This document shows, piece by piece, positions 1 to 64,000 of a DNA stretch of 64,000 nt (its first letter is position 1; the number at the start of each line of letters is the position of its first letter). Source of the DNA: a virus (lineage: Duplodnaviria > Caudoviricetes); the IMG/VR virus record IMGVR_UViG_3300031418_000003, one strand, 5' to 3'. The notes under the pieces are model-generated. The model searched no databases, was not told the origin of the DNA, and worked only from the letters and a program-made list of their open reading frames with translations. The translations under genes and the position numbers were made by a program.

Positions 1-93
1 AATGGTAAAGGACTTTGTTGCCGGCGTAATCTGTGACTTTGCCTTGATGATTGAATGTGCCAAAGCAACGATATTCGCAAGAGTAACTTTCAT
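1..93 (-). CDS. Hypothetical protein, N-terminal fragment running off the window (MKVTLANIVALAHSIIKAKSQITPATKSFTI...)
   Basis: Hand translation: ATG at 93 preceded by GAAGGAAAGACC (RBS-like); frame open to the window edge. Not in the ORF track. Confidence 0.6.
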   Translation of the reverse strand, partial: MKVTLANIVALAHSIIKAKSQITPATKSFTI

Positions 94-142
94 GGTCTTT
101 CCTTCTAATCAATTAGGGGGGGGGGGTGGAATTACAATATTG

Positions 143-301
143 TTAAACCAGTGATTCTAAATCTGCACGGACGACGCGAGCTATTTCCATTAGCCGTTCA
201 CGTTCTTCACCTTCGGCTTCTTTGAGTTTCAACTGAAGGGTACCCAGACGGTCAGCAAGTTGAATGAGAATTTCATTAACTTCTGCTGTTTTACTATCCA
301 T
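143..301 (-). CDS. 52-aa helical hypothetical protein (MDSKTAEVNEILIQLADRLGTLQLKLKEAEGEERERLMEIARVVRADLESLV)
   Basis: Hand translation; AAGGA RBS upstream of ATG 301, TAA at 143-145; promoter-like motif 36 nt upstream. Below the ORF-track cutoff. Confidence 0.75.
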   Translation of the reverse strand: MDSKTAEVNEILIQLADRLGTLQLKLKEAEGEERERLMEIARVVRADLESLV

Positions 302-336
302 AACAAATCCTTAAATATTTGGTTTACATTACACTT

Positions 337-355
337 TAATAATATCGAACTAAAA
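337..355 (-). promoter_or_regulatory. Putative phage early promoter (variant copy TTTTAGTTCGATATTATTA)
   Basis: 15/19 identity to the copy at 18468-18486; lies between a terminator and the next start codon. Confidence 0.5.
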
Positions 356-374
356 AGAAATGTAACTAAAAAGA

Positions 375-400
375 GGGATGAGAGCTTACGCCCCCATCCC
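375..400 (-). terminator. Intrinsic terminator
   Basis: Minus strand GGGATGGGGGC-GTAA-GCTCTCATCCC (11 bp with G.U pairs, GNRA loop) followed by TCTTTTT; just downstream of the stop at 408. Confidence 0.75.
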
Positions 401-407
401 GTGTTCA

Positions 408-1115
408 TCAATGAATTGAATAATCTTCCTGCGGCAATACCACGTATTTATCGGAGTTAGGGTCTTTCAGGAGGTAATCTCCCTTGCGAGGGAACCGATG
501 TTTCCGACTACGGTAGTAGGTCAGATTTTCAAACTGGATGGTGTGGTCTTCCCCTTCGCACAAAATCACAACCGCATTTGTCATGGGCTGGTCGTAATCC
601 TGAATCTCACCGATGTAATTGAAGTTGCGAGTAGCACGGAACTCACCCACTACAAATACGTTACACAGTGGTTTCAGAGTTACGGTTGTCACAACCACCC
701 CGTTCTTGGTTAGACCAAAATGATATTTAATTTCATAATCGGATACCTTCAATCCTTTCATGCTAGTTTCAATATCGTCTACGAATGTATCCCATTCTTC
801 TTTGGAGGGAACAAATTCTTCATACTCGCTGCTGTTCAGGTGAGGGACAGGTTCCAGATAACGCAGATACTTAATGGACGCATCCAGAGCACACTTAGGA
901 TTATTGTCGTACGGTTTCATACAACCGGTATCACCGGAAATAATAGTCGAAACTAATCCCGCCCAACCATTGGTTGGTCCAGCACCGCCTCGAAAATCAA
1001 CCTTAGCTTCACCTGAAACATGCAAGTGAAGATTACCGATAGTATTCATGAGATGAACGATATCATCGGCAACGCCTTGGTTAACACCGTTATCATGTAT
1101 CTTAATCATGATCAC
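408..1115 (-). CDS. Hypothetical protein (235 aa)
   Basis: Long ORF, coupled to the upstream stop by a 4-nt overlap. Confidence 0.8.
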   Translation of the reverse strand: MIMIKIHDNGVNQGVADDIVHLMNTIGNLHLHVSGEAKVDFRGGAGPTNGWAGLVSTIISGDTGCMKPYDNNPKCALDASIKYLRYLEPVPHLNSSEYEEFVPSKEEWDTFVDDIETSMKGLKVSDYEIKYHFGLTKNGVVVTTVTLKPLCNVFVVGEFRATRNFNYIGEIQDYDQPMTNAVVILCEGEDHTIQFENLTYYRSRKHRFPRKGDYLLKDPNSDKYVVLPQEDYSIH

Positions 1116-2440
1116 ACCACCGAATTTAGTTCGACATACAGGTTGATGCGGGACTTGATTTGGTCCAGCAAACTGTTGACGATAACTTCGCCTGATTTAC
1201 CGATAACTGCCTTAGGACGACCAAATGCAATTTTGGCAGCACGTTTCCAGACGGGACTGTTACGGTTGTGAACGGAACCAAAGCTACTGCTGAATACCAT
1301 TGGGGAACTGAATTCACCAAACGGCTGAGGTTGTTTAACCGGCTGTTCAGCGGTCAGGTATTCAGGGAAGAAATCTTTCACACTGAATATTTCCCCGCCA
1401 ACCAACAGGTCGCACTGATTCAATCGCAGGAAAGGAAGCGGTTTGACTGCTGAGAAGAATCCATAGTCAACGCGTTTATCAATGGTGATAACGTTGCTCC
1501 CGTGATAGGTTGGATAATCCGCAACCGGGGTGTAATCTTTGAGTAACGGTGCATATCCCCCGCTGAAGTCAAAGGTGTGGAGATACTGATTGGTGGACAA
1601 GAAATCCAACGATCTACTACCATCGCCGAAAATTGCGAATACGAAGTCTTGACCACCCGTTGCGCGAGTCAGCGTGATGGACCCGAGACCGGTGATTCCA
1701 ATACCGTAGACATCAGAGTCACTGACCGACATGTAATTAGCAGCAAAGAGACGAGAGCTTTCAATTCTCGAATCATCAATGCTGAGATACTGGGCCGGTC
1801 CCTGGATTGACGAATGGGTGACCGATGAGTCAATTAATGTAATACTGTTGTTCGATTCAATAACCGAATTAAACAGAATGGTGTTACCCAGGAATGATAA
1901 TGTCTTGGTGATGACGGAACTGGCCAAGATGACTAATGCCGGCTTGCCGTACTTGTTATCGTGTCCGACGAAAGGAGCGTCACCATAGTAATCATCCCGA
2001 TAAAGTGTATCGGAGATAATCAGTTTGGAACCGGTACTGATGTAAATATCCAGACCATCGACCTGCAGATGTTTAAATTTCAAATCCTTATGTGCAAGTT
2101 TCTGGCCGAAGGTCCATTTACCTGAACCTCCTTTGTGCCGAGTGCGCTGATTTTCAAAAATGTTATCAACATCGCGATAGAAAGGAATCACACTTCCCAA
2201 GTCAACCGGGATGTCTTTTATTTCGACATCTTTCAGTTCAAACTGTTTGCCGGCAATTTCCACAATGGGTTCGTGCTTGGGGTCGTTGATGTAAGGACGA
2301 CGAGCTTCGAGAACCTGGCGAGGTGCTAGGAAAGGAACATCCTCTAAACCAAGACCTTCCTCAACAACAAGTTTATTTGCAAGCTCTACAACTTCAACCG
2401 GCTCCAACTCAACGGCGACTTCTTTTGCTTTCTTAGTCAT
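1112..2440 (-). CDS. Hypothetical protein (442 aa) with a probable beta-solenoid central region
   Basis: Long ORF with RBS; central run of S/I/D-rich short repeats (LFNSVIESNNSITLIDSSVTHSSIQ...IDDSRIESSRL...VSDSDV). Confidence 0.8.
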   Translation of the reverse strand: MTKKAKEVAVELEPVEVVELANKLVVEEGLGLEDVPFLAPRQVLEARRPYINDPKHEPIVEIAGKQFELKDVEIKDIPVDLGSVIPFYRDVDNIFENQRTRHKGGSGKWTFGQKLAHKDLKFKHLQVDGLDIYISTGSKLIISDTLYRDDYYGDAPFVGHDNKYGKPALVILASSVITKTLSFLGNTILFNSVIESNNSITLIDSSVTHSSIQGPAQYLSIDDSRIESSRLFAANYMSVSDSDVYGIGITGLGSITLTRATGGQDFVFAIFGDGSRSLDFLSTNQYLHTFDFSGGYAPLLKDYTPVADYPTYHGSNVITIDKRVDYGFFSAVKPLPFLRLNQCDLLVGGEIFSVKDFFPEYLTAEQPVKQPQPFGEFSSPMVFSSSFGSVHNRNSPVWKRAAKIAFGRPKAVIGKSGEVIVNSLLDQIKSRINLYVELNSVV

Positions 2441-2458
2441 TAGACTGTACCTTGGTAA

Positions 2459-2481
2459 AAGGTGGATGGGGTACCCACCTT
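2459..2481 (-). terminator. Possible terminator hairpin
   Basis: AAGGTGG...CCACCTT inverted repeat in the gap between genes. Confidence 0.45.
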
Positions 2482-2501
2482 ATTTGAGATAGGGTTCTTT
2501 A

Positions 2502-2954
2502 TTACTCGACAATCGACTTCTTGCGCATCATCTCTTCCACGTCGTGCACCAATTCTGCCTGATACATATTCATGGCGTAGTTGATGACCTGAATTAGCCG
2601 CGGGTCAAACACAATGTCGTCACCTTGCCTGACTGTGCGTTGGAATCCACAATTGCTCAAGATGAACTCTTTGTGCGACATATCAATTGAAGACGGCATC
2701 CACAAATCTTTCTTTGCTGATTCGATGGTGTCGGATTCACTGCTCGTCATTGTAACCGATTTCTTCAGCTTCACCATGCGGTCGTGAGTATCTTTGAGCG
2801 GAGAGCTGCCGATTTTTGGTGCTCCGTAGACTTTAACCGGCGGCTCAACTGTCGCTTTAACATGAGCAAACCCATGCTTACGGGAAACCTTGTTGTGGGT
2901 TTTCGTGTCAGCACGGAAGAACCACTTAATACCTTTCCAAATAGATTTAAGCAT
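2502..2954 (-). CDS. Hypothetical protein (150 aa, start MLKSIWKG)
   Basis: Start moved to the ATG at 2954 (AAGGAAAAGAAAT upstream); overlaps the previous stop. Confidence 0.75.
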   Translation of the reverse strand: MLKSIWKGIKWFFRADTKTHNKVSRKHGFAHVKATVEPPVKVYGAPKIGSSPLKDTHDRMVKLKKSVTMTSSESDTIESAKKDLWMPSSIDMSHKEFILSNCGFQRTVRQGDDIVFDPRLIQVINYAMNMYQAELVHDVEEMMRKKSIVE

Positions 2955-3180
2955 ATTTCTTTTCCTTCTTCGTGTTTGATACATACTGGATTAGAATATA
3001 TGCCCAGAATGCACTCAGGATACTTGCGGTTTGATTGGCCATGGGCTTATCGAAATACGCAACGATAAACCAAACGCCTGTGGTGAACAAAGAGAAAATC
3101 AAGGTACAAGAAACCAATGCAAAGAGAAGCGGGGATTTGGCAGCGATTTTCCAGAACCATAAGTTGAATTTAAACCACAT
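2947..3180 (-). CDS. Small membrane protein (77 aa, two hydrophobic segments)
   Basis: GAGGT RBS before ATG 3180; segments LLFALVSCTLIFSLFTTGVWFIVAYF and ILSAFWAYILIQYV. Confidence 0.7.
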   Translation of the reverse strand: MWFKFNLWFWKIAAKSPLLFALVSCTLIFSLFTTGVWFIVAYFDKPMANQTASILSAFWAYILIQYVSNTKKEKKYA

Positions 3181-3226
3181 CGGTATTACCTCACATCTTC
3201 TAATTGACGAACAGTCATGGTGCATC

Positions 3227-3568
3227 CTAATTAAGAGTAGGTTTAGGTTCTAACCTCACCACGGTTAATGGGTTAGAACGGTTGGATGGATTCGTGATAC
3301 CAAAAATCCAGGCAACTTCGTTCTCGTGAAAATGCAGATAACCTTCATAAGAAAAGTCCTTGGAGAAATCGACACTCACCGTTTTCACGTTTTTAGAGAG
3401 TTCTTCATCCTGCCAGGCATCTTCTTTACTTAAAGGGGTGATCTCATAACGCTGATCACCGACATACACAAAACACTTACCTTTGCGAATATAGACCTTT
3501 GCAAATGTTCCATGGAGTGCTTTGCATTCATGCATATCCAAAGACTTAAGGTTTAATGGAGCCATCAT
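3227..3568 (-). CDS. Hypothetical protein (113 aa)
   Basis: ORF coupled to the upstream gene by a 4-nt overlap. Confidence 0.7.
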   Translation of the reverse strand: MMAPLNLKSLDMHECKALHGTFAKVYIRKGKCFVYVGDQRYEITPLSKEDAWQDEELSKNVKTVSVDFSKDFSYEGYLHFHENEVAWIFGITNPSNRSNPLTVVRLEPKPTLN

Positions 3569-4461
3569 CTCACCCCGCGACGTTTCGCTACCGGATAGCG
3601 GTTACCTGCTTTACCGGTTACCACTTTCTTGTGACGCCCACCATTGGTAGAAATGTCATACCCATGTCCACCGCTACCCTGGTATGTCGTTACCATTGAA
3701 CTACCCAAAGACAATGCACCCGCCATGCCGTGCATTAATGAGCGCTTCATCAGACTCTGTTGTTCGGTAGTCGGTTCAAAATACGGAGTAGTAAGGCATT
3801 CTTCCATTGTTGACTCAACCTGACTCTGATAATGAGCGAGGGAACCTTTTACTTGATTCGCTCGACGAGCCCGTTCAGCGAGAAGTATTTCCATTTCCTT
3901 CTCCTGGCGATTTGCAACCTCAGTAGTCGCAGTCATCTCATCAAGTCCTTCTGTCCACATCAGCGAACGAATACGCTCGATAGTGTCATACATTAAGTGG
4001 AATCCATGCATGCCATATTTCTCTTTCATTTCGTGAACACGTTTAATCCACTCATCAGGATCTTTCACAAAACGTTTGTCGGTATCGGAATCTGGAATAA
4101 CCAGGTCATCGAATAAGCTGATCATTTCTTTGCTAAGTTCTTCAACTTCTTTTAGTCCGAGGCTTTTCTTGCTTTCATATTGCTGATCTGGGTACTTAAT
4201 AAAAGTACCAAGAATCCGCTTAGCCTGGATTCCATTAATGCACATACTTGAGGTATTGAAAGGATAAACCTTTTCACTGCCCTGAAGGTAGATGGTGTTA
4301 AACACTTCAACCACCAACGACATATCAAATTCTTTTGACAGTTCTTCAATCTTCAACATGGTTTTGTTATCAAAGATCCAGCTATCCACATCACTCTGAA
4401 CCATACCTAAATCAAACCCTTCTAAGCGTTGATGGATTTGTTTCTTAATTTCTTCAGACAT
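3565..4461 (-). CDS. Hypothetical protein (298 aa) with a basic C-terminal tail
   Basis: GAGGAG RBS; ends GGRHKKVVTGKAGNRYPVAKRRGVR. Confidence 0.8.
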   Translation of the reverse strand: MSEEIKKQIHQRLEGFDLGMVQSDVDSWIFDNKTMLKIEELSKEFDMSLVVEVFNTIYLQGSEKVYPFNTSSMCINGIQAKRILGTFIKYPDQQYESKKSLGLKEVEELSKEMISLFDDLVIPDSDTDKRFVKDPDEWIKRVHEMKEKYGMHGFHLMYDTIERIRSLMWTEGLDEMTATTEVANRQEKEMEILLAERARRANQVKGSLAHYQSQVESTMEECLTTPYFEPTTEQQSLMKRSLMHGMAGALSLGSSMVTTYQGSGGHGYDISTNGGRHKKVVTGKAGNRYPVAKRRGVR

Positions 4462-4475
4462 AATAAACTCCTCTA

Positions 4476-4505
4476 AGCGTATCTAGGGATATCCCTAGAT
4501 ACGCT
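4476..4505. repeat. Perfect 30-nt palindrome directly upstream of an RBS
   Basis: AGCGTATCTAGGGAT|ATCCCTAGATACGCT. Confidence 0.9.
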
Positions 4506-4513
4506 CTGTAGTA

Positions 4514-4654
4514 TTATTTCTTTTGGGCTTTAGCTTTGTCAGCGTCGTTGTACTCTTTGCCTACCGATTGAGGAACCCCAACCTTTTTAGCAAACTCCGG
4601 AGAGTGCGCGACTGCTGCCATAAACTTCTTTTGTTTCTCAGATACACTGGGCAT
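4514..4654 (-). CDS. 46-aa small basic protein (MPSVSEKQKKFMAAVAHSPEFAKKVGVPQSVGKEYNDADKAKAQKK)
   Basis: Hand translation; GGAGG RBS before ATG 4654, TAA at 4514. Resembles a small protein family I recall from many phages (function unknown). Not in the ORF track. Confidence 0.85.
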   Translation of the reverse strand: MPSVSEKQKKFMAAVAHSPEFAKKVGVPQSVGKEYNDADKAKAQKK

Positions 4655-4681
4655 TTAATCCTCCAACATTAAGTCAAAGAA

Positions 4682-4915
4682 TTAATACAAAGGCATCCCC
4701 AGTTTATACAGAGTGACCAACATAATAATAACAAAAGTTACAAAACTAAGTATTGCTCTAATTCGATATGAAGAGAGATGACTATCAAGCGCCTTCTTAT
4801 CATCTTTGATTTTGATGGCCTTGATTACATGGTACCCAACATTGATTATCTCCATCAGAAGGTACACCCCAACCGCTGAGATAAAATAGAATATCGAGTT
4901 TAATTGCTCTGGCAT
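4682..4915 (-). CDS. Small membrane protein (77 aa, 2 TM)
   Basis: Two hydrophobic segments; starts 3 nt after the AAA ATPase stop. Confidence 0.75.
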   Translation of the reverse strand: MPEQLNSIFYFISAVGVYLLMEIINVGYHVIKAIKIKDDKKALDSHLSSYRIRAILSFVTFVIIMLVTLYKLGMPLY

Positions 4916-4918
4916 AGC

Positions 4919-6286
4919 TTATTCTCCACTTGCATTCAACAGAAATACATTATCTTCTTTTAAAGACAACAGGGCTTTAGTGAAATCATTCACCGACCAC
5001 TTGTTATCCAGGAAGTGTTTGCTCACAGTTGCCACAGGTAATGACGGAAGTGTTTCGCCGACATAATCTGTTTTGTACATGAGCTTGATATAACTAACGA
5101 TATCCTCGTGACTGAAGTAGTCAACCAGGATACGGCGGTCTACACGACCATCACGAATCAACGCAGGATCCAATTTCTCGGGATGGTTGGTGGTAATCAA
5201 TACGATTACATCATCCAGAGGAATAACGCCCTGAAGGCCGTTCAGGAGGTCTGACAGTGACCCGCCCAGATACTCAGACAAAGCGTCGCCAAAAGAAGCG
5301 CCCTCATCGTCATCGGTATTGATTGGGGTGAGAGTAGAACCGCTACTGATTTTGGTCGTTGGAACAGCTACACCTGCTTCTACATCAGTCACCGCAGAAG
5401 TGCGTTTACGTGCGATGCCGAACGCATCGATATCCTCGATAAGCACCACTCCACCTTTGGCGTTCTGGAACAGAGAAGTATACGAGATATCACCATCAGG
5501 AGACATCTTATAAAGATTACGTCCCAGCACATTTGCTACTTCACGGGCAATTGAACTTTTGCCGGTACCAGGAGGTCCGTACAGTAACGCACAAAACTTA
5601 TAGTCCAGACCGCGCTCCATATACCATTCACGGCTGTTGACAAACTCTTTAAGAGGGTCAATAAGTTCCTCTTGGATATTCTTCTGAATAACCATCGTTC
5701 CAGGACGACGTTTCTGGGTACGAGTTACCCAGGTCCAATCGGTTTTATTGGCATCAAACATGGTGATGTAATTAGCCGGGTCAGCTTGATCCATAAACGC
5801 ATCCATCAATTCATAAAGAGGTTGTTTAGACCGACCTATGACAGAAATGGAAATGTTGTATTTGGAGAGGTGAGTGCCCTGCGAATCTTTTTCAGTAATC
5901 CGAAAGAAGAAGAACCGTCTCTTAAAGATAAAGATATGGGTTCCGACACCTGGACCTACGGCACCAAACTCGTTACGGGATTCACCGTCAAGCGTGATGA
6001 TGCGACTCCAGTTAAACCAGGCGTTCTTACTGAACCATTTCAGGAAAGCAGTATACTGCATCTGGTTATAATCACCCCAAGTGGAACCTGAGGTATTAAA
6101 GGTTAGTGACGTCATACACTGACCACGGAAGAAATTACCAATAGTTTTCGGTAACTTAATTAATAAGAAACCAATCAGTCCCGCAATAGAAACCGAAGAG
6201 ATGGTGACAAGTGCCGCTTGTGCTTGTGGCATGTGAACCGTTTGGTCCAGTACAGTTTGGTACAGACCCATTACCCATTCAATCAT
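4919..6286 (-). CDS. BCS1-like membrane-anchored AAA+ ATPase (455 aa)
   Basis: N-terminal TM (ALVTISSVSIAGLIGFLLIKL), Walker A GPPGTGKS, Walker B VLIEDID, second region of homology TTNHPEKLDPALIRDGRVD. Confidence 0.85.
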   Translation of the reverse strand: MIEWVMGLYQTVLDQTVHMPQAQAALVTISSVSIAGLIGFLLIKLPKTIGNFFRGQCMTSLTFNTSGSTWGDYNQMQYTAFLKWFSKNAWFNWSRIITLDGESRNEFGAVGPGVGTHIFIFKRRFFFFRITEKDSQGTHLSKYNISISVIGRSKQPLYELMDAFMDQADPANYITMFDANKTDWTWVTRTQKRRPGTMVIQKNIQEELIDPLKEFVNSREWYMERGLDYKFCALLYGPPGTGKSSIAREVANVLGRNLYKMSPDGDISYTSLFQNAKGGVVLIEDIDAFGIARKRTSAVTDVEAGVAVPTTKISSGSTLTPINTDDDEGASFGDALSEYLGGSLSDLLNGLQGVIPLDDVIVLITTNHPEKLDPALIRDGRVDRRILVDYFSHEDIVSYIKLMYKTDYVGETLPSLPVATVSKHFLDNKWSVNDFTKALLSLKEDNVFLLNASGE

Positions 6287-6486
6287 GATTTAAACCTTTT
6301 TCTTATATCAGAAATGGAACTGAGTAACCCCAGTCCACCAAAAGTGACCAGAAAAGAAATGCCCGTCCCAAAAATGGCAACCACAACAATTGGCATCTTT
6401 TCCAGCATATGTATTGTAGGACCCAACAAAGATAATCCCATCAAAATCATTATTATAAATAATGTCAGATGTATCCAGTCCCGCAT
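6283..6486 (-). CDS. Small membrane protein (67 aa, 2 TM)
   Basis: Almost entirely hydrophobic; 4-nt overlap with the ATPase start. Confidence 0.75.
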   Translation of the reverse strand: MRDWIHLTLFIIMILMGLSLLGPTIHMLEKMPIVVVAIFGTGISFLVTFGGLGLLSSISDIRKRFKS

Positions 6487-6680
6487 TACCGATGTCCTTT
6501 ACTTTTCTGAGAGACCGGCCAGGAATGACGCTTACCCTGAACCACCTCTTGACGACTATTACCCTTTACAGTAATTGGATTGTCTTTAGGGGTGGGATGG
6601 GTTGAAATATGGATCAGCTCGATTCTATTGTCTCGATGCTGACGATAGGTGACATGCGTTGTTATACCATTATCTTTCAT
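6486..6680 (-). CDS. 64-aa hypothetical protein with the basic C-terminal tail
   Basis: TAATG coupling at both ends; ends GNSRQEVVQGKRHSWPVSQKSKGHR. Confidence 0.75.
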   Translation of the reverse strand: MKDNGITTHVTYRQHRDNRIELIHISTHPTPKDNPITVKGNSRQEVVQGKRHSWPVSQKSKGHR

Positions 6681-7108
6681 TATTGCATCATCCAGGATTT
6701 CATTATGTCATCGATTCTAGAACAGATCATTTTATCGAGAACAGTCTGATTTGCAAATAGCGCATCAGTAAACTGTTCACCATTATCTATTCGATAGATC
6801 TTGATACCATCAGTGTGAGATTTCTTTAACCCAGCCAAAATAAAATCGCTGCTGGTTAATGTACCTTTGGTTACCGTATCGTAAACACTTTTATCAGGAT
6901 AAAGAGCATAGTTCAGGATATACTTAATATCAGGATTTGACTCATATATCTGAATAATGAAATAAGGAAGCGGTTGATTATCAGCAGTGAGTAGTGCGAT
7001 TCTCAGCCCGATGTTTTTGGGTGTCTCAAAAGGAATGGTATTTTCAACCAATACCTGAGGATTGATAGGCTTTTCTGGATTCAATGTTACCGACATCATC
7101 ATTATCAT
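6680..7108 (-). CDS. Hypothetical protein (about 142 aa)
   Basis: ORF coupled at both ends. Confidence 0.75.
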   Translation of the reverse strand: MIMMMSVTLNPEKPINPQVLVENTIPFETPKNIGLRIALLTADNQPLPYFIIQIYESNPDIKYILNYALYPDKSVYDTVTKGTLTSSDFILAGLKKSHTDGIKIYRIDNGEQFTDALFANQTVLDKMICSRIDDIMKSWMMQ

Positions 7109-7284
7109 CTACCTCGACGTTTAGGTTCCGGCCAGGAATGTTTACCACCCATGATACGTTTCTGACGGGAATTACCAGCAACCGTTTCGGGTTCATAATT
7201 CCGGTACAGTTCCGCATTGGTCGTAGCCTTTGCTACAAGAGACAAGACTTTTACGATCTCGCCTGTTATAAAGTTCTTTGTCAT
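7105..7284 (-). CDS. 59-aa hypothetical protein (MTKNFITGEIVKVLSLVAKATTNAELYRNYEPETVAGNSRQKRIMGGKHSWPEPKRRGR)
   Basis: Hand translation; AAGGATAGG RBS before ATG 7284; TGA overlaps the next ATG (ATGA). Not in the ORF track. Confidence 0.8.
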   Translation of the reverse strand: MTKNFITGEIVKVLSLVAKATTNAELYRNYEPETVAGNSRQKRIMGGKHSWPEPKRRGR

Positions 7285-7294
7285 ACCTATCCTT

Positions 7295-7322
7295 AATAGA
7301 AGGGGATTCCTCCCCCTCTATT
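7295..7322 (-). terminator. Stem-loop (terminator or processing/stability hairpin)
   Basis: Minus strand AATAGAGGGGGA-GGAA-TCCCCTTCTATT, immediately followed by an RBS. Confidence 0.6.
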
Positions 7323-7324
7323 TA

Positions 7325-7918
7325 TTAAGAAAGTTGTAGACGTGGTTTGAGCTTTTCAATAAAGCGTAATCCACCAACAATATTACCCGTCTCAACCAAT
7401 TGACGAGCTACCTGACACAGTGCCGTTTCGGTTGTAAACACCAAACGGTTACATTGGGTCTCATCGACACAGCCAAAACTGTCGACAAATGAATCAATCT
7501 CTTCTGAATACTCCACCGTGTTTCGGAATGCAAACAACGGCTCTTGAGTAATCTTCAGGTTATAATGATACACCGCCTGATAAAGAAAGAGACGCACCTG
7601 GTGCTGATAGATCTTATCCACAGACTTGGTATCAAAGATAAGTTCAATCCAGTTACCGCCGTTGCCCTTCAATGTTGCACTGATTTCGGCTGCATACATC
7701 CCCATCGTGTAACCGGGTTGGGTCAACACTTTGGCAAGTCCGAGAAGTCTGATGCGTTGAATAACGTCGTCATGGATACTGGGATACGGCTTCAACGCAG
7801 ATCGAACTTCACAAGGGCACAAACGGTCTAATTCAACTAACTGAAGACCAGCTTGGATGCACGACTTATGATGATGCATTTCACGAACCAGCGTATTAGA
7901 AGGGTCAATATTTAACAT
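7325..7918 (-). CDS. Hypothetical protein (197 aa, start MLNIDPS)
   Basis: AAGGA RBS before ATG 7918. Confidence 0.75.
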   Translation of the reverse strand: MLNIDPSNTLVREMHHHKSCIQAGLQLVELDRLCPCEVRSALKPYPSIHDDVIQRIRLLGLAKVLTQPGYTMGMYAAEISATLKGNGGNWIELIFDTKSVDKIYQHQVRLFLYQAVYHYNLKITQEPLFAFRNTVEYSEEIDSFVDSFGCVDETQCNRLVFTTETALCQVARQLVETGNIVGGLRFIEKLKPRLQLS

Positions 7919-7981
7919 AGGTAAATCCTTGAGCAAAGTAAAATAAAGTATGTGTAGTCTTACATCGCTTCCATATGAAAA

Positions 7982-8965
7982 TTAAAACCTTTTATATCCT
8001 GGCCTTCTTATGACGAAGGCTTTCTTACCGGTACATAAGTCGGGATACTCTAAAGGAGAAAGAATAATGTCAGATAAAATGTTCCAGTAGGAATTATCGA
8101 CCTTGTTTTTGAGTGGCGCTCTCGTGTCATTAATAAACTTCGCCATTACATTTGTTTTCGCATTATCTTTTAAATAAAGATTTGCGGTATTAAATATGGC
8201 TGGGTTATCCCGCAACATAAGTGCATAATTTTCTTCGTTAGCACAGAAGAGTCTTAAATGATAGGGAAACGCTGAGATATATTTCAGTTCATCAATCCCG
8301 ACATCATCAAACAACTTAATCAGTCTCTGAGATTCTTTCTCTTTATGAATCAGTGTTTTATTGAAACGTGCCAACTGATAGATAGAGAAAAGAATTTCAT
8401 CGCTAGACATTACCGAGCTGTTAGGATCCATCCAGAAGGCAGGATGTTTTACATACTGCTGGATATCTTCCACTGACCCATATTTGACATTAGCATCATT
8501 TCTGACGATCTTTGCCTGGGCAATGAAGATAGTCGGTACTGCTAACGGATCTTTCTTATCTTTGTGGGCATAGAGCTTTACCGGCACAGCAATGTACCCT
8601 TCAGGCACTTCGTCAGGATAAAGGAATCCATATTCTTCACCGCACCACATCGGATAGTTCTTACCGAAGTAATCAATATCACGAGCAATGCGCCAACCAC
8701 CGGTCATGGTTTCCACTTTACTTTCACCCGGACCCGCCAGACGAACATGAGTAACATCATCATCTTCGATGTTACCATTACGCATACACCAGCCGCCGCC
8801 GTTAGGCATCGCGTCATGAACCTCACCACCGGCGTCAGTAATGAAATAAGGGTTCTTGAGGCGACTACCATTGAAGGGAACGGTCACCCCAAACACAAAT
8901 GGGTTATGGTTAAACCTCTTATTCATGTCATAAATAACAGCTTTGTTGTCGGTTTCGTTGTTCAC
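7982..8965 (-). CDS. Hypothetical protein (327 aa, GTG start)
   Basis: AAGGA RBS; the start overlaps the upstream stop. Confidence 0.8.
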   Translation of the reverse strand: MNNETDNKAVIYDMNKRFNHNPFVFGVTVPFNGSRLKNPYFITDAGGEVHDAMPNGGGWCMRNGNIEDDDVTHVRLAGPGESKVETMTGGWRIARDIDYFGKNYPMWCGEEYGFLYPDEVPEGYIAVPVKLYAHKDKKDPLAVPTIFIAQAKIVRNDANVKYGSVEDIQQYVKHPAFWMDPNSSVMSSDEILFSIYQLARFNKTLIHKEKESQRLIKLFDDVGIDELKYISAFPYHLRLFCANEENYALMLRDNPAIFNTANLYLKDNAKTNVMAKFINDTRAPLKNKVDNSYWNILSDIILSPLEYPDLCTGKKAFVIRRPGYKRF

Positions 8966-9465
8966 TTTTTATCCTTAGAAAGATCCTGACCATAGAAAGT
9001 AACTTTCTGACCATTAATGATTTTCACTTCTTTAACATGATAACTGGGTTTTATTTGAGCATCCGGCAGAACACTTAAAGCCGCAACAGGAGTGAAGTCT
9101 TTGGGACCACCTTTCATAACACCAAAATTTGGATTGAATGTCGGCGGGATAGGTTGGCAAGGTAAAGCAAACTCAGATATCACAGCAGCGTTAGAATCCT
9201 TGGGTTTACCTCGGGCGATTATCTTACGTGCTAAATCTCGAGCATGTGCAGATTCACTGAAATCCATCAGTGAAGTGAACTCAATTGAAATCGGTTCCAG
9301 TTGAGCACGGATCGCGTCTTTCTCCTCTTGGGTATAAAGAGATACAAAGTCGTGTCCGATTAGATGACCAGTATCGTTGTAAATCATATACAACCTGAGC
9401 ATCTCTAAATGTTCTGGTGCTTGTTCAACGTCTTCTTTCGATGGGGTAAAATATTCTACAGTCAT
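8962..9465 (-). CDS. Hypothetical protein (167 aa)
   Basis: AGGAG RBS. Confidence 0.8.
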   Translation of the reverse strand: MTVEYFTPSKEDVEQAPEHLEMLRLYMIYNDTGHLIGHDFVSLYTQEEKDAIRAQLEPISIEFTSLMDFSESAHARDLARKIIARGKPKDSNAAVISEFALPCQPIPPTFNPNFGVMKGGPKDFTPVAALSVLPDAQIKPSYHVKEVKIINGQKVTFYGQDLSKDKK

Positions 9466-9501
9466 TATAACTCCTAAGGGAATCCTTTCCCTAAGTTAAA
9501 A

Positions 9502-9864
9502 TTAGCGAGATGATCCGATATGGCGGTGACCTATGAGGGTTGGGTTTTGGTGCTGACCCAATGTACGGACGCGAGAAGATTCAATATCTTCCATTTGCAA
9601 CTGGACATCACGACGACCCGAGCCGTTGTGACTCATGCTTAGCGTATAACGCACGTCAAGACGCTCTGCAGCCTCGAGAACAGCTTCGAAGCTAATTCCC
9701 TTGGTCACATTGTTACGCAGCTTAGAGATGATGTTAGCGGACATATGGATCTTATCTGCCAGAGCTCGGCCTGTAGTATATTTCAGACGGAGATTGATCA
9801 GATAGCTCATACGGGAGACCAACATGGCTTTGGCTTTGGTAACATTTGCAGTAGTGTAACGCAT
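9502..9864 (-). CDS. Putative Cro/C1-type HTH DNA-binding protein (120 aa, start MRYTTANV)
   Basis: GAGGT RBS before ATG 9864; segment TGRALADKIHMSANIISKLRNNVTKGISFEAVLEAAERLDV has an XRE-HTH pattern. Confidence 0.6.
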   Translation of the reverse strand: MRYTTANVTKAKAMLVSRMSYLINLRLKYTTGRALADKIHMSANIISKLRNNVTKGISFEAVLEAAERLDVRYTLSMSHNGSGRRDVQLQMEDIESSRVRTLGQHQNPTLIGHRHIGSSR

Positions 9865-9916
9865 TGTAAATACCTCTAAAGTAAGTAGATGAGAAAACAA
9901 TTTAGTTTGTACACAC

Positions 9917-9935
9917 TGATAATATCTGCCTGTAT
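9917..9935 (-). promoter_or_regulatory. Putative phage early promoter (ATACAGGCAGATATTATCA)
   Basis: Core AGGCAGATATTATC identical to the copies at 18468 and 53898; 53 nt upstream of the start. Confidence 0.7.
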
Positions 9936-9968
9936 CATAATGAAACAAAAAAAAACAATCATGATAAA

Positions 9969-9996
9969 CTGAATACTCTCAGATGAGAGTATTCAG
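9969..9996. terminator. Terminator hairpin
   Basis: CTGAATACTCTC-AGAT-GAGAGTATTCAG, 12-bp stem, in an intergenic gap. Confidence 0.7.
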
Positions 9997-10008
9997 AATC
10001 ACATCACG

Positions 10009-10713
10009 TTACGCAAAGAGTCCGGTAACAAATTGTTTTACCTTAATGAAAGGATTAGAGAATTTCTTTTCTTCTTTCAACATAAATACAACCGGTGGCT
10101 TCACAGCGATCTGATCGGGACCCGGTCCTTTCTGGAATGTAGAACGTTTCATTGGAATGTCATATCCGGCAGTATGGATAATTTTCCCATCCTGCATGAT
10201 TTCCATTTTCACCAACAGCTCTTTTTCACGGAACTTGATGTTGGTGATGGAGATAGTTCCAACTAACTCACCCCGGACAACTTGGTTCACATAAATAGGG
10301 CTGTCCATTCCGCTACGATGACAGTTATGAACCCGACGCATAACAGCCGCGAATAACTTGGCGTTAATAAGGGCGCAGCGTTCTTCTGTCAGGTAGGAAA
10401 CTTCTGGGTAGCTTCCAGGTTTAAAGAAAAGATCAGTGTAACGTTTGTTGGGAACCGTTTCGCTTAACTCGCTAAAATCTTTCAGTGCCATCACCACATC
10501 ACTCAGAATAAATACCTGGGGATGTTTATCCAGCATGAACAGTGTTTTGTTGATCCGGCTAACGGTGTATTGATTTTTACGGAAGACAAACTTGTCATCT
10601 TCGGTTTCTTTAATAACGTCGATCAGTTTAGTTAAGAATTGGGCAATGTCCCCAATGGTGCATGTAGGAAACATTTTCCCCATGCGAATGCGAATATCAG
10701 AATGGCGTGCCAT
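10009..10713 (-). CDS. Hypothetical protein (234 aa, start MARHSDIR)
   Basis: AAGGA RBS before ATG 10713. Confidence 0.75.
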   Translation of the reverse strand: MARHSDIRIRMGKMFPTCTIGDIAQFLTKLIDVIKETEDDKFVFRKNQYTVSRINKTLFMLDKHPQVFILSDVVMALKDFSELSETVPNKRYTDLFFKPGSYPEVSYLTEERCALINAKLFAAVMRRVHNCHRSGMDSPIYVNQVVRGELVGTISITNIKFREKELLVKMEIMQDGKIIHTAGYDIPMKRSTFQKGPGPDQIAVKPPVVFMLKEEKKFSNPFIKVKQFVTGLFA

Positions 10714-10775
10714 ACAGATCCTTACTTTATTTCGATTGGTTAATTGCGTGTGTAGCACGATGGACAAACAAAAAG

Positions 10776-10801
10776 AATAGATGAGGTTTCCCCCATCTAT
10801 T
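10776..10801 (-). terminator. Intrinsic terminator
   Basis: Minus strand AATAGATGGGG-GAAA-CCTCATCTATT followed by CTTTTT. Confidence 0.8.
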
Positions 10802-10815
10802 TCTTGTTGGTGTTT

Positions 10816-13029
10816 TTATTTAACGGATTTCAGAATCCACATCTCCAGGAATCTTGCAATTGCCATCATCTTGGTAGAGTAAACAGAGCTGAGATATTCC
10901 GGTTCATCATAGAACGCATCAAACACAACTGCATCCCAAACCTGACCAGCTTGTTTGGTACGAATGTGTTTATCCCAGAATTTACTTTTGTAGAAGTCAT
11001 CTTCCGAGATAGAAGAGTTATAGAACTTCTCTTCTCCTGTGATGAAGTACTTCTTGGTGTCAAGGATAGTTTTCATTGCCGCACAGACAACTTTAATTCC
11101 ATCTTTGTTTAACACCGGAAGTTCGGTACCGCTCAGGGAAACTTTCAGATCGTCCAGTCCTGAATCTTTGGCGGCGCCAGTCAGATGTTCAGGGGTAATT
11201 GGAAGACTGGAGTCTACTTCTGAGATTGGCGCATCTGCCAATTTGGACTTAGCAGAGTTGAATACCTTTAATCCCGCCTGTAAACGCTGAGCCGCATTTT
11301 TATGATAGCGGTCATACGTATCAGTGGCGCGTTTGTTGATCAGGGACAGGATGGCGTTCAGATCACTTGGTGAGTTGATACCGTTCAGAATTTCAGGTGT
11401 CTGGATTTTGGTCTTACCGACATTGATGAACTTCTGCTCAGATTGCCATTTCTCAGAGCCGTATTCATTAAAAGCAGATTCTGCTTCATGAAGACCTTTC
11501 TTGATTCGGGCAGTGTCTGCTTTGGTAGGATTACCCTTGATCTTCTCTTTGACTTTCTCAAAGCCAATCTTCAGAGAGTCAAGGAAACTTTCCATACCGG
11601 CAACGGTAGGTTCGATATCAACTTTATAACGTTCGTTAATATCAGCCGCGGCTGCGGCGAGAAGTTCACTACCGTCAACGAATTGTTCCATGCCGGCTGC
11701 ATCGGGACCCGCTTCGTTATAAGTAGTAAGAACGGCATCGAGTGTCTCGATATCATTCTGCATCTCAAACTTAGCTTCGATCAGTTCAGCCCGATCAGGT
11801 TCTGCAGGTTCAATAGCTTCCACGAAATCCGGATCAACCATTGGGTTACGCTCTGCGGCTTCAGTACTCACTTCAGGAGTAGGTTCTGAAATTGCTGCCG
11901 CATCAACAGCAGCCACGCCACCTTCTGGTGCTTCAGCGGTCAGAGTAGACGCTGCAGTACTTTCAGGCGTGTTCAGAATGGTCGGTTCTGGGTTGTCTGT
12001 GGGAACGGTCTGCTGGTCAGTAACTTCTGGACCAGCATTGGTATCCACGATGGTTGCGGTAATCTGTGCATTTGGTCTCTCTTCGAGAATCTTAGCACAC
12101 GCAGTTTGATATTCAGCATGCCAACCAGGTTGCGCCATATCGACAGTACCACCACCCGGAACATGGAGGATATCACCCATTGATTCACCACCCATAATCT
12201 CAACAGGAATATAGGAGACATCGGCATCCGGGTTTTCGGCCAGGTAAGCATCCCATTCGTTATTATAACGAACAGCTGCAACTTGATCGCCCATACTGGC
12301 TGTTGAGCCGTCAGGGAAATGTAATACACCGTCATATTGCATAACAGGTTCACCTTCTTTTTCGATACCTAATGGATCGCGACGTTCTTTCATACGTTTC
12401 AAACGCGCAGCAAAATCGATAGGTTTACTTTTTTCGTTAGATTCTTCAATCGCCTTCTTCAACGATTTATGAAACCACTCTGGATCATCGTTCATGTTTT
12501 CCAGACCGGCGACTTCAGCAAGATCGGTAGTTAAATAATCCTGCCCCAGGAACTCACCTTCACCCAGAACAATTTTGTTTGGGGTTGGATCTGCTTCACA
12601 AGAATCAATGAAGTCGTTCCATTTCTCTTCCATCATATTGATAAAACCTTCGGCGTTACCGCGTGCTTTATACCGACGGATATATTCTTCTTTGAGTTCA
12701 CGTTGCGGATACGCCAGGATATAATCGATACCTTGTGACTGCAACATCTCACGAACATTATCGTGACTGGACACCAGAATAATTACGTCGTCCAATTTAT
12801 CAAGCGTTGACTTGATGTGTTGAACGTAATTAGTCGGGAAGAACTCCTTATCAAATTTAGAGCTATCAGAATCGAATACCGGAATCCCGTCACCAGAAGG
12901 TACGGTGATCTCATATTCTTTTGTAAAGTCGTTAAAGTGGACATGAGCGGGTTTTAAGCCACGTTCATCTGCCTCTTTAAAGATAGTGCTTTTACCTACA
13001 GCAGGAAAAGCAGAGAGAACAAGTTTCAT
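10816..13029 (-). CDS. Fusion protein (737 aa): N-terminal P-loop kinase-like domain, acidic linker, C-terminal internal-head-protein-like domain
   Basis: SAFPAVGKST P-loop and DSDSSKFDK/LVSSH motifs; AGLE, AGME and AGME protease-type sites; C-terminus LEMWILKSVK resembles phiKZ-group head paralogues (from memory). Confidence 0.7.
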   Translation of the reverse strand: MKLVLSAFPAVGKSTIFKEADERGLKPAHVHFNDFTKEYEITVPSGDGIPVFDSDSSKFDKEFFPTNYVQHIKSTLDKLDDVIILVSSHDNVREMLQSQGIDYILAYPQRELKEEYIRRYKARGNAEGFINMMEEKWNDFIDSCEADPTPNKIVLGEGEFLGQDYLTTDLAEVAGLENMNDDPEWFHKSLKKAIEESNEKSKPIDFAARLKRMKERRDPLGIEKEGEPVMQYDGVLHFPDGSTASMGDQVAAVRYNNEWDAYLAENPDADVSYIPVEIMGGESMGDILHVPGGGTVDMAQPGWHAEYQTACAKILEERPNAQITATIVDTNAGPEVTDQQTVPTDNPEPTILNTPESTAASTLTAEAPEGGVAAVDAAAISEPTPEVSTEAAERNPMVDPDFVEAIEPAEPDRAELIEAKFEMQNDIETLDAVLTTYNEAGPDAAGMEQFVDGSELLAAAAADINERYKVDIEPTVAGMESFLDSLKIGFEKVKEKIKGNPTKADTARIKKGLHEAESAFNEYGSEKWQSEQKFINVGKTKIQTPEILNGINSPSDLNAILSLINKRATDTYDRYHKNAAQRLQAGLKVFNSAKSKLADAPISEVDSSLPITPEHLTGAAKDSGLDDLKVSLSGTELPVLNKDGIKVVCAAMKTILDTKKYFITGEEKFYNSSISEDDFYKSKFWDKHIRTKQAGQVWDAVVFDAFYDEPEYLSSVYSTKMMAIARFLEMWILKSVK

Positions 13030-13083
13030 TATCTAACCTCAGGTTATATGACATAAAATCAAAGATAATAAAGAAAAGAACCA

Positions 13084-13106
13084 GAACTTGGAGAATCTCC
13101 AAGTTC
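13084..13106 (-). terminator. Intrinsic terminator after RNase H
   Basis: GAACTTGGAGA/TCTCCAAGTTC inverted repeat with a U-rich tract on the minus strand. Confidence 0.75.
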
Positions 13107-13113
13107 CAGTGGG

Positions 13114-13641
13114 TTATCTTTTATACCGGAACCACGGCTTGTGTTCCTTGGGAGTTTTCACTGAAGGCACGAATCCTTCATCAATCTCCGTGGGTTCAGC
13201 CGCTGCTGCTTTTGCTAAGACGTCGCATCGCTCATTATCAGGAATGCCTGAGTGAGCTTTGACTTTAATGAACTCAACTTTATGAAAGCGAGTGAGTGCA
13301 TGAAGACGTTTAAACAAATCAGCATTTTTCACATCTTCGAACACACCAGGCTGAGGTTGTCTTTTCCATCCATTTTTAATCCAACCCCACACCCACTTTG
13401 TAGCACCATCAATAGTGTATTGACTATCAGTATGAATCTTGACCACGGCAGGATCTTGAATCTGGGACAGGGCTTCGATGACCGCCAGAATCTCCATACG
13501 GTTATTTGTGGTTTTGAAATAACCTTTGGACGCTTCTGACTTCATGTCTCCATACCGGGCAACAAAAGCCCAACCACCGGATGCTCCGTCCGACGCTCCG
13601 TTACCTAACGCAGAACCATCGGTATAAATTATGTACTCCAA
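13114..13641 (-). CDS. rnhA: Ribonuclease HI (probable TTG start)
   Basis: YTDGS, TTNNRMEILA, TDSQY, KVKAHSG, NERCDVLA motifs; GGAGGT RBS 5 nt before the TTG at 13641. Confidence 0.95.
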   Translation of the reverse strand: MEYIIYTDGSALGNGASDGASGGWAFVARYGDMKSEASKGYFKTTNNRMEILAVIEALSQIQDPAVVKIHTDSQYTIDGATKWVWGWIKNGWKRQPQPGVFEDVKNADLFKRLHALTRFHKVEFIKVKAHSGIPDNERCDVLAKAAAAEPTEIDEGFVPSVKTPKEHKPWFRYKR

Positions 13642-13694
13642 GGTACACCTCCAATTAATCACTCCTATAATGCAGGTTAGGATACTTTATTAAG

Positions 13695-13724
13695 TTAACT
13701 CCTGGGACTAGTCCCAGGAGTTAA
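13695..13724. repeat. Perfect 30-nt palindrome (terminator-like)
   Basis: TTAACTCCTGGGACT|AGTCCCAGGAGTTAA. Confidence 0.9.
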
Positions 13725-13728
13725 TGTG

Positions 13729-14382
13729 TTACGGGTGTAACTTACGAGCAATGCGTTCAATATCAACTGCAGTGATTGGCTCAGCACCCAATGAATCGTA
13801 ACGAACTTTCTCTACTAAGCTCGAGAACTCTTCAGGATCGAAGTTTTCATTTCGAGGATGTTTGTAGTGTCGATTGATCGTCTCATAACTGATCTCGGTA
13901 ACAAAGCATGACCCATCACTTTTACGTTTGGCGGTGACGATCGTATCAGGAAGTCGTAATTCCCAGACAAAATCACCAACGTCGTTTTTAATAGGGATCT
14001 GATGCCAGGTCCGATCGTGGGTGTGGTAATGGCCATCTTCTAATTCACCGATTGCTGCTGATAAAGTTCGTACACCGGCAAAGTCTTGATGGGTTTCACC
14101 CACTGGCATAAATGCACCCATTTTATAAAGGTCATGGTGGACCTTCATGATCTGGATGAAATTAGGTGAACAGATGCCGAGTTTTGGATCCCATTCACGA
14201 AGCATATGGGAAACCTTTTCCCCAAAATGATCAGTGAGTTCGACCCAGGACCCATAGTAGTTCGCATCGGGGTGTGCAGCAGGAACTGCACGTACATCGA
14301 TCTCGACGTTGGTTTCTTCCTTTCCATTAACACTGCGTACAATAGAACACGTCAGTCGGTTGTATGATTTATTAAAGATCAT
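13729..14382 (-). CDS. Hypothetical protein (217 aa)
   Basis: Long ORF with TGATG coupling. Confidence 0.8.
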   Translation of the reverse strand: MIFNKSYNRLTCSIVRSVNGKEETNVEIDVRAVPAAHPDANYYGSWVELTDHFGEKVSHMLREWDPKLGICSPNFIQIMKVHHDLYKMGAFMPVGETHQDFAGVRTLSAAIGELEDGHYHTHDRTWHQIPIKNDVGDFVWELRLPDTIVTAKRKSDGSCFVTEISYETINRHYKHPRNENFDPEEFSSLVEKVRYDSLGAEPITAVDIERIARKLHP

Positions 14383-14693
14383 CAGAACAATCCCTTCGCT
14401 TGGTTTTGCATTGTTTTCACAACACCGCCATCCTGGAGCTTACCTAATACGATAATGTAATCGCCCAGCTGATTCATCTGACCTTGTTTGACAACAGATA
14501 AATTGCAGCGCATACAAATGCGCGAAATTAAATTAGAAACCTGTTCATGATCGATAAAGAAGTCGATGGAATGACTTTTGATATCGGTGACAAAGACCGC
14601 ATCCTGAAGCGTACTCTCTTCGATGAAATCTTCAATGTCTTCTTTGAGTTTGGTTGGAAGACCACCACGAACGGCAATAGTTAACTTAGGCAT
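14382..14693 (-). CDS. Hypothetical protein (103 aa, start MPKLT)
   Basis: AAGGA RBS before ATG 14693. Confidence 0.75.
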   Translation of the reverse strand: MPKLTIAVRGGLPTKLKEDIEDFIEESTLQDAVFVTDIKSHSIDFFIDHEQVSNLISRICMRCNLSVVKQGQMNQLGDYIIVLGKLQDGGVVKTMQNQAKGLF

Positions 14694-14703
14694 AGTTGAT
14701 TCC

Positions 14704-15177
14704 TTACGAAGTTGTTTTTGTGAAAAAGAATGATGCCGCAAAGACAGTGTGAATTAAACCCAATTGGTCATGTGTCCATTCATGTCGATGCGTAAAGGTG
14801 GCAGCGACTCTACCAACAATTAACCCAAATGAAAACAATTCAGGAACGGGGAGATTCAGCAGTTTATAATCAACTTCTGGTTTAGCAAATTTTGAGATTG
14901 CTTCATCGGACATAATCAGGGAATAGGGAACATGGAAAGAAACTTCTACCTGTTCATATTGCCCTCCTCGACGTTCGATGGTCATATACGGGGCGAGTTT
15001 ATCGCTATCAATGATGACAACTTCTCTGACTCCGTCGACAAGGTTATTTGTCTCCAACACAACCGACCTTAAATAAACCTTTACACCTTTATAGTTAAGT
15101 CCAAGGAAGACATTGTTTTCCAGATAGTCAAGATTAGTTTCCTGATCAACATCTACCTCATTAGGGCCACTACTCAT
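14704..15177 (-). CDS. Hypothetical protein (157 aa)
   Basis: GGAG RBS before ATG 15177. Confidence 0.75.
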   Translation of the reverse strand: MSSGPNEVDVDQETNLDYLENNVFLGLNYKGVKVYLRSVVLETNNLVDGVREVVIIDSDKLAPYMTIERRGGQYEQVEVSFHVPYSLIMSDEAISKFAKPEVDYKLLNLPVPELFSFGLIVGRVAATFTHRHEWTHDQLGLIHTVFAASFFFTKTTS

Positions 15178-15222
15178 TTCTTTTCTCCACTAAAGAAAAC
15201 CGACCCTTTCGAGTCGGTGTGT

Positions 15223-17190
15223 TTATTTGGATAACACCGCGACCACGTTCTTGATATCGTGCAGAGAACGGATATCAACAATAGGAATGTTATATCCCTT
15301 TGCCTTCTCCACTTTACTGGCAGACGGTTTATCACCCAACAGCAGAACTTTACATGACCGGGTGACTTTGTCACTCAGCACAAAACCTGCTTCTGCCAGT
15401 TTCTCACCCAACATCTGACGCGGCATGGCAACCCAACCACCTGAGATCGCAATGGGGATACCTTCCAACGATGGAGCACGAGCACGAGCAAAGTCATAGT
15501 GACTTAAGAACTCGGTGATGTTCTCTTCATTTTGACGCACATAGTTCCCAATTGCCAATCCGTCTAACCCGAACAGATCACTCAGGAATTTGGCATCCGT
15601 CATCAATTGCATCAGGTCTTCAAGACTGTGGAAACGTAAATCTTCGCTCTGACCTTTCTTTGCTGAGTAGTTAGCGATATCAATAGACCGAACCAATCCC
15701 AGACCCGGAATACCAAGTGCGCACAACCAACGATGCAGGTCAAAGCGATTCAGGTCTTGAATCTGACCGATGATTGATTCCGCTACTCCCTGGCTGATAT
15801 TGGCATTAACCATATCGTTTACAGTGAGTTTGAAGATATCGGCATGATTGGATAAGAACCCATTGTCCAGTAACGCTTGAACCCCGCGTTCACCCAATCC
15901 TTTAATATCCAACCCATCTTTACGATCAACCAGTCGGATTAACTGACGCAGTAACTGACCTTCACAAGCATCGTTGTTACAGTACGCCGTTCCCGCTTCT
16001 TGATCCAAGGTTACCATCTCACCGCAGAACGGACACTGGTCGGGATATTTCAGACGCTCACCCGTACCCGCAGTCACCATACTGACCAGCCGGGGAATGA
16101 TCTCGTTAGCTTTCGTTACCCGGATAATAGAACCAATAGCCAGTCCTTTATCAAAGTAACTCTGTGCGTAATCCAGTTTGGCACGCGTTAAGGTTGTCCC
16201 GTCATAGTTCACCGGTTCGTACAGCAGGGTTCCTACCAACTGGCCTTCTAGTGACAATGTCCAGTCAATCCCGGTAACGGTGGTTTCAATGGAAGAGGTC
16301 GGAAACTTATAACAGACCGCATAAGTCCAATACTCGCCTTTCTGTGGAGTATCCCAATCACGCAGGTCATTGCTTTTGGCAACAATCCCGTCAATCGGAT
16401 AACCCAACGTAGGTTTCCCTGGTAAGTTCAACATCTCTTCAACCTCATCTTCCGTTAATACACGAGGAAGATCAAAGCCGGCTAATGCCATGTAACCACG
16501 AAGCTGGTCATACGTCTCCAATTCATCACGGATGTTCTTGGAAGCACCGTACACTTTGAAATAGATAGGGAGATCGTTATCTTTTTCAGAAGCTTGAAAA
16601 CGTTTCATCAAACCAGATACCGTAGAGCGGGTATCAGTTTGTTTTGGATCAAGCTGATTCATTTTAACGTAAGCATCAAAGTCAGCAAATGTACAGAATG
16701 CTTCACCGGTGTATTCCGTTCTTCCTTTACTTACATCAGAAGGAATATGGTCTGGCACATGTCGTAGAAGGTGTCGACGATGTGAGAGATCGGCACCATT
16801 GGTACCATCACCCCGAGTATGAATCCGAGCAAGATCCCCATCAACATAGATAAGTCTGAGCGCCATCCCATCGAGCTTGTCCTCATGAATAGCTTTGGCA
16901 TCCGCTTTGTCTTTCACCCACTCCAAATACTTCCCTTTATCTTTCCGTTTAGAAACAGAAAGCATCGGTTCAACAATGGGCACTAGTTCCATTGAGGGAT
17001 TGGGTGCAACAAAGCCTTGTCCATACGTTGTTTGATATTCAGGACACGCTTCCCGAAGACTGCGATACTCACTCGACAGATCCTCATACTGCTCGTCACT
17101 GATTTGTGGTTTGTCTAATTCAAAATAAAGATAATCGTGATATTTCAATTGACCTTCTAATTCAAGAAGGCGCTTGATTTTGTCTGCCAT
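15223..17190 (-). CDS. ligA: NAD-dependent DNA ligase (655 aa, start MADKIK)
   Basis: Domain Ia (YHDYLYF...PQISDEQYEDL), adenylation motif KLDG, TRGDG, DGIVAK, YKFP, C4 zinc finger (CPFC...CNNDAC), HhH GLG repeats, C-terminal BRCT; GAGG RBS. Confidence 0.95.
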   Translation of the reverse strand: MADKIKRLLELEGQLKYHDYLYFELDKPQISDEQYEDLSSEYRSLREACPEYQTTYGQGFVAPNPSMELVPIVEPMLSVSKRKDKGKYLEWVKDKADAKAIHEDKLDGMALRLIYVDGDLARIHTRGDGTNGADLSHRRHLLRHVPDHIPSDVSKGRTEYTGEAFCTFADFDAYVKMNQLDPKQTDTRSTVSGLMKRFQASEKDNDLPIYFKVYGASKNIRDELETYDQLRGYMALAGFDLPRVLTEDEVEEMLNLPGKPTLGYPIDGIVAKSNDLRDWDTPQKGEYWTYAVCYKFPTSSIETTVTGIDWTLSLEGQLVGTLLYEPVNYDGTTLTRAKLDYAQSYFDKGLAIGSIIRVTKANEIIPRLVSMVTAGTGERLKYPDQCPFCGEMVTLDQEAGTAYCNNDACEGQLLRQLIRLVDRKDGLDIKGLGERGVQALLDNGFLSNHADIFKLTVNDMVNANISQGVAESIIGQIQDLNRFDLHRWLCALGIPGLGLVRSIDIANYSAKKGQSEDLRFHSLEDLMQLMTDAKFLSDLFGLDGLAIGNYVRQNEENITEFLSHYDFARARAPSLEGIPIAISGGWVAMPRQMLGEKLAEAGFVLSDKVTRSCKVLLLGDKPSASKVEKAKGYNIPIVDIRSLHDIKNVVAVLSK

Positions 17191-17258
17191 ACTAGCCTCT
17201 GATCTGTGGTGGTCGTAATATAGATGATTCCCTGTTTTATTAATAAACAGCATAAAAG

Positions 17259-17290
17259 TAACTTGGAATGGTGTTACCCATTCCAAGTTA
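17259..17290. terminator. Terminator hairpin flanked by CATA/TATG
   Basis: TAACTTGGAATGG...CCATTCCAAGTTA, 13-bp stem. Confidence 0.75.
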
Positions 17291-17294
17291 TGTT

Positions 17295-17597
17295 TTAAAT
17301 GTACGCGAGAATATTTTCAACTGAACTTTGAGTTCCGACATTATAATCCGCAAGAGTATAACCGATTACTCGGCCACAGTCGTCGAAGGTTAAGAATGCT
17401 TTTACGCCGCCACTGAAACTTAATGTTCCAGTTTTGCCACCGAATCCGTCATCGCGCATATCAACCATCGCATTGATGATGTTTTGACCGATGCCCATAT
17501 TCGGAGTAAGAATCAATGTCTGTGGATCGCAGCCACACGGAATACTGCGTTGAGATAACATAAGGGTTCTTTCCTCTAAAAAATATGTTCCTTTCAA
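17295..17597 (-). CDS. Hypothetical protein (100 aa)
   Basis: ORF filling the gap between the ligase and the transglycosylase; exact start uncertain. Confidence 0.65.
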   Translation of the reverse strand: MKGTYFLEERTLMLSQRSIPCGCDPQTLILTPNMGIGQNIINAMVDMRDDGFGGKTGTLSFSGGVKAFLTFDDCGRVIGYTLADYNVGTQSSVENILAYI

Positions 17598-17627
17598 AAC
17601 ATCACTATGTGCGTCAAAATTAAGTTT

Positions 17628-18410
17628 TTAATATCCCCAGCCAATATATTCAGCCGTATTTGCTTGAGCCACAATAAGGTTATCGCTAGCTGTTGGAAAG
17701 TCACGCTGGATGTCTTTCATTCGCTGTGCGGTCTTATATTGTTTAATTTGCTCAACGTAGACGGCGCGTTCTTGTTCAACGATGGTGTTCAAATAGGTTC
17801 GGAATTCGCGAGCGGTTCGGACTTTGCCATTTGGCTTGACGAATAATCCACGATTGCCTTTTGAAATCTTGACAAGACGATTCATAGGGGTATTGCTATT
17901 GCTGTTGATCACCCTGACTGCCGTATCTAGCCCTAGAAAATGGGTCATGTACTGATCACCAAGTTTCACCTGGGATGCTGACAAATGAGTGCGCTCAACA
18001 AGAGATCGTTTAGAATCCAGTAAACTGGCGGCACCGATAAGTAGACTGGCGCGTGCATTCGTTCGCGATGCATTCGAGGCTATCCCAACTTTATTGTGGT
18101 AGGCCTTGCGGTCCGCTACCCAAGTACCTTTGGTATGTCCTAACATACCGGAGGCTGATGAGTGTGCATTTCGTGCACCCGATTTTAAATCTGATTCGAT
18201 ACTGGCGATAGCGGTGAGATCACCCATGTCCATGCCGGTAGTTTTGGATGCATAATAGAGATCGGCTTTAACCTTGTTAAAACGCTCCGACATTACTTTC
18301 TTTGTGTAGTCATTTGGGTTAGCCCCAACTGAAGCATGCGCAACGGAAAGACTTCCCATCAGTACCAGCACCATTGCCAGCATAATAGAAAGGATGTTTG
18401 TGGATTTCAT
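17628..18410 (-). CDS. Lytic transglycosylase (SLT/lysozyme-like) with a Sec signal peptide
   Basis: Signal peptide MKSTNILSIMLAMVLVLMGSLSVAHA; catalytic-type AIASIES, SSASG, YMTHFLG motifs as in phiKZ gp144-type transglycosylase domains. Confidence 0.8.
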   Translation of the reverse strand: MKSTNILSIMLAMVLVLMGSLSVAHASVGANPNDYTKKVMSERFNKVKADLYYASKTTGMDMGDLTAIASIESDLKSGARNAHSSASGMLGHTKGTWVADRKAYHNKVGIASNASRTNARASLLIGAASLLDSKRSLVERTHLSASQVKLGDQYMTHFLGLDTAVRVINSNSNTPMNRLVKISKGNRGLFVKPNGKVRTAREFRTYLNTIVEQERAVYVEQIKQYKTAQRMKDIQRDFPTASDNLIVAQANTAEYIGWGY

Positions 18411-18467
18411 TTTAGTACCTTTGGTTTAAAGTTTAGTGAAAAAGAATATTATTTTTCTTTTACATTT

Positions 18468-18486
18468 TGATAATATCTGCCTAAAA
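18468..18486 (-). promoter_or_regulatory. Putative phage early promoter (TTTTAGGCAGATATTATCA)
   Basis: Reference copy of the repeated motif; 58 nt upstream of the start at 18410. Confidence 0.7.
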
Positions 18487-18559
18487 AGATATACGTTGAT
18501 AATTTCTATACACCGGGGTTTAGCCGATATATGAATGCCGTGTTTAGCAAAGAATTAAA

Positions 18560-18589
18560 AGGTCCCCTAGAGTTTCCCCTAAGAGACCT
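18560..18589 (-). terminator. Intrinsic terminator
   Basis: Minus strand AGGTCTCTTAGGG-GAAA-CTCTAGGGGACCT followed by TTTAATTCTTT. Confidence 0.8.
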
Positions 18590-18604
18590 AATTTCTTTTT
18601 TGTT

Positions 18605-19216
18605 TTATGCTGCTACTGCACGACGATAAGTTGGTTTAACTTCAGCCGGTGCGGACTTGAACAGAGACTTGGTAGATTTAGAATCTTTGTGTTTCATGTC
18701 CAGAGTGATACCCAGGATCTGTGGTTTATCGTTGTCGTAGTTACCCACAGTGGAGAATTCTAAACAACGCGTTCCACGCGCATAATTCAGCTTTATCTCG
18801 ATCTCTACGAACTTAGGATAGTTAGGACCGAGTCCTTTGACACCCGTTGTTGTATGGATAACAGACCGACTTGGAATTTGCAGCGTTTGGTTAAGTCCCC
18901 AGTTGCCCGCATCAAGTTTCTCAATCTTGATGTGATGGTATACCCGGAACTGTTCCCAGTACCCTTCATGATGCATATGGAAAAGAATGTCGTCCAGATA
19001 GAAATGATCCAGATCGATCTCTTCGGTCACTGACAAATAGACATCTTTAGGTCGGCACAGTTCAACCAGGTTAGGAACTTTCCCTGGTTTTATATATCCA
19101 GACGAATAACCGCCGGCGGTGTAGTCAGGATCGATAATGTGCCAAACGTCATAAATGGCTGGATCTACAAACAGGTGACGTGATTCGGCTGCTGCGATAG
19201 GATAAAGTGCTTCCAT
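18605..19216 (-). CDS. Hypothetical protein (203 aa, start MEALYP)
   Basis: AAGGT RBS before ATG 19216. Confidence 0.75.
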   Translation of the reverse strand: MEALYPIAAAESRHLFVDPAIYDVWHIIDPDYTAGGYSSGYIKPGKVPNLVELCRPKDVYLSVTEEIDLDHFYLDDILFHMHHEGYWEQFRVYHHIKIEKLDAGNWGLNQTLQIPSRSVIHTTTGVKGLGPNYPKFVEIEIKLNYARGTRCLEFSTVGNYDNDKPQILGITLDMKHKDSKSTKSLFKSAPAEVKPTYRRAVAA

Positions 19217-19241
19217 TGTGGTACCTTTGAGTAAAGTAAAA

Positions 19242-19259
19242 AGGGGAGAACTCTCCCCT
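19242..19259 (-). terminator. Terminator after sbcC
   Basis: AGGGGAGA..TCTCCCCT inverted repeat with a T-tract on the minus strand. Confidence 0.7.
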
Positions 19260-19262
19260 AAA

Positions 19263-21752
19263 TTAACGAATGATGCTGTTTGTATTAACGTCAAATCCAA
19301 CACGAATACCTTCGGTGTTCAATGCAATCACGTTGGCTGTCATGTTACCGGCATACTCTTTATAAGCATGGCTGATCATAAAGGTTTGTGGTAATTTATC
19401 CAAACGTGACTGTTCTGCAATGTAGGCACCGAATCGACCCCTGTGTAGTTCATCAAATGCCACACCCACCTCATCCATCATCAGCGGTAACGGACAACGT
19501 TCACCTAAATAACGACGAAGAACCAGGCGGAAAGCAAAGTTGATGATCTCACGTTCCCCACCGGAACCCTCGCCAATGTCTTTACTGGTTTTATCGTTGT
19601 TACCAGAAAGCAGCGGGAAGTTATAGCTGAGATCGACATCATCGTCGGTCTTACTTGTTGAACAGTTTAATACAGACAATCGGTTGGTCCAAATTGGCTG
19701 GATAATCGCATTCACGTTAGCCACCACGGATTTCAGGAAATCGTTCATCAGATAGCCAATCAACCCTTTAACCGGTGACAGACCATCTAATAACAACTGC
19801 GTGTGTTTCTCACGGCGTTCCATATCGGCGATGTTATCTTTGATGGATTGAATAACAGAGTGCAGGGATTCAGCACGAATCAGGTTTGAGATCAGTTGTT
19901 CTTTACGCGGGGTCAGTTCGTTAATAACATCCTGAACCCGTAACTTAATCCGGTACTGTCCGTTTTGTTCCAGCTTCTGTGTTAACTCATCCATCAGAAT
20001 AGCTAAGCGATCTCGACGTTGTTCATCTTCCTTGATGACATCGATTTGTTCCTGTACTTCAGCCAACTTGTTTAAGATGCGACGAACAGAACGTTGGGTA
20101 GATGCCAACTCACGTTCAACATACTCCGCACGTTTAAAGAGTGTTTCCACATCTGAACTTTCCAGGAAGGTGATCTGTTTCTCAACCGTTTCCTTTTCTT
20201 CATCCAGTGCAGCGATCACACCAATAACACGGGTGTATTCCATGGTGTCTTCAACCAAACTTACCAGAACAGACGTGTCACGTTTGCCGATGTTGTAATT
20301 GCGAATCAGTGTGCTGTAGATATGGGGAATATCTGAGCTTTGAGAGAACCGCAACAGTTCCATCATGCTGTCATACCAACCTTGGTTATCGTTGATATAA
20401 TCCGTGTATTCTGCCATCTGTTTCTTCAATATAGCGACACGTTCATACAGGTCATTTCGGTGATTCTGAAGTTTAACAGGGTCCATCTCTGTAAAGCCAG
20501 GCTTAAATCGAGCTTCACATTTAGGACAATCAACAACATCCGCCCGGTTATAGTGCTCAAGCGTGTGGTCAATCTCATTGATTTTTCTTTTGAGATTATC
20601 AGACTCATGGGTTACTTCGACAAGCTTCTGTTGAGTACTCTTAAACTTGGCAGAGGTTACGTCCATATCCACTGCACGGGTTACACCCTGAATCTGGTAG
20701 ATAAAGTTCTGACCGCGGTTGACAAAGTGTTTGAAGTCTGCTTCGTCTTCAGGTTGCGGAACAAAGTCAGGGTTATTCTTGAACCGTTCAACGAAATAGT
20801 CATACCGGGTCTGTAACTCGTCACGTTGATGAAGCAAGTTAGCCAGCCGCATCTTGTAACTTTCCAAATTAGCCCCACTGCTATCTAATCCTGATAGCTG
20901 TGCAGCAAACTCAGTCAACATCGTAGAGAATTTGATCTCACGGTTCTTGTGGTAATCCAGCGTCCCCAACATCCCTTCTTTGCTTTGCAGCAAAACCGAC
21001 ATCGGTTGTTTTACCAATGTATCGTTACCCATTAAGAAAGAGATGACATTACCGATCTCGTCTTTAAGAGGATTCAGGTCGGTGTGAGAGATACGCTGCA
21101 GTTCACCGTGAATGATTAATGCGTTCTTAATTTGATCATCTAACTGTTTGATCTCTGACTGCAGCTTGTCTGACTCCAATGCTGCCAGTTGTGTTAGTCG
21201 TCCTTCTTCTACCACTAAACGTTGGCGTTGAGTCTTTAACCCACCTTTAAGCGCATTGTGACTTGCTTTAAGCTTATCAAACATCTTCAAGGCGTAACTG
21301 GTGTCGTTTGGATTGACCGCCATCAGGAGGTCTTTACGGCGTGCTGAGGACAGGGTGGTAAACAAATCCCTGACATCCAACCCTGTGATAAAGTTTTTGA
21401 TGTTTTGTGTAGCACCAAAATGAATCTTCACCAAGTCACGCTGCGCTAGTAACGTATTTCCTTCGTTCAGATTTTTACCGTTATGGTAGAAATGGTGTTC
21501 TGAACCTTTGCCCGTAGATGAGGTAAGACGATATGTGTCTTTCCCAATTACGAGATGGACTTCTTTATACCCGCCCGCTTCATAATCTGCGTTGTCAGGT
21601 GGAAACGGTGTAAGCTCTCGCAACAGCGAAGTTTTACCAAATCCGTTTCGACCAAGAATGATGTTGAACATACTTCTGGTGTCCAACTCTATGTAGGTAA
21701 CATTCTTTTTAAACAACGGGGTATAATTCTTTAGAATCAATTTTGTTATCAT
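19263..21752 (-). CDS. sbcC: SbcC/Rad50-like SMC ATPase
   Basis: Walker A GRNGFGKTS, coiled coils, zinc hook CPKC, signature GSGGE, Walker B LMMDE, H-loop ISH. Confidence 0.93.
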   Translation of the reverse strand: MITKLILKNYTPLFKKNVTYIELDTRSMFNIILGRNGFGKTSLLRELTPFPPDNADYEAGGYKEVHLVIGKDTYRLTSSTGKGSEHHFYHNGKNLNEGNTLLAQRDLVKIHFGATQNIKNFITGLDVRDLFTTLSSARRKDLLMAVNPNDTSYALKMFDKLKASHNALKGGLKTQRQRLVVEEGRLTQLAALESDKLQSEIKQLDDQIKNALIIHGELQRISHTDLNPLKDEIGNVISFLMGNDTLVKQPMSVLLQSKEGMLGTLDYHKNREIKFSTMLTEFAAQLSGLDSSGANLESYKMRLANLLHQRDELQTRYDYFVERFKNNPDFVPQPEDEADFKHFVNRGQNFIYQIQGVTRAVDMDVTSAKFKSTQQKLVEVTHESDNLKRKINEIDHTLEHYNRADVVDCPKCEARFKPGFTEMDPVKLQNHRNDLYERVAILKKQMAEYTDYINDNQGWYDSMMELLRFSQSSDIPHIYSTLIRNYNIGKRDTSVLVSLVEDTMEYTRVIGVIAALDEEKETVEKQITFLESSDVETLFKRAEYVERELASTQRSVRRILNKLAEVQEQIDVIKEDEQRRDRLAILMDELTQKLEQNGQYRIKLRVQDVINELTPRKEQLISNLIRAESLHSVIQSIKDNIADMERREKHTQLLLDGLSPVKGLIGYLMNDFLKSVVANVNAIIQPIWTNRLSVLNCSTSKTDDDVDLSYNFPLLSGNNDKTSKDIGEGSGGEREIINFAFRLVLRRYLGERCPLPLMMDEVGVAFDELHRGRFGAYIAEQSRLDKLPQTFMISHAYKEYAGNMTANVIALNTEGIRVGFDVNTNSIIR

Positions 21753-21772
21753 AATACCCTCTAAGGTTTAAT

Positions 21773-22756
21773 ATGAATATTCTTGAATGCTACGGTGTCG
21801 GCACTGTCACAATGGACAAAGATGTCAACACTAATGAAATACAGGTGAACATTAAGTCACTGTTCCCGGAAGCTGATGGTGCAACTGAGACCGCCATCGA
21901 TCAACAAACAGTCACCACGCAATCTCCCACAGGTGATACTAAGTCCAGTACTACTTTACAGGGAAATACAGTATCCGCAGTATGGATGCCAGTAAACACC
22001 AACCGTATTACTTCACCGGATGTACGGGTGGGGAGTAAAGTTGTTGTTTACAAATTCCAAGGACAAAATACCTTCCGCTGGACTTATTTCGGTATGGACG
22101 GTACGTTGCGCCTTGAAACGATAATCTGGGCATTCTCCGCTTCTCCGAATGTGAATGAGAATTCACCGCTTAATTCTGATAACTATTACATGCTGTTGCT
22201 GAGTACGCATCAGAAGAAAATACAGCTGATAACGGGCCAAGGTAACGGCGAACCTACTAACTATGTTATTGAACTGAATACCGGTACTGGTCAGTTCAGT
22301 ATTGTGGATGGTGAAGATAACATTATTTCACTAAACTCTATGGAACACTCTTTCTCCTATTCAAACCAGGAGAAATCGTTCATCAATATCCAGAAGAAAA
22401 ATATCGCTCTGTCTTGCGAAGATCAGCTGATATTGAAAGCTACCAACAAGATTTTGATGCAGTGTAAAGAGCTATCGCTAAAAGCAGAAAACTCTATCAA
22501 TGTGGAAACAAAAACCACCAACTGGAAGTCACCTAAGTTTAATCTCGAAGGTGATGTTATCCATAAAGGTAATTACGATCAAACAGGTAATTATACCATG
22601 AAAGGCGAATCTAACTTTACAGGTGGGTTCACGCAGTCTGGTGGTAAAGGTAGTGCATCTGGTGGTTGGACCATTGACGGTGTTAGTTATGGTGGTCATA
22701 CTCATACTAACGGCAATGACGGTAAACCTACTGGTACTGTCATCGGTATCAAATAA
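21773..22756 (+). CDS. Baseplate central spike (gpV/gp5-like)
   Basis: N-terminal OB-like region, beta-helix-like Gly/Thr repeats, terminal HxH metal-binding motif GGHTHTNG. Confidence 0.8.
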   Translation: MNILECYGVGTVTMDKDVNTNEIQVNIKSLFPEADGATETAIDQQTVTTQSPTGDTKSSTTLQGNTVSAVWMPVNTNRITSPDVRVGSKVVVYKFQGQNTFRWTYFGMDGTLRLETIIWAFSASPNVNENSPLNSDNYYMLLLSTHQKKIQLITGQGNGEPTNYVIELNTGTGQFSIVDGEDNIISLNSMEHSFSYSNQEKSFINIQKKNIALSCEDQLILKATNKILMQCKELSLKAENSINVETKTTNWKSPKFNLEGDVIHKGNYDQTGNYTMKGESNFTGGFTQSGGKGSASGGWTIDGVSYGGHTHTNGNDGKPTGTVIGIK

Positions 22757-22765
22757 CAAACATAA

Positions 22766-22795
22766 CTCCTACTTCCCCAAATGGGGAAGTAGGAG
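22766..22795. terminator. Bidirectional terminator between convergent genes
   Basis: CTCCTACTTCCCCA-AA-TGGGGAAGTAGGAG, 14-bp perfect stem. Confidence 0.85.
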
Positions 22796-22803
22796 AGTAT
22801 GGT

Positions 22804-25800
22804 TTAGCTAACGAAAGTTGGTTTTGGTTTAGTCCACGCGGTGGCGTCTTTATCAAACTCAGTGTGTGATTTAACCCCACTGACATCCCAACCAGAAAGA
22901 TCTTGGTTAAAGGCAATAGCTTGATTGAACATCCCGTTCATGGTTGTAGCCAGAGAAACATCCCACGTACTGATATCCACATTGAAGATATTTGTTTGTG
23001 CAAACGTTCCATCGAAGTTACCGCCGAACGATACATCCCAACCACTAACATCTGCATTGAAGTTAGTACATCCACGGAACAGATCGCCAAAGTTACTGAC
23101 GTTCTTGACATCCCAGGTTTCGACGCCTTCACCCAAGAAGAAGGTGGCGGATTCGAACATGGAGTCGAGAGTGATGCCGGCAACTGCTGAGAAGACCCAA
23201 CCTTTAACTGAGCTGGCAAATACGGAATCCCTGAACATTTCATAGAAGTTAACACAACTGGTGAACTTCATGTCTTCCATGTCCATGTTGTATTTTGCTG
23301 CACCTTTGAACATGCGATCAGTCTGAAGAACCTTACTCACATCCCACGTACTGATGTCTTGATTAAAGTTCAATGAATTTTGGAACATGCTTGAGAGAAT
23401 GGCATTGTTACCAAACGACCACCCTACCAGAGGCGCATTATATCCCGACAAACTGAACATATGTGACATATCAGTAACGTTACTGGTGTCCCAGTTACTT
23501 AATGACCCTGATCCATCCGCACCGAACAACGTGGTGTTGTAGAACATCTCAAACATAGTGGTAACGTTACCGACAGACCACGCTCCCAGATTACGCGAAA
23601 AATTCACCGCACCTGAGAAGGTTCCTGACATATCCGTTACCCCTGATACATCCCACGTCGCTAAGTTTGCATTGAACACAATTGCGTTAGCAAACATCCG
23701 CTTCAGGAACTGCGCCCCGGTCATCACCCACTTGCCGATGTCAATGTTAAATGCGGACGCATTCTCAAACATCGAAGTAAAGTTGTTGCCGGACTGCGTG
23801 TTCCATTTGCTCACGTTACCGTTAAATGCTGCAGCGTTCATGAACATCTGTGAGAAGTCCGTAACACGGATAGTATCCCAGGTACTCAAATCCTGGTTAA
23901 AGAGACTACACCCATAGAACATGTTTCTCATGCTACGACAGTTGGTGGTTTTCCACGTTCCCATTGGTTGATTGTATTTCGCACAACCGGAGAAAGCTTC
24001 GGCCAGGGTCGTAGCAGAACTGGTGTTCCAGGCTGACAAGTTCTGGTTAAAGTTAACCGCCCCTTTAAAGATGCCGGTAAAGTCCGTTACCCCTGATACA
24101 TCCCATGCATCCAGTCCTGGGTAGCTTGCCGCCGTAGCATTGGTAAACATCCCCGCCAGTGACGTAAAGCGCTTAGGAAGCGTTGCAGAGATCGTGAAGC
24201 CAGCTGAGCCGGCAAAGCTCAATGTGACAACACTGTTACCGATCTGTTTCAGGTTATTTAACCCAGTACCCCATACCAGAGATGTGATACCCGAAATAGA
24301 TACATCCACAATTCCAGTAAAGCTCGCTGGAATAGTAAAGGTTCCACTTCCGGTATAGGTCTGAGTTGCACCGTTAACCGCCACCGTGACATTGGTTCCT
24401 GGTCCAACCGGCACATTTCGACTAACAGCGGTATCCCACGACATGATCGTTGGTTTGGCTGTTAAGAAGAACCGGTTAATCGGATTACCTGAACCGTACA
24501 CACCCATAAAGGCAGGGAAGGATGACCCGTACCCGTAGAAGTTCATACGCTTACCATCAACCACTGGTAACAGATCATTACGCCAACCCACTGGGTCATA
24601 GTGATAGAAGATCTGATCTTTCAGGAAACCACAAGGAACGATACCTGCGTTAGGTTCGGTCTCATAGCCCGCTGGATTATACTTCTTCCCGTACAACACT
24701 GCACCATCAGAAGTCGTGCTGCTACCAGAAGAGGTTGCCTCAAACAGTTTGATGAACAATTCATCATTCCCTTTAAAGAGATCCGCACTGGCGTTGATTG
24801 GGGCTTTCACGTAGATGTTGGAGCCACCAACGGTTATCACCGCACCCACCGGGTAAATAGGCGTACCCTTGATGCTGTTCATCAACCCACCATTCACCAC
24901 CACTGTTCCAATCGATGGAGAATAAAGCGCGTACTGGCCAGGGGTCTTGCGGAAACTCCACATCGACTTCTTCAGCATCACAGGCGTCTGGTAGTTAATG
25001 TGGAACTGATGCGGGGTCTTCTTCCCGTACAGAGTAATGGCGTCGTAATCAACTGCAAAGCCATTGGTGGTACTGTAAGGGAATACCGGATCAACTGCAT
25101 TGGCCTTTGGTGCAATCGTGACCGTGTTGGCAACCGTATCCAAACCAATCTCAAACTCGAAATAGAAGTTGTTGAACGGTGCTAAATTCAGCATTGCCTG
25201 ATAGGTGTTCTTGTTTCCCGTTTTGTTCATCAGCATGAGATAAACATCGGTCGCTTTAAACTCGTCCCACCCCACGACATCTTGGTTATCGACATTCAGG
25301 CTAGCAGTCTTGTTGACTTTTAATGGGAACGCTTCACCACTGGTTGCGACATCCCCGTTAATCTTCACCGTTCTGACATCACCCTGTACATCGATGTACG
25401 CATTCTTAATATAACCAAAATACGCATCTGTACCGTCAGCTTTGACTTCCTTGGCTGACAGGGTTTGAGAAACCCAGAACACCACACCTTTGAAGTAGAA
25501 GAACTGACGGTGGTTCTGTACCCATCCACCGCCGTTGCCCGCCACGTAGTTAGTGATGACATCATCCAGCGTGGTGGGATCCAGGAACTGTAACGGCGCA
25601 TCTGTATTGTTAAGGCTATACGCATAGCGACCATATCCCTTGAATCCGTTCTGGTTGTTGAAGACCAGGCAGGTGTTTTCAAAGTTTGTGGCACTGGCGT
25701 CATTACTAATAACAAATGACGGAACAGTTATCGCAGTATCGTCAATCCAGGTCGTACCCACACGCCACGGTCCGTGATGATGTCCAGTTGGCGTTAACAG

Positions 25801-27648
25801 TTCGGGAACAGTATCCAATTCAACAGTAGCAACCGCCCAACGATATGCATGAGTCCAGTCTCGCGTCAACGTCAAGTAGTCAATGGTGTTACCGGTTACA
25901 TTCAACGGAATATGGCGAAGATGATCCCCGTACAGTCCGTCTTGGTTAATGTTGGAGACTTGCGAATACTGATACTTCACCAACACTGGTTCAACGTTAT
26001 CCCCGTTGGCAATCCAGTTTTCAACACTCGCTACATTGTGCTGGTAGTATCCAACATACTGGCGATTGTAGAAACTGTAGGTCTTGACGTGACCACCTTG
26101 CGAATCGAAGATTCCATCGAACACCACTGGGTGGAAAATGTTATCCTTGGTGGTTCCACCGTAGCGCACAAACCGACCGACTTTATCCAGTTCCAAGTTG
26201 TCGTTCAACTTCTGGATATTGTCAGTGACGTTACGCAGCGGGGCAACATTAATACTCACCGCTTTGGTGGTGTCGTTCTCTGTCATCAAGAAAGACAGGT
26301 CCATGTAATAGTTATTGTAATAACTCTTATCTTTGGTCCAGAAACCCAATGGGATACGTAAGGCAAAATCACCTTTCAAACGGTTACGCCAGGTAAACGC
26401 CACTTTACTGACACGGTCAGCATTAAACCCGTCTGCCAGATCAGTCAGCTGGGCATCGGTGTAACTCAGGATGTCACGCAGTTTGATACAGATGGCGTCA
26501 GCTTTACCCGTCCGTTTCAAGATCTTAACTTTATTGGTTCCCGAAACAGTGAAGTTCAGAGTTGAATAAAGGTCTTTAATGGTGGCAGTGGTTTCTGCTC
26601 GGTTACCCGGTCCGTTCTTGGCATCAATTCCCGTGTCAGTGAAGCTGTACACGCCCAACTCGATTAACAGGTATAAATCCTTACCTGTTCCTTCTAAGTC
26701 GCTGTAGGTACCTGTGGTGATGATGTTGTACACATACTTCTCACGGGCTTCAACGATTCCTTTCCAGTTATTGGTCCAGGCGCCGTTATTCGACAGTACA
26801 TCAAACGGTAACCGATAACGGTTATATCCACGTACCCCAACCAGATTACTTTCAACGTAACCCACTGAGTGTTTATCAAACAAATGACTTGAACCTTTAA
26901 CCAGGATGTTCTCCGGTTCAAAGTTACTCTCCCCACGAAGATGGGAAGGACGTGAACGTCGCACATCAATATTTTTATTATAGATGCGCACATTGGTCCC
27001 GCCGAACTGGGTGGTAGCACGCTTAGCCCTGCCGGCATCGGCGGTAACCTGGGTCAGGACATCACTACCGTTCATAGAAGGCAGAATAAATGTACCGCTG
27101 TCAGACCGGAATTGCCAAGGGGTTTCGCCCAAGTAGTAAAGGGGGTCTTTAAATGACTGGATGACTTCGCCTTCGCGCCAATCAAACGGCCACTGCGGAA
27201 CAGCACCCAATGTACCGCCCGAGGCAACGGGCAATAATCGCCCTCTGACGTATTTGCTTGGATCGATGGTTAAGCGGGATTCAATCATCCCTTTCAAACC
27301 AACGGGATTGGCATACACATCTTTCAGTAAACCATCGATGTGTTCTGCCAGGGTCCCCATACGCCAGTTATCAACCAATCCCAATCCTACCGTTTCACGG
27401 GTTTCGCCGTGAACTGCGCCGCGTTTACTGGTGTGAGCTAACAGCGCCGTATCCATATCGGCGACGTACTGATTTAACAGGTCTTCGATGTGGGCTGTGG
27501 CTTGGTCAACTTTTTCCTGTATCTCTGTAATCTCACCGCGATTATTAATACGAGCATTATGAATGCCGATCAACGCGTTCAATACAGAACCCAGGAAATC
27601 CTCACGTTCATCCGGATTCGGTAAGGGCTTACTCGGATCTACATACAT
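22804..27648 (-). CDS. Tail fibre / receptor-binding protein (1614 aa) with a C-terminal BspA/DUF285 repeat domain
   Basis: N-terminal HGETRETVGLGLVDN fibre motif shared with its neighbours; C-terminal 25-aa FNQDLSxWDVSxVTxMxxMF repeats. Confidence 0.85.
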   Translation of the reverse strand: MYVDPSKPLPNPDEREDFLGSVLNALIGIHNARINNRGEITEIQEKVDQATAHIEDLLNQYVADMDTALLAHTSKRGAVHGETRETVGLGLVDNWRMGTLAEHIDGLLKDVYANPVGLKGMIESRLTIDPSKYVRGRLLPVASGGTLGAVPQWPFDWREGEVIQSFKDPLYYLGETPWQFRSDSGTFILPSMNGSDVLTQVTADAGRAKRATTQFGGTNVRIYNKNIDVRRSRPSHLRGESNFEPENILVKGSSHLFDKHSVGYVESNLVGVRGYNRYRLPFDVLSNNGAWTNNWKGIVEAREKYVYNIITTGTYSDLEGTGKDLYLLIELGVYSFTDTGIDAKNGPGNRAETTATIKDLYSTLNFTVSGTNKVKILKRTGKADAICIKLRDILSYTDAQLTDLADGFNADRVSKVAFTWRNRLKGDFALRIPLGFWTKDKSYYNNYYMDLSFLMTENDTTKAVSINVAPLRNVTDNIQKLNDNLELDKVGRFVRYGGTTKDNIFHPVVFDGIFDSQGGHVKTYSFYNRQYVGYYQHNVASVENWIANGDNVEPVLVKYQYSQVSNINQDGLYGDHLRHIPLNVTGNTIDYLTLTRDWTHAYRWAVATVELDTVPELLTPTGHHHGPWRVGTTWIDDTAITVPSFVISNDASATNFENTCLVFNNQNGFKGYGRYAYSLNNTDAPLQFLDPTTLDDVITNYVAGNGGGWVQNHRQFFYFKGVVFWVSQTLSAKEVKADGTDAYFGYIKNAYIDVQGDVRTVKINGDVATSGEAFPLKVNKTASLNVDNQDVVGWDEFKATDVYLMLMNKTGNKNTYQAMLNLAPFNNFYFEFEIGLDTVANTVTIAPKANAVDPVFPYSTTNGFAVDYDAITLYGKKTPHQFHINYQTPVMLKKSMWSFRKTPGQYALYSPSIGTVVVNGGLMNSIKGTPIYPVGAVITVGGSNIYVKAPINASADLFKGNDELFIKLFEATSSGSSTTSDGAVLYGKKYNPAGYETEPNAGIVPCGFLKDQIFYHYDPVGWRNDLLPVVDGKRMNFYGYGSSFPAFMGVYGSGNPINRFFLTAKPTIMSWDTAVSRNVPVGPGTNVTVAVNGATQTYTGSGTFTIPASFTGIVDVSISGITSLVWGTGLNNLKQIGNSVVTLSFAGSAGFTISATLPKRFTSLAGMFTNATAASYPGLDAWDVSGVTDFTGIFKGAVNFNQNLSAWNTSSATTLAEAFSGCAKYNQPMGTWKTTNCRSMRNMFYGCSLFNQDLSTWDTIRVTDFSQMFMNAAAFNGNVSKWNTQSGNNFTSMFENASAFNIDIGKWVMTGAQFLKRMFANAIVFNANLATWDVSGVTDMSGTFSGAVNFSRNLGAWSVGNVTTMFEMFYNTTLFGADGSGSLSNWDTSNVTDMSHMFSLSGYNAPLVGWSFGNNAILSSMFQNSLNFNQDISTWDVSKVLQTDRMFKGAAKYNMDMEDMKFTSCVNFYEMFRDSVFASSVKGWVFSAVAGITLDSMFESATFFLGEGVETWDVKNVSNFGDLFRGCTNFNADVSGWDVSFGGNFDGTFAQTNIFNVDISTWDVSLATTMNGMFNQAIAFNQDLSGWDVSGVKSHTEFDKDATAWTKPKPTFVS
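22807..24180 (-). repeat. About 17 tandem ~25-aa BspA/DUF285-type leucine-rich repeats
   Basis: Counted by the conserved Trp position (one copy has Met). An exact 23-nt DNA duplicate at 23633-23655 and 24083-24105 is 450 nt apart, equal to 6 repeats. Confidence 0.9.
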
Positions 27649-27666
27649 GAACTACTCCTGAAAATA

Positions 27667-27687
27667 AAGGGGAGAATTTCTCCCCTT
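27667..27687. terminator. Terminator hairpin
   Basis: AAGGGGAGAA-T-TTCTCCCCTT. Confidence 0.7.
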
Positions 27688-27691
27688 CTTA

Positions 27692-30600
27692 TTAATTATC
27701 GTAAAGCTCATTACGCGAGATAAACTTGTACGTTCCTTGCTCGGTAATGGATCCAGAAGATACCGGAATCCCCATATCCCGAATGCGGGTTAACGGGAAG
27801 CCAGCGATACTGAAGCTTTGACGACGTTCAATGGTAACAATACCAAAATCATCGGTGGTGACAATCGCAACAAGAACATGAGCGGCATTGTGATTACGCA
27901 GAATCTTGGTGACCTCATACTTAGCCACTGATCCATCCATAACACAATAAACAAAGAACTTCTGACTCCGATAGATGTCGGTAAGATCACGCAGGTCCCA
28001 GTTAGTGGCTTTGGCAATCATGTTCTGACCGTTGAAGGTGACCCCAATATCTGCGTTAATAAACAGTGACCAGTTACCTTCTACATACGTCGCGCCGTAC
28101 ATCACCAATTTATCCACACCTGAGTTTGCATCAGTCGGAACATACAGTCCTGTTCGTCCATCCCACGGCATCATCAGGTTCATCGCTGCCCCTGAGAATT
28201 CTGCTGAAACACCGGCTAACCAACCCAACTGCGGGTTAGCACACAGCTGCCAGGAGTACTCAAGGTTAAACGCCTGACCTTGTAACCACCCTACTGATGC
28301 TTCAGTGACTTGGTTGTTGCGACGTCTGAACATAATCCGAGGATCATCGGCGTTACCCGGTATCTGAATCTGTAATCCCGAGAACCAAGCGATCTCCATG
28401 TTCTGATTTCCCTCTGACTCAAAGTCAAGGATCTCAGTGTGTTGTTGACGCACCTGCAATTGGGTAATGTACTGGATAGCCCAGGTCAGATTCGAATAAA
28501 CCACATGACGACCAGTTGCGACAATATTCGCATCGTTACCGGGAGTGAGGTTAGCGTTATTGAATTGGGTACATTTGAACGGATAATTCATCCCCACCAC
28601 TTTCAATACACGAATCCCATCCGCACCGGTAGAGGCGACATCCCAGGTAAACTGACCCACGATCATCCGCATGGATGAAGGTGATCCTGTCAGGTGATAG
28701 GTTGCCGACCAGAATGAATATACCTGATCTCCGCCCGTACCCGGCTGCTGCCCAATAAAGAAGTCAACACACAGATCGATTAAACTGTTTGCGTGACTAC
28801 CCAATGCCGACATCACCATGTCGATGTAAACCGATTTCGGGATACGGACTTGTTTGGCAGGGTTAGCTTTTGCGTACAGTTTCTTGGCAACCGTATCTAA
28901 CGTGTAATCCAGATCCACATTGACCAACAGACTGCCGTCTGGTTGCATGCTATTCTGTACTACCGTTCCACTGGTCGTGGTGGTGTAGGTGAAATCATAC
29001 GGCGCACCTGGATTAAGATGAATCGCGCGACGACACCAACTGAATAGTCCCACTTGGCGACTTGAAGCATTCTTACGTTTAGGTCGGTTAGCGTAGCCGA
29101 CGTTCATTGTAAGTCCTTCTACCGACCCAAAGTTTGAGTTGGTTTTACGACCGTAAATCGGGTAAGGGATATACGAAGATTGAAGTGCATCACGTTTATC
29201 ATACCCATCTCCATCGCCACCCTCGGTTATCCGATAAAAGATTTGCTGATTCTGATTTTCATTCTCAGCAACAAAGATTTCAATCGGTGAAGATCGAACT
29301 CCCGTTGTTAATGAATAAAGATCACTGTACAGTCGTGGGAAACCCGCCACACCAAACGGAGAACGCATTTTGTAAGGTACGCGCCAATAACTGTCTAGCC
29401 CAGATCCCAATTTCCACTCATTCGGGTATGACATATATTCATAGTCGCGGGCAATATCCCCATCCCGGTTAAATTGCTTTGAGGGAATTAAATAAGGGGG
29501 CGTGCCGGTTTGCGCGGACTGCATTGCGACATAACCATATCCCGGAACCCATGAACCGTTTGTATCAACATACCCGATTGCGAAGTTATTCAGGTTTCCG
29601 GCAAGCGAATAATCTTTCTGCTGTTGGGTAAGATTATCGTATCCGCCCAGATCCATATTCAACGTTGGGACACTGAAGTTAGAGCTGAGGGTTAGCGTAT
29701 TGGTCTCAACGTTCCAGTCATACGTCGCACAGATATCGGAACCGAATGAACGCACACCGTTGGTCACCGGGTCACGGTAATCGGCAAACGGACAACTGAT
29801 CATCTTCAGACGTGCCAGTTGAGGGTTATTTGGGTTGGCAACAATGATCCAGGCTTTCTTACGGTTAATATAAGTTGCTTCAACCGGTTTGCTGTACTTT
29901 ACCGTCATTTCACTTGCCAATGACTTCTCGGCGTTAGTGAACACAAAGCGTTGCGGGATAAATGAACTTTTATTGGCACGACGTTCACGGAACAATGTAT
30001 CATAGGTCACGTTGATTTGTGTAAACGTAATACTGGTTTTACTGGTATCCAGTAGATCATTATACGGAACACGAAACATCACAGTTTGCCAGTTCTGAGA
30101 AACGAAGTGATCGCTGTAGTTGGCAGGATCGTCCCCTTTAAAAGAATCGGCAGTGGCAAAGAGATATACCCAGTTACCTACTTTAGAAATCTTAAAACAC
30201 GATGGTCGTGGTGTGACATCTGTTATGGTCCGAAGGGTCGACAGAATTGCATCCATGTTCACCGGCTTCATGGTGTGGCTGTTTGGATCGAACGTAGAGT
30301 TCGACGCACAAATCCACCAATTACCTGAACCAGTAATGGCTTTCTTCGGATCAGGTTGAACACCCACCATTAAAACATTACCGTCTGAACCGTCGATGCT
30401 AATGTTGGGCGCTTTACCGGCAGCGGTGATAGTTGGGTGTTGATACTGAACGTAAGTATTCAGCCAAGGGGTACGATTTCCATCCCGGTCAGTATAGTCA
30501 GTCTTATAAGCGTAGTACAAGTTCTTGACACGACCATCGAACGCACGGAATAAACAAACTAACCAACCATTACCTTCCAGGTTAAATGCGGAGTTCTCAG

Positions 30601-31492
30601 AATCACCCCCTAACCCTTCAAATGACCCAGTGATGGGAGGTGGGAGATAAATCCCCGAACCGTAATAACCAAACGGCAGTTCAGACTGTACCACAAAGTC
30701 TTCGGTAACTGGTTGAGTTTCTGTGATTTGACGGGTGAAGCCAGCTGGGGTAGAATATAAATCTGAACGGTCTGCTTCAGCATCCTGCTGTGGCGTTGCC
30801 AGGAAATAGTTGGAGAGTTTGTCGGCATCTACATCAGCAGGCACAGCGCCGTGTGGGTTATTATAACCACGAGCATGTCCCATGATCGCACCCCATTTCA
30901 GTTTCTGAATATAATCAAGACGGTTGTACATATCCGTCTGAACTTTTTCCAGTAACTCAACAGCACGGGCTGAATCAGAGATCTGACTATTGGTGAACAG
31001 AGTAAAGAGCTCAACCAATCCACCAAACCCGACTAACTCATTCGGGTTCTGGATATCATGGGAGTGTTGTGCCGGCCAAACACTTTTAGGTTTATCACCA
31101 ATCTGGGTGTCCCAATCAACTGGCTTACCCGTGATGATCATGTCTTCCAGCATTTGAAGTAAAGTCTTAACAGAAATAACAGGGTTACCTACTTTCTGGT
31201 AAATAACAATTACTTCCCCCTGACTCGCAAGAACATCGTCAGTAAGTTCTACATACAAGCACACACCACGACCGGTTAGTTCTGTTAAGTCAGTAACATC
31301 ACTTACTGCTTTAAATTTACTTACATCAATATCTAACCCACCTTTAAGTACCCGCAATGAGTCTTTATAGAAAGGACCTTCTTCAGGTACAATCCAAGGT
31401 GAGGAGATTTTGGATAAATCGACAGTGTCTTCTTTCTTGTATTCAGTGTTTTTACCTGAATAGTCGATGTCGATAAGTTGAATATCTTTCAT
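27692..31492 (-). CDS. Tail fibre/baseplate protein (1266 aa), paralogue of 31555-35238
   Basis: Shared N-terminal motifs (DKPKSVWPAQHSHDI; LPPPITGSFEGLGG). Confidence 0.8.
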   Translation of the reverse strand: MKDIQLIDIDYSGKNTEYKKEDTVDLSKISSPWIVPEEGPFYKDSLRVLKGGLDIDVSKFKAVSDVTDLTELTGRGVCLYVELTDDVLASQGEVIVIYQKVGNPVISVKTLLQMLEDMIITGKPVDWDTQIGDKPKSVWPAQHSHDIQNPNELVGFGGLVELFTLFTNSQISDSARAVELLEKVQTDMYNRLDYIQKLKWGAIMGHARGYNNPHGAVPADVDADKLSNYFLATPQQDAEADRSDLYSTPAGFTRQITETQPVTEDFVVQSELPFGYYGSGIYLPPPITGSFEGLGGDSENSAFNLEGNGWLVCLFRAFDGRVKNLYYAYKTDYTDRDGNRTPWLNTYVQYQHPTITAAGKAPNISIDGSDGNVLMVGVQPDPKKAITGSGNWWICASNSTFDPNSHTMKPVNMDAILSTLRTITDVTPRPSCFKISKVGNWVYLFATADSFKGDDPANYSDHFVSQNWQTVMFRVPYNDLLDTSKTSITFTQINVTYDTLFRERRANKSSFIPQRFVFTNAEKSLASEMTVKYSKPVEATYINRKKAWIIVANPNNPQLARLKMISCPFADYRDPVTNGVRSFGSDICATYDWNVETNTLTLSSNFSVPTLNMDLGGYDNLTQQQKDYSLAGNLNNFAIGYVDTNGSWVPGYGYVAMQSAQTGTPPYLIPSKQFNRDGDIARDYEYMSYPNEWKLGSGLDSYWRVPYKMRSPFGVAGFPRLYSDLYSLTTGVRSSPIEIFVAENENQNQQIFYRITEGGDGDGYDKRDALQSSYIPYPIYGRKTNSNFGSVEGLTMNVGYANRPKRKNASSRQVGLFSWCRRAIHLNPGAPYDFTYTTTTSGTVVQNSMQPDGSLLVNVDLDYTLDTVAKKLYAKANPAKQVRIPKSVYIDMVMSALGSHANSLIDLCVDFFIGQQPGTGGDQVYSFWSATYHLTGSPSSMRMIVGQFTWDVASTGADGIRVLKVVGMNYPFKCTQFNNANLTPGNDANIVATGRHVVYSNLTWAIQYITQLQVRQQHTEILDFESEGNQNMEIAWFSGLQIQIPGNADDPRIMFRRRNNQVTEASVGWLQGQAFNLEYSWQLCANPQLGWLAGVSAEFSGAAMNLMMPWDGRTGLYVPTDANSGVDKLVMYGATYVEGNWSLFINADIGVTFNGQNMIAKATNWDLRDLTDIYRSQKFFVYCVMDGSVAKYEVTKILRNHNAAHVLVAIVTTDDFGIVTIERRQSFSIAGFPLTRIRDMGIPVSSGSITEQGTYKFISRNELYDN

Positions 31493-31512
31493 CTAAACCT
31501 CGGTGAAATAAA

Positions 31513-31542
31513 TAATAGAGCGATCAAAAGATCGCTCTATTA
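31513..31542. terminator. Terminator hairpin
   Basis: TAATAGAGCGATC-AAAA-GATCGCTCTATTA, 13-bp stem. Confidence 0.8.
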
Positions 31543-31554
31543 GTTTTTTATGTT

Positions 31555-34500
31555 TTATGAAATGAAATCACTGTCCAGCAGGATAGAACTGGTATCACCG
31601 ATGTCGAACACAGAACCTGAAGATGCCAAGATAGCAGAACCTTCACGCTTGGCCGAAATCTGTGCACCATCCATAGTAAACCGGTTATACGGCTCAATAC
31701 GGTCAATCTGAGTTGGACCACAAGTAACCTTAGCAATCAGTGCCTGAGAACTGGATTCAGGTTTGATGTCACGCCCAATAACATACGTACCCTGTGCATT
31801 TGAGTATTGCAAGTAAACATAGAACACTTTATTTGCAGGACTACTATCAAGCGTCAGGATGTCGATGTACGTTGCTGGAATGTCATACATCTTACCGGCA
31901 ATCAAAACGTTACGGGCTTGCTGGAAATACACGGTGTATTGAGGAGTAAGGATATTACTCATCCCAATGACTGGATCTCCCACATATTTGTTAGCCGCAA
32001 TGTTGTCAAAGAGGTTACCACTCGGATCATAAATACTTGCACCGATAGCTGCACCCTCGAATGTCACGGTTCCCGGCGCCGCCCAACTAATTCCGTAATA
32101 CGGCATTGCGCAGGCGGTGTTATCAGTTCCCCAATCCTGAACGAAAAGATCACCCAGCTTGGTAATCTCACTACCGTCAGCTTTAATTTCCATTAAGAAA
32201 CCAGGGGGTACTGTTCCACCAAATGTGTCATAGCGGACACTTGTCGTCATTAGCACAACATATCCTGACATATCTGGAGAACCATTAACCATCCCTTTAT
32301 AAGGCATACCCAGGAAATAAGGCAATGATGCGCCGTTATTCAGATACCTAGGATGACGATAGACGCCGTTTGGTCCACGATTAGGTCGGTACTCAGTTTT
32401 AACTGGTGATTTCTGTACACAGGTCGCACTGGTATAAAGTGAGTAACCATTTACTGTTGTCGGATTTCCGGCCGGGGTCAGTGAGGTTACCATTGCTCCC
32501 ATGGTGGCATCTCTGCCAATCATTTTCCAGACGATCCAGACAGCATGCCATTCCCCTGAAGAACTCAGAGCCATATGGACAGCCCAAGATTCCCTGACTT
32601 GATCCTCGGTAAAGCCCGCTGCCGAGAAGCCCGGTACAATGACATTAGCGATTGTGCTTTTCAGATCAATCGCAATGGAGGGATCCACCGACATGACGCC
32701 ATCAGAAGTCTTGATCGATACCTCATACGGCATGATGTAGTCACCTAAGAACTTTCCTGGTCCATTGGGTTCCCCGTTGGGTGAAGCTCCAGTGATGGTG
32801 GTATCAGATGTTGCCCCCAAGAACTTCTTCTGATTGCCCGCGTTATTTCTTCCGGGAATAGGCATTTGGGTTCCGGGATAAACCTGGAAACCTAATTTAC
32901 ACTTCAGCCCAGCAGGGGTAAAGGGATAGTGCTTCCAACTTCTTCCCTGGAATACCGTTGAGTTACCCGGTGGAACATGATCCCAATTACTGTTCATATA
33001 AGCAACAGGCCGGAAGAACCAACTGGACTCTAATCCCTCAAACTGTCTTACCAAGATTCCTGCTTTGGTGTAGTCGTCGTTATCGGAAGACAACAACCGC
33101 TGAATTGCAAACTGACTGGTCATCCCAATCGGGTTCTTCTCAGTAAACGTTTTCTGATTATAAATCATAGAAAAGTTACTTTCATTATTAGGCGGAAGTA
33201 ACAATGACTTGTAATCGTTGAGAAACGTTGCTTTACCCACACCATAAGCTGGCGGAAATGCTACACCTGCCGTACCCTGAGCAAACTGGACGTATCCGCC
33301 GGTTAACACTGCATTACCTGTCTGGTCCATTCCCTGCGCAGCCACGAAATTAGTAACAACATTCTTAATATAAGAATCCCATTCCTTGGTACCTGTGCTA
33401 TTGATATCAATGGTATATAGTTTGTCAGATCCTGGAGCAGGCGCCACAGTAACAATGAAGTCATTTCCGTTTCTGACAATTTTTAATGTTGCCCTGAACA
33501 CGCACTGATGTTGAACATTACCGGTGGATGACTGAGAACGTCCAATATGTTCATACCGGAAAGAATACTCACCAAAGTTACCATTGTTCAGCCAATATGC
33601 AAAGATAGAACGGAAATTAAGAACATTGACAATCGGTGGGTTGTAAATGGCGTAAGCGGATGTGGTAACAAATTCGCCATTAATTTGCTCAACCTTAGGT
33701 AACCAAGGTGCCCAGTATTTGTCTTTATAATTACCCCAGATAGGGTGGTTATAATCGACGGTAGAGCGTTTAATGGTTCCCGACTTACTGGCGACAATGT
33801 TAAAACTACAGCCCGCATTGATAATCGATCCATCGCCATAGACTTTTCCACCCAGCGTAGCGTAATCAGGATACTGGCTAGGGCGACGCTTAATAAATTC
33901 CTGAACAATGTACGGTTGTACGATACACCAGTAATCACCGTAGTTCTCATCAGCCAATATAGTGGCCAAACTGGAACTCTCATATACATCGCTGATTGTA
34001 TACGGGGCAGCCATATCTTCACTGACCCACTCACCGGATAATGGGATCAGTTTGTGACGATCTGGGTTAAAGGTTCCGTGTGTCTCACACCACCACCAAA
34101 GATTCTTCGTACGGTCGCCTATCACCATGACATAACGGTTAGACCCGTTGATGATGGTGTCAAGGGTAGCACCCGCTGCTGTAGCGGTTGGGTGCTGATA
34201 CATGTACGAGGTGAAGTCGTAGTTAGGATCAGTCTGTTGCCAGTTAGTACAACGAATAAAATACAAGCCGCGATACTTACCGTTATTACGGTGAGTCATC
34301 ACCAACAAGGTACCATCGGTTTCTACCACTGCCCCACTGCGGCGACTGGTCCCACCTAACCCTTCAAAACTACCAGCAATGGTCGGGGGAATAAAGGTAT
34401 CCGAACCGTAACGCAGAATCGGCAATGAACCAGAAGGGAACAATTTATCATTACGTCCTGAGGAAGCCTCAGCCGCTTTTGCAGCGTTGTAAACAGTAAT

Positions 34501-35238
34501 GCGTAAATCGTCACGGGTTCCTTCTAATGTCTCTTCCAGGGTTGCTACACGCACGTTGGCAACATTACCCAGACCGATATCACTCTTATTAACACCGTGA
34601 GCGTCTTGCTTGTTAGCGATATGACTATTCAGTAGCTTAGTCAAGACTTGTTTATAGCCGTTGATATAGACTTCCAGGTGATCTTGGAAACTCTCCAACA
34701 TAAAGTCAGTTGCCGAGCTGGTCGATGCCACATAGGTTGCAATACGATTCAGTTCACGAACCAGGTCAGTGAACCCGAAGATATCGTACGCCAGATCTTG
34801 CTGATGGATCTCAGGAATAAACCACAACGGTTTGTTATCGATATTACCCCACATTACAAAACGGTCATCCTGGTAGATGCTCTGCAGCATGTTCAGGATT
34901 TCATTTGTAATGGCATTGAAGTTACCGACAACCTGATAATCCATCTTCCATTCGAGAATGGAATCATTCAGGATGCGAACAAAAAGACCCACGGGCTTGC
35001 CGGTATATTGAGTGAGTTTACCCATGATACCGTAGAACTCGTAGTCAGTGCCTTCCACCAGTAACTTGCCTGCTTTATCATACATCTTAAAAGACTTCTG
35101 ATAGAACGGGGATTTGGGTGGAATGAAGATCTGATTGTTCTTGATGTCGGTGCGGGATTTAGATTCTTGTAACACCAGGTTGAATTTTGAGTTCCCGGTG
35201 AGATCAAGTTTATATAAAGGAATATCTTCTTTGATCAT
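31555..35238 (-). CDS. Tail fibre/baseplate protein (1227 aa)
   Basis: HGVNKSDIGLGNVAN motif; IPPTIAGSFEGLGG shared with the 1266-aa paralogue. Confidence 0.8.
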   Translation of the reverse strand: MIKEDIPLYKLDLTGNSKFNLVLQESKSRTDIKNNQIFIPPKSPFYQKSFKMYDKAGKLLVEGTDYEFYGIMGKLTQYTGKPVGLFVRILNDSILEWKMDYQVVGNFNAITNEILNMLQSIYQDDRFVMWGNIDNKPLWFIPEIHQQDLAYDIFGFTDLVRELNRIATYVASTSSATDFMLESFQDHLEVYINGYKQVLTKLLNSHIANKQDAHGVNKSDIGLGNVANVRVATLEETLEGTRDDLRITVYNAAKAAEASSGRNDKLFPSGSLPILRYGSDTFIPPTIAGSFEGLGGTSRRSGAVVETDGTLLVMTHRNNGKYRGLYFIRCTNWQQTDPNYDFTSYMYQHPTATAAGATLDTIINGSNRYVMVIGDRTKNLWWWCETHGTFNPDRHKLIPLSGEWVSEDMAAPYTISDVYESSSLATILADENYGDYWCIVQPYIVQEFIKRRPSQYPDYATLGGKVYGDGSIINAGCSFNIVASKSGTIKRSTVDYNHPIWGNYKDKYWAPWLPKVEQINGEFVTTSAYAIYNPPIVNVLNFRSIFAYWLNNGNFGEYSFRYEHIGRSQSSTGNVQHQCVFRATLKIVRNGNDFIVTVAPAPGSDKLYTIDINSTGTKEWDSYIKNVVTNFVAAQGMDQTGNAVLTGGYVQFAQGTAGVAFPPAYGVGKATFLNDYKSLLLPPNNESNFSMIYNQKTFTEKNPIGMTSQFAIQRLLSSDNDDYTKAGILVRQFEGLESSWFFRPVAYMNSNWDHVPPGNSTVFQGRSWKHYPFTPAGLKCKLGFQVYPGTQMPIPGRNNAGNQKKFLGATSDTTITGASPNGEPNGPGKFLGDYIMPYEVSIKTSDGVMSVDPSIAIDLKSTIANVIVPGFSAAGFTEDQVRESWAVHMALSSSGEWHAVWIVWKMIGRDATMGAMVTSLTPAGNPTTVNGYSLYTSATCVQKSPVKTEYRPNRGPNGVYRHPRYLNNGASLPYFLGMPYKGMVNGSPDMSGYVVLMTTSVRYDTFGGTVPPGFLMEIKADGSEITKLGDLFVQDWGTDNTACAMPYYGISWAAPGTVTFEGAAIGASIYDPSGNLFDNIAANKYVGDPVIGMSNILTPQYTVYFQQARNVLIAGKMYDIPATYIDILTLDSSPANKVFYVYLQYSNAQGTYVIGRDIKPESSSQALIAKVTCGPTQIDRIEPYNRFTMDGAQISAKREGSAILASSGSVFDIGDTSSILLDSDFIS

Positions 35239-35258
35239 TGTACAAAGACCTTATAAAT

Positions 35259-35285
35259 CTTAACTGGGGAGATACCCCAGTTAAG
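35259..35285. terminator. Terminator hairpin
   Basis: CTTAACTGGGG-AGATA-CCCCAGTTAAG. Confidence 0.75.
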
Positions 35286-35292
35286 GATAAAA

Positions 35293-36054
35293 TTATTGCC
35301 ATTCACCAGTTTGGTAACTACGAATCATTGCTTTAATGAAAGCCACATTACCGAGAAGTTCAGTAGAGTTACCTTTCATGTCATCCGGATATTTCGCCAT
35401 TGCCCAATCACCCAGGTTGTTGACACCCAACATTGAGAGATCGGCTTTGTGTGCATCCTGAAGATCATCTTCCAGGTGTTTCTGGAAGCGACTCATCCAC
35501 GTTGCATCCGGGTTCTGCAACACCGCATTCATATAAGACTGCATCCAGACAATCAGGTCGCCGTAGTTCATGGTGTCTGACGCAGGATGCTGATGCGGAT
35601 CCGCAGGCCAAGTTAGCGGCAGGTTAACGATGTTGTTCCAATCTGTAGTGCGTGGAGCATTCAGCTGATTAGCCACTGCTTCGGCATACGCCAGATCACT
35701 CAGCACAAAGTCACCACCAATGGTGTCGTACTCAATGATGAAATCGGTTGGCGTACTGACACCTTTAACCTGAACCGCACCCCACGCTAAACGATTGTAT
35801 CGCTCGTTAAATGCACCAAAGGGATAAAGGAAAGTATAATCGCCAGCTTCGAAAGATAAGGCACGACCAGACTCTTTTAATTTGATGACGAAGTTACGAC
35901 TGAAGAAAGGACCACAACGGGGAACAATAATTCCTGAGCCATTGGTATCAGCCTGTTGCTCCTCACCCGTTACTCGGTTGGCCACATTATCTTGGAACGG
36001 GTTCCAGGTATACGTGATCTTACCCAGCACAGTAAGTTTTGCATCATTTGACAT
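35293..36054 (-). CDS. Baseplate/fibre-attachment structural protein (253 aa), short paralogue of the fibre N-termini
   Basis: WNNIVNLP...PADPHQHP...YGDL motif matches the N-terminal region of the two large paralogues. Confidence 0.7.
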   Translation of the reverse strand: MSNDAKLTVLGKITYTWNPFQDNVANRVTGEEQQADTNGSGIIVPRCGPFFSRNFVIKLKESGRALSFEAGDYTFLYPFGAFNERYNRLAWGAVQVKGVSTPTDFIIEYDTIGGDFVLSDLAYAEAVANQLNAPRTTDWNNIVNLPLTWPADPHQHPASDTMNYGDLIVWMQSYMNAVLQNPDATWMSRFQKHLEDDLQDAHKADLSMLGVNNLGDWAMAKYPDDMKGNSTELLGNVAFIKAMIRSYQTGEWQ

Positions 36055-36090
36055 TCACTATGTTCCTCTGAAAAAAGGGTTTTTTAACGC

Positions 36091-37314
36091 ATGTACACTT
36101 ATAAATATTCGGTGGGGCGATATAAAAACTATAGACCGGGATACCACATTGTGGACATCTCGGAATACAGTGTTGCAGATCTAGAGAAATTGTTCGACAT
36201 TCTTTATATCGTCATTAATGATGGCTTTTATAAAGTTGACATGTCTATCGCTCTTGAAGATTATCGCTTTTCATTCGCCACCAATCCATCGATGAATATC
36301 GGGGAGTGGTTAACATCCCAAAATGGAAATAACCTTAAGTCAGCGGGAGTCTTCCCAGGTGACACGTACCAGTATGTTAAGCTGGAAAGGATATTCACTT
36401 ATGGGTATTTCCATTATCCTGCCGATTTAAATCTTGCAAATGATAGGCAGGCTGACTTACTTTCAGATGCTGCACCAGACGTCCGAATCGAACATTACAT
36501 GTACCATAATTTAGATTATGGAAAGATGAACGATTACGCGCTCTTTACAGTGAACGGCATCTTTATGCGTTCAGTTGCAAGGAGTGACGGGATATTCTTA
36601 AAAGGTGCCGGTCTGGATTACATTCAACACCGAAACGATTTACGGATTGGTGCCCTGAATTTCCAGAAGCTCGGTAAAGTAAAAACAGTTCCTATTACAG
36701 ATGACTTGCTCACAGAAGAAATCTTTGACGGCGGTAAACGTTGGTCTTGCCAGTTGGACGACATTTCAGGTAAAACTATTTATGTCGTGGTGAACGGTCA
36801 GTTCATGGTTGATCCTGGAATTGTGTATCGTGTTGCGGAGAATCGTGTGGTTATTGATTTAACCTCTTTTGATGTCGCGCACCACTATCTCAATTATAAG
36901 GAGTATACACGTACTCCAAAATTAACTGTCCTCAGTAAATTTGAAACCTATAAACGCCAGGCATTAACGGCGCACAACAGTTTCTTTGTTATTGTTGACA
37001 ATCCAAGTTTGGGAATCGATGTAACACCATTGACGACCTTCCACTATCCTAATGCCTTGCACACCACTGATCGTTTTGAGCATCCGGTCGTGTTGGACAA
37101 TGGGATGTTCCCGACTCCGTATATTAAGTCTTACGGAATCAAGCAACGTTTGTTAAACCACGACCTACGAGTCTATAAGAAATATCCTTTCATGACTGCA
37201 GGTTCACTGGGTAGTAATGTTCTGCTTAACGAAGCAGTTAATCAGGGCAATCCGGGTACGCTTTCAAAAGGATGGCACTTTAAGATTCATGGCGTTACAT
37301 TAAAGGCTTCTTAA
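36091..37314 (+). CDS. Probable virion structural protein (407 aa)
   Basis: Long inverted ORF in the tail module; call rests on context. Confidence 0.55.
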   Translation: MYTYKYSVGRYKNYRPGYHIVDISEYSVADLEKLFDILYIVINDGFYKVDMSIALEDYRFSFATNPSMNIGEWLTSQNGNNLKSAGVFPGDTYQYVKLERIFTYGYFHYPADLNLANDRQADLLSDAAPDVRIEHYMYHNLDYGKMNDYALFTVNGIFMRSVARSDGIFLKGAGLDYIQHRNDLRIGALNFQKLGKVKTVPITDDLLTEEIFDGGKRWSCQLDDISGKTIYVVVNGQFMVDPGIVYRVAENRVVIDLTSFDVAHHYLNYKEYTRTPKLTVLSKFETYKRQALTAHNSFFVIVDNPSLGIDVTPLTTFHYPNALHTTDRFEHPVVLDNGMFPTPYIKSYGIKQRLLNHDLRVYKKYPFMTAGSLGSNVLLNEAVNQGNPGTLSKGWHFKIHGVTLKAS

Positions 37315-37757
37315 TGAGTGAGAAATTAAAAGCACTTAACACAATCGGGATATGGATCATTGTCCTGGTTGTTGTGGGATATCTGTTCTTCAAACCGTCT
37401 AACGCACTGAATAAAGAAACAATGAATCAACTCACGACCGTTGTTAATAATTTATCAGTGGCATCGGAAAACATGACCAAGCTGGCTAATGCGCAGCGTG
37501 CTTGGTTTGATGACCTTAAGAGCCGTGCTCAAACGGGTGAGCTTGAAAGGAATAATAACTACGGGACTGTGTATGAAAAGTATGGCTACGGGACTAACCA
37601 AGATGCTGGGTTGTCTCTTGATGATTTTTACAATAGTCGGGTGCAGCCACAAACCAACGATCTCGGAAGCGGACACGTACGTCCAGTCGAGAACGGAAAT
37701 AGCAAAGCTGGATCTGTACAAAAGTCAGATAGCCAACCTCAAAGACAGTCTCATTGA
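37314..37757 (+). CDS. Putative i-spanin (Rz-like), N-terminal TM
   Basis: TM IGIWIIVLVVVGYLFF followed by a coiled-coil-like region; overlaps a lipoprotein gene in another frame. Confidence 0.65.
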   Translation: MSEKLKALNTIGIWIIVLVVVGYLFFKPSNALNKETMNQLTTVVNNLSVASENMTKLANAQRAWFDDLKSRAQTGELERNNNYGTVYEKYGYGTNQDAGLSLDDFYNSRVQPQTNDLGSGHVRPVENGNSKAGSVQKSDSQPQRQSH

Positions 37758-38091
37758 TATACCGTCAAACGTATACAGTAAAGACTGGAAGAAACGTGAC
37801 TCCAACGTTGGGAAATTAGATTACTACCTTTCTAACAACGATTGTCAAGCAGCTGCTGATTTCCAGGGATGTTACCGTGAGACCCGACTCCTTTTGATTA
37901 CAACCACAAAAGAGTTGGATGCGGCTAACGATAAGATTAATCTGCTTAATGAAGTCATTGATAAGATGACCGGTAATGTGTCGTCTATTATTGATAACCT
38001 CGATAATGATAAAGCACAACAGATTAGTCTCAAAGATAAAGTTGTGGGTACGGTTACGGATAACACGAAAGCCCTTTTGAATAAAAAATAA
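37573..38091 (+). CDS. Putative o-spanin (Rz1-like lipoprotein)
   Basis: Lipobox MKSMATGLTKMLGCLLMIFTIVG-C; begins inside the i-spanin gene in a different frame. Alternative start at 37603. Confidence 0.65.
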   Translation: MKSMATGLTKMLGCLLMIFTIVGCSHKPTISEADTYVQSRTEIAKLDLYKSQIANLKDSLIDIPSNVYSKDWKKRDSNVGKLDYYLSNNDCQAAADFQGCYRETRLLLITTTKELDAANDKINLLNEVIDKMTGNVSSIIDNLDNDKAQQISLKDKVVGTVTDNTKALLNKK

Positions 38092-38102
38092 AACAAACAT
38101 AT

Positions 38103-38132
38103 ACCCTACCCTCCGATCAGGAAGGGTAGGGT
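38103..38132. terminator. Bidirectional terminator between convergent genes
   Basis: ACCCTACCCT...AGGGTAGGGT inverted repeat. Confidence 0.8.
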
Positions 38133-38139
38133 GGTATGT

Positions 38140-38814
38140 CTATCTTTGTGTTGACAACATTGCTGCTAAACGATTTCGCCATACATCAATTGCACTGGTT
38201 CCCTTGATTACCGCATTCAGTGTCGCATTGGCACGAACGAAGTTCCAAGAAGTGATAATCGGCCCAAACACAATTATAAACAACTGGGCATCTCCTGGAA
38301 GGACATGATCAGTTAACATTGAATCGTGTATTGTCCAAGTGAACAGTAAACTACAAAAGCAAATAACATGAGTAGAGATCGCTCCTGCAATGGCTCTCAA
38401 CAAAACCGTTGTAGGACCCACAATCTCACGTTCAAATGCTATATCGTGTTGCGAGACAATACCCACAGCAGGCGCCACAGTCACTGGTGGTTGTTCGGGG
38501 ACAACACTACCATCACCTGCCGGCTTACCTTCTAGTTCGTCCGTCACACCCACGATAGTTGAAATAATAGATTTGGCATTAACAAAGTTTATCGTAATGA
38601 TAATAGGACCGATGATCATTAACAACCCTGTCATGAACTCTGGCCACGGTGCTCTGTTGACTGTTACACTGACGTGAACAGACCAAATAAAGATCACACT
38701 CATTACGGACACTGTTAAGCACGAATTAAACCCAGAGACCGCCCGGAGTACCACCGGTATACGATCCCAAGGTTTAACTTCGTAATTGGTTTTAACCTTT
38801 AAGGCAGGTGCCAT
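38140..38814 (-). CDS. 4-TM membrane protein with an internal duplication (holin candidate)
   Basis: Two homologous halves, each LRAxxG...W...GPII...NFVxA, with 2 TM per half. Confidence 0.7.
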   Translation of the reverse strand: MAPALKVKTNYEVKPWDRIPVVLRAVSGFNSCLTVSVMSVIFIWSVHVSVTVNRAPWPEFMTGLLMIIGPIIITINFVNAKSIISTIVGVTDELEGKPAGDGSVVPEQPPVTVAPAVGIVSQHDIAFEREIVGPTTVLLRAIAGAISTHVICFCSLLFTWTIHDSMLTDHVLPGDAQLFIIVFGPIITSWNFVRANATLNAVIKGTSAIDVWRNRLAAMLSTQR

Positions 38815-39367
38815 CGAACACGTCCCAACCTAAGTCTTTGTAATATTGCACAGCAACATACAACGCAATGAGGATCCCGTCATTAGCGTGCTCAGTAAGA
38901 GTGTCCAAATCAAATCCATTCAGATCCAGGAACGGGCAGTCACGCAACCCTTTGGTTACATCATCCTTAGTGGTCCCACGGAAATCGACCTTAACAATTT
39001 GTTTAGCCAAACGTGGTAACACTAATTTAAAGGGGGTGTCTGCTTTATTCGTTACGGTATAGATGTTCAGGTAAGACACTACTTCAATGAGTCGTTTAAA
39101 ACTGGCTGGGTTGACGCCTAAGAAGTTATCTTCACAACCTACTACGGTTGGGTCGATCATATCGAACACATGCCCGTAAGCGCGTGTAAGTCCTTTAGCG
39201 CGGGTTTGTGATGGATTGTCAGCACGAACCCCAAACTCATTATGCTCGCCACTTAAGGTATCGGCATAAATCAGTTTAAACTTCTTTCTCTCATAACAAT
39301 CCACTTCCAATGCAGCGGCACCGAGCTGACCAGTGCCTGGGTCAATCCCTAAGATTTTAACACTCAT
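38792..39367 (-). CDS. ruvC: RuvC-like Holliday junction resolvase
   Basis: ILGIDPG, CEDNF, KDDV and HANDG acidic catalytic motifs. Confidence 0.85.
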   Translation of the reverse strand: MSVKILGIDPGTGQLGAAALEVDCYERKKFKLIYADTLSGEHNEFGVRADNPSQTRAKGLTRAYGHVFDMIDPTVVGCEDNFLGVNPASFKRLIEVVSYLNIYTVTNKADTPFKLVLPRLAKQIVKVDFRGTTKDDVTKGLRDCPFLDLNGFDLDTLTEHANDGILIALYVAVQYYKDLGWDVFDGTCLKG

Positions 39368-39371
39368 AATT

Positions 39372-39998
39372 TTATCTCACAACAAGTGCATGGAGTTTAT
39401 ACTCCCCATACAACATTAACTCCACCACAGCTAAACACTTAGCCTCAGGATTGAAGTTATAAACGCCCGGAGCATCCGCACCAGCACCAAAGTACCGTAA
39501 TACGAAATACGCCGTCGTGCATCCCTGACTTGGGTTCGAGGTCCAGCCATCCCCGACGTTGTAGTTGTTGAGTAAAGTCATCAATTTGTATGACGTATCC
39601 CCACCAACCACACCTGAGTTATAACGCACGTCAAGACGCACATCTTTTAAAAACTCAAGCTCTTTTTCACTATTTATGATAATGCCAAAATTCTTGATAA
39701 CAGGATCAAAAACAAAGGCTTTGGGGTGTTCTACGGTTTCATTGATTCCGGTCAGTACTGGGAGATTACTTCCAGAGTCAATCACCACCCAAACTAATCC
39801 ACCTGTTGATGCGTTTACGATGTCGAGACAAAGCAAGCCATCGCTGTTAATGTACGCTAAACGATCTTCATAATTATTGGGATCGAGTGTCAACCCGTAT
39901 TTATCATTGATGGTACTGATAATCGCCTTGACGGTTGACCACTTACTTAACGGCACATCTAAAGGGGAACTAGGTTGGGACTTATCGGGTTCTGCCAT
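39372..39998 (-). CDS. Hypothetical, probably virion-associated protein (208 aa)
   Basis: ORF in the baseplate operon; context only. Confidence 0.6.
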   Translation of the reverse strand: MAEPDKSQPSSPLDVPLSKWSTVKAIISTINDKYGLTLDPNNYEDRLAYINSDGLLCLDIVNASTGGLVWVVIDSGSNLPVLTGINETVEHPKAFVFDPVIKNFGIIINSEKELEFLKDVRLDVRYNSGVVGGDTSYKLMTLLNNYNVGDGWTSNPSQGCTTAYFVLRYFGAGADAPGVYNFNPEAKCLAVVELMLYGEYKLHALVVR

Positions 39999-40015
39999 AA
40001 TAAGTCCCTTCTTTA

Positions 40016-40945
40016 TTAGCTAACGTTAGCCGCTGCCAATGCATCCGCACCAATCAGAAGTGGGAGTGAGTTACCGTACCAGAAGAACCATGGCATCTTG
40101 TTGTTTGCGTTAGCATCGCGCGCATACGCTTCAGTGATCTGGTAAGAGACCGCACAAGAAGTCAGTTCTTTGTAGTTTACAGTGGCACCTGTATCAACTT
40201 GACCTTCATTAGTCGTTTCGATACCGTAACACATGTAGACTTCATTGACCGCTGCTTTGCCTTCATCGTTAAACAGAATACGACAAACGTTACGCAGTTC
40301 TTCCAAATCGTTACTGTCCAGAGACAGGTCAATCTTACCAGTACCGTTAATATAAGTATTGGTGATTGGAACGTTGTTGGTCGAGGTCAGCTGATAAGGG
40401 GTCGGTGACAGGTCTGCTTCACGCGGCACATATTCGCGTTCAGTTTCATTGCCTGTAGCCGGATCACGTTCACCCACTTTCATGGTTGGATCAAATTCGG
40501 TAAAGCCCGCCAGCTTGAGCCAGTACAAAATATAAATATCATCACCGATCTTGCGAACTTCACGGATGCGATAATTATCACGAACAGTAGGGTCCAGATC
40601 GTTACCCAGTTTACGAGCAACCATTGGAATCGGATAGAATGCAGCGAAGTCCACAGCTTTGTGCTGATAAACCTGGCGACCTTCTAAACCAAAGCTGTCT
40701 TCCCCAATTGCACGGGAACCACCGATACCGACACCAAAGTAACCCAGTTGGAAATCACGGCCTTTCTTACGACCCAGTGACTCATCTGCCAGAATGCCGT
40801 ATTTCTCATTCAGCGTGGTGTTCTTTGGAATATTAACAGTTTGGTTGCAAGACAACGCGGCATTGATAATCAGACCCATGCCAGTGGCAGACACCAACTG
40901 GTTAGGCAATTTCTGACTATCACGACCTGTAGAATCAGCCATCAT
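40016..40945 (-). CDS. Conserved jumbo-phage virion structural (baseplate-region) protein (309 aa)
   Basis: Motifs TTLNEKYGI, YFGVGIGG, PIPMVAR, YWLK resemble the phiKZ-group family I recall; synteny. Confidence 0.7.
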   Translation of the reverse strand: MMADSTGRDSQKLPNQLVSATGMGLIINAALSCNQTVNIPKNTTLNEKYGILADESLGRKKGRDFQLGYFGVGIGGSRAIGEDSFGLEGRQVYQHKAVDFAAFYPIPMVARKLGNDLDPTVRDNYRIREVRKIGDDIYILYWLKLAGFTEFDPTMKVGERDPATGNETEREYVPREADLSPTPYQLTSTNNVPITNTYINGTGKIDLSLDSNDLEELRNVCRILFNDEGKAAVNEVYMCYGIETTNEGQVDTGATVNYKELTSCAVSYQITEAYARDANANNKMPWFFWYGNSLPLLIGADALAAANVS

Positions 40946-40951
40946 ATTTCC

Positions 40952-41209
40952 TTAAGTAATGTACTTACGATATTTAATTTTAAATTGACCGCAATAAATC
41001 GGACACTCAGGATGGATACGGATAAGGTATCCTCCTGTGACGTGCTCAATCGATTCAATGTCGGTAGAATAGAGTTCGGTCCCTATAAAAGAACGTACAA
41101 GCCTCACAACATCCGAAGGGGTAATTTCCTCGAGTGATGTCTTAAGGCTGTGCTTAGTAATAAAGCCCAAATTCTGTTTAGTGAGGGAGGGTGTTCTCCA
41201 CTTCGCCAT
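40952..41209 (-). CDS. Small hypothetical protein (about 85 aa)
   Basis: ORF overlapping the upstream stop; start uncertain. Confidence 0.6.
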   Translation of the reverse strand: MAKWRTPSLTKQNLGFITKHSLKTSLEEITPSDVVRLVRSFIGTELYSTDIESIEHVTGGYLIRIHPECPIYCGQFKIKYRKYIT

Positions 41210-43322
41210 TATCAACAACTTCTTTTAATGTCATACTGTTGGAAAGGTAAACGTTATTGACCGAAGGTTCATAGTCAATTGGTTTGAGCACCATCGCGTT
41301 ACTGAGTCGAGCATGGCCGACAGATTCAGCCACAAACTGGAACGGTACAGGACCACCGACATCAAATTTAATCTCGTTTGCAATGAGCTCAGCTTGAGGC
41401 TTCACGGTCATGGCGTTAGAGAGAAATTCATCGCTGGTATACTCAAGACCGGTTTCACCATTCTTGTGCCAATAGTCGCCATCCATTAACATCATGTATG
41501 GAAGGTTGAATTGACCTTCAGCAGTCACCGTACTTCCGATGTACTGAACAGTATAACTGGTGAGATCTTTCATCAGGTTAATCAGGAGACGTTGCTGCTC
41601 TCCTACGCTGACAATACTGTTATCTTCCCAACCGGTAACTTTACTCCAAATTGACCAGGCATAATCCAGACATTCTTCTGGAGTGTAGTCAATGAAGTCA
41701 ATATCCATCTTAGTCAAGAAATCATCGTAGGTTGCGAAATTACCGATCTTCGCCAAGCCATTTTCATAGCAAGCATTGACAGCATTTTCACGACGTGAAG
41801 AGATGAAGAGGTTGTTAACCTGTGAGTACAGTTTCTTGTGTTTCCACATTGCCGACTGTACTTCTTGACATTTCTGGAAGAACGTATCCGGGGAAATCAA
41901 TGTTGGGAAATCCACGTGGACCTTGAGAATGTTTTCACACACTTCTTTGGTTAGGATTTCATAACCACCCAATGTTTGCAATTCGGCCAATGTCGGATCA
42001 ACCAACTTGCGAACATGCCAATAGTTGTACTCTGGGATATCACCAGGTCTTGTGATCCCGCGTGAGCGATCAATGAGATAGTGCCAGAGAATAACCGCTT
42101 CACTGGTGGTCATACGGGTTGCTTTTCCGCTACGGGAGTCAACCACGTCTACATTAATATTGTACAGTCCTTCAAAAGTTAAATAGATCCACTCATTATG
42201 AAGTACCCGCATGATTCGATCGGGATCACGGTCAGTGGTATCCACCAGGTTGGATTCCAGTACCTTGGTCGGGACATCAGAGTGCAACGAGTATTTAATC
42301 GCCGACTCGGTGTCCGTGGTGGTCAAGGCTGAGGCGTCTTCGTTATCCAACGCTAAAGGCAATTCCTTGGTAATAACTTCAGGAACCGTCCAGATCTTCG
42401 TATCCACACCATACAGCTTGGTCAAGTTAATCGGGCGACTCAACACATACGGCGCAGGTTCTAAAGTATCCGTCATCTTCTCAGTAGACTGAATAACTTC
42501 ATAACGAATCAGGGGGATGTTGCGAGAGGTCAAGACTTTCTCAAGAACCAAGTCAAAACTCTCACGTCGGCCCAGCATACGAAGAACATGTTCCAGGTTA
42601 TGATACAACCACATGGTCTGGTCATTGTTAACCACGTTCTTATAAACGTCTGATAATCCCAATGAACGCAGTCTGCTCCAGATATAAAACTCATGGGCAT
42701 AGCGTGTACCATCGGCCTCTTTACGAATCATCAGAATCGAACTGATCAGCATTCCATAAAGTTGTGCCAATAGAGCTGGCAGCATTAAGTTATCAGTGTA
42801 CACATATTCTGTTTTAAACGATCCCTTTACCGTTGCGTAAATCTGCTCTTGTAAAGCAGGGATGAGTTGGTATTCATTCCACAATACATAGTCAGTATTA
42901 TATCTCAGGATTTGGTAATCATTTGCTGGGACAGATTCTGTTGGCGGGATAGGGTTTAGGATACCGTTGATCAGAATTAACTGACCGGGGTATTCAGAAA
43001 CCAATCTCGTGTAATAGTACGACCCTAATCGATATGCACGTTTGGTTGCGGTGTGAATTGCCAAGTTAGCTTTGGTGAACTCAATGACCTCGCCATTGTC
43101 CAAAGACTTGACAGTCATCATCTTGTCCATCGCTTGATGGTACTCGCCATTTAAATTGAGATAATACTTCCACTTGCTTTTGTCAGTACCCGCATCAATG
43201 TTGTAGTACTGTTTAAGCTGTTGGTTATCCAAAATAGCGAGTGCTTCACTTTTTATGATAATCGTTCTGGCGAACGCTATCGTATTTAAGATATAAGCTT
43301 TAAACTCGGTATTGTTAAGCAT
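41178..43322 (-). CDS. Baseplate structural protein (phiKZ gp128-like), start MLNNTEF
   Basis: WKYYLNLNGEYH and GILNP motifs; divergent from the portal as in phiKZ-like phages; AGGA RBS. Confidence 0.75.
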   Translation of the reverse strand: MLNNTEFKAYILNTIAFARTIIIKSEALAILDNQQLKQYYNIDAGTDKSKWKYYLNLNGEYHQAMDKMMTVKSLDNGEVIEFTKANLAIHTATKRAYRLGSYYYTRLVSEYPGQLILINGILNPIPPTESVPANDYQILRYNTDYVLWNEYQLIPALQEQIYATVKGSFKTEYVYTDNLMLPALLAQLYGMLISSILMIRKEADGTRYAHEFYIWSRLRSLGLSDVYKNVVNNDQTMWLYHNLEHVLRMLGRRESFDLVLEKVLTSRNIPLIRYEVIQSTEKMTDTLEPAPYVLSRPINLTKLYGVDTKIWTVPEVITKELPLALDNEDASALTTTDTESAIKYSLHSDVPTKVLESNLVDTTDRDPDRIMRVLHNEWIYLTFEGLYNINVDVVDSRSGKATRMTTSEAVILWHYLIDRSRGITRPGDIPEYNYWHVRKLVDPTLAELQTLGGYEILTKEVCENILKVHVDFPTLISPDTFFQKCQEVQSAMWKHKKLYSQVNNLFISSRRENAVNACYENGLAKIGNFATYDDFLTKMDIDFIDYTPEECLDYAWSIWSKVTGWEDNSIVSVGEQQRLLINLMKDLTSYTVQYIGSTVTAEGQFNLPYMMLMDGDYWHKNGETGLEYTSDEFLSNAMTVKPQAELIANEIKFDVGGPVPFQFVAESVGHARLSNAMVLKPIDYEPSVNNVYLSNSMTLKEVVDNGEVENTLPH

Positions 43323-43350
43323 AAAGGTTCCTGTAAGGAGAATCCAGTCC

Positions 43351-46215
43351 ATGACTACAAATACTCAGCAGCTACCCAATGGGTATAAGCCTGCTGATCA
43401 GGCCAAATTAAAAGGCCGGTTGGAAAACCTTTCACCTCTCGATAAAAGTCTTCGTAGTTTATTAGTCAAGGATGATGATATAAAGAACGACAGACAGATG
43501 GAAGAGAAAAGTAAACCACCCATCTCGAAAGTAAAAAGTATTTCCGACATAATCAGTAATAACGTCCAGGCCAATACAGACCTGCGCACAATTACTCATT
43601 ATATCAAACGCGCTGAGCAAATCTGGACCGCTTTGTTGTTGAAGCCAAATGGGGATCAGCGTCAGTTATTGATCTATGACACCGAAAGTTCTGAAGTAAA
43701 GAATGGTAAACTTCATGAACTGTTACTCCAGAAAGTGGAGAACTATTTCACAACAAAATACCCCTTTGAAGAGTTGGCTCCTCAAATTATTAAAGATGTT
43801 CTTTTTCGTACCGGTTCTTATGCTCACGTAAGCATGAGTCATGCGGTTTTAGACCATCTCATTAATGGCATGGAGGTCTCAGGTACTGAGTCTTTTAAAA
43901 GCTCAACTGAGGCTGTACTGACTCAACACTTTGTTGATCGTGATTGGCGTAAAGCCCGTAACTTAGGTTATATTCGTCAAGAGAAAAAGTCTACTCACGC
44001 CATGAGTGGCCTTGAAGCACTTTACGGGAATGAAGCGCCCCGCGAACCTGAATACTCTCTAGTACACCCTGATCTTAACTGGACCTTTACCGATAACCCT
44101 GTCGTCATTAAAGTCGGTGAACTGACCCAAGCCCTGCGTGAGGAACGCTTGCGTCAGATGGCGGGGATGGAAGGTGTTGACTCTGCGATCAGCAACGTCT
44201 TTAAGAAAGAAAAGGGTAAGCGTCACAAAGCCAACAACAACCATGTTGTTATTCCTGATAAAAAGGAATTGGATAAACAACTGGCTGAGCTGTACCCTAA
44301 TCGTCGTTATGACCATCTTGAAACACTGTCCGTACGTAAAGGGAAGTTCTATACTGGGACGGGTCGTGGATTGGGGATCAGTTACCACTGGCCAACTGAA
44401 TCGTGCATTCCGGTTCATGTTAATGGTGAGATTGGTAAGCCGTTTGGCTTTATCTTACTGACTGACCCCGATACCGGTTCACCACTGAAAACTGTTAGTG
44501 ACGTTAAGTTCTATCAGACCACTAAGAGCGGTGGTGCAGGTGCAGTCGGTGCAGGTCCCGCGGTTAACTCCATCAATGATATCATTCAGCAGATTCGCAC
44601 CATTTCTACAGGCGGTGAATGTACCGCGGATATGGGCTGGATGTCAGAGTTTGCTTCTGCCACACTTGAGAAAGAATTCATTCAGGGATTCTTCAACGGT
44701 GATCTGGGCAAAGACGTTAGCGTGTCATTAACTGAAGAGAACAAAAAGTTGTACCTGTCTCGTGCCCTGAAACAACAGGGTGTGCGTGCGATCTTTGTCC
44801 CTTCTGAATATGTGACTTATGCTGCTGTTGACTGGAACCGTATAGGTGTTGGTCGCTCTCTGGTTGATGAAGCTAAACTGCACATTGCCCGTCTGGCGGT
44901 ATTGGATACAGCAAACGCCCTGGCCCAGGTTGAGAACTCCATCTCTCACACCTTACTGGAAATTACTCCAGAAGAAGAAGATGTGGACATTCGTAACACG
45001 GTTTCCTTGCTGCGTGATGAATGGTTCTCTGGTAACCCGACTCTGCATGATATCCTGGGTTACAACAACGTTTCTATCGATGCGATTCTGGATCGGTTTA
45101 AAGAACAATCACTGACGGTTAAGGTCAATGCTTCCAGCAACCCACACACCGTGAATCCTGACATCACTGCCTCACAGATGGAACGTGAGCCACTGAAGAC
45201 GGTTGACCCAGAAGCCCGTGAACAGTTGTTGAACACGATCTCTGGTTTCTTTGGACTGAAACGTAGTTGGTTAGAAGACACGGGTGAAGGTAATGACTTT
45301 GCAATCGAAGCATTAGCGGATCAAGAACTTCTGCGTAACCAGACCAACGAATACTCTCGCATCTTCTCCCAGTACTTCACTGACATCATGCGCAAACACA
45401 TGCGTGTTAATGAAGCCTTTATCGGTGAGTTGGTTGAGGTCATTAAAGAGAACAAAACTCTTTATATGAAATCTGACCAAACCGGTTCACTGGAAGTCAA
45501 AGAAGAGACTGCTGAAAAAATCAACAAGACTGGTGATGATGATACTGAAGTTGAGGATGTAGAACAGATTGAACTGGTTCTGAAAGATTTCTTGAACACG
45601 TTCTTTGTTCTGTTACCAACTCCAGCGATTACTGACTCTCTGGTTAAACTTGAAGATAAGATCGAAGCGGTTGAGAAGTTAGTTGAGTCTTGGGTTAACC
45701 TGGGTGGTGGTTCTAAGCTATTGAAACGTCGTGCAGAAGAAGCAGGTCTGAACGGTGATGATATTGTCGAGAACATGAAAGCTATTCTACTCAACGAAGC
45801 CTTTGAGCGCTTTAACTTACCGATGCCATTCGAAGCGATTCTGAATAAAGGTAAGACCGGCGGCATGATGACCTATATCAACAAGTCTGTTGATCTGGAC
45901 ACCAACGTACTGTCGTTCTTGCTGGAGTACCGTAAGGGTATTCATAAGAATGCGAAGAAAGCCGAGAAGCTTAAAGAGCAAGTTGACAAGGATAATAACC
46001 CGATAGACAACGACCAGCTCCCAGAAGGTGAAGAGGATTTCACCGGTGATGGAACGCAGGTTGACGTTGGAGATGAAACTATCACTGACGGGAATGGTAA
46101 CACTGATGTAGTTCAGCAAACTGAAAATAGCGATGATCTCGCTGATCAGGATGATGGACTGAATGATGAAACCAAACCTGATCCTAGTGATGATATCTGG
46201 GGTGGTAATCAGTAA
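43351..46215 (+). CDS. Portal protein (phiKZ gp129-like), start MTTNTQQ
   Basis: AAGGAG RBS; about 950 aa; SGTE, SGLE and AGME processing-type sites in the N-terminal 275 aa; acidic C-terminal tail; inverted position between baseplate genes and the RNAP/MCP block. Confidence 0.8.
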   Translation: MTTNTQQLPNGYKPADQAKLKGRLENLSPLDKSLRSLLVKDDDIKNDRQMEEKSKPPISKVKSISDIISNNVQANTDLRTITHYIKRAEQIWTALLLKPNGDQRQLLIYDTESSEVKNGKLHELLLQKVENYFTTKYPFEELAPQIIKDVLFRTGSYAHVSMSHAVLDHLINGMEVSGTESFKSSTEAVLTQHFVDRDWRKARNLGYIRQEKKSTHAMSGLEALYGNEAPREPEYSLVHPDLNWTFTDNPVVIKVGELTQALREERLRQMAGMEGVDSAISNVFKKEKGKRHKANNNHVVIPDKKELDKQLAELYPNRRYDHLETLSVRKGKFYTGTGRGLGISYHWPTESCIPVHVNGEIGKPFGFILLTDPDTGSPLKTVSDVKFYQTTKSGGAGAVGAGPAVNSINDIIQQIRTISTGGECTADMGWMSEFASATLEKEFIQGFFNGDLGKDVSVSLTEENKKLYLSRALKQQGVRAIFVPSEYVTYAAVDWNRIGVGRSLVDEAKLHIARLAVLDTANALAQVENSISHTLLEITPEEEDVDIRNTVSLLRDEWFSGNPTLHDILGYNNVSIDAILDRFKEQSLTVKVNASSNPHTVNPDITASQMEREPLKTVDPEAREQLLNTISGFFGLKRSWLEDTGEGNDFAIEALADQELLRNQTNEYSRIFSQYFTDIMRKHMRVNEAFIGELVEVIKENKTLYMKSDQTGSLEVKEETAEKINKTGDDDTEVEDVEQIELVLKDFLNTFFVLLPTPAITDSLVKLEDKIEAVEKLVESWVNLGGGSKLLKRRAEEAGLNGDDIVENMKAILLNEAFERFNLPMPFEAILNKGKTGGMMTYINKSVDLDTNVLSFLLEYRKGIHKNAKKAEKLKEQVDKDNNPIDNDQLPEGEEDFTGDGTQVDVGDETITDGNGNTDVVQQTENSDDLADQDDGLNDETKPDPSDDIWGGNQ

Positions 46216-46243
46216 GAAACAAAAAAAATTAAGTACAGTAAAA

Positions 46244-46271
46244 CCCTACTCTCCCAATTGGGAGAGTAGGG
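46244..46271. terminator. Bidirectional terminator (perfect 28-nt palindrome)
   Basis: CCCTACTCTCCCAA|TTGGGAGAGTAGGG between convergent genes. Confidence 0.85.
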
Positions 46272-46277
46272 AATTGC

Positions 46278-46814
46278 TTATGCTTCTGCTGCCAGGTCTT
46301 CAACGTTGACAGCGATTTTGCCTTTGATCAGGTTCAGTGCTGCATCACGCACATAGGCAGATGCAACAAAGGTACCGTTACCTACCAGGCTGGTGCTAAC
46401 CACGCTCGCCATGAAGTTGTTGTTCACAACTGGTACGAAGTCCAGACCAAAACGCAGAGTAGAAGCAACCAGAGCAGTTGCGGTACCCACGCCAGCGATT
46501 TCCAGAGCAGAGTACTGCTCGGCGTTATCACCGTCCAAGTTAGCGCGCAGTTTGTTGGTTACCAGCATATCGCCAACAGAACCTGCTGCAGCGATGGCAC
46601 CAGCACCCACAACGTCAACCCAGCTGCGACGACGCAGTGAGGCTTTGACGCCTTGCAGTTTACCGGCCTTTACAACTTCCGCAACAACGTCATCTGCTTT
46701 AGCGGTATCTGCTGCTGTCAGAGTTTTCTGCTCAACAGTTTCAACGGTTTCGATTGCGCCGTTGTTAGTGATAGTTTCGTTGGTGTTCTGAGCAGTGGTG
46801 TTAGTGTGTTTCAT
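46278..46814 (-). CDS. Ala/Gly/Val-rich putative membrane-inserting protein (178 aa)
   Basis: Three moderately hydrophobic small-residue helices; codon usage like highly expressed genes (CTG, CGT, GCT, AAC); own promoter motif. Confidence 0.75.
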   Translation of the reverse strand: MKHTNTTAQNTNETITNNGAIETVETVEQKTLTAADTAKADDVVAEVVKAGKLQGVKASLRRRSWVDVVGAGAIAAAGSVGDMLVTNKLRANLDGDNAEQYSALEIAGVGTATALVASTLRFGLDFVPVVNNNFMASVVSTSLVGNGTFVASAYVRDAALNLIKGKIAVNVEDLAAEA

Positions 46815-46882
46815 GATGATTCCTTACTAAGTTTAGGATTGAGTTTAAGCATTAGGAATTAATACTTATTGTTTATACACTA

Positions 46883-46901
46883 TAATTATATATGTCTGAA
46901 A
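46883..46901 (-). promoter_or_regulatory. Putative phage early promoter (TTTCAGACATATATAATTA)
   Basis: 14/19 identity to the reference copy; intergenic, 69 nt upstream of the start. Confidence 0.55.
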
Positions 46902-46919
46902 TTTCTTGTAACTGAATTC

Positions 46920-48020
46920 TCAGCGCTTTTTCATCCCCGTTATCGGAGTCTCAAGATGATAACGTTTATCATCGGGATTAAGAAACTTATTAAACAGTTT
47001 CAAAATGGAGATGGTTCTACCACGGAATAATTCCCAATACACATCCTGAAAGTGTATTGCAATCTCCCACTTAGTAAGCTCAGGATCAAAATCATCCGGA
47101 TCAAGCATATGGACGTGACCCTTGTATTCGCCATACAAAGTACCAGCAAGTTCGATAAATTGAAAGGCACTCACCCCATAATTACCATTATAATAAAGCT
47201 CTTTCAATGCTCCCTCTAGTTCTTTGATGTGACTGTTCTCCATCCCTTCGATCTCTAGCGAAAGATAGCTAGGGCTTTCTACTACATAGTTGATATCAAT
47301 TGGGTGAGGAAGCATATCTTCAGCTGTAGCATTTCTCAGGTTCTCACTGTTACTTGTCCTGATTGCATTCAGTGTGGGTTCATGACCTGCCGTCCACTCT
47401 TCTAGCAAAGAAGGTCGAGTATGAAGATACTTCTCATCAAACTCTTTAACAGAGAACCCTTCCAGTTTCATTCCCGATTTCAGCGGAATAGCTGAATTAA
47501 GAATTTGCAACAAGATACCTTTGGTTCTCTTGTCGCCTGAAAATTCAACAAAAGACTCTGCGCTACGAACCCACTCAAACGGGTGTTTATCTGGATAAGC
47601 ATCTATCTGTGCGAGTAGAGCTCTAACCGCGGTTTGGGTTTCAGGGGTTGATTTGGAACTCTTTAGATGCACACCCTTAATCTCAACGGGAGGGAATTGT
47701 TTACACCGTTCGATCTGGGTTTGAGTGGGTCGGTTAAAATTGTACCCATGTTTTTCTTGGGTCCACTCTCGCGTACCAATAGTGAGTTCCTGAAGTTTAG
47801 GGTGTTGTTTATCACTACCGTAGAGGTTCAATAAGAATCCATCCTCAGGAGTCAAGTCAAGTATCGGCACTTCCTGTGGAAAAAAGTTCTCTGTCCGATA
47901 AAGCATCCCGTTATGGAATGTCAACTCACCACTGCTCAGCATCTCCGCTTCTTTTTGAGTGATAAGGAATTGGTCTTCTGTGGTGTCAAAAGTTATTAGT
48001 GCTGGATCAATCTTTTTCAT
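46920..48020 (-). CDS. Hypothetical protein (366 aa, start MKKIDP)
   Basis: GGAG RBS before ATG 48020. Confidence 0.8.
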   Translation of the reverse strand: MKKIDPALITFDTTEDQFLITQKEAEMLSSGELTFHNGMLYRTENFFPQEVPILDLTPEDGFLLNLYGSDKQHPKLQELTIGTREWTQEKHGYNFNRPTQTQIERCKQFPPVEIKGVHLKSSKSTPETQTAVRALLAQIDAYPDKHPFEWVRSAESFVEFSGDKRTKGILLQILNSAIPLKSGMKLEGFSVKEFDEKYLHTRPSLLEEWTAGHEPTLNAIRTSNSENLRNATAEDMLPHPIDINYVVESPSYLSLEIEGMENSHIKELEGALKELYYNGNYGVSAFQFIELAGTLYGEYKGHVHMLDPDDFDPELTKWEIAIHFQDVYWELFRGRTISILKLFNKFLNPDDKRYHLETPITGMKKR

Positions 48021-48076
48021 TTGCTTCTCTCCAGAAATTTTCAGAATGGTATTCATGATGCACATTTAGTTAACCC

Positions 48077-48508
48077 TTAACGGTAATTAACCAGCGTACG
48101 TTCTTGATTAACGAGGGCGTGACGAATTAATCGACGAAGGTCTTCGGTAGTAAAATTCTTCAGTTGAAGCAACGCACCTTTATTAGCGGACATTACTTTA
48201 CTTTTATCCAAACGCCATTCCAGAAAACGACGAACTTCGGGTAAAGCAGGTTCCTGTACCATAAGTCGCAATTTGCCATTGCATTTGTTAATGCCTTTCA
48301 AGCGAATAGAATAACGTTCGTATTCACCATTCACAATAAGAACGAATTCCTCATTCTCTTGGATCTCGTCTAACGCCCCTTCCCCAAAAGTGGTACCCTG
48401 GGAGAAACGCAATTTGTTCAGACGTTGTGACAACTCTTCTGTCTTCAATAAGGTCAATTCTTTCTTGGATTTTGACGGTACGAAAATAGAAGTGGTAAAG
48501 GTTTTCAT
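48077..48508 (-). CDS. Hypothetical protein (143 aa)
   Basis: AGGA RBS. Confidence 0.75.
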   Translation of the reverse strand: MKTFTTSIFVPSKSKKELTLLKTEELSQRLNKLRFSQGTTFGEGALDEIQENEEFVLIVNGEYERYSIRLKGINKCNGKLRLMVQEPALPEVRRFLEWRLDKSKVMSANKGALLQLKNFTTEDLRRLIRHALVNQERTLVNYR

Positions 48509-48628
48509 TAATACATTCCTGAGCTGTGGTTAAACAATGTGTAAGAGCCTGTAAACAGCTTTTGCTATATAAAGGATACATATTCCTTCTATATAATAAA
48601 AGACGCTCTGTGAGCGATACAGTAGCAA

Positions 48629-48656
48629 AGAGAGCCTACCCGAAGGCAGGCTCTCT
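48629..48656 (-). terminator. Terminator with a cUUCGg tetraloop
   Basis: Minus strand AGAGAGCCTGCC-TTCG-GGTAGGCTCTCT. Confidence 0.8.
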
Positions 48657-48695
48657 AGGTTAACTTAATTCATGAATTAACTTATTTGCTACCGA

Positions 48696-51050
48696 TCACT
48701 TACAGACGGGGAACGGGTGAGTTAAATCTTCTTCTGACGACACTGCGCGTAACACGAATACGCCTTCAGGATCAATACCAGAACGAGTCAATACCCAAAC
48801 CTTATTACCCTTATCTTTACGGAACTTCATCAGTACCTGCGGATATTCACTGAAGTGGCGACCTGCTACTTCAATGGCTTTCCGTACTACCGCGAATAGT
48901 TCAGGGTTGATGGATTCCTTTAAATACACTGCGTCAAGTTGAACGGGACCGTTTTCCTTGATCATGTTAATGAAGACACTATCACGCTTGAAAATGATCT
49001 TGCGTTTAGCAGCTGTCATCATGACCGCACGGGTTTCGTCATCTTCTTTCTTGAATAGCTCTTCAAACTCTTTCTGAGCATCTTCTTTGCTCATCAGAAT
49101 TTCGATTCCATTACGGATGAAATCGTTAGAACCATAATCCATGAAAGCACGCAGTGCTGGATGATCATTTTGTTTCAGATACTCCAGGAGATCTTCCAGA
49201 TCTTCAAAGAGATTTCCAACACGCAGATACTCCAGAGATTTATCTGCCTTAGATTCAGCATACCCACGGGATTCAACTAACCAGCGGTTTACCAAATTAG
49301 TCAGATAGTCGTTCAAGAACGTCACAAACTCTTCGTCGCCATACTCACGACATTGACCACGCAGTGAACGAATCACACGCGCCGTGTCAACTTTCTCTTC
49401 TTTATTACCACGAACCATCAGCTTGAACTGAGAATAGAACAGATCCATATCAGTACCCACTGGCAGGGTCCACTGACGAGTGTTCGCCATCGGTAAAACA
49501 AATGCATCAAGTTTGGAGGTCGGATCATGCGATTCAGTAAAGATGTCGATACGAGAGATCGTATTCTCAGTACTGATGTTCGCCTGCATCGGACGACTGC
49601 TTACCATGACATTTGGTTTTTCTTTCAGTTCCTTCATTTCTTCCATAGGTACAATGTACCCTTCACGGATGAATTCAGATGTCTCCATGACTTTCGGATC
49701 CCAGGTTGTTTTCTGGACGCCGTCTTCTTCATACATCAGTGGGAGGAGTTTGGAAGGATCACTAATAAGGTCATTCATTTCCATTGGATCACTGAGGCTA
49801 TAATTAATGAAGCGATAATCAAAAGTACCTTGTTGCCAGTCGAAAGACCACACTGCCAGTTTACCCAGCACGTTGGTATCACGCATGGAATACGAGGAAC
49901 CATCCTGCTTACGGAACGCTTTGGTGATGAAATCCAGGTGATAGCGATGCAATAACCAGAAGCCAGTTTGACCCAGCGGTGCACCGAAGTCGCTCAGATT
50001 AAATTGCATACGATTTTCAAAGCTGAAATCTTCGATCTTCAACGTAGGTTTGTCAAAGTTATCGTAGCTTGGGATGCTCATCTGATTTTGCTGATGAACA
50101 ACTTCACCATAGATGTTGTTTTGTTTATTGCTATTGACTTTCTGGGCAACCCAGTTACTGAAGTCGTTAGCACCAATGTTGGTTTGCTGTTGAATTGTGT
50201 TCATGTCATAGACGTGACCACCCATGCCCATGTTTGCTGGCTCAGCCACATCCAGTAACGGATTATGAACGATGGTGTTCTCAGCGATACTCCCCATCTT
50301 CCCTTTACTGTATGGGCATTCCATATCGGCAAACAGACAACGCGCCATGACCTGTTGAAACGTTGGTTCTTCACGTTCAGCAAGTGCCTTTTTAGCCAAC
50401 GCACTCATTTTATAAAACTCTTGAGAGTTATTGGAAAGATAATCGATGAACTGCAGTGTAAGGATATCAATAGAAGCATGATACACTACATCCTGCATTG
50501 CTTGTTGAGAGCGCATTTGATCGTTGCCGGTCATAAGCTGCCAGGCCATAAAAGAACCAAACTGAATGCCGACCTGGGCCAGAATAAAGTTATGGAGCGC
50601 CTGGTTGTTCTCAACGTCGTTTACAAACTGCTCAAGGGCATGGTCTTTTGGGCCATTACGCTCAACGGATTTAAACCGATCTAATGCAGACTTCCAGGCA
50701 AGATACATTGGACTACCTTGCTTGCGTTGCATACAGAGATTGACCACGTGGTTAGCCACATGTCCGCCTTCCGCCAATGCTTGTTTCTTTATCTGCTCTT
50801 CACCGATGTTGTCATCCAAACCAATCATTGCCGCATAGTTAGTGCGACTTGGTCCATATGAGTACAACGACGCCATACTGTTATTCTGAGTATTCATCCC
50901 GCCAGCAAATTTCGCTGCAGCACCTGCCAACAGTGCAAATGGGTTATAATTACTCTGAGGTTGTTGCATACCGGGTTGCTGCATGCCAGGTTGTTGTGGT
51001 TGCTGCGGACGACCTACCATTACTCTACCGTTGTTGCCGTTGTTCATCAT
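48696..51050 (-). CDS. Hypothetical protein (784 aa) with a Q/N/P/G-rich low-complexity N-terminus
   Basis: Long ORF directly after the RNAP subunit; PQQPQQPGMQQPGMQQPQ repeat. Confidence 0.85.
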   Translation of the reverse strand: MMNNGNNGRVMVGRPQQPQQPGMQQPGMQQPQSNYNPFALLAGAAAKFAGGMNTQNNSMASLYSYGPSRTNYAAMIGLDDNIGEEQIKKQALAEGGHVANHVVNLCMQRKQGSPMYLAWKSALDRFKSVERNGPKDHALEQFVNDVENNQALHNFILAQVGIQFGSFMAWQLMTGNDQMRSQQAMQDVVYHASIDILTLQFIDYLSNNSQEFYKMSALAKKALAEREEPTFQQVMARCLFADMECPYSKGKMGSIAENTIVHNPLLDVAEPANMGMGGHVYDMNTIQQQTNIGANDFSNWVAQKVNSNKQNNIYGEVVHQQNQMSIPSYDNFDKPTLKIEDFSFENRMQFNLSDFGAPLGQTGFWLLHRYHLDFITKAFRKQDGSSYSMRDTNVLGKLAVWSFDWQQGTFDYRFINYSLSDPMEMNDLISDPSKLLPLMYEEDGVQKTTWDPKVMETSEFIREGYIVPMEEMKELKEKPNVMVSSRPMQANISTENTISRIDIFTESHDPTSKLDAFVLPMANTRQWTLPVGTDMDLFYSQFKLMVRGNKEEKVDTARVIRSLRGQCREYGDEEFVTFLNDYLTNLVNRWLVESRGYAESKADKSLEYLRVGNLFEDLEDLLEYLKQNDHPALRAFMDYGSNDFIRNGIEILMSKEDAQKEFEELFKKEDDETRAVMMTAAKRKIIFKRDSVFINMIKENGPVQLDAVYLKESINPELFAVVRKAIEVAGRHFSEYPQVLMKFRKDKGNKVWVLTRSGIDPEGVFVLRAVSSEEDLTHPFPVCK

Positions 51051-51053
51051 TTA

Positions 51054-52745
51054 TTAATTCTCTCTAAACTTAAGTCTGCGTTTGGTTGCCTCATAGAGAC
51101 CGCGGTCATCAGGCCGCAAAGCAGTGTACTTACCATGTACTAAGTGAACACGAGGTTGGAGCATTCCGCGACCATCCGGATTCGGTTTACTTGCATACTG
51201 ATAAGACACCACAAAGGGCTGTGAAGCGTCGATCACGCTACCTGGATGGTTAGGATCAAAATCTTCTTTCTTACGACCAGGTCCGCGGTTTACCGTGGAT
51301 TTGGTTTGAAGAATAATGCCCAGGCCATAGTCGATAAGCGGATTATCAGTACCGGTTGCCTCGAGGATGGAATTGTTCTCACGGACCGACTTATCAATAT
51401 TAAACAAACGGAAATGTGCATCCAGTTCGCGATTGATAATCTTCGGGGTGATATTGCTTTTGTTGCGGATCATAAAGCGGAAGTCATTTGCCTGATGAAT
51501 CAGGAAGTCAACCATGAACTCCATAGAGGCCAGTTCTTTATGTAGCATGTCCGCCGGGTTATATAACTTGATCAATGAAGAATAGTTGAGCATGAGATAG
51601 TTAAACAAGTCGTACGTCGTCGAGATGTCGATGTCAAACTTATTATACTTCTCAACCGTGATGTTATCCGCCATTTCCTCAATACTGGTGAAATGCTCAT
51701 TCATCTGACGCAGATAAACACTTGGATCAGTACGCTGTGGAAGTCGAATAGAACAACGTCCAATGATCAGTCGCCAATAATCGATATCGTCAATACGACG
51801 AACATCGAGTTCATGACTAAATACCCCAAACATAAACAACAGCCCGCCAGCGTATTGTAATGCGAGGTTACTGATCTCTCCACCTTTATTACGGCTTCGG
51901 ATTGCCAATGCGGGTTCTGCCAACAACGGCGTGCCCTTTGGACGATCGAATGCCTTGGGATGGATTGCGCCTGTGTTACTCAATACTTGCCAGCCGTCTT
52001 TCTCCGGACAGATGTCCAGGAGTGTGTCCAGCGTGTCAATTTCAAAATCACATTCAGCAAATTCATTCATACATTTACTGAACCCATACTTTCCAAATAC
52101 ATACCAAGCCAGCAGAGGGATAGGAACCTTCTTACTGGTGATCTTGCGATCGTTCTTGGAACTCATGAATCGGTTAGCTGGCAGCGTCATGTTAATGGCA
52201 CTGGTGTTGATGTTACCCATGTTCCGATACACACGGTTAAAAGTGTGAATCTCTTTGGTGACTTTGAACTTATAGCCCAGCACACGGATGAAGATCGTTT
52301 TGTCACGACCACCATCAACAGAGGGCCCACGCTCCGACAGGACATACTGAAGACTGTACAAGCCGTTACGCACTTTGATGTCGCCATGCTTATTGGTATA
52401 AGACAAGAACATCAGCGGACTTTTCAGTTCGGATTCAACCCCAGTGACAGGATCCTTAAAGTGATTAAGGAGCTTGACGCCGAAGAAACTGTTCTTAGCG
52501 ATTTCAAAGTCTTTGGTCCCATTACCGCTGACACGGGTGATCTGATTATAGAAATCAATCGGATCAACTTCTTCAATGCCGTCGAAGATATATCCCTTTT
52601 CCTGCAAAGACCGGAACATGCTCCCGAATGCTTCTTCGAGGTGATCAATGATCCTGTCCATGTCTTTCTTGTGCCAACCATCCACTAACTCAGGGGTAAA
52701 GCCACCACGTTCTTGGCGAAGCGGTTTGAGTACTTGCGGATCCAT
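51054..52745 (-). CDS. Non-virion RNA polymerase beta-like subunit (phiKZ gp123-like)
   Basis: Size 563 aa, position two genes after the MCP, and the C-terminal SKPNPDGRGMLQP segment match the family as I recall it. Confidence 0.8.
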   Translation of the reverse strand: MDPQVLKPLRQERGGFTPELVDGWHKKDMDRIIDHLEEAFGSMFRSLQEKGYIFDGIEEVDPIDFYNQITRVSGNGTKDFEIAKNSFFGVKLLNHFKDPVTGVESELKSPLMFLSYTNKHGDIKVRNGLYSLQYVLSERGPSVDGGRDKTIFIRVLGYKFKVTKEIHTFNRVYRNMGNINTSAINMTLPANRFMSSKNDRKITSKKVPIPLLAWYVFGKYGFSKCMNEFAECDFEIDTLDTLLDICPEKDGWQVLSNTGAIHPKAFDRPKGTPLLAEPALAIRSRNKGGEISNLALQYAGGLLFMFGVFSHELDVRRIDDIDYWRLIIGRCSIRLPQRTDPSVYLRQMNEHFTSIEEMADNITVEKYNKFDIDISTTYDLFNYLMLNYSSLIKLYNPADMLHKELASMEFMVDFLIHQANDFRFMIRNKSNITPKIINRELDAHFRLFNIDKSVRENNSILEATGTDNPLIDYGLGIILQTKSTVNRGPGRKKEDFDPNHPGSVIDASQPFVVSYQYASKPNPDGRGMLQPRVHLVHGKYTALRPDDRGLYEATKRRLKFREN

Positions 52746-52758
52746 TAACTTCTCCTAT

Positions 52759-53844
52759 CTAAACTATTTTTAAGAACTGCAATAAGGTCAGAACAGTTTT
52801 TGCATTACCCACGATGGAATTAATAAAACGGGTAATCCCACTTACATAATCATCGGCGCGGTATTCTTTCAGTTTCTCAATAGTCACCGTTTGTTTAAAA
52901 TCACTGGTTGCTCTATTGATTTTCTCGACCCTGGTTTTACATTCCAGTTCATCGATTTTACTGGTTAGCTTTTTCTGCTCTGCTTTTAGATCGTTACATT
53001 CTTTCTTGATTTTGTCTTTCTCAGTAATAACCGAGAGTGTGTATTCTCCTGTAGAATGCTTTCTGGCATCCCGTTCTGTTGCGTGTAAATTAAACCCTAA
53101 GAGTTTCTTAGGATCCAGCAGTTCTTCGATTGGAATAAATTGTTTATGTTCTAGTCTCAGTCCACCGGCTAAGTATAGCCCGTCTTGTTGCTCCTCATCT
53201 TTAACAGGTAAAATAGAAGTCACGTTGCCGAACCCACTGGTCCACAACCGACCTACACGGTTTTCATTATCAATCAGTCTGGCAGAGAACAAGGTACGAA
53301 TACCTTTATTAGTATAGTTGTCTGCTTCGTGATCAATTTCTTCCAGATCTTTGACAACACGGTCTTTGATATAACCCAGTGGATTGTCACCATGCGTCTT
53401 CTCAACCATATTCATGGTCTCGCGGATGGTAATCCCCAACAGGTTAGATTTATGCACTGTCCTGTGATCCAGGAAGTCAAAGCTCATCTCAATTTGAACA
53501 GTCATTTTAGTCTGATCACACTGAGGGGTGAAAGGCGTAACACGACCTCTCATTTTTTCAATATTTTCTTTAAAGGCAATTAGAAATTGTTTATCGCATT
53601 CTAATTGGGAATCCGTACTCGGAATATTAACACGGCGGGGATCAACCAATCGTGTTACCCGCACAATGACTTTCCCGCGATCTTCCAATCGTTCAGGTCG
53701 GCCATCTTGTTTCAGGATCTCCATCTCAATACCCAACCGATCTGTGATAACCACATCTTGGTTAGTATAGTTGAAATATTCGATACCCTCGACAATAGGT
53801 GCACTCCGAGACGGCGTCCAGTTTTCACCAGATACTGTACTCAT
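52759..53844 (-). CDS. Conserved hypothetical protein (361 aa, C-terminal coiled coil)
   Basis: Between the MCP and the RNAP subunit; AGGAG RBS. Confidence 0.8.
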   Translation of the reverse strand: MSTVSGENWTPSRSAPIVEGIEYFNYTNQDVVITDRLGIEMEILKQDGRPERLEDRGKVIVRVTRLVDPRRVNIPSTDSQLECDKQFLIAFKENIEKMRGRVTPFTPQCDQTKMTVQIEMSFDFLDHRTVHKSNLLGITIRETMNMVEKTHGDNPLGYIKDRVVKDLEEIDHEADNYTNKGIRTLFSARLIDNENRVGRLWTSGFGNVTSILPVKDEEQQDGLYLAGGLRLEHKQFIPIEELLDPKKLLGFNLHATERDARKHSTGEYTLSVITEKDKIKKECNDLKAEQKKLTSKIDELECKTRVEKINRATSDFKQTVTIEKLKEYRADDYVSGITRFINSIVGNAKTVLTLLQFLKIV

Positions 53845-53897
53845 ATAACTCCTAATCTATTTCTTGCAAGAAATAACTTCCGTACTACTGTTCACAA

Positions 53898-53916
53898 GGA
53901 TAATATCTGCCTAAAA
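53898..53916 (-). promoter_or_regulatory. Putative phage early promoter (TTTTAGGCAGATATTATCC)
   Basis: 18/19 identical to 18468-18486; sits after the MCP terminator and upstream of the operon containing the RNAP subunit. Confidence 0.7.
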
Positions 53917-53951
53917 ATGTTTAAGGATGAAATTTATATAAACAGCAAAAA

Positions 53952-53983
53952 CCCCCTTCCCCAGCCGCAGCCAGGGAAGGAGG
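53952..53983 (-). terminator. Intrinsic terminator after the MCP
   Basis: Minus strand CCTCCTTCCCTGGC-TGCG-GCTGGGGAAGGGGG followed by TTTTT. Confidence 0.8.
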
Positions 53984-54021
53984 AAATTTGTTTAAAGCTT
54001 AATCGCCAGGGAGATGTTCTA

Positions 54022-56181
54022 TTATGGAACGTCTACGGCTACTTCCTGAGCGTCGCTGGTATCCGTTTTAGGGATAGTCACAACTGGACCGCCTGCAATC
54101 TGCAGTTTGTTCACGCGAGTGATCAGACCTTCTTCACCCAGCAGAGATGCGATATCTTCAACAACAACGCGACCCACAACTGGGCACAGGCTGTGATGCT
54201 GATAAGCAGGCTGAGTGATGATCATGCGGTACTGACGATCAGACTGTTGTACCTGACCTTCGATGACCAGCAGTTCTTTGGTCACGTTGATACCGATACC
54301 ACCGAAGATGTCAACAACGCCATCTTTGGTCTGTGAAGTCGGAACAACCCACATACGACCAACTTCTGAGTCGATGTTAGTTTCCACGATGTGGAACTTG
54401 ATGTTCTGACCGAAGGTACGGTAGTCACCCTGAGTCATCAGGAACGGAGCCAGTGATGCGTGAGCCACAACGGTGTACTCTTCATCACGACCATCCAGCT
54501 CTTTCAGCGCAGAGATGTTGGAGTTGATACGCAGTGCAGTGATCAGATCCCACAGTTTGTTAACCAGAACTGCTTCGATGTTCTCACGGGTATTTTTGGA
54601 TTCCAGAGTAGACACTTCGTTAACCAGGTTAACGGTGGCTTCCAGACCTACGGTACCCAGGAAGTGCTGACCTGGCAGGATAGAGGCTGAGTCATCGTTG
54701 ATGTTAACGATTTTCATACCGTTGTTGTCGTGGATGTAATCGAAGTGCGCGTTGGCAGCTTTGAATGCATCGTGAGACATGTTACGGGTTACCATCACAT
54801 CCATCTGCTTAACCATCATTGCCAGCACGCCAGCGTTGTTATCCTGATCAAGCATTGGATACTTGATAGAGATCGGCTGACGACGGTTGATGTTGTAAGA
54901 CTTCATGTTGCTTGCATAAACAACAGTAGTACCGTAACGGCTACGGTTCACGTTGTTATGGTTCATGGTCAGATAAACACCATCGATTTCGCCATCGAAG
55001 TCTGCAGCGTTGATCAGCGCAGTGGTGGTATCTGGCATGCCAGCAGTTCCCGGAGTCAGACGGTTACCATCAGCGTCGATCACGTAAGCGATAGATACTG
55101 GTGAAACAGTTGGTGACCAGGTACGGGTAGAGCGGCTGTAAGTCGCAGTCAGTTCGAACTGAAGGAAGACTTTCAGACCAGCGTCAGTCAGTGATTTGAA
55201 CAGAGTGGTAGATTTACCATCTTTGTCTTTCAGGTTGCTGACATTCAGGCCATTGATCGGGAAGTTGATCTGACGTTTTTCTTCTGATGTAACACCAGTA
55301 GAAGGACGCGCAGCCACGTTAGACATGGTGCTGGTATCAACTACGAAGAAACCGCTACCGTCTTTGGTGGTGATCTTCAGCAGAAGCTTGTTCAGCTTGA
55401 TAGAAGATGCTTCGATCTCATCGTTGTTCTCGAACGCAGGAGAACCTGGAGCGCGGCACAGAGACAGCAGGTTGTTAATTTTCTTAACAGCCAGGAAGTT
55501 AGTCTGGTGCGCCTGACGACCCAGCAGGTCACCGTCGTCATAAGAGACAGGCCATGGAGCCCAATCAGCAGATGGAACGAATGAAGCAGCGTTAGGATCC
55601 TGGGCGTTCTCTGGGAGAACAGGAACCAGCTTCAGATCGTCGCCTGGATTGAATTTGGAATCAGACAGGACAGATGCGATAGGACGCATTTGTTCCCATG
55701 CTTCGTTTGCGTTGCCTGAAGAGTTGTACGCACCAACACCAGCGATGTCGATTGGAATAACCAGCGCTTCTTCGGTGTACGGCAGTACGATAGTTGGGTA
55801 CAGTGCTTCAGCAGCTGCCCACTGTTTGTTACCACGGGCGTTCAGATCCAGGGTAGCAGCCTTCATACGGGCCACGCCACCTTGTTCTAACTGCATGGAG
55901 AACGATTCCATACCGCCGTGTTTGATCATGTCTTTCAGGGCATTGGCGCGATTGTTGAAATCGCCGTCGTGCTCAACCTGAGATGCAACTGCGCGCTTCT
56001 GGTTATGGTTCATCAGACCATCCAGTTGAGCGATACCGGCGCTAAAGCTCTCGTTACCAACGATTGACTTCAGTGAGCCATCGGAATGAGAAGCATTGCC
56101 AACTGCCATTGCGTTGATCAGTACTTTAAGATCTTGTCCACTTTTTGCAGTGGAGAAGCTGAAACCTGGAGTTTGTTCCAT
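54022..56181 (-). CDS. Major capsid protein precursor (phiKZ gp120-like)
   Basis: 719 aa, strong codon bias, EALYPTIV and PAYQHH motifs, propeptide ending at GNE44 or GGME92, adjacent to DnaB. Confidence 0.9.
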   Translation of the reverse strand: MEQTPGFSFSTAKSGQDLKVLINAMAVGNASHSDGSLKSIVGNESFSAGIAQLDGLMNHNQKRAVASQVEHDGDFNNRANALKDMIKHGGMESFSMQLEQGGVARMKAATLDLNARGNKQWAAAEALYPTIVLPYTEEALVIPIDIAGVGAYNSSGNANEAWEQMRPIASVLSDSKFNPGDDLKLVPVLPENAQDPNAASFVPSADWAPWPVSYDDGDLLGRQAHQTNFLAVKKINNLLSLCRAPGSPAFENNDEIEASSIKLNKLLLKITTKDGSGFFVVDTSTMSNVAARPSTGVTSEEKRQINFPINGLNVSNLKDKDGKSTTLFKSLTDAGLKVFLQFELTATYSRSTRTWSPTVSPVSIAYVIDADGNRLTPGTAGMPDTTTALINAADFDGEIDGVYLTMNHNNVNRSRYGTTVVYASNMKSYNINRRQPISIKYPMLDQDNNAGVLAMMVKQMDVMVTRNMSHDAFKAANAHFDYIHDNNGMKIVNINDDSASILPGQHFLGTVGLEATVNLVNEVSTLESKNTRENIEAVLVNKLWDLITALRINSNISALKELDGRDEEYTVVAHASLAPFLMTQGDYRTFGQNIKFHIVETNIDSEVGRMWVVPTSQTKDGVVDIFGGIGINVTKELLVIEGQVQQSDRQYRMIITQPAYQHHSLCPVVGRVVVEDIASLLGEEGLITRVNKLQIAGGPVVTIPKTDTSDAQEVAVDVP

Positions 56182-56294
56182 CGTTAATACCCTTTACGAA
56201 AAAGCTTTGAAAACAAATATATTTGTTCGCGGTTACAATGTTTACGCATAAGATAGCTCTTATCTATAGCGCATCCCAACAATTCCACACAGTA

Positions 56295-56846
56295 TTACTG
56301 CGCGACTTTCTGAATTACAAAACCCAAATCAATGAACTTTCTTTGAGCAACCGTTTTCGTGAGTTCTTTATTATCACGGAAATACGATTCGAAAACATTA
56401 TAAGCCGACAGTAATGCTTGATAAAGAGAACTGGCCAGATCCCCTTGAACGTTCGTGAACATTGAATTGTTCACAGTATTATTACTGTTAAGTATGAAAA
56501 GTTTGCCGTTGAAGATATGGTAGTAGAAAAAGTTACCTAAATGAATACTAGGATCAGCATTTAATACTTCATCATATTTTGCCTTATAAACTACTCCCTT
56601 ACGATTGATGTCACCGATTGTAATATCACTGACATAATCATAGGTTGTAGTCTTAAACCCACAATATTGCTTTTCCACGGCACGCTGGAACTTTAACCAG
56701 TCCAACAGATCCTCGTCAGCAACCGCGGGGAACTTGGGGAGATAAGGCAATTGAGACAATTCAAGTTTATGAGAATTTAGAAGTTGAAGGTGATGCTCTT
56801 GTAAGAAGTACACCTCTAATTTCTTATCACCCGATTTATACAACAT
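56295..56846 (-). CDS. Conserved hypothetical protein (183 aa) between DnaB and the MCP
   Basis: Syntenic position; AAGGT RBS. Confidence 0.7.
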   Translation of the reverse strand: MLYKSGDKKLEVYFLQEHHLQLLNSHKLELSQLPYLPKFPAVADEDLLDWLKFQRAVEKQYCGFKTTTYDYVSDITIGDINRKGVVYKAKYDEVLNADPSIHLGNFFYYHIFNGKLFILNSNNTVNNSMFTNVQGDLASSLYQALLSAYNVFESYFRDNKELTKTVAQRKFIDLGFVIQKVAQ

Positions 56847-56884
56847 ACGAATTAACCTTTTAAAGTTTCAATGAGGAGCTGTAC

Positions 56885-58429
56885 ATGAATAACCTTATTC
56901 GTCTTGTTAAACTCACCAGTGCAATCTATCAAGCGTGGCGTTTAAAAGACGTAGATCTCATGGACGAGATTCTGTTGCTGGCCGAAGAGGTACCCAACAG
57001 CAAAGAAAGTTTGGTTTACCAAGACAAGAAGACCGAAGCAAGATTGCGTCGCCTGCTGTCATGGATCAGAGAGCAACCGGAAGACTCTAACATCATAACA
57101 TCACTAATGTCTCCGAAGATTGCAGAGATTGTCATGTTGTCGCCTGAATTGGAAAAGGTTTTAAATGAAGCCTTTAACAATGACCTGGCTGTTGAAGACT
57201 CTCGTCAGTTTGTTTTTCAGATCACCAAAGAACTGCGTGACAATGATACCAGCAGCAAATTCAATACCCAATTCAAAACCATGGTTCGTCCTTTCCTCTT
57301 TGAAGATGAAAAAGATTTGACCAAAGATGATTGGCTAAAGATCAGTGAACTGATTAATGGCAAAATCACTGACATGAATGAAAGTACCTTTGACAAAGCT
57401 GTTGTCGAAGCAACCGGTTCAGATGATCCCAATACCCTGATCGAAGTGATCAATCAATTGAAGATTGAAACCTCAGCAGAAGGTATTATTAAAACGGGCT
57501 TAGCCGGTTTAAATGAAGCCCTGTTCCCTGACCTGGGTATCCGCCGTGGTTTAATGTACATGATCGAGGCATTGACTAACCGCGGTAAGTCTTTTGGTCT
57601 GGGTCACCTGTTAGCGTCTGTACCGCTCTATAACAAGCCGTTGTTGCGTAACAAGGCTAAGATCCCAACTGTGCTGTTAATGTCAGCAGAAGACTCTCTG
57701 GGCTTAATCTTCAAACGCATGTACGAACTGTTTGTTACTGCGAAGACTGGTGTGAAACCAGATTTCTTTGAAGCGACCACAGAAGAAGTGGTTAACGTCA
57801 TCATCAGTACCTTCCATGATAATGGTTGGGCCTTTAAATTCTACCGTGTTAACCCAAGCCATGATAACATCTATGAAATCATGCAGCGTGTTCGCACCCT
57901 TGAACTGAAAGGTCATGAAATCATTGTGGCAGCGTATGACTACCTGGCCATGGCCGACTTGACAGGTTGTACGGGTGAATCTCGTTCTGACAAACTGCAG
58001 AACCTGTATAACCGTGCACGTAACTTCTTCACTTCCCGTGGCGCTGCGTTCTTAACGCCGCATCAGTTAAACCCAGAAGCCAAGAAGTTTATTCGTGAAC
58101 AAGATGATGATTCTGAAATTTACTTTATCCGGGATGTTGGCGGTAAGTCGATGACAGAAGGTTCTACTAAGTTAACGAACGAAGTAGATGTCGTCATTGG
58201 GTTCCACGTAGCCAAACTCCAGAACAACGAGTGTTGGTTCACAGGTTACGTCGGCAAGAAACGTGGAGAGGGCGCAAAAGAATCTGATCGGTTCTTCATC
58301 TACCCGTTACATGAAACAAACGGTTTAGTTCACGATGTAAACTTTGAAAAGAAAACATTCCGTAAATCTCTGCAACATAGAAGTGAAGCAATGGGTGGTG
58401 GTACTGACTTTGACGACATGGCAGCATAA
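56885..58429 (+). CDS. dnaB: Replicative DnaB-like helicase
   Basis: IKTGLAGLN, Walker A ALTNRGKS, SAED, Walker B AYDYL, TPHQLN, EVD and KKRG motifs; GAGGAG RBS. Confidence 0.9.
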   Translation: MNNLIRLVKLTSAIYQAWRLKDVDLMDEILLLAEEVPNSKESLVYQDKKTEARLRRLLSWIREQPEDSNIITSLMSPKIAEIVMLSPELEKVLNEAFNNDLAVEDSRQFVFQITKELRDNDTSSKFNTQFKTMVRPFLFEDEKDLTKDDWLKISELINGKITDMNESTFDKAVVEATGSDDPNTLIEVINQLKIETSAEGIIKTGLAGLNEALFPDLGIRRGLMYMIEALTNRGKSFGLGHLLASVPLYNKPLLRNKAKIPTVLLMSAEDSLGLIFKRMYELFVTAKTGVKPDFFEATTEEVVNVIISTFHDNGWAFKFYRVNPSHDNIYEIMQRVRTLELKGHEIIVAAYDYLAMADLTGCTGESRSDKLQNLYNRARNFFTSRGAAFLTPHQLNPEAKKFIREQDDDSEIYFIRDVGGKSMTEGSTKLTNEVDVVIGFHVAKLQNNECWFTGYVGKKRGEGAKESDRFFIYPLHETNGLVHDVNFEKKTFRKSLQHRSEAMGGGTDFDDMAA

Positions 58430-58444
58430 TAACTAATTGCATAA

Positions 58445-58475
58445 CTACCTCTACTCCTTCACGGAGTAGAGGTAG
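58445..58475. terminator. Bidirectional terminator
   Basis: CTACCTCTACTCC-TTCAC-GGAGTAGAGGTAG, 13-bp stem between convergent genes. Confidence 0.85.
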
Positions 58476-58478
58476 ACA

Positions 58479-59831
58479 CTATGATGTTTGTTTATCAGTA
58501 TATCGGTCTTGTGCTTTCAGGAAGATCGTTAAGATAGTCGTCCGTTTCAAGATCGGCCTGACATCACTGGTTACAGGAATGTAGTCATTACGGTAACCCA
58601 ACAACACTCCACGACGGACATAAACAGTATCGTCATCGTAGAAGTATTGGTAAGTTAATGGATGACCTGGTTCCAAATATCCAGTGTCACCATTACGCCA
58701 CTCAACCTGCAGTATCTCACCTTGGTTACGTGCATTCTCAGAAAGACTCACCATGATGTTACCTGTTGGGTTAGGGTTGATAGGAATCCATTCCTCCCCA
58801 TCCCGGCGGTCACTGAGCTTATACTCCTGCATGGAGTCAGCACGCGTTGTAAGCGCTCTACCGGCGTTATAGTGATACCCTGTGTCACCAGCAATCGCAT
58901 CACCCATAATCAAACGTTGCCCCACACCTTCGTTCTGCTTACGGATATCAGCATGGTCAGTATGATCACCCTTACCGGTTAAGATAATGGTCAGCGCCGT
59001 AGGGGTAACGTAAAACGTACTGTTAAGATCAGGAATCTTGTTCTGTGGAACACGAATCAAGTTAAGCGGACGTGGATGGGTCTTTACTCGTTCGGTGTTA
59101 TACAGCGGATAGATCCACCAATGGTTTTGTTTATAGAACGACCCTAGTCCTTTAGAATACACGCCGTGTTCATTGTGCTTCTGTAGGAACTGCGGGACAT
59201 CTTTTAAACGGGTTCCACTGGGAAAGATGATCTGGCGATAATTGTTAACGTTATCAACCGGTTCATACAACTCAAGCCCCTGATACTTATCGTAGCCCGT
59301 TAGCCCAATTGCTTGCGTTCCCTGTTCCATTATCGTCATCAAGGCATCTCGCACATTTGCCATCAAATAGATATTGGAAACCGGAATGTTCCTGATTTTA
59401 GCATACCCTTTGTCGATAAGCTGAAATTCATAGGGAACCAAATTGGTGGTATTCAGGGCATCGGTTTTATTAGCAATGGTGCTGTTTGACTCTGCGTGGA
59501 CATCCTTATCCGTCAGAGGAACAGCCACATACTCTTTCATTACCCGATCGGTACTTGAACTGATAATCACCTGACACGTCAGTGCATCACGGTATTTCAC
59601 TAACTGATCAAAATAGATTCCCGGCTGTAAACGAGCACGTATCTGAATAAGCTCAGAACGCGCATCGATAAAGTCTGCCCGGTTCATCATCCGTTCCACA
59701 CCTAACGCTGTGTACTGCCCTGTGGGCGTAATAAACACCGCGGTGATACTAACGGACTCGGCTATCTTGTTAGAGAGTGTGGCCGTGAGCTGTGCTTGTT
59801 TTAAGACCGTTGCGATTTGACTGGAGATCAC
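58479..59831 (-). CDS. Probable baseplate hub-type virion protein (450 aa)
   Basis: LQKHNEHGVYSKGLGSF, WWIYPLY and LEPG motifs recalled from the phiKZ-group family; context. Confidence 0.65.
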   Translation of the reverse strand: MISSQIATVLKQAQLTATLSNKIAESVSITAVFITPTGQYTALGVERMMNRADFIDARSELIQIRARLQPGIYFDQLVKYRDALTCQVIISSSTDRVMKEYVAVPLTDKDVHAESNSTIANKTDALNTTNLVPYEFQLIDKGYAKIRNIPVSNIYLMANVRDALMTIMEQGTQAIGLTGYDKYQGLELYEPVDNVNNYRQIIFPSGTRLKDVPQFLQKHNEHGVYSKGLGSFYKQNHWWIYPLYNTERVKTHPRPLNLIRVPQNKIPDLNSTFYVTPTALTIILTGKGDHTDHADIRKQNEGVGQRLIMGDAIAGDTGYHYNAGRALTTRADSMQEYKLSDRRDGEEWIPINPNPTGNIMVSLSENARNQGEILQVEWRNGDTGYLEPGHPLTYQYFYDDDTVYVRRGVLLGYRNDYIPVTSDVRPILKRTTILTIFLKAQDRYTDKQTS

Positions 59832-60472
59832 ATTCCACCCCCGCCGAACCCTTTCAAGAAGTTCAAGGTATCTGAACCCAGGTCCGTTGAATAATCCTTA
59901 TACCCTATTGACGATTTGTATTCGTCCAGGTAGGAGATGTACGAAATCGGCTCATCGAAGTCGGCACCGAACATCATCTTACCGCGCAGGATATCTAACA
60001 AGGTGGCATTCTTGAGATCCGGAACATGCAATGTCCGGTTGATCTTTTCATGATGATAATGGGAATAGGCCGTAAAAAGATAACGCCCCAATTTCTCCAT
60101 CAGCTCCAGCTCTTTGATCTCTGGTGTGCGAAGGTACCCACCGTTGTGTTTGATCTCGACCCAGTGTTTGATCCAATCTTGAATAGCATTAAACAAAAGC
60201 GGAATATCCTGCCGGGCATTTCGAAATCCAATAGTGAATCCTTCCCCAGTGAGTGCCACTGCACGCAGTATGAATGCCGTTGTGTACGGACGCTCACTGG
60301 TTTGGGTAATGGACTCAAATCCATTAATTGGTGGGTTCTCTTGGTAGTGTTGTAGCTGCTTGGTACTCAAGAAAGACGCTAATGGAAGTGTGACCACGAA
60401 AGTACGGTAAGTGAAAAGCTGATGCAGTCGAATCAGCTCTTTTCTTAAAAACATATAACGTTCAGTGTTCAT
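59828..60472 (-). CDS. Hypothetical protein (214 aa)
   Basis: Coupled ORF in a structural operon. Confidence 0.75.
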   Translation of the reverse strand: MNTERYMFLRKELIRLHQLFTYRTFVVTLPLASFLSTKQLQHYQENPPINGFESITQTSERPYTTAFILRAVALTGEGFTIGFRNARQDIPLLFNAIQDWIKHWVEIKHNGGYLRTPEIKELELMEKLGRYLFTAYSHYHHEKINRTLHVPDLKNATLLDILRGKMMFGADFDEPISYISYLDEYKSSIGYKDYSTDLGSDTLNFLKGFGGGGM

Positions 60473-60480
60473 AATAACCC

Positions 60481-61779
60481 TTAAGTGAAATCGCTTGTGG
60501 TTATCAATGCCGTCCTGATCGCTAATAAATAAATCCCACCCATATACAGCTTGTTGACGTCATCCAAGATCCAGTAACCATCCAGGACATCTAAGAGCCC
60601 TTTCTTGTCAACGATCTTGTCACGGAACATCCGCCAGATAAACTGCTGTGTTTCGGTACCTTCTCCTTTGAAGAAGTCTGAACCAAAGAAGTACGTCCAA
60701 GGAATACCCTCTACAGGACGGCGTGGCATGCCCGCTGTTGGTGCAGGAACTAACGCACCACTGAACTGATAGGGAGCCACTTGAGCACCTTCTTTATGAA
60801 TCGTAATTGCACGGTCCATTTTGGAGAAGAAGATACCACCGTAGAAACGGGTATTGAGCATGGATGAACGGTAGTGGGTATAGAAGTCATTAACATACCG
60901 TTCTGGGTGAGAGAAATCATTGCGATAGAACATATCCCAAACAGTCATGGGCTCCTGCATGCGAGTACCGCTGACCCAATACTGAACATTAAGCGTTCGT
61001 ATCTTATTACGGGGCGCAATCTCATTAGCCGGAATCACGTAGCTCAGGAATTTAGCAAGATAGGGATCATACAACCGATCGTTGGCTTCGTTAGGAATTA
61101 TGACGGTGTCTTCTTCTGCGTAATAATGGCGAGACAGAAGGTCGTCCATAATCGCAAACTTGGCGTCATACAACTTCTTGTTCATTTCATAATCGTCAAC
61201 CGTTAAAACTGCGTTACCGCCATTAACCGCTGAGTCTTTAGAATAGAACAAGGTTTTGACTGTTTTGGTATCCAGGTTAGTCTGGATAGCTTGAGTCATG
61301 ACCGCTTCAAGTGTGGCTTCGATATAGTAAACTTTATCGGCTTGAATGGTTCGGAGTTCAGGCTGTTCAGTGATGGTATACAATCCTGCTTTGCCACCAC
61401 CGATATCTTTAATGAACAGATCGCCTTTAGCCGGTACCAAGTCAAACAACACATACCCTGTTAGCTGATGTGTCGACTGACCGGTCTCAGGGAGAAAGTT
61501 GTAGTTCCCATTGCCATTATCAACTTTAATAATCATGTTGTTGATACGAATATAAGACTGATAAGTCTCAATACTCTCTGGTTGGAAACTGATCTGTTCG
61601 CTACTGTGCCCTAAGTACTGACGGTAGTAGATTGTGCGTGTGGGCGTACCCGGTACCATTGAGAGAAGGCTTGTCTGGGGAACATAGCGAGACTCAATAA
61701 TCTCGCTTTTGTATTCCTCAGGTAAAGCGCGTACTTCCTCAACTGGTGGCTTGGTCCCACCGATAGAAGTCTGAGCCAT
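60481..61779 (-). CDS. Virion structural protein (432 aa, neck/baseplate region)
   Basis: YYRQYLG, PAKGDLFIKDIGGGK and LYDPYL motifs typical of phiKZ-group structural proteins (recalled). Confidence 0.7.
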   Translation of the reverse strand: MAQTSIGGTKPPVEEVRALPEEYKSEIIESRYVPQTSLLSMVPGTPTRTIYYRQYLGHSSEQISFQPESIETYQSYIRINNMIIKVDNGNGNYNFLPETGQSTHQLTGYVLFDLVPAKGDLFIKDIGGGKAGLYTITEQPELRTIQADKVYYIEATLEAVMTQAIQTNLDTKTVKTLFYSKDSAVNGGNAVLTVDDYEMNKKLYDAKFAIMDDLLSRHYYAEEDTVIIPNEANDRLYDPYLAKFLSYVIPANEIAPRNKIRTLNVQYWVSGTRMQEPMTVWDMFYRNDFSHPERYVNDFYTHYRSSMLNTRFYGGIFFSKMDRAITIHKEGAQVAPYQFSGALVPAPTAGMPRRPVEGIPWTYFFGSDFFKGEGTETQQFIWRMFRDKIVDKKGLLDVLDGYWILDDVNKLYMGGIYLLAIRTALITTSDFT

Positions 61780-63349
61780 TTAACTTACCTGTATTTTTTA
61801 ATTGAAGATAACGTTGATAAGAATCGGAGTTCTTCGCCACAATCAAGGAGTACAACATTCCATACGGCATGTAGAACCCACGTTGTGGTCCATCTCCCAC
61901 GTCAATACCATCGTAAACGTCCTCCCAATCACTCCACCCATTATCACCCCAGTTATCGGGAAGTGGGTATTGTGGGAACAGAATGCCAATTAACCACTTG
62001 CCGTAGTCGGGGTCATTCAGCAGATCTTCGACACACTCGTCATCGTACAAGCGCAATGCGTAGTCGAGTGAGAACACTACCCGATAGCAGTTACTCATTT
62101 TTGGCTTGCGCAACAGAACCAGGTCACCGTTCTCCTGAAGTACAATCTGAGACGGCAATACTTCTTCTGCATTCTGACCGTCATCTGAGTAGACTTTGAT
62201 GTTCATCGGATTTCGGTGACGAGTGGTGACTTTGTCATGGTACTTAATCAGATATTTGATGAACGTGGCATTCCAGGTGAATCCCTGAATGTCTGTCATG
62301 TTCAACAGGACCTGGGTTTCCGTGTTCTCGACATTCACCAATACCTGCAACTGCGGGCTAAGCCAATAGACTGGGTCTGGACGCCAGTTGTCCTGAGATG
62401 GAAGAACGTGATAGAACGGTGCTTGATTCTTCTGGTAGTCCCACACTTTATGGGCAGCAGCAGACTCAAAGAAACGACGCGCTACATATTCCTCTTTGTT
62501 ATTCTCGAAGACATCAGGAATATAATCCGGTGGCATCGGTTGCTGATAAACCTGAATAGGGTAGTTCATTACCCACTCAGACATCTCAGACCAGTAGAAC
62601 CAATAACGGAAGCTCACTTCGAACTTACCGATATACGAACCTTGGTTAACAAACGCCATGTTCGGGTTTTCCATGTTAACGCCAATATCCGCCATTTGCT
62701 GTTTAAACACAAACACCGGAGCTTTATATGCAACGTTACGCAGAATACCAACCGGAACTGTCGAGCACTCTTCCATCCAGTCAATGAAGTTTTTATCTTG
62801 AGCAACCACACCGGCTCTCTGTAACCGGGTCATGATTTCCTGGAAACATTCGAGCTGAGGATAAGTGGTTGGGAAATGGGTATCCACATTGAACAAGACG
62901 TTCTGATGGGGTGAGAACGTTCCCCGACGTAAATTGGTCAAGTAACGTTCTGCGGTTACGCGATCTTTAAAGTAGGCATTCACAGTCACGTTATAGCGAC
63001 GGGTAATGAACTTAGGGATGATCGTCGATTTGGTATTGGGTTCGTACCACAGCGGTGGGTTAGACAAGTTTCCACTGTAAGCATCTAACTCATCGTTGTA
63101 CCCTGACTCCACACGTTCTAATTCAACAAAAAGTTTGTTGTCGTAACCCAAATCTACACCCAGGTCAGAACCCCTTTTATCGCTACCTTCTCCTCCTAAG
63201 AGTTTAGAGACTTCAGATTCACCATTAAAGAGGATGCGTTGATCAACACTGATGTTGAAATACTTGAGCATCTTTTCCAGTGAAGCTAATACAGCTGGAC
63301 GGGTTCCAATTCTGTATGTCTCAAAAGAAGGAATTCTTACACTAAGCAT
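61739..63349 (-). CDS. Virion structural protein (536 aa)
   Basis: Long ORF; YPIQVYQQPM-type motif; GAGGA RBS. Confidence 0.7.
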   Translation of the reverse strand: MLSVRIPSFETYRIGTRPAVLASLEKMLKYFNISVDQRILFNGESEVSKLLGGEGSDKRGSDLGVDLGYDNKLFVELERVESGYNDELDAYSGNLSNPPLWYEPNTKSTIIPKFITRRYNVTVNAYFKDRVTAERYLTNLRRGTFSPHQNVLFNVDTHFPTTYPQLECFQEIMTRLQRAGVVAQDKNFIDWMEECSTVPVGILRNVAYKAPVFVFKQQMADIGVNMENPNMAFVNQGSYIGKFEVSFRYWFYWSEMSEWVMNYPIQVYQQPMPPDYIPDVFENNKEEYVARRFFESAAAHKVWDYQKNQAPFYHVLPSQDNWRPDPVYWLSPQLQVLVNVENTETQVLLNMTDIQGFTWNATFIKYLIKYHDKVTTRHRNPMNIKVYSDDGQNAEEVLPSQIVLQENGDLVLLRKPKMSNCYRVVFSLDYALRLYDDECVEDLLNDPDYGKWLIGILFPQYPLPDNWGDNGWSDWEDVYDGIDVGDGPQRGFYMPYGMLYSLIVAKNSDSYQRYLQLKNTGKLNGSDFYRWDQATS

Positions 63350-63385
63350 ATTTATTCCTCTCTAGAACAATCATAACATCAAACC

Positions 63386-63411
63386 CTCTTACCCCAATTA
63401 AGGAGTAAGAG
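63386..63411. terminator. Terminator hairpin
   Basis: CTCTTACCCC...GGAGTAAGAG imperfect inverted repeat. Confidence 0.65.
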
Positions 63412-63438
63412 AGCTTAATAATTTAAATGAGTTCTGTA

Positions 63439-63999
63439 CTATCCAATTTCTATCTCCACTTCTTCTGGATTATTACCTTCGGTAGAGGAATAAGGATCCT
63501 CACTCTGTTCGGTGTTATTATAATCCCCTTCCCCACTCACCGGATTCTCCGCACTGCTATCAGTATCTCCATCTGTTAACCCTTTCGAGTTATCAGACGT
63601 ACTATCACTTACACCATTATTTTTTAATGAAATGATATAACGAATCTGGAAGAGTTCCTGATTAGAGATAATGACAACGACATCAGAGAGACCGTCTGAA
63701 TACTTCTCTACCACACGCGCACCGGTTAGCAATGATTTACATTGTGCCAGTGTACTCGCATCAACCTCGGTACTAAACCGATTAATGATGGCAGTAATGA
63801 ATTCCAACGAGAGTGTGTTCTTGACAAACTTAGGTTCGGTAATAGATGCGATCGAACCCATAAGGAAGTTACGGAATTTTAACTTATTTAATCCAGCGGC
63901 GATATCTACATTGGTGATATCCCGTTTAATACCGAGACCAATGCCTGTAAGCGCTTCCAGAACGATGTAGCAACGAATAACACCTTTATAGCCGTAACT
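63439..63999 (-). CDS. Hypothetical protein, C-terminal part (starts outside the window)
   Basis: The frame of the 140-aa track ORF stays open for 46 more codons to the window edge (SYGYKGVIRCYIVLEAL...); acidic C-terminal tail. Confidence 0.75.
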   Translation of the reverse strand, partial: SYGYKGVIRCYIVLEALTGIGLGIKRDITNVDIAAGLNKLKFRNFLMGSIASITEPKFVKNTLSLEFITAIINRFSTEVDASTLAQCKSLLTGARVVEKYSDGLSDVVVIISNQELFQIRYIISLKNNGVSDSTSDNSKGLTDGDTDSSAENPVSGEGDYNNTEQSEDPYSSTEGNNPEEVEIEIG

Positions 64000-64000
64000 G

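Follow-up and report, generated by a model that had tools for sequence, protein, structure and literature searches.

A conserved basic C-terminal tail in a gene family at a single locus of nucleus-forming jumbo phages

Tail genes and their neighbours

The window, a stretch of 64,000 nucleotides, comes from a nucleus-forming jumbo phage with a 266.7-kb genome. Three minus-strand open reading frames in it end in a common basic tail of about 30 residues (a module of about 30-36 residues). This tail had been reported from the sequence alone, and the positions and sequences given for it were found to be correct (Table 1). The C-terminal ends are ...NGGRHKKVVTGKAGNRYPVAKRRGVR in the 298-aa protein (P0001), ...KGNSRQEVVQGKRHSWPVSQKSKGHR in the 64-aa protein (P0002), and ...AGNSRQKRIMGGKHSWPEPKRRGR in the 59-aa protein (P0003). 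The core consists of two hydrophobic residues, any residue, G-K, 2-4 residues, W/Y-P, any residue, A/P and K/R, followed by (K/R)(K/R)-G-x-R at or near the end. All three proteins end within 0-12 residues of the motif, and the tail carries a net charge of +5 to +9 over its last 30 residues. The 13 nucleotides said to be shared by the two small (mini) genes, CATTCCTGGCCGG, were confirmed at 6515-6527 and 7128-7140 and occur nowhere else in the window.

Table 1. Features of the tail locus and their positions in the window.
Feature	Position	Strand	Remarks
442-aa conserved downstream neighbour	1112..2440	-	phyletic distribution matches that of the tail
P0001, 298 aa, long-form member of the tail family	3565..4461	-	helical orphan body and divergent (type B) tail; homologue AH04_169
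Type B tail of P0001, aa 263-298 (SGGHGYDISTNGGRHKKVVTGKAGNRYPVAKRRGVR)	3568..3675	-	near-invariant across related proteins
DxDSWI module of P0001, about aa 19-41	4339..4407	-	common to long type-A carriers of other phages
BCS1-like membrane AAA ATPase	4919..6286	-	Pfam AAA and BCS1_N, phrog_7485; outside the conserved setting of the tail family
67-aa two-helix membrane protein	6283..6486	-	ATG overlaps the P0002 stop (TAATG); variable gene
P0002, 64 aa, mini tail protein	6486..6680	-	AH04_162 84% identical; relatives P0007, P0008, P0011, P0020
Type A tail of P0002, aa 33-64 (NPITVKGNSRQEVVQGKRHSWPVSQKSKGHR)	6489..6584	-	matched by the HMM from outside phages
142-aa orphan gene between the two mini genes	6680..7108	-	ATG overlaps the P0003 stop (ATGA)
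P0003, 59 aa, mini tail protein	7105..7284	-	AH04_161 83% identical; synteny
Type A tail of P0003, aa 31-59 (EPETVAGNSRQKRIMGGKHSWPEPKRRGR)	7108..7194	-	matched by the HMM from outside phages
203-aa conserved neighbour, upstream of the tail locus	7325..7936	-	homologues upstream of the tail gene in relatives
327-aa conserved upstream neighbour (phrog_10978)	7982..8965	-	in 9/9 tail-bearing phages

In the AF2 models, the body of P0001 was helical and its type B tail was predicted with low confidence (pLDDT 30-43), and fold searches with P0001 matched AH04 homologues only. The model of P0002 contained strands at aa 41-48 and 53-55 (pLDDT 65-73), and its tail hairpin, predicted at moderate confidence, packs in the model against the N-terminal hairpin of the same protein.

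The window proteins were compared by tblastn with nine loci, and the contexts of three further database matches (L012, L013, and L015) were inspected. The recurring syntenic block comprised an HTH gene, genes for proteins of about 325 and about 200 aa, the tail gene, small membrane proteins, and genes for proteins of about 160, about 450, and about 235 aa. Full-length homologues of the 442-aa protein were present in precisely the nine tail-bearing GenBank phages, and part of the 327-aa protein also occurred in Aeromonas PS1-like and Erwinia RAY-like phages. Upstream of the tail gene, either next to it or with one gene between, stand homologues of the 203-aa protein in AH04, Kc263, Yubaba, Sureiya, Survivor (E up to 1e-3), L012, and L013; the matches in N1M2 (E 0.007) and L015 (E 0.041) were marginal. 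By synteny, P0003 occupies the slot of the long tail gene of related phages. The gene of the 67-aa membrane protein is missing in AH04 and is skipped in a related strain (run X13, joint 6304->6517). The two mini genes of AH04 are adjacent, without the 142-aa insertion, for which no homologue was found in the phage collection.

Relatedness and distribution of the tails

The likeness of the tails was evaluated on the last 30 residues against 20,000 composition-preserving shuffles. The 64-aa and 59-aa tails aligned with a score of 75, which no shuffle reached (0/20,000), so that there is no doubt that the two small proteins share the tail. The 298-aa tail scored 40 against the 59-aa tail and 35 against the 64-aa tail, values reached by 17/20,000 and 116/20,000 shuffles, respectively. 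The N-terminal parts of the two minis, described earlier as dissimilar, were without detectable similarity (8008/20,000 shuffles reached the score). A tail HMM built from eight other phages, with the window sequences left out, recovered P0002 at E 4.2e-11 and P0003 at E 1.2e-8, while the next ORF in the genome scored E about 6. A search of the whole genome with HMMs found no fourth copy of the tail.

Besides its matches in AH04, the 64-aa protein hit by tblastn only the C-terminal ends of 240-337-aa proteins, encoded at the syntenic position in eight further jumbo phages. A tail profile search of 1.84 billion proteins returned 45 matches at E<=1e-3, in carriers of 59-484 aa. In 44 of them the match ended at the C-terminus or no more than about 12 residues from it. 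Every context examined, including L012, L013, and L015, was one and the same syntenic locus in the OBP/pEt-SU/N1M2/Kc263/AH04 subclade of Chimalliviridae. The tail phages are OBP, pEt-SU, N1M2, Kc263, Yubaba, Sureiya, Survivor, SXP01, AH04, and the present phage. The relatives have one to three carriers per genome, all at the tail locus, and most phages have one strong copy; the three copies of the present lineage are one long and two nearly tail-only forms. The 29 long carriers formed one single-linkage cluster. Sixteen of the 45 matches are proteins of 59-135 aa, which make up nine or more groups whose leaders are unrelated, and a 61-aa type-B form is the sole tail form at the locus of a 257-kb phage contig. 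Relatives sharing both tail and locus are OBP_174, pETSU_103, pETSU_112, N1M2_137, AH04_161, AH04_162, and AH04_169, all ‘hypothetical’ in GenBank. Searches of Pfam, PHROGs, and the accessible literature found no description of a family, motif or function for them, and the tail itself had no relative in Pfam, PHROG or PDB, in agreement with the earlier remark that no description of it was known to the reader. On these sequence comparisons, the tail is a strongly conserved, undescribed mark of one fast-changing gene family, which has a single locus in a small clade of phages.

The place of the 298-aa tail in this family was assessed separately. HMM A, built from type A tails (as in OBP_174) only, gave its best type B sequence 11 bits (E 0.11), in a match running right to the C-terminus, and HMM B, the type B model, gave type A E 1.1, with about 7,300 ORFs searched; judged on the tails alone, the link between the types is statistically marginal. 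The 298-aa tail might resemble the others by chance, as one Gly-rich basic C-terminus resembles another, with a real module in the two minis only. The outside-phage HMM gave this tail only 2.1 bits, its alignment takes three indels, and hhalign of the full proteins gave no match, all of which would fit. We nevertheless regard such a coincidence as improbable, given how few shuffles reached its scores. Its top two non-self matches among the C-terminal 32-mers of the 728 ORFs of at least 50 aa in the 266.7-kb genome were the other two tails, and the tails are reciprocal best hits genome-wide. Moreover, types A and B are linked by two intermediate sequences, pETSU_112 and an ORF of SXP01 that lacks annotation (the pETSU_112 tail matched HMM B at E 1e-3 and HMM A at 0.03), and the long-plus-mini architecture also occurs in type B (P0047). 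An HMM of the DxDSWI module, built from type-A carriers only, recovered P0001 at E 4e-7, and the next best match in the six-frame genome was at E 0.5. The 298-aa tail thus appears to be a divergent subtype of the shared tail, with its membership resting on the bridging sequences and the shared body module. The view that the three proteins are otherwise unrelated was not supported, since the DxDSWI match places P0001 in the same mosaic family as the long carriers of related phages. The two minis are reduced forms that consist of little more than the tail.

Selection on the tail and alternative explanations

The amino acids of the tails compared with AH04 were identical at 29/30 (type B) and 15/15 positions, while the bodies were only 7-60% identical. 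Roughly half of the tail codons were changed synonymously, including 16 of the 29 codons for identical residues in the type B tail. The type B tail hardly varies among six proteins that share 31-67% identity in their bodies. These results indicated that the tail is a genuine module of the protein end, conserved while the remainder of the protein changes, and that it is under strong purifying selection at the protein level. Since the amino acids are nearly invariant and about half of the codons have changed, selection acts on the peptide and not on the DNA. The gene ends nonetheless offer some ground for a nucleotide-level explanation, either an element for regulation or translational coupling whose reading in one frame is incidental, or recent gene conversion that made the copies alike. 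The stop of each tail overlaps the ATG of the next gene, the two minis share the 13 identical nucleotides, and the K/R-G codons, mostly AAA GGA and 8-10 nt upstream of the stop-overlapping ATG, form the Shine-Dalgarno site of the downstream gene. Under the docking explanation favoured below, too, the last K/R-G codons would double as the Shine-Dalgarno site of the translationally coupled downstream gene. However, this overlap accounts for at most the last 3-4 codons, the two minis differ in their serine codon (AGT against TCC), and L015 and L013 keep the tail though their next gene is uncoupled. Together with the synonymous changes, this makes conservation of the nucleotides a very improbable cause.

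The sequence-only reading had suggested a sorting tag on different cargo. Such a portable signal could direct its carriers to the phage nucleus, to the procapsid or ejected-protein pool, or to the membrane, like the encapsulin peptides or the T4 capsid-targeting sequence. The tail is always at or next to the C-terminus of differing bodies, and the phages belong to the Chimalliviridae, which must sort proteins. The locus is rich in small membrane proteins, and one of its conserved neighbours, a 46-aa protein, resembles ‘virion structural protein’ PHROGs at their N-termini. A general sorting tag would have several functionally unrelated carriers per genome. Each genome had one to three carriers, all from the one locus; the long ones are one mosaic family rather than unrelated cargo, and those of 59-64 aa are essentially cargo-free. 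HMM searches of this genome and nine relatives found no tail elsewhere, including on replication, transcription or known virion proteins. As the present genome has no further carrier, the tail is not a genome-wide sorting tag, and we consider a sorting function unlikely, though still worth bearing in mind. A self-association module, in which a foldon-like hairpin joins the carriers into homo- or hetero-oligomers, would suit a short C-terminal segment with a conserved Trp and a predicted hairpin around an N-G/G-K turn, as well as the co-encoding of several carriers in the present lineage. It is given little credence here, because the high net positive charge should oppose oligomers without a polyanion, most phages have only one strong copy, and no hydrophobic core segment is present. 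Another function proposed earlier was that an AAA ATPase recognises the tail, as a substrate signal or degron; the BCS1-like membrane AAA ATPase nearby does sit among the tail genes in the present phage, AH04, and pEt-SU. Among the nine tail-bearing GenBank phages, however, the ATPase was found only in the latter two, which served as positive controls, and was absent from the whole genomes of OBP, Survivor, Yubaba, Sureiya, SXP01, N1M2, and Kc263. Its absence from 7/9 tail-bearing phages leaves hardly any room for a tail-ATPase link. The ATPase is 59-61% identical between distant phages, compared with 25-35% for their other genes, which points to a mobile accessory gene.

A proposed docking peptide

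The explanation that we favour, at a probability of roughly 0.55, is that the three tails are a homologous module of one mosaic gene family at one locus and form its functional basic docking end. The family evolves fast by mosaic reshuffling, in which N-terminal bodies are shuffled, truncated or replaced. The tail is most likely a basic docking peptide that takes on structure only when bound; rather than labelling a cargo, it would itself be the working end of its protein. On binding, it would probably adopt a short beta-hairpin followed by a basic arm, as the moderate-confidence model of P0002 suggests. The carrier may dock through the tail to one conserved partner, most likely a polyanionic one (nucleic acid, or else a conserved protein of phage or host that offers an acidic surface), and the variable bodies may modulate or extend this function. 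The invariant non-basic positions (T, V, N, Q, D, and W-P) would be unusual under simple electrostatic binding of nucleic acid.

Several known systems offer analogies. Encapsulin cargo-loading peptides and the encapsulation peptides of bacterial microcompartments occur on enzymes unrelated to one another, mostly have a hydrophobic or amphipathic character, and have the shell gene as a neighbour. The present tail may be likened to them as a short conserved terminal peptide on differing bodies, disordered until bound and in a fixed gene neighbourhood, but it is strongly basic, its carriers are one mosaic family or almost tail-only, and no known shell gene is adjacent. It also recalls the arginine-rich-motif RNA-binding peptides (the BIV Tat beta-hairpin and lambda/P22 N) in being short, very basic, rich in Gly and Arg/Lys, unfolded when free, and probably a hairpin on binding. 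It differs from these in having no sequence relationship to them, in its many invariant non-basic positions, and in being C-terminal rather than N-terminal. The T4 capsid-targeting sequence of the internal proteins and Alt is N-terminal, comprises about 10 residues, and is removed by the prohead protease. A comparable feature would be a conserved terminal peptide on diverse phage proteins, whereas the present tail is C-terminal and about 30 residues long, and no canonical S/A/G-x-E cleavage site was found directly before it.

Two candidate identities found no support. A relationship to ribosomal protein bL34 (PF00468; TKNGRQVL...RRAKGRKRL) was considered for the tail, but the tail segments had no Pfam match at E<=10 and matched no solved bL34 chain; the tail profile against all PDB chains gave a chance match only, Antigen 43 at E 0.94. 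The NxNGRxY...HP module in the long carriers of other phages, which is absent from the three tail proteins of the window, was considered as a possible T4 gp21-type prohead protease (PF03420). Eight long carriers were without a Pfam match at E<=1, and PF03420 had no match in the present genome.

A bolder and rather doubtful possibility is that the tail is a new address or docking peptide of this Chimalliviridae subclade, which would bring its carriers to one specific viral structure or anchor them there, for example packaged or ejected DNA, an early-infection compartment or the nuclear shell, with the minis acting as competitors or regulators. If this were true, the tail would rank among the earliest linear motifs for targeting or docking to be defined in nucleus-forming phages.

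The tail genes and their surroundings

The complete phage genome, of which the window is one part, is 266,753 bp long. Its closest GenBank relative was Erwinia phage AH04 (Meadowvirus, Chimalliviridae), with about 82% identity across portions of the region. When the ORFs were re-read, the C-terminal ends of the three tail carriers P0001, P0002 and P0003 were exactly as the sequence-only reading had given them, and the 13-nt identity between the P0002 and P0003 genes was confirmed and was restricted to those two sites. The P0003 gene had been overlooked by the annotation track. Between positions 3200 and 7400, 93-100% of the sampled words also occurred in phyllosphere and plant metagenome runs from several studies, which fits a plant-associated host of the Erwinia/Pantoea type. 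The sequencing data that covered the region well were DNA contigs alone.

Features of the tail locus in the window and in related phages
Feature	Position	Strand	Description
P0001	3565-4461	-	298 aa ORF, tail at C-terminus
P0002	6486-6680	-	64 aa ORF, tail at C-terminus
P0003	7105-7284	-	59 aa ORF, tail at C-terminus
113-aa gene	3227-3568	-	coupled to P0001 by ATGA overlap
46-aa protein	4514-4654	-	basic, begins MPSVSEKQKKFMAAVAHSPEFAKKVG
AAA ATPase	4919-6286	-	BCS1-like membrane protein
67-aa gene	6283-6486	-	membrane protein
142-aa gene	6680-7108	-	orphan
Stem-loop	7296-7322		G+C-rich, AATAGAGGGGGAGGAATCCCCTTCTATT on minus strand
AH04_168	L001:2654-2980 (AH04 locus)	-	108 aa, tailless
SXP01 ORF	L005:4340-4513 (SXP01 locus)	+	57 aa, unannotated, ends ...VVLGKNRAWPVPKKRGR

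The last 30 residues of the three proteins were compared against composition-preserving shuffles, 20,000 each. The tails of P0002 and P0003 scored 75, a value matched by 0 of 20,000 shuffles. The scores of P0001 with P0003 (40) and with P0002 (35) were matched by 17 and 116 of 20,000 shuffles, respectively. The N-terminal parts of P0002 and P0003 were dissimilar, as had been supposed from sequence (8008 of 20,000 shuffles). When the P0001 tail was compared with the C-terminal 32-mer of every ORF of at least 50 aa in the whole genome (728 in total), its top two non-self matches were the tails of P0002 and P0003. No fourth tail copy came up in the genome when all six reading frames were scanned by regex and HMM.

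Several neighbouring elements were also noted. In AH04, Yubaba, Sureiya, SXP01 and N1M2 the 46-aa protein had 82-96% identity, compared with 25-35% for neighbouring genes, and it matched phrog_16759 and the N-termini of two PHROGs annotated as virion structural protein. The small family of the 113-aa gene forms tandem pairs in AH04, in pEt-SU and in L012, a further phage contig with a tail locus. The stem-loop lies between the 203-aa and 59-aa genes and could be a terminator or a regulatory hairpin that sets off the tail genes as a new unit; a promoter and terminator scan gave no excess over shuffles.

Distribution of the tail and its carrier family

With P0002 as the tblastn query, matches were found in AH04 and at the C-termini of 240-337-aa hypothetical proteins of eight other phages, namely Pseudomonas OBP (E 7e-5 against 2.3 Gb), Pantoea Survivor, Serratia Yubaba and Sureiya, Shewanella SXP01, Klebsiella N1M2, Kosakonia Kc263 and Edwardsiella pEt-SU. 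The tail was limited to these nine phages among 50,697 GenBank phage records. The gene order in each was HTH regulator, ~325-aa, (~115-aa), ~200-aa, tail gene, small membrane proteins, ~160-aa, ~450-aa and ~235-aa genes. Scanning a tail HMM beyond this phage, as the sequence-only reading had proposed, gave C-terminal matches in relatives at one shared locus. Canonical tails follow the approximate pattern [ED]DRPxTV[KR]GN[GS]RQk[IL][IV]DNGKxxWPxA[KR]xRKGHR. A profile of five tails was then searched against 1.84 billion representative proteins, yielding 45 matches at E<=1e-3 (22 at E<=1e-10) in proteins of 59-484 aa. The match ended at the C-terminus or within about 12 residues of it in 44 of the 45, and the remaining one was an unrelated repeat protein. 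Three more database matches checked for context lay on jumbo-phage contigs, likewise embedded in the gene block described above. A search of IMG/VR with six canonical tails recovered pEt-SU and OBP only.

The three proteins had been regarded as otherwise unrelated, a view that the carrier bodies contradict: the long, full-bodied carriers, P0001 included, are one mosaic family. Stripped of their tails, the long carriers formed one cluster of 29 by single-linkage BLAST, and the modules NxNGRxY, DxDSWI, LTMKxEYxF, HPRHW/Y and STGMALxTDMEGWG recurred in them in varied combinations. A DxDSWI-module HMM based exclusively on carriers of the type A tail (that of P0002, P0003 and the OBP_174-like proteins) matched P0001 at residues 19-41 with E 4e-7; its next match in the genome had E 0.5. 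AH04_168 is a partial copy of the mid-body of P0001 and AH04_169 (DxWIKR..EMKEKYG); its counterpart was absent from the window.

The tail of P0001 is a divergent version, type B, with the sequence SGGHGYDISTNGGRHKKVVTGKAGNRYPVAKRRGVR. It was nearly invariant in six proteins with bodies 31-67% identical, one of which is 61 aa long. Among about 7,300 ORFs, tail-only models of the two types gave a weak link (E 0.11 and 1.1), in which the matches were reciprocal best and flush with the C-terminus. An HMM of the tails of the eight outside phages scored P0001 at 2.1 bits only, and hhalign of P0001 plus AH04_169 against the eight outside long proteins gave a probability of 0.5%. The pETSU_112 C-terminus, ...ASNGLREIITGPQGNRYPSPKRRKGSR, matched both tail models (E 1e-3 with B, 0.03 with A), and so did the SXP01 57-aa ORF, which follows the main tail gene at a distance of about 230 nt, with a small membrane ORF between. 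We put the probability that the P0001 tail is homologous to the type A tails at about 90%.

Conservation of the peptide and turnover of the attached parts

P0001 and AH04_169 were 46-51% identical overall, with body stretches down to 7-60% identity and the final ~47 residues almost invariant. Across P0001 residues 257-286, 29 of 30 amino acids were shared, and synonymous differences affected 16 of the 29 codons. The two minis (nearly tail-only carriers) were each identical to AH04 at 15 of 15 residues, with 6 and 2 synonymous changes, and the two minis encoded the serine of the G-N-S-R-Q box differently, as AGT and as TCC. Identical residues written in different synonymous codons exclude that the similarity stems mainly from conserved DNA or recent gene conversion. 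These results indicated that selection acts on the tail peptide. A nucleotide-level constraint is real but small. The stop of each tail gene overlaps the ATG of the following gene (ATGA or TAATG), and the K/R-G codons of the tail, mostly AAA GGA, lie 8-10 nt ahead of the downstream ATG, so that they also act as the Shine-Dalgarno site of the downstream gene.

Carriers of 59-135 aa made up 16 of the 45 database matches and fell into at least nine groups with mutually unrelated leaders; the long cluster was linked to 2 of the 16. Small carriers of this set that retain an NxNGRxY remnant, among them P0008 and P0041, look like reduced long forms. The Survivor protein XCN28270 (66 aa) ends ...HGKNNSWPIPRGKGFRY. 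The mini genes stand side by side in AH04. In the window, the 142-aa orphan gene, which had no homologue among the 50,697 phage records, is inserted between them, exactly at the gene boundary after one mini's tail, and the 67-aa membrane gene is inserted exactly at the boundary after the other's. The 67-aa gene is polymorphic, being absent in AH04 and replaced by 12 nt (joint 6304->6517) in a related strain from the food metagenome run X13. At the locus of one 257-kb phage contig, a 61-aa type B protein is present solely, without a long form. Carriers reduced to the tail, the unrelated leaders and this last locus mark the tail as the sole indispensable element. Its 30-36 residues hardly varied from Pseudomonas and Shewanella phages to those of several Enterobacterales, and the attached parts were reshuffled or lost, a pattern that marks a specific and important interaction.

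Possible role of the tail

The last 30 residues carried a net charge of +5 to +9, and an acidic linker often preceded them. In the AlphaFold2 model of P0001, the tail was unstructured (pLDDT 30-43) and the body helical; fold searches of PDB and BFVD with this model returned AH04 homologues only. The P0002 tail, modelled from a 33-row alignment, showed strands at 41-48 and 53-55 with moderate confidence (pLDDT 65-73). A complex prediction for three P0002 copies from a 33-row alignment scored 0.06 against a mark of 0.42, which speaks neither for nor against association. No relative of the tail was found in Pfam, PHROGs, PDB or ESM Atlas, and when the three proteins, the genes around them and the eight long relatives were scanned with Pfam and PHROGs, matches were limited to the AAA ATPase, the HTH protein and the 46-aa protein. 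A resemblance of the tail to ribosomal protein bL34 was not supported by Pfam or PDB searches. A likeness between the 'NxNGRxY ... xxHP' N-terminus of some long carriers from other phages (such as P0023, P0026 and P0028) and that of T4 gp21-type prohead proteases received no support from Pfam or from a search of this genome, and it is irrelevant to the three window proteins.

One option in the sequence-only reading was that the tail is a tag recognised by the AAA ATPase encoded among the tail genes. AH04 and pEt-SU both have the BCS1-like ATPase (E about 1e-180); it was not found in OBP, Survivor, Yubaba, Sureiya, SXP01, N1M2 or Kc263. Being missing from seven of the nine tail-bearing GenBank phages, it is not something on which the tail can generally depend. 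Its 59-61% identity to the pEt-SU and AH04 copies, between distant phages, suggests exchange; within the tail locus it resembles an accessory cassette that has been acquired by horizontal exchange. A genome-wide sorting tag was not supported either, since no other carrier occurred here or in the nine relatives and the minis have no cargo. The tail may still have a targeting role confined to its own family; the phages that carry it are nucleus-forming. Protein sorting and anchoring in nucleus-forming jumbo phages are only partly understood, and we know of no simple linear sorting signal defined for them. The boldest reading, in which such phages use the tail as a specific address or docking motif and the tail-only minis act as regulators, seems unlikely to us.

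As the most likely mechanism, we infer that the tail is a binding peptide, disordered until bound, which would form the effector end of the family, with the carrier bodies as variable add-ons. Its single conserved docking partner would probably be a polyanion or an acidic surface of a protein. An accessory or host-interaction role under diversifying pressure is in keeping with a terminal peptide that stays constant as the rest is rapidly reshuffled. Synteny and distribution point to the 442-aa, 327-aa and 203-aa neighbours as candidate phage partners; the 442-aa protein has full-length homologues in precisely the nine tail-bearing phages, and the 327-aa protein is more widely distributed than the tail.

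That variable proteins can share a conserved terminal peptide is a well-known general idea. No description of this motif or of the OBP_174-like proteins was found in the literature searched, Pfam or PHROGs, in agreement with the first impression from sequence, and as far as the searched libraries and literature show, the motif and its family are undescribed. The N1M2 paper is without virion mass spectrometry. The motif helps annotators to spot small, easily overlooked genes, such as the 59-aa gene here and the unannotated 57-aa ORF in SXP01. It is also short enough for synthesis, reporter fusion and use as bait, and thus offers a cheap route to a partner in an otherwise entirely uncharacterised gene region. 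Even if the tail binds nothing specific, it would still be a clean case of a mosaic family that is restricted to one clade and keeps a conserved terminal module.
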